A stretch of 11,802 nt of DNA from Thermoplasmata archaeon (lineage in GTDB: Archaea; Thermoplasmatota; Thermoplasmata; GCA-020350865): assembly GCA_020348445.1 (NCBI GenBank), contig CP070751.1, positions 1,326,669 to 1,338,470 of the forward strand, given 5' to 3'. The notes under the pieces are model-generated. The model ran no database searches, was not told the origin of the DNA, and saw nothing but the letters and a program-made list of their open reading frames with translations. Positions 1-11,802 of this stretch are shown piece after piece. How positions within the stretch are numbered: the stretch's first letter is position 1; every line of letters starts with the position of its first letter. Position numbers and translations under genes: made by a program.

Positions 1-372
1 CATTAACCCCATCGCGGTTGAAGAATGACCGCTTGCGGTTGTAATCCATCCCATTGCGGTTGAGCAAACCCCACTGGCAGTTGTAATCCATCCCATTGCG
101 ATTGAGCAATCCTCACTGGCGTTTGTATAACTCCCCATTGCGGTTGAATAATCCCCATAGGCGTCTGTACCCCATCCCATCGCGGTTGAAGCTTGCCCGC
201 TTGCGACTGTATAATACCCCATCGCGGTTGAAGCATAGCCGCTGGCATTTGTAGCACATCCCATGGCGGTCGAAGTAGATTCAAAGGCGGTTGTTAAACT
301 CCCCATAGCGATTGAAGCATGCCCCCTGGTGGTTGTTTTATATCCCAAAGCAATAGCATAATCTCCATTTAC
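1..372 (-). repeat. Tandem 42-bp/14-aa coding repeat (8 full units plus 1 partial), YadA/Hep_Hag head-like
   Basis: Units: VNGDYAIALGYKTT, TRGHASIAMGSLTT, AFESTSTAMGCATN, ASGYASTAMGYYTV, ASGQASTAMGWGTD, AYGDYSTAMGSYTN, ASEDCSIAMGWITT, ASGVCSTAMGWITT, ASGHSSTAMGLM (cut by the edge). The DNA core TCAACCGC(G/A)ATGGG recurs. Confidence 0.9.
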
Positions 373-1218
373 TGAGTTATCACTATGATCGATAGTCGCT
401 GCTCCACCAGACACGACTTCTACATCTAATTTTGCTTCTGGGCTCGTTGTTCCAATACCTACATTTCCTTCTATTATCATTCCATTGGAAGGTGCGGATT
501 CTGAGCCTGCCCAAGTTGTTCCCACCGTCACACCACCTACGACACTCAATTTGCTAGCTGCAGCTGTTCCCCCTATGGCAACATTGCCTATGCTATCAAT
601 TGTTAATCTGGTGTTTGTATCTATTGCTGTTGTTCCTATCTTAAATTTATCAGCATCACTGTCATCTACACCCAATGTGAATTTATCGTCGACACCGAGG
701 GAAAATGTTAAAACCGGATCTCCCGAAGAGGCTGATAACTCCAAAAGTGTGTTCGGGCTATTTGTTCCGATACCCACATATTTATCTGCTCCATGGACAA
801 ATAGCGTCTTATCGTGTATGTTTAGATTTCCCCCAATGGGAAAATTAATTTCTCCGTTCCCGTATGTGGTCCCATCTCCCGTTTTAAAACCTAGGGAGGC
901 TTGAGCGAATCCCACTACATCCAATGCTTGGGTGGGATCAGTTCCTATGCCGACTTTGATGGTGGAAAAGACAGGATCTCCACCAATAGCTAAGGAACCA
1001 CTGCTTGCGGTAATCTGGTCTGATGCTCCTGGAAAAGGATCACCATTAATTGTTATCGAGTTCCCACTCTTTATTGTGCCAGAAGCGTGAATATTACCAT
1101 CAACATCTAATTTCTCCGTGGGTGACAATGTTCCGATGCCAACATTTCCCTCAGATGTTATTACCAGGTGCTGGGTTTCATTAGTACCAACATGAAGCAT
1201 ACCCTCGATATGGGCATT
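1..1218 (-). CDS. 3' part of a large surface fibre/adhesin-like protein (GNVGIG repeats followed by YadA-head-like 14-aa repeats); open at the left edge and out of frame with its 5' part
   Basis: Hand translation of the minus frame with codons starting at 1218/1200 has no stop down to base 1: NAHIEGMLHVGTNETQHLVITSEGNVGIGTLSPTEKLDVDGNIHASG...GNVGIGTTSPEAKLDVEVVSGG...ASGYASTAMGYYTVASGQASTAMGWGTD... The frame is closed upstream by TGA at 1219-1221. The first ATG is at 1200. It is absent from the ORF track because no stop lies inside the window. Confidence 0.88.
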
Positions 1219-1487
1219 TCACCATTCACATCCAACTTGTACTGTGGATCTGTCACCCCGATGCCTACATTGCCTTCGGGATTGGTCGTATATACGTTAT
1301 CCCCCTCTACGGTCCATCCAGAATTATCCTGGATGCCTGGCGGCGAACCACCTTGACCTGGTGGTGTTCCACCCTGTCCCGGCGGTGTTCCACCTTGACC
1401 TTTAGGGGCAGGTACTGCTTGAGATATCGATACCAACACAAGCAATACCAAAACTGCTAGCGCACAAATTTTTCCTTTTTTCCTCAT
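1161..1487 (-). CDS. 5' part of the fibre/adhesin gene: signal peptide, GQGGTPP linker and first GNVGIG repeat; reads out of frame after ~1220
   Basis: ATG at 1487 with AGGAGG SD at 1497-1502. MRKKGK plus a hydrophobic stretch ending SQA is Sec signal-like. GNVGIGVTDPQYKLDVNG matches the repeats in the downstream frame. The tail EMPISRVCFMLVLMKPSTW looks like out-of-frame sequence. Confidence 0.8.
   Translation of the reverse strand: MRKKGKICALAVLVLLVLVSISQAVPAPKGQGGTPPGQGGTPPGQGGSPPGIQDNSGWTVEGDNVYTTNPEGNVGIGVTDPQYKLDVNGEMPISRVCFMLVLMKPSTW
1338..1400 (-). repeat. 3 x 21-bp repeat encoding GQGG(T/S)PP
   Basis: Translation GQGGTPP GQGGTPP GQGGSPP lies just after the predicted signal peptide. 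Confidence 0.85.
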
Positions 1488-1538
1488 GTTTTTTGTCCTC
1501 CTTTATTCATTCTTGGAATTCTGCCTAAGGTGTTTATT

Positions 1539-1569
1539 AAAAAAAGAAGAGTGACTACTCTAGGTAGTC
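1539..1569 (-). terminator. Hairpin plus oligo-T, terminator-like on the minus strand
   Basis: GACTAC(1553-1558)-5 nt-GTAGTC(1564-1569) inverted repeat, followed on the minus strand by CTCTTC and a T7 run. Confidence 0.35.
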
Positions 1570-1679
1570 CTGGTTACTGATTTCTACACCTCGCCCCTCT
1601 TTTAAATTTATACCCCCCTCCAAGGCATCTAGATTCCGAAGCCTAATCTTAATAGAAATACTTATTGTTTTCCCAGAGT

Positions 1680-1710
1680 GGTTTCGTAGGATATGTGACG
1701 AAACCTTTTA
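1680..1710 (+). other. Perfect 8-bp inverted repeat followed by T5 (terminator-like or operator)
   Basis: GGTTTCGT(1680-1687)-10 nt-ACGAAACC(1698-1705)-TTTTT. Confidence 0.45.
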
Positions 1711-1851
1711 AGATTGATGGGGATTTAGATTTTTTATGACAATAAAGAGAATAGATCATTATAAACCAATCATGATTCTATTATAACGAATAACCTTTAT
1801 TAACCTGAAGATAACTTAAAAGTTGATGGATTTGAGGGTATTATGATTGCT

Positions 1852-4164
1852 TCAACTACGAGAAGTATAGGCGTGGCCAGGATCCGGGGGAGAAAGTAGT
1901 ATTGGATCAGGATTAAGCCACCGCTTGATTATTGCATCGTTAGCACCTGCATACTTAAGTATCTTCTCAGCCTCTTGCATGATTTCCTGGTCCTTATCCA
2001 CATTATCGGAGAGTTCCAATGCCTTTTCATAGTGCTTATAGGCATCTTCGAACATATGATAAAGCGCTAAGCTAAAGGCAAGGTCACGATGGCCGTCAAT
2101 GTATTTTGGATCGATTTGGATTGCTTTCTCACCATAGAATCGACATTGTTCCAAGTATTTCTTACTATCAATCTGTCGGTAATAAGGAGTGGAATAAAGC
2201 AGACAAAGGTTGGAATGGGTAAGTTTATTATCTTTATTAATTCTTAGAGATTCTGTTAAGTATTTCTTGGCAATTACAGCAGGATTTCCGAGGAGCTCCG
2301 AAGGAATCTTATCCTCCTTTTTCAAAGGTTCTGCTTTCCATTGAGCTAACTTCATCAACACATACCCTAAGTCGTTAAGTAAGGTTCCATTATCTGGTTC
2401 CATCTTGATAGCTTTTAAGTACGTTCTTGCAGATTCAATATAACGCCCCCTCATCTCATTACGATTCGTATTCGTAATTTTATAATTAACATGATTAAGA
2501 AAAGCGTAGGATACTAGAATCCATGGATGTAGTTCTTTCGACCATGTTTTTTCCCATTCGCTAATAGCTATCTTAATTTGGTTATTAGCCTCCTCTGTAT
2601 CTACCATTTGCTTGGCCAACCTACGCAAACCCTCACCATAACAATTCGCAAGGCCGACATGACAGAGCGCTCCTAGTTTCAGATCTTCGATCGTCATGAT
2701 ATTTATCAGATGTTCAATCATTAAGGGTTGTTTCAAATCTTTTGTCGTAAGAGTCTGTTTCAAATCTTCATCTTCCATCGCTTCCAACAAATCCTCAATT
2801 GTGAGTGTCCGTGTAGGACCTTTAATCCTAAAAGCCCGTCTTAGAGTTTCAGTTTTTAGGATCAATTTCATATCTTTGGTTCTTAGGGGTCGTTTGATAG
2901 TTTCACTTGTCAAGGCTTGTATAAACTCTTCGGTTATCTGAGTCTGTTTTAGATCTTCGGTTGTGAGAGCCTTTATCAGATCTTCAAACATCAGGATTGG
3001 TTTAGAATCCTTAATGTTTAAAGCACTTTTAAGATCTTTAATCGTTAGAATCCTTTTCAAATCTTTAGTCTTCATGGTTCGTATCAAAGATTTGCTCTCC
3101 ATGATCCATCTCATATCTTCTGATGTCAAGGGCCTTTTTAATGCTTCATTCGCTAGGGCTTGTTTTAAATCTTCGGTTATCTTGTCTCGCTTCACCTCTA
3201 TTGCTCTCAGGGCCCGTTTGAAGAGTTTTATCGCTATCGGAATAGATTCTGGAGTCCGGTCGACAAAGAAAAGACACCCGTAAAAATAAAGAGTAGCGGG
3301 ATCTTCCACCAAAGCTTCATCCGTCTTAGAAAACCTCTCCTTGGCCTTAACAAGCTTCTCATGCTTTCCTGTTCGTCCGTACTCATCCACCGCATATAAA
3401 CCATCGGCAAGACATCGAATACTACATCCATCCCGTCCTGGAAACGCTTTTGGGTGTAGTTCGAGAACATAGAAAGCTGCTTCCCGAAGTAGATCCTTAA
3501 GGTCTTCATAGTCATTAACCTTCTTTGTCTCCACTCGTACACGAGAACTACATAAAGGTTGTTTTGTTTTCCTATTTAGCTGTTTTAAGAATGATATACC
3601 AGATGGTGTCCCCATACAGACATGTACTTGGGCCTCATAACTATGGGAAACCAACGAAACGTAAATAATAGAGGCCTCGTATTGATTTCGGTAAGGTATG
3701 GGAACTTTATGTTTTATCCATGTACTGAATCGTGCCATAGCACCAACAGGAATTGTGAATCCAGGGGTTTTCAATACGAGATCCGTTGGTACATTGTCTT
3801 CTGATGGAACCACCTTTGTGTGAGCACCCACTGATGCCGAGAAGACACCTAGCAGGTCGGAGCCGAGGGCTTGATCCATGTAGTATGAAGAATGTCCCGA
3901 GCGGGCTCTCTGGAAGGTATCCGCAATGTTAGACAGATGTTCGCGTAAAATCAGCCCTGCTTCGTCAGGCCCCAACCATTCGGATATTTCGCCCTTGACA
4001 GAGATGGGTGCGACATGAATAGATGAAGAAGTCTTTTTAAGCATGCGGCGGTAATAGTGCACCCTAGAGATATAAGAGATAACTACTACTATGACTAAGA
4101 TAAAAAGAGCTATGAATTCCCCCCTGTCGAAAAGTCCCAAAATGAAATCCAATTCTTCGCTCAA
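1852..4164 (-). CDS. Membrane-anchored tetratricopeptide-repeat protein with an internal 9-aa repeat insertion, 770 aa
   Basis: TTG start with GAGGTG SD just upstream. N-terminal TM segment FIALFILVIVVVISYI. TPR-like helices, e.g. YLKAIKMEPDNGTLLNDLGYVLMKL, EKAIQIDPKYIDGHRDLAFSLALYHMFEDAYKHYEKALEL. Confidence 0.88.
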   Translation of the reverse strand: MSEELDFILGLFDRGEFIALFILVIVVVISYISRVHYYRRMLKKTSSSIHVAPISVKGEISEWLGPDEAGLILREHLSNIADTFQRARSGHSSYYMDQALGSDLLGVFSASVGAHTKVVPSEDNVPTDLVLKTPGFTIPVGAMARFSTWIKHKVPIPYRNQYEASIIYVSLVSHSYEAQVHVCMGTPSGISFLKQLNRKTKQPLCSSRVRVETKKVNDYEDLKDLLREAAFYVLELHPKAFPGRDGCSIRCLADGLYAVDEYGRTGKHEKLVKAKERFSKTDEALVEDPATLYFYGCLFFVDRTPESIPIAIKLFKRALRAIEVKRDKITEDLKQALANEALKRPLTSEDMRWIMESKSLIRTMKTKDLKRILTIKDLKSALNIKDSKPILMFEDLIKALTTEDLKQTQITEEFIQALTSETIKRPLRTKDMKLILKTETLRRAFRIKGPTRTLTIEDLLEAMEDEDLKQTLTTKDLKQPLMIEHLINIMTIEDLKLGALCHVGLANCYGEGLRRLAKQMVDTEEANNQIKIAISEWEKTWSKELHPWILVSYAFLNHVNYKITNTNRNEMRGRYIESARTYLKAIKMEPDNGTLLNDLGYVLMKLAQWKAEPLKKEDKIPSELLGNPAVIAKKYLTESLRINKDNKLTHSNLCLLYSTPYYRQIDSKKYLEQCRFYGEKAIQIDPKYIDGHRDLAFSLALYHMFEDAYKHYEKALELSDNVDKDQEIMQEAEKILKYAGANDAIIKRWLNPDPILLSPPDPGHAYTSRS
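2668..3180 (-). repeat. 19 tandem degenerate 27-bp/9-aa repeats, consensus T-x-(E/K)-D-L-K-x-x-L
   Basis: aa 329-499 parse without gaps as ITEDLKQAL ANEALKRPL TSEDMRWIM ESKSLIRTM KTKDLKRIL TIKDLKSAL NIKDSKPIL MFEDLIKAL TTEDLKQTQ ITEEFIQAL TSETIKRPL RTKDMKLIL KTETLRRAF RIKGPTRTL TIEDLLEAM EDEDLKQTL TTKDLKQPL MIEHLINIM TIEDLKLGA. Confidence 0.88.
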
Positions 4165-4618
4165 GATTCCACCTCACATATTAATCTCTATCACCCTTTG
4201 GAAATTCAGGAATAAACTACTAGAACAAGGAAGATTCCACTCTACTGAATATGTGTGGATTAGATGGATACAGCGTATATCTCCCAAATCTACCACCTCG
4301 ATATTTTCTTCCCTACTTATTCAAGTCATCCTCGCCTTTAATTTAACACTTTTATTTTAGAGACCCAAAAATGGAAAGTAACTATCTCAATTTACGTAAT
4401 CCATAGAATTTGGATCCCTTCTCTTCTTACCAACCTTCATAATATTTAACAACATAGTGATATAAAAATATTACTATTGATAGCTGCATTCTTTCTGATG
4501 GACTCGTGTATACCTATCCTGTTCCCTTAGAACCGTTAGTACATCTACCCAAAGAAACATAAAAATCTATTGTTAAAATCCTCTTGGATAGGGTAAAGTC
4601 CAACTAAAAACCATAATC

Positions 4619-4984
4619 TTACTTCAAAAACTTCTCGTCAAACTCTTCCAAGGCCTTCTCCATACTCGTGTTCCACTGCTCAATACAATCCTGTATCTTC
4701 TTTCTGATGATCTGGGGACTTACAGCACTGTAGACATGATAGTACCCGCCCCTGTCTATGGTCTTTGTCTCCCTGAAACATATTCCACATGAGATTAGTT
4801 TTTGTAAGGATCTGTAAACTGTGGTTCCGTCCTTTTTTACCTTCTTTGCCAAATCATCAGATCTTTGGGAGCCCTCATCCACGAGCTTCATATACAACTT
4901 CATCTCGAACTCGTTCAAATTAAAAAAACACTGCATCACATCCTCGCAGGTAGCTGCTCCTGAAAACATCTTTTGTGGGTCCAT
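4619..4984 (-). CDS. TrmB-like winged-HTH transcriptional regulator (archaeal COG3355-type), 121 aa
   Basis: Pattern CEDVMQCFFNLNEFEMKLYMKL...DDLAKKVKKDGTTVYRSLQKLISCG...GGYYHVYSA is typical of this family. ATG has a GGTGA SD upstream. Confidence 0.88.
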   Translation of the reverse strand: MDPQKMFSGAATCEDVMQCFFNLNEFEMKLYMKLVDEGSQRSDDLAKKVKKDGTTVYRSLQKLISCGICFRETKTIDRGGYYHVYSAVSPQIIRKKIQDCIEQWNTSMEKALEEFDEKFLK

Positions 4985-5043
4985 TAGCTCACCAATCTTT
5001 CATAATATTGCAAATATCATACTTAACCGTTACCATTCACGAT

Positions 5044-5059
5044 AACAAACCTTTATATA
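5044..5059 (+). promoter_or_regulatory. BRE-TATA promoter candidate for the tusA-dsr operon
   Basis: AACAAACC followed by TTTATATA (5052-5059), ~70 bp upstream of the tusA ATG, within a divergent intergenic region. Confidence 0.55.
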
Positions 5060-5129
5060 CCTTCTCATATATATTGGTTTTGTGTGGTTATGTAAATACC
5101 GTGAAAGATTAAACGAAAAGGTGAGAAAT

Positions 5130-5357
5130 ATGGAATCAGATGCAACATTGGATTGTAAAGGTCTGTCCTGCCCAATGCCTATTGTCAAGCTGGCCCAGAA
5201 AATCAAGGAACTTCAGCCTGGGCAGGTTCTAGAACTTATGGCAGATGATCCTGGTGCAAAGCAGGATGTACCTGCCTGGTGCAGTAGAACAGGAAATGAA
5301 TTGATCGAATCAGGGGAAAGGGAAGGCCTTTTAATTTTCTATATAAAAAAGAGTTAA
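5130..5357 (+). CDS. tusA: TusA/SirA-family sulfur carrier, 75 aa
   Basis: LDCKGLSCPMP (CPxP motif), DDPGAKQDVPAWC. The true start is probably ATG 5130 with GGTGA SD at 5120-5124, not the 5082 start in the ORF track. Confidence 0.93.
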   Translation: MESDATLDCKGLSCPMPIVKLAQKIKELQPGQVLELMADDPGAKQDVPAWCSRTGNELIESGEREGLLIFYIKKS

Positions 5358-5377
5358 AAAAGGTGGGTGATATTAGT

Positions 5378-5794
5378 ATGACGAATAATGGTACAAAAAA
5401 AGTGAGCATGGTAGTGGCCGAGGGATCCTTTGACAAGGCCATGATGCCCTTTATCGTGGGCTCAACAGCAGCTAGTATGGGAATGGAGGTTCATATTTTC
5501 TTCACATTCTTTGGTTTGAACCTTCTAAAGAAAGGAACAAAACCGAAACTACCCGGTATAATGCGCCCCTTTACTGGTATGATTCTGAAAAAAATGAAGA
5601 AGCAGAAAATACCGGATTTCGAGGAATTGAAACAGCAGGCTAAGGACCTGGGAGTGAAAATGTATGCCTGCAGCACCTCCATGACCATCATGAATGTCAA
5701 GGAGAAAGATCTTATAGATGGAGCCGAGGTTCTTGGTGCGGCAGCATTCCTTGATATCGCTGCTGATTCGGAAGTCCAGCTATTCATAGGATGA
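5378..5794 (+). CDS. DsrE2/DsrE3-like (DsrE/DsrF/DrsH-like family) sulfurtransferase, 138 aa
   Basis: EVHIFFTFFGL and a single Cys in GVKMYACSTSM, plus GAAAFL near the C-terminus. ATG 5378 follows GGTGA at 5366-5370. Confidence 0.85.
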   Translation: MTNNGTKKVSMVVAEGSFDKAMMPFIVGSTAASMGMEVHIFFTFFGLNLLKKGTKPKLPGIMRPFTGMILKKMKKQKIPDFEELKQQAKDLGVKMYACSTSMTIMNVKEKDLIDGAEVLGAAAFLDIAADSEVQLFIG

Positions 5795-5820
5795 TCTGAA
5801 AAAAACATAGGAGGCATATA

Positions 5821-6123
5821 ATGCCGAAAGTTCTCTTCACACTGGTTAGGTCGCCTTTTGAGAAAGATGAGATTCATACAATGGAAACAGTGGCAGCAAA
5901 TAACGAAAAGGGTGTAATCCTCTTCGAGGATGCCATCTACTATGCCACTTCAGAGCATAAGAGAAGAGAACTGCTCTCTAAAGATTATTTGATTTATGCT
6001 ATAAAGGAAGAGCTTGATGCACGAGGCCATGGTGAATTCAGTGCAGAGGGGATTGAATTAATAGACTATGATGAGGCAGTTGATATCATCATGGAAAGGT
6101 ATGACAAGGTGATCTCACTATAA
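5821..6123 (+). CDS. dsrH: DsrH/TusB-family protein, 100 aa
   Basis: LFTLVRSPF, VILFEDAIYYA, YAIKEELDARG and IDYDEAVDII match the DsrH/TusB pattern. No Cys. GGAGG SD. Confidence 0.82.
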   Translation: MPKVLFTLVRSPFEKDEIHTMETVAANNEKGVILFEDAIYYATSEHKRRELLSKDYLIYAIKEELDARGHGEFSAEGIELIDYDEAVDIIMERYDKVISL

Positions 6124-6134
6124 GGAGGAATAGC

Positions 6135-6494
6135 ATGACAAGAAAACTGACTATACTACTTATGTCAGGCCCCATGAAGAGCATGGAGCCAAATACGGCT
6201 ATAAAACTGGCCTCAGCAGCTCTGAACAAGGGCTATGGAGTTAACCTATTCTGCTACGGAGAGGGTGTTTTAGCCATCAAAGAAGGACAGGCTCCAAAAC
6301 GCTTTCCCAATGTTGGTTCCAAGCTTGAAGAACTTATGAAAAAGGGATTGAAGATTGCAGTATGCGAAACATGCTCTGGAGCAAGGGGGCTGCATCAGGG
6401 TGAGGAGATAAAGGGATCAAAGATCGGCAGCTTGACAAAGGATCTTGTGGAGTTCCTTGATGAAAGTGATAGAATGATCACTCTAGCAAGGTGA
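6135..6494 (+). CDS. dsrE: DsrE/TusD-family sulfurtransferase, 119 aa
   Basis: AIKLASAALNKGYGVNLFCYGEGV and VCETCSGARG, which holds the conserved active-site Cys region. GGAGG SD. Confidence 0.85.
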   Translation: MTRKLTILLMSGPMKSMEPNTAIKLASAALNKGYGVNLFCYGEGVLAIKEGQAPKRFPNVGSKLEELMKKGLKIAVCETCSGARGLHQGEEIKGSKIGSLTKDLVEFLDESDRMITLAR

Positions 6495-6498
6495 TTTC

Positions 6499-6855
6499 AT
6501 GGTCAGCTCAATATGTGTTTTGGTAAGAAAAGCACCTTATGGAACAGAAGACGCCTTTGCAGGCCTCAAACTCGGTCTGGCCACAATAGCAAATGGTATG
6601 GAAACAAAGATTATCCTAACTGAAGATGGTGTATATAATGCAATGAAAAACCAAAATCCTGAAAAAATAGGCATGCCTTTGATAGTGGATGCGGTGAATG
6701 ATTTAATTAGCCTTGACGTAAAAATCTATTGCGTTGAGGATCATCTAAAAGAAAGAGGAATTAAAAAAGAAGATTTGCTTGAAGAACTGGTATTTATAGG
6801 GGAAAAGGAGATTTCCGATTTATCATTGGGTTGCGATGTTGTTACCTCTTTTTAA
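6499..6855 (+). CDS. dsrF: DsrF/TusC-family protein, 118 aa
   Basis: VLVRKAPYGTEDAFAGLKL, ILTEDGVY, YCVEDHLKERGI. GGTGA SD overlaps the upstream stop. Confidence 0.83.
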   Translation: MVSSICVLVRKAPYGTEDAFAGLKLGLATIANGMETKIILTEDGVYNAMKNQNPEKIGMPLIVDAVNDLISLDVKIYCVEDHLKERGIKKEDLLEELVFIGEKEISDLSLGCDVVTSF

Positions 6856-6906
6856 TATTCACAACCAAAAAATATTACTACTTAACCTCTGTATCTATCC
6901 GATTTT

Positions 6907-7713
6907 ATGACGCAGGTGGGCATAATCACTGCCGTTATTCTCGGTATCTTCCAGGGTTTTGTGGAATGGCTGCCCATCAGCAGCTCGGGACAAACCATCC
7001 TGGCCATGGTGGATATATTGAAGATCGATGCGGACACCGCCTTCTCACTGGCCTTCTTCCTTCATTTTGGTACCCTTTTGGCTGTTATGCTCAAACTAAG
7101 GGGGGATGTCAAGTATATAGTTATGCGGCTGCCTAAATATAAAGAGGATAAATTGGTCCAGTTCATTGTGGTTTCCACAATAGCTTCAACACTTGTGGGC
7201 TTGCCTGTTTACATATTCCTATTCAACGTCTTTGAAGGGGGAATTGAGGGTGATGTTGTCACAGCCCTTGTTGGCTTTTTTCTCTTGCTAACAGGAATAA
7301 TTATCTACATCTCCAAAAGGAAGACAGGTACAAGAGGCATTGCTGATTCGAATGCTAAGGACTCCCTTTTGGCGGGACTTTGCCAGGGATTTACGGTTTT
7401 ACCAGGCCTTTCGCGCTCAGGTGTGACTGTTGCCGCTTTGGTGTCAAAGAATTTCAAACAGGAAGAGGCACTTCGCCTCTCGTTTTTAATGTCCATCCCT
7501 GCAATTGCAGGAATCATGATATTAGAGGGAATTAGGGGAAAAGTCGCGTCCATAGGCGTTGTGCCAATAGTAGCTGGTATTATTGCATCATTTATAATTG
7601 GTTATTTAATGATCGATGTGCTAATGAGATTCGCAAAGCGGGTCAAGTTCGATTCGTTCTGTGTTGTTTTTGGCATAATTGCCATTGTAGTTGGAATTCT
7701 TGTTTTGATGTGA
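6907..7713 (+). CDS. uppP: UppP/BacA-family polyprenyl-diphosphate phosphatase, 268 aa
   Basis: Both BacA motifs are present: QGFVEWLPISSSGQ and QGFTVLPGLSRSG, plus LHFGTLLAV and RLSFLMSIPA. Multiple TM segments. Confidence 0.93.
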   Translation: MTQVGIITAVILGIFQGFVEWLPISSSGQTILAMVDILKIDADTAFSLAFFLHFGTLLAVMLKLRGDVKYIVMRLPKYKEDKLVQFIVVSTIASTLVGLPVYIFLFNVFEGGIEGDVVTALVGFFLLLTGIIIYISKRKTGTRGIADSNAKDSLLAGLCQGFTVLPGLSRSGVTVAALVSKNFKQEEALRLSFLMSIPAIAGIMILEGIRGKVASIGVVPIVAGIIASFIIGYLMIDVLMRFAKRVKFDSFCVVFGIIAIVVGILVLM

Positions 7714-7781
7714 ATAGTGGGAAGGATAATTAGACTTGCAGTTATACGCATCTTATGGCATAAGTTTCAATGAATTTGATG

Positions 7782-7792
7782 AAAAAATAAAA
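7782..7792 (-). terminator. Oligo-T terminator candidate for the 7817-8887 gene
   Basis: The minus strand reads TTTTATTTTTT ~25 bp after the stop codon. Confidence 0.4.
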
Positions 7793-7816
7793 GTCTAATC
7801 TTGTCTTAACGGCAGT

Positions 7817-8887
7817 TTAATCCATCTTTATCCCCATCCCGCAAAAAGGACACTGGACCGATACTTGTCTCTCCATGGAAGGAATAAGTAATGTATTATA
7901 GCAATTTGGACATCTGATGATCTGGCTTTGAGGTTGCATTGAAGGCCCTTGAGAAGGTGATTGACTTTGCGTTATTGGCACCTGATTTTGAATGGGAGGA
8001 TATTCTGGATGTTGTTGATAAAGAACATATGACTGTTGTGGGCCAGCATCGTACGGTTGAACATACATCAATGGAACATTGGATTCTTTTACCTTTCTAT
8101 TGCGCATAAATACCAGGCCAAAAATTAAAGCAACTATAATAATAGGTATAAAAATTAGGAACATAAGATACGGAAGGGTGAAGATATTATTTTCTCCTTC
8201 ATCACTTATATCTGCTACAGAGTAAGATGTTAGTTCCAAATCAGCCTGTCCTGTCAATTCAGAGGCCTTTTTCACTATATTCTTTACTTCTGAAGAATAC
8301 CAAATATATGAGACGTCTCCAGTATGCTTTTCCGATTTGATTCTGTAGCACTCAAATGTACCAGCTGCAACCTCTACATATTCAATCTCTTCCACTGTAT
8401 AGTTATAGGTCCTTGTCAGGTTAACACGGAATCTATAGTAATCATTATACTCATCCTCACTAAATGTCAAAGTCCATGTCTTCCCAACATACATTGGAAA
8501 ATCTAATTCCTTCTTTGGAGGATAATAAATATGCACCACTGTCCCCTCCTCACCAAGAACCTTAAAATAATCCACGCTCTTTACGGTAGCTAAATCGCTT
8601 GTGGAGATGTAATGATGGCTCCTGGTACCTAACATTTCTGCTGTGAATTCCAATTCATATACCTTATGGTTCGTACCGTCTACGTCTATAAATAAAGTGT
8701 CATTAACCTCATGAATAACCTCGTAGAAGTAGGGGGTATTAACGAGGTCCAAGGATTTTTCGTATTTCCAGGTATCTCCAACACTCCATTTTGGCATCTG
8801 GGCCTCTCCTTTGGCAGGAAAAGACGATTTCGGTAATAAAATCATGAATAAAATGATCCCGCACAAATAAATCAAGGATTTTTTCAT
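7817..8887 (-). CDS. Secreted single-pass membrane protein with a Q/P/Y-rich cytoplasmic tail and C-terminal zinc ribbon, 356 aa
   Basis: Signal-like N-terminus. Beta-rich ectodomain (PKWSVGDTWKY, VEVAAGTFECYRI). TM segment LPYLMFLIFIPIIIVALIFGLVFM. Terminal CPNC-x16-CPFC. Confidence 0.85.
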   Translation of the reverse strand: MKKSLIYLCGIILFMILLPKSSFPAKGEAQMPKWSVGDTWKYEKSLDLVNTPYFYEVIHEVNDTLFIDVDGTNHKVYELEFTAEMLGTRSHHYISTSDLATVKSVDYFKVLGEEGTVVHIYYPPKKELDFPMYVGKTWTLTFSEDEYNDYYRFRVNLTRTYNYTVEEIEYVEVAAGTFECYRIKSEKHTGDVSYIWYSSEVKNIVKKASELTGQADLELTSYSVADISDEGENNIFTLPYLMFLIFIPIIIVALIFGLVFMRNRKVKESNVPLMYVQPYDAGPQQSYVLYQQHPEYPPIQNQVPITQSQSPSQGPSMQPQSQIIRCPNCYNTLLIPSMERQVSVQCPFCGMGIKMD

Positions 8888-9079
8888 ACCCTTACCCTTC
8901 TTTGTCTACTTATCATATAACCAGTTAAAAGGATAAATATTTATTGATTGACTTGCCCATCAAAATCATCTGATGGATTCCGAATAAAACTTCCTTGTCC
9001 CTTTACCTGGTAACGAAAAAGAAGATATATATTTATCTTGCTGAATTTTCCCTATGAAATAATGTCTGGCATCCTGTCT

Positions 9080-9095
9080 CAAAAACCTTTAATAA
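9080..9095 (+). promoter_or_regulatory. BRE-TATA promoter candidate for the hdr operon
   Basis: CAAAAACC followed by TTTAATAA, the same shape as the 5044-5059 element. Confidence 0.5.
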
Positions 9096-9198
9096 GATGA
9101 ATATCAATCCCCTCAAAGCCCTTCCCAGCGTCGAAGAAATTTGAAGGGTCGAGGTGAAAAAATAGGTTCAAATTGAATTAAAAAGAGGGGGCGCAGAA

Positions 9199-9606
9199 AT
9201 AAGAATAGAAATCTCATCCGGGGACATTAAAAACGAGCTGATAAAGGAAATCGAGGAGCTCTCTGGGCAAAAACTTCTATCATGCTACCAGTGCGGGAAA
9301 TGCTCTGCAGGATGCCCAATGGTTGAGGCCATGGACATCCTACCAAATCAGATCATAAGACTGCTGCAGTTGGGTCAGGTCGAGGATGTAAAAGATTCGA
9401 AAACCATCTGGATTTGTGCTTCATGTTTCACATGCGAGGCACGATGCCCCAAAGGGGTGGATCTGTCCAAGATCATGGAGGCTGTGAGGGTTCTTTTACT
9501 TCGAAAGGGTGTGGATTTCATAGAAATATCGAAGCTCTCGGATGATGAGCTCGAGGAGGCCCCCCAGCAGCTTCTTGTGTGCAGCTCTCGAAAGTTCACT
9601 CGTTAA
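9199..9606 (+). CDS. hdrC: Heterodisulfide reductase subunit C (2 x [4Fe-4S]), ~135 aa, probable ATA start
   Basis: CYQCGKCSAGCP (upstream of the ORF-track start at 9319) and IWICASCFTCEARCPKGVD. The frame is open from 9166 (after TAG 9163-9165) with no ATG/GTG/TTG before 9319. ATA at 9199 sits ~7 nt after a GAGGGG SD. The gene identity is firm; the start position is inferred. Confidence 0.9.
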   Translation: MRIEISSGDIKNELIKEIEELSGQKLLSCYQCGKCSAGCPMVEAMDILPNQIIRLLQLGQVEDVKDSKTIWICASCFTCEARCPKGVDLSKIMEAVRVLLLRKGVDFIEISKLSDDELEEAPQQLLVCSSRKFTR

Positions 9607-9617
9607 TTGGTGAAAAG

Positions 9618-10529
9618 ATGAAGGTTACCTACTATCCTGGTTGTACATTATACACAAAGGCCAAGAACCTTGGCGATCTGGCAGTAGCCTCCGCAGAAAA
9701 CCTCGGAATAGAGCTCGTTGAATTGGAGGACTGGACATGCTGCCAGGCTGCATTTCCTTTGGTGGATGACAACATAATGGGGATTATATCCCCCGCAAGA
9801 ATCATAATAAATGCAGAAAAGCGGGGAAACAAGCTCACCACACTCTGTTCATTTTGTTATAATGTATTGAAACGAACAAATAATGTTCTGAAAAACGATC
9901 CTGAAAAAAGGGCCAAGATATGCGATTTTCTGGAGGACGAGTACAAAGGTGAGATCGAGGTAGTGCATTTTCTTGAGATTCTAAGGGATGAGGTGGGTTT
10001 CGATAAATTAAAGAAAGCCGTAAAAAAGAAACCTAAGGGACTTAAAGTGGCTCCTTACTATGGCTGCCAGATAATAAGACCTGCCTCTATTCTAAAATTT
10101 GATGATCCTGAAAATCCCATGATCCTGGATGATTTTCTGGAAAGTCTTGGCTGTGATGTTGTTGACTTTCCTTTTAAGGTGGAATGCTGCGGCTCCTATC
10201 AGGTAATTAATCCCGAGTACAAGGAAATTGCCTTAGGGTGTTCTTATAACATCCTTAAATCAGCGATTTATAACAGTGCAGATGCGGTGGCTCTCACATG
10301 TCCGGTATGTTATTTCAACCTCGACAAAAAGCAGAATGAGATAGCCGATTCCTTTGGTGATTTTGACAGGATTCCGATTCTGTATTTCACTGAACTTTTA
10401 GGTCTGGCTCTAGAAGTCGATTCAAAATTGTTCGATTTTTCAAAGCATGCAATTGATCCAAGACCCTTGTTAACTGATAGGGGGCTCATTGAGGATACTG
10501 GATTATCTGTAAAAGAGGAGGACAAATGA
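9618..10529 (+). CDS. hdrB: Heterodisulfide reductase subunit B (two CCG domains), 303 aa
   Basis: YYPGC, WTCCQ, TLCSFC, PYYGC, ECCGS and TCPVC give all ten expected Cys. ATG 9618 follows GGTGA at 9609-9613. Confidence 0.95.
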   Translation: MKVTYYPGCTLYTKAKNLGDLAVASAENLGIELVELEDWTCCQAAFPLVDDNIMGIISPARIIINAEKRGNKLTTLCSFCYNVLKRTNNVLKNDPEKRAKICDFLEDEYKGEIEVVHFLEILRDEVGFDKLKKAVKKKPKGLKVAPYYGCQIIRPASILKFDDPENPMILDDFLESLGCDVVDFPFKVECCGSYQVINPEYKEIALGCSYNILKSAIYNSADAVALTCPVCYFNLDKKQNEIADSFGDFDRIPILYFTELLGLALEVDSKLFDFSKHAIDPRPLLTDRGLIEDTGLSVKEEDK

Positions 10530-11802
10530 AGAGAATAGGTGTTTTCGTCTGCCACTGCGGAACAAATATAGCAGGGACCGTGGATGTTAAGAAGGTGGTG
10601 GAGGAGGTTTCAAAGCACCCTGCTGTTGTTCATGCTGTGGAATACACTTACATGTGCTCGGACCCGGGCCAGGCAATGATAAAAGACGCCATTAAAGAGA
10701 AGAATCTCGAAGGCGTCATCGTTGCCTCTTGCTCTCCCAGTCTTCATGAGAACACATTCAGAAAGGCAGTATCATCGGAGGATGTGAATCCCTATTTATT
10801 CGAGGCCGCAAATATAAGGGAGCAGTGCAGCTGGGTGCACAAGGACAGGGAGGCTGGCACCGCAAAGGCCGTTAAAATCATAAATGGCATGATTGAAAAA
10901 CTCCAAGAAAATATACCCCTTCACCCCATCAGCATTCCAGTAACAAAAAGGGCTCTGGTTGTGGGAGCAGGTATTGCCGGTATGCAGGCTGCATTGGACA
11001 TAGCCAATTCCGGATACGAGACTATTTTGCTGGAAAAGGAATCCTCCATCGGGGGAAAGATGTCCCAGCTCGCCGAGACTTTCCCAACCCTGGACTGTGC
11101 ATCATGCATACTAACTCCGAAAATGGTGGAGGTTTCCCAGCACCCCAACATAAAACTCATGACCTATTCAGATGTGGAGGAGGTCTCAGGTTATGTGGGG
11201 AACTTTAAAGTCAAAGTAAGAAAAAAGGCCCGCTCAATTAATGAAGAGCTTTGCACAGGCTGCGGAGAATGTGTAAATAATTGTCTTGTGGGCAATGAGA
11301 TTCAATTACAGGAAGCAAAGAGTGTTGAGGGTGAACTTCCAAAAGAGATGAAATCTGAACTGGATAAGATATTTGAAGAATACACTGATGAGGCGGGACC
11401 TCTGATACCGGTTCTACAAGATATCAATGAGAAGTACAACTACCTGCCTGAGCTTGCCTTGAGGTATGTTTCAGAGCGCCTTGAAATACCACTTGGCCAG
11501 GTTTACCATGTTGCCACCTTCTACAAGGCCTTCAGCCTTAAACCCCGCGGCAAACATATCATAAAAATATGCCTGGGAACAGCCTGTCATGTAAGGGGTA
11601 CCAACAGGGTTGTGGATGAAGTCAAACGGGTGCTGAATATTGAACCTGGGGAGACAACAGAGGATGGGGAATATACCCTGGAAACAGTAAACTGCCTCGG
11701 CGCATGCGCCCTGGGTCCAGTTATGGTCCTGGACAATGAATATCACGGCCAGATGAATTCCAGCAAGGTAAAGAAAGTCTTAAAGAAAGGAAAAGAAGGG
11801 AG
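10526..11802 (+). CDS. hdrA: HdrA N-terminal half fused in frame to a NuoE/HydC-like [2Fe-2S] domain; partial, runs off the right edge (>=425 aa)
   Basis: ATG overlaps the hdrB stop (ATGA), GAGGAGG SD. MKRIGVFVCHCGTNIAGTVD, YMCSDPGQ, ASCSPSLHE, ANIREQCSWVH, LVVGAGIAGMQAALDIA, TFPTLDCASCILTPKM, CTGCGECVNNC, then LIPVLQDINEKYNYLP...VATFYKAFSLKPRGKHIIKICLGTACHVRG...TVNCLGACALGP. No stop seen. Confidence 0.93.
   Translation, partial: MKRIGVFVCHCGTNIAGTVDVKKVVEEVSKHPAVVHAVEYTYMCSDPGQAMIKDAIKEKNLEGVIVASCSPSLHENTFRKAVSSEDVNPYLFEAANIREQCSWVHKDREAGTAKAVKIINGMIEKLQENIPLHPISIPVTKRALVVGAGIAGMQAALDIANSGYETILLEKESSIGGKMSQLAETFPTLDCASCILTPKMVEVSQHPNIKLMTYSDVEEVSGYVGNFKVKVRKKARSINEELCTGCGECVNNCLVGNEIQLQEAKSVEGELPKEMKSELDKIFEEYTDEAGPLIPVLQDINEKYNYLPELALRYVSERLEIPLGQVYHVATFYKAFSLKPRGKHIIKICLGTACHVRGTNRVVDEVKRVLNIEPGETTEDGEYTLETVNCLGACALGPVMVLDNEYHGQMNSSKVKKVLKKGKEG

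What the first reader, a model, noticed from the sequence alone, without database searches (positions are those of the whole stretch)
10526..11802. HdrA N-terminal half fused in frame to a complete NuoE/HydC-type [2Fe-2S] domain
Seen: the frame follows methanogen-type HdrA through the N-terminal Fe-S motifs, the FAD-binding GAGIAG, TFPTLDCASC and the first ferredoxin motif C243-x2-C-x2-C-x3-C253 (ending CL, not CP). It then leaves HdrA: after a ~25-aa linker comes a NuoE domain with C349-x4-C354-x35-C390-x3-C394. The partner ferredoxin motif and the C-terminal half of the FAD domain are not in the window. Known: HdrA is the flavin-based bifurcating subunit and normally receives electrons through MvhD [2Fe-2S]; NuoE/HydC pairs with the NADH/FMN subunit NuoF/HydB. 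Inferred: either NuoE is inserted in the loop between HdrA's two ferredoxin motifs, or HdrA is split with its second half on a downstream gene, perhaps joined to NuoF. Either would wire an NADH module directly into HdrABC, giving an NAD(H)-linked, possibly doubly bifurcating disulfide reductase. Other HdrA fusions such as HdrL are known; I cannot establish how novel this one is without a search.
Basis: partly seen in the sequence, partly recalled or inferred. Interest (0 to 1): 0.82.

Follow-up and report, generated by a model that had tools for sequence, protein, structure and literature searches.

The report
Split HdrA wired to NADH module
This gene encodes the first half of the electron-splitting flavoprotein HdrA fused to a subunit of an NADH/ferredoxin module. 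The rest of that module and the second half of HdrA follow in the operon, an arrangement that is real, widespread in uncultured anaerobes, and that I did not find described or tested.

Summary
Window 10526-11802 encodes HdrA residues 1-258, a 15-residue linker and a complete NuoE/HydC-type [2Fe-2S] domain.

The frame is open at 11802 only because the window is one whole contig of a MAG whose 354 pieces are joined by 100-N spacers. Same-genus orthologues stop 5-10 codons later (430-435 aa).

In the intact sister contig the order is hdrC, hdrB, hdrA(N)-nuoE, a HydB/BfuB-type nuoF, then a NuoG-N/HydA-N domain fused to HdrA residues ~273-651. In this MAG the last two genes lie on another piece, behind a gap.

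So HdrA is split inside its inserted ferredoxin domain, between the two Cys motifs, and a whole Bfu/HydCBA-type NADH/ferredoxin module sits in the cut. More than 120 sequence clusters share the fusion, in Thermoplasmata, KSB1, Spirochaetales and WOR-3. KSB1 carries just the five genes.

Closest known relatives:
- HdrA with a GltD/NfnB insert in the same domain ("type III")
- Bam-Bfu (class II benzoyl-CoA reductase)
- Flx-Hdr

I found no paper describing this split. Earlier agents of this scan reported the same layout on other DNA, in at least 26 genomes.

Function (an NAD(H)/ferredoxin-linked disulfide reductase, possibly with two coupling sites) is inferred, not shown. I rate it a new variant of a known kind.

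The parts
9166..9606 (+). hdrC (2x[4Fe-4S] subunit). The open frame runs from the stop at 9163-9165. The first ATG is at 9319, but the first Cys motif lies upstream of it, so the true start codon is unresolved.
   Evidence: Pfam Fer4_17/Fer4_8. Matches the 133-aa G003 HdrC over residues 39-132 from the ATG. The upstream frame holds CYQCGKCSAGCP with no ATG/GTG/TTG before it.
9579..10529 (+). hdrB (two CCG domains, the disulfide-reducing subunit). Its stop overlaps the start of the next gene by 4 nt.
   Evidence: Pfam CCG, 2 stretches, E 2e-14. For the G003 orthologue, NCBIfam CoB_CoM_SS_B at E 1e-52, below the curated cut-off.
10526..11802 (+). hdrA(N-half)-nuoE/hydC fusion gene. It is cut about 5-10 codons before its stop by the end of the contig.
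10526..10930 (+). HdrA N-terminal domain (aa 1-135) with the Cys ligands of cluster HA3 (C9, C11, C44, C69; also C101).
   Evidence: Alignment to 5ODC_A. Cys 99-100% conserved.
10946..11233 (+). First part of the HdrA thioredoxin-reductase/FAD domain (aa 141-236). It holds GAGIAG and TFPTLDCASC, with the equivalents of Cys194 and Cys197.
11252..11284 (+). First CxxCxxCxxxC motif (C243-C253) of HdrA's inserted ferredoxin domain. Its partner motif lies on the other polypeptide.
11285..11329 (+). Short, poorly conserved linker (aa 254-268) at the cut site.
   Evidence: Conservation drops to 0.41 over aa 261-280. HydC homology starts at aa 269.
11330..11788 (+). Complete NuoE/HydC/BfuC-type domain (aa 269-421): helical N-part plus thioredoxin-like [2Fe-2S] domain with C349, C354, C390 and C394.
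   Evidence: Pfam PF01257, E 2e-50. HydC 8A6T_C at E 1e-44, NiFe-HydC 7T2R_C at E 7e-43.
5082..6855 (+). Context only: a TusA/DsrE-type sulfur-carrier gene cluster about 2.3 kb upstream. It may supply the substrate; membership in the system is uncertain.
   Evidence: Pfam DsrE/DrsE_2 on three ORFs. In G001, small ORFs of matching sizes (90-138 aa; not scanned there) lie directly upstream of hdrC on the same strand. No such genes were seen at the bacterial loci.

Best explanation
The window carries the first three genes (hdrC, hdrB, hdrA'-nuoE) of a five-gene core operon for a soluble Hdr-type complex.

Its flavoprotein HdrA is encoded in two pieces. The cut lies in the loop after the first Cys motif of the inserted ferredoxin domain. 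That domain is where canonical HdrA hands low-potential electrons to ferredoxin.

The N-half is fused to a HydC/BfuC-type [2Fe-2S] subunit. A separate HydB/BfuB-type subunit (FMN, NADH site, extra N- and C-terminal Fe-S domains) follows. The C-half is fused behind a HydA-N/BfuA-type [2Fe-2S]+2x[4Fe-4S] domain.

Inferred mechanism:
- The two HdrA pieces reassemble one FAD domain and one ferredoxin domain. The two [4Fe-4S] clusters of that ferredoxin domain are ligated across the two chains.
- This places the Fe-S chain of the NADH/ferredoxin module in direct electronic contact with HdrA's FAD.
- Electrons then pass between NAD(H) (and ferredoxin, at BfuB) and a disulfide or persulfide reduced at HdrB. 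Ferredoxin reduction or oxidation serves as the energy-coupling partner.

This is functionally like Flx-Hdr or 'type III' HdrA, but with a bifurcating-type NADH module.

Shown: the anatomy, its conservation, and the operon. Inferred: assembly, the electron path, direction, stoichiometry and substrate.
For: Domain identities:
- N-half matches HdrA 5-258 (E 3e-93), followed by HydC (E 1e-44).
- The next gene matches HydB end to end (7Q4V_B at 6e-233, 7T2R_B, 8A6T_B). Complex I NuoF covers only residues 150-552.
- In the third gene, residues 1-188 match HydA1-N / a NuoG-like chain, and residues 200-584 match HdrA 273-651 (E 1e-115). It keeps the four HA4 Cys and the Lys409 equivalent in CCMYTPK.

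The halves abut. N ends at HdrA ~266 and C resumes at ~273 (8RVU numbering), so nothing of HdrA is lost. Motif 2 in the C-half (C228/236/239/243) has no partner motif in its own chain. The BfuA-like 2x[4Fe-4S] domain (C126-C177) is self-contained.

The genes are tightly packed: 4-nt and 20-nt overlaps and a 4-nt gap.

The same core recurs in three or four genomes of the genus. It stands alone as five genes in a KSB1 contig, with no MvhD or hydrogenase. It also occurs in a Spirochaetales MAG and another MAG. More than 120 clusters at 90% identity share the fusion, and all Cys are conserved.

Published precedent that this HdrA site can be repurposed for NAD(P)H: the GltD/NfnB insert in the same domain (PMC9012536; PMC12054007). 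Precedent that a HydBC-type module feeds an HdrA-type module: BCRII (bioRxiv 10.64898/2026.04.10.717634; PMC9304861).
Against: - No biochemical or structural data exist for any member.
- In this MAG the operon is broken over two contigs. About 0.8 kb (NuoF residues 1-261) is unassembled, so adjacency here is inferred from the orthologues.
- NADH-driven bifurcation onto a -140 mV disulfide plus ferredoxin would be thermodynamically marginal (my own estimate). The real acceptor or direction may therefore differ.
- Most loci add a ~1000-aa double HdrA, MvhD and an FrhB-like gene, so the complex may be larger and wired like Bam.
- The cross-chain ligation of the ferredoxin clusters is deduced from motif counting, not modelled.
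Confidence: 0.72

Rival explanations
1. Bam-like two-stage machine. The Bfu module confurcates NADH and reduced ferredoxin. It then feeds a second bifurcation in the Hdr part (the split HdrA together with the adjacent double HdrA, MvhD and FrhB-like proteins). The purpose would be to reach an unusually low-potential or otherwise difficult reduction, with the disulfide as the high-potential sink.
For: A ~1000-aa fused double HdrA (BamE-like layout), MvhD and an FrhB-like gene follow the core in G003, the G000 paralogue, L118 and L119. BCRII shows that this logic exists.
Against: The KSB1 operon has only the five core genes. No AOR/BamB-type or other output enzyme lies in the loci read. [quoted passage not shown]
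Confidence: 0.15
2. A plain electron wire. HdrA's FAD does not bifurcate here. The complex is simply an NADH:disulfide (or NADH:fumarate via thiols) oxidoreductase in which ferredoxin plays no coupling role.
For: The ferredoxin-exit site of HdrA is occupied by the NADH module. A published reading of type III HdrA says the inserted domain may block ferredoxin access.
Against: The NuoF-like subunit keeps the extra N-terminal [2Fe-2S] and C-terminal 2x[4Fe-4S] domains that distinguish bifurcating HydB/BfuB from complex I NuoF. HdrA keeps the C-terminal ferredoxin domain, the HA3/HA4 ligands and the Lys409 equivalent.
Confidence: 0.12
3. The terminal acceptor is fumarate, through a thiol:fumarate-reductase-like partner. 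The complex would be an energy-coupled NADH (plus ferredoxin):fumarate system, not a dedicated heterodisulfide or persulfide reductase.
For: The G003 operon ends with a TfrA/SdhA-type flavoprotein. Its best NCBIfam match is TfrA, E 2e-107 but below the cut-off, and it matches SdhA/FrdA structures. Fumarase genes lie directly upstream of hdrC in L119. The second-best NCBIfam hit of HdrB is the SdhE anchor of a fumarate reductase.
Against: No such genes are seen in the KSB1 or Spirochaetales loci. In this window the nearby candidates are TusA/DsrE sulfur carriers instead.
Confidence: 0.12
4. Assembly chimera, or a dead truncated gene at a contig end.
For: The ORF runs into a 100-N spacer, and its apparent downstream neighbours are unrelated surface proteins.
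Against: The same junction occurs at 66-84% identity in three other genomes of the genus and in more than 120 independent clusters from many projects. All cofactor ligands are conserved. The missing partners exist in the same MAG.
Confidence: 0.01

Closest known systems
'Type III' HdrA / HdrA-NfnB (HdrA9-11 of ANME-1; also Bathyarchaeia): HdrA with a ~500-aa GltD/NfnB-like NAD(P)H domain in the inserted ferredoxin domain (PMC9012536; PMC12054007)
   Same: An NAD(P)H-handling module is placed in HdrA's inserted ferredoxin domain. The published reading is that the ferredoxin site is repurposed for NAD(P)H. In my data the N-halves of such ~1110-aa proteins are the nearest relatives of the split form, up to 90% identity.
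   Different: There, a single polypeptide carries one flavoprotein domain inserted after the second Cys motif. Here a three-subunit HydCBA/Bfu module sits between the two motifs, and the gene is split into three ORFs. Neither paper's main text mentions NuoE or a Nuo-linked HdrA.
Bam-Bfu: class II benzoyl-CoA reductase Bam(BC)2DEFGHI of Geobacter metallireducens (PMC9304861; bioRxiv 10.64898/2026.04.10.717634)
   Same: It combines a HydBC/Bfu-type NADH+ferredoxin module (BamGHI) with an HdrA-type flavoprotein (BamE), an HdrB/C-like subunit (BamD) and an MvhD-like adaptor. A double HdrA like BamE also follows the core operon here.
   Different: BamG and BamI are described there as separate Bfu-type subunits, with no HdrA halves reported (I did not inspect their sequences). 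[quoted passage not shown] Bam also has a tungsten AOR output module, which is absent from the loci read here.
FlxABCD-HdrABC NADH dehydrogenase/heterodisulfide reductase of Desulfovibrio (Ramos et al. 2015, cited in PMC6037941 and PMC12054007)
   Same: It is proposed to couple NADH oxidation to disulfide (DsrC) and ferredoxin reduction through HdrA.
   Different: Its NADH module is unrelated (FlxA, an AsrB/PyrK-like protein) and connects through the MvhD-like FlxD. HdrA is whole.
MvhAGD-HdrABC of methanogens (PDB 5ODC, 8RVU)
   Same: All HdrA cofactor motifs, HdrB and HdrC are conserved at 50-60% identity.
   Different: There is no hydrogenase in the core operon. No McrA was found in this MAG (81.7% complete). 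HdrA is split, and its ferredoxin exit is occupied by the NADH module.
nuoEFG-mvhD-hdrA gene clusters noted in sulfate reducers (e.g. Desulfotignum phosphitoxidans, PMC4046663)
   Same: NuoEFG-like genes are linked with hdrA and mvhD at the operon level.
   Different: They are listed as separate genes; no split or fusion of HdrA is mentioned. I did not inspect those sequences.

Membership tests
HdrA (bifurcating heterodisulfide reductase flavoprotein, methanogen type) | N-terminal domain with the Cys ligands of cluster HA3, plus Cys197 in the TFPTxDCxxC motif | tested here: met
   C9, C11, C44, C69, C191 and C194 are present and 100% conserved.
HdrA (bifurcating heterodisulfide reductase flavoprotein, methanogen type) | Complete FAD/thioredoxin-reductase domain with the HA4 Cys and Lys409 | tested here: met
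   It is met only across two polypeptides. GxGxxG and residues up to ~236 are in the window gene. HdrA 273-567, with C326/339/343/344 and the Lys in CCMYTPK, lies in the 588-aa protein on another contig.
HdrA (bifurcating heterodisulfide reductase flavoprotein, methanogen type) | [quoted passage not shown] | tested here: met
   Motif 1 (C243-C253) is in the window gene. Motif 2 (C228-C243) and the C-terminal 2x[4Fe-4S] (C522-C563) are in the C-half protein.
HdrA (bifurcating heterodisulfide reductase flavoprotein, methanogen type) | One continuous polypeptide of ~650 aa | tested here: not met
   It is split into a 430-435-aa protein and a ~590-aa protein, with a gene between them.
Bfu / HydABC-type electron-bifurcating module (Schut et al. 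2022) | BfuC: HydC/NuoE-like subunit with a four-Cys [2Fe-2S] site | tested here: met
   aa 269-421 match 8A6T_C (E 1e-44), with C349/354/390/394.
Bfu / HydABC-type electron-bifurcating module (Schut et al. 2022) | BfuB: FMN/NADH subunit with an extra N-terminal [2Fe-2S] domain and a C-terminal 2x[4Fe-4S] domain | tested here: met
   In the G003 orthologue, Pfam finds 2Fe-2S_thioredx, Complex1_51K, SLBB, NADH_4Fe-4S and Fer4 x2. It aligns end to end with HydB 7Q4V_B (6e-233). In this MAG only residues 262-620 are assembled. Individual ligand residues were not checked.
Bfu / HydABC-type electron-bifurcating module (Schut et al. 2022) | BfuA: HydA-N/NuoG-N-like Fe-S subunit that links to the third substrate | tested here: met
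   Residues 1-188 of the C-half protein match 8A6T_A and 9MQX_A. A [2Fe-2S] and 2x[4Fe-4S] are present. I saw no His-ligated cluster motif.
Bfu / HydABC-type electron-bifurcating module (Schut et al. 2022) | Coupled NAD(H)/ferredoxin bifurcation activity | not testable with these tools
   This needs the purified enzyme.
Bam-Bfu (class II benzoyl-CoA reductase) | BamB tungsten AOR-type catalytic subunit in the gene cluster | tested here: not met
   No AOR-type protein is among the genes of the G003, KSB1, L118 or L119 loci. I did not search genome-wide.
Type III HdrA (GltD/NfnB insertion) | GltD/NfnB-like FAD/NAD(P)H domain inside the inserted ferredoxin domain of one polypeptide | tested here: not met
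   The window gene continues into NuoE and ends. GltD-type Pfam domains occur only in the related ~1110-aa proteins.
sHdr (sulfur-oxidising Hdr-like system) | hdr genes accompanied by TusA/DsrE sulfur transferases and lipoate-binding protein LbpA | tested here: inconclusive
   DsrE-type genes lie 2.3 kb upstream; in G001 ORFs of matching sizes, not scanned there, abut hdrC. No LbpA/GcvH-like gene was seen in the window. This HdrA is of the methanogen type, with all Fe-S domains.

The most novel reading that the evidence does not exclude
The complex is a natural hard-wired tandem of the two mechanistically different bifurcation devices: the HdrA FAD and the Bfu FMN 'flavobicluster'. They are joined through a ferredoxin domain whose two [4Fe-4S] clusters are each ligated by two different polypeptides. 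It performs two coupled bifurcation/confurcation steps in a minimal five-subunit soluble enzyme. The module at this site is evolutionarily exchangeable, Bfu versus GltD/NfnB, as the interleaved N-half phylogeny hints.
Probability: 0.3. Interest if true: 0.8.

Novelty: new variant of a known kind. Interest (0 to 1): 0.62.

Why it matters
Flavin-based electron bifurcation is how many anaerobes make low-potential ferredoxin, and how HdrA-type and HydBC/Bfu-type sites gate electrons is still debated.

This is a compact, widespread, five-gene soluble system in which a Bfu module is covalently built into HdrA exactly at its low-potential exit. It would make a tractable model for asking how two coupling sites talk to each other. 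The only characterised combination, the 1-MDa benzoyl-CoA reductase, is far larger.

It also suggests what some of the ~40 HdrA paralogues of these non-methanogenic sediment Thermoplasmata may do: link the NADH and ferredoxin pools to thiol/disulfide or sulfur-carrier chemistry.

For annotation, these genes are currently named only 'NAD(P)H-dependent oxidoreductase subunit E', which hides the HdrA half.

Tried and rejected
- **Reading beyond 11802 in the same assembly.** This gave a 100-N spacer and unrelated giant surface-protein genes. I rejected them as neighbours because the 'single contig' is 354 pieces joined by spacers.
- **Genome-contig scan with the fusion protein.** Only the two sister genomes showed the split. 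The other 78 loci were canonical hdrC-hdrB-hdrA-mvhD-frhB-like operons picked up through N-half peptides. That scan therefore does not measure distribution.
- **'Longer' homologue search for an unsplit HdrA(N)-NuoE-NuoF... protein.** None was found among the top 120, which are mostly ~1100-aa GltD-insert HdrA.
- **Single origin of the split, tested on an N-half tree.** Monophyly was rejected (AU p 0.000175, 31 changes). I cannot tell repeated module swapping from recombination among HdrA paralogues.
- **The listing of cluster members for organism names.** It added only WOR-3.
- **Literature.** Six full-text searches and ten papers read gave no description of the split. Appel et al. 2021 (BBA Bioenergetics), the most likely place, is not held.
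- **Methanogen reading (CoM-S-S-CoB as substrate).** No McrA was found in the MAG, which is 81.7% complete.
- **Structure prediction.** I did not run it. Single-chain models cannot address assembly, and the sequence matches to solved structures were already decisive.
Full report
**1. The observation**

The window holds a co-directional run of three genes:
- an hdrC-like frame ending at 9606
- hdrB at 9579-10529
- an ORF starting with ATG at 10526 that is still open at 11802

The start of the last ORF overlaps the hdrB stop by 4 nt.

- GAGIAG at 147
- TFPTLDCASC at 185
- C243-x2-C-x2-C-x3-C253
- C349-x4-C354-x35-C390-x3-C394

Pfam finds a full-length thioredoxin-like [2Fe-2S] domain (PF01257, E 2e-50, aa 280-421). 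It finds only the first ~40 residues of FAD-family profiles.

Against solved structures, residues 3-255 of the 84%-identical orthologue match HdrA of Methanothermococcus (5ODC_A residues 5-258, E 3e-93). Residues 269-420 match HydC of the bifurcating [FeFe] hydrogenase (8A6T_C residues 8-158, E 1e-44).

In an alignment of 117 family members all 15 cysteines are at least 99% conserved. The least conserved stretch is the junction, aa 261-280.

'CL instead of CP' is within-family variation: P in 64 and L in 48.

**2. Why the frame runs off the window**

Directly after 11802 come exactly 100 N. The 'single-contig' genome is 354 pieces joined by 353 such spacers. The window is exactly one piece, and the MAG is 81.7% complete.

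The giant surface-protein genes that follow are therefore not real neighbours.

Same-genus genomes carry orthologues of 430-435 aa at 66-84% identity, ending just after the NuoE domain. The window gene lacks only its last few codons.

**3. What follows it**

One sister contig is a genuine 19.7-kb contig, labelled 'uncultured Thermoplasmata archaeon'. Its operon reads:
- hdrC (133 aa)
- hdrB (317 aa)
- hdrA(N)-nuoE (435 aa)
- a 621-aa NuoF-like gene
- a 593-aa gene
- a 1007-aa double HdrA
- mvhD
- an FrhB-like gene
- a ferredoxin-like gene
- a TfrA/SdhA-like flavoprotein

The NuoF-like protein aligns end to end with bifurcating HydB/BfuB subunits (7Q4V_B at 6e-233; also 7T2R_B, 8A6T_B, 9N5U_B). 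This includes the N-terminal [2Fe-2S] and C-terminal 2x[4Fe-4S] domains. Complex I NuoF covers only residues 150-552.

The 593-aa protein, and its 588-aa counterpart in this MAG, has two parts. Residues 1-188 are a HydA-N/NuoG-N-type domain. Residues 200-584 are HdrA 273-651 (8RVU_a, E 1e-115). Its cysteines map as follows:
- one [2Fe-2S] site: C34/45/48/64
- a self-contained 2x[4Fe-4S] domain: C126-136 and C167-177
- the second motif of HdrA's inserted ferredoxin domain: C228/236/239/243
- the HA4 ligands: C326/339/343/344
- the C-terminal 2x[4Fe-4S] domain

The Lys409 equivalent is kept in CCMYTPK.

In this MAG the NuoF-like gene (residues 262-620, 90% identical to G003) begins immediately after a spacer at G000:C1:1563816. 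The 588-aa gene and a double HdrA follow it. About 0.8 kb between the two pieces was not assembled.

**4. Anatomy in one sentence**

HdrA is cut between residues ~266 and ~273 (8RVU numbering), in the loop after the first Cys motif of the inserted ferredoxin domain. A complete HydC-HydB-HydA(N), i.e. BfuC-B-A, module sits in the cut. Its first and last subunits are fused to the HdrA halves.

Motif 2 has no partner motif in its own chain. The two [4Fe-4S] clusters of that ferredoxin domain must therefore be ligated by both polypeptides (inference).

By published structural work, as summarised in PMC9012536, this domain is the route by which low-potential electrons leave HdrA for ferredoxin.

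**5. Distribution**

A word-indexed search found more than 120 clusters at 90% identity. They are 420-436 aa long, show 54-85% identity and nearly full coverage, and carry the same Pfam pair. NCBI names them only 'NAD(P)H-dependent oxidoreductase subunit E'. Sources are Thermoplasmata/'Methanomassiliicoccales' MAGs, KSB1, Spirochaetales and 'bacterium', and WOR-3.

In the 50%-identity library the full-length form collapses to four or five representatives. There are also short forms that lack the N-terminal domain.

Gene contexts:
- a KSB1 contig has just the five core genes between unrelated genes
- a Spirochaetales MAG adds a whole hdrA before the core, and mvhD and an FrhB-like gene after it
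- another MAG has fumarase genes before the core and a double HdrA after it

Among 40 relatives in the class, only this genus showed the fusion.

This MAG also has a second, paralogous operon at G000:C1:~2,985,990-2,997,300. There the Bfu module is inserted in the first unit of a double HdrA that lacks the N-terminal domain.

**6. Relatives of the HdrA part**

The nearest N-half relatives are ~1110-aa proteins (WOR-3, TA06, Stahlbacteria and others). In these a ~475-aa GltD/NfnB-like domain is inserted about 35 residues further on, after the second motif. This is the 'type III' HdrA / HdrA-NfnB already described for ANME-1 and Bathyarchaeia.

On an N-half tree the split forms and these proteins are thoroughly interleaved, with up to 90% identity. 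Forcing the split forms into one clade is rejected (ΔlnL 854, AU p 0.000175, 31 changes). I cannot distinguish repeated module exchange from recombination among paralogues.

**7. Function**

The parts list is what is shown. From it I infer a soluble complex that links NAD(H), and ferredoxin at BfuB, to the HdrB disulfide site through HdrA's FAD.

The five-gene KSB1 operon has no MvhD or hydrogenase. This argues that the Bfu module is the sole redox partner of the core.

Direction, stoichiometry and substrate are open:
- No McrA was found in this MAG, so CoM-S-S-CoB is unlikely as substrate.
- DsrE-type carrier genes lie upstream here; in G001, ORFs of matching sizes (not scanned) abut hdrC.
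- In G003 and L119 the context points to fumarate instead.

Rival readings are a Bam-like two-stage machine, a plain wire, and a fumarate-linked system. They are listed with their tests.

**8. Literature and novelty**

Bfu-HdrA combinations are known in Bam-Bfu/BCRII. nuoEFG-mvhD-hdrA gene clusters are known in sulfate reducers. NAD(P)H domains inside HdrA's ferredoxin insert are known.

None of the papers I could search describes hdrA split around a HydCBA/Bfu module. Appel et al. 2021 could not be read.

Earlier agents of this scan reported the same layout on other DNA: 30 notes from at least 26 genomes. They likewise found no description. Those are unchecked notes and I did not use them as evidence.

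My verdict: a real, conserved, biochemically untested new variant of a known kind.

Noticed in passing
window 9163-9321: hdrC has no ATG/GTG/TTG between the in-frame TAG (9163-9165) and the first ATG (9319). Yet its first Cys motif (CYQCGKCSAGCP) lies in that stretch. The G001 orthologue shows the same 95-aa ORF from the first ATG, while the G003 orthologue has a 133-aa ORF with a GTG start.
   Followed up: partly
G000:C1 whole; window = G000:C1:1326669-1338470: The 5.16-Mb 'single contig' is 354 pieces joined by 353 spacers of exactly 100 N (median piece 2.9 kb). Neighbours across a spacer mean nothing. The window is one whole piece.
   Followed up: yes
L024 5990-17328 (G000:C1:2985989-2997327): A second, paralogous Bfu-split operon. 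Its order is: a 290-aa protein (FAD-domain start, motif 1 and NuoE, without the HdrA N-terminal domain); a 620-aa HydB-like protein; a 1101-aa protein (NuoG-N, HdrA C-part and a second HdrA unit); MvhD; a 1029-aa double HdrA; MvhD; an FrhB-like protein. The same short form occurs in G002, G003 and G004.
   Followed up: partly
G000:C1:3775589-3811160 and elsewhere: The genus carries about 40 HdrA-like matches per genome. One ~35-kb region is packed with ~1000-aa double HdrA genes and lies next to an MvhA-like [NiFe] hydrogenase large subunit (3775589-3776839). No McrA was found.
   Followed up: partly
proteins P0125-P0243, P0259, P0138, P0222: The ~1110-aa HdrA proteins with a GltD/NfnB-like insert share up to 90% N-half identity with individual Bfu-split proteins and interleave with them on the tree. 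A single clade of split forms is rejected (AU p 0.000175). Module swapping or gene conversion could explain this; it remains unexplained.
   Followed up: partly
L022 302-1930 (-) and L119 4820-6316 (+): A TfrA/SdhA-like flavoprotein closes the G003 operon. Fumarase alpha and beta genes precede hdrC in L119. This hints at a fumarate link.
   Followed up: partly
window 5082-6855; L023 14300-16764 (-): The TusA/DsrE-type sulfur-carrier genes lie 2.3 kb upstream of hdrC here, separated from it by bacA and one opposite-strand gene. In G001, ORFs of matching sizes directly abut hdrC on the same strand (not scanned, so their identity is assumed).
   Followed up: partly
window 1-1200 (-), 1852-4164 (-); L009 3597-9566, 10126-14310: There are large surface-type proteins: a YadA-head-repeat protein, a 770-aa TPR protein, and, on other pieces, a 1989-aa beta-helix/Ig-like repeat protein and a 1394-aa acidic repeat protein.
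   Followed up: no
KSB1 contig of P0080, locus coordinates 18030-18872 (-): A 280-aa GcvH-family (lipoate-carrier-like) gene lies 4 kb downstream of the five-gene split-Hdr operon. Lipoate-binding proteins accompany sHdr systems, so this may or may not be chance.
   Followed up: no
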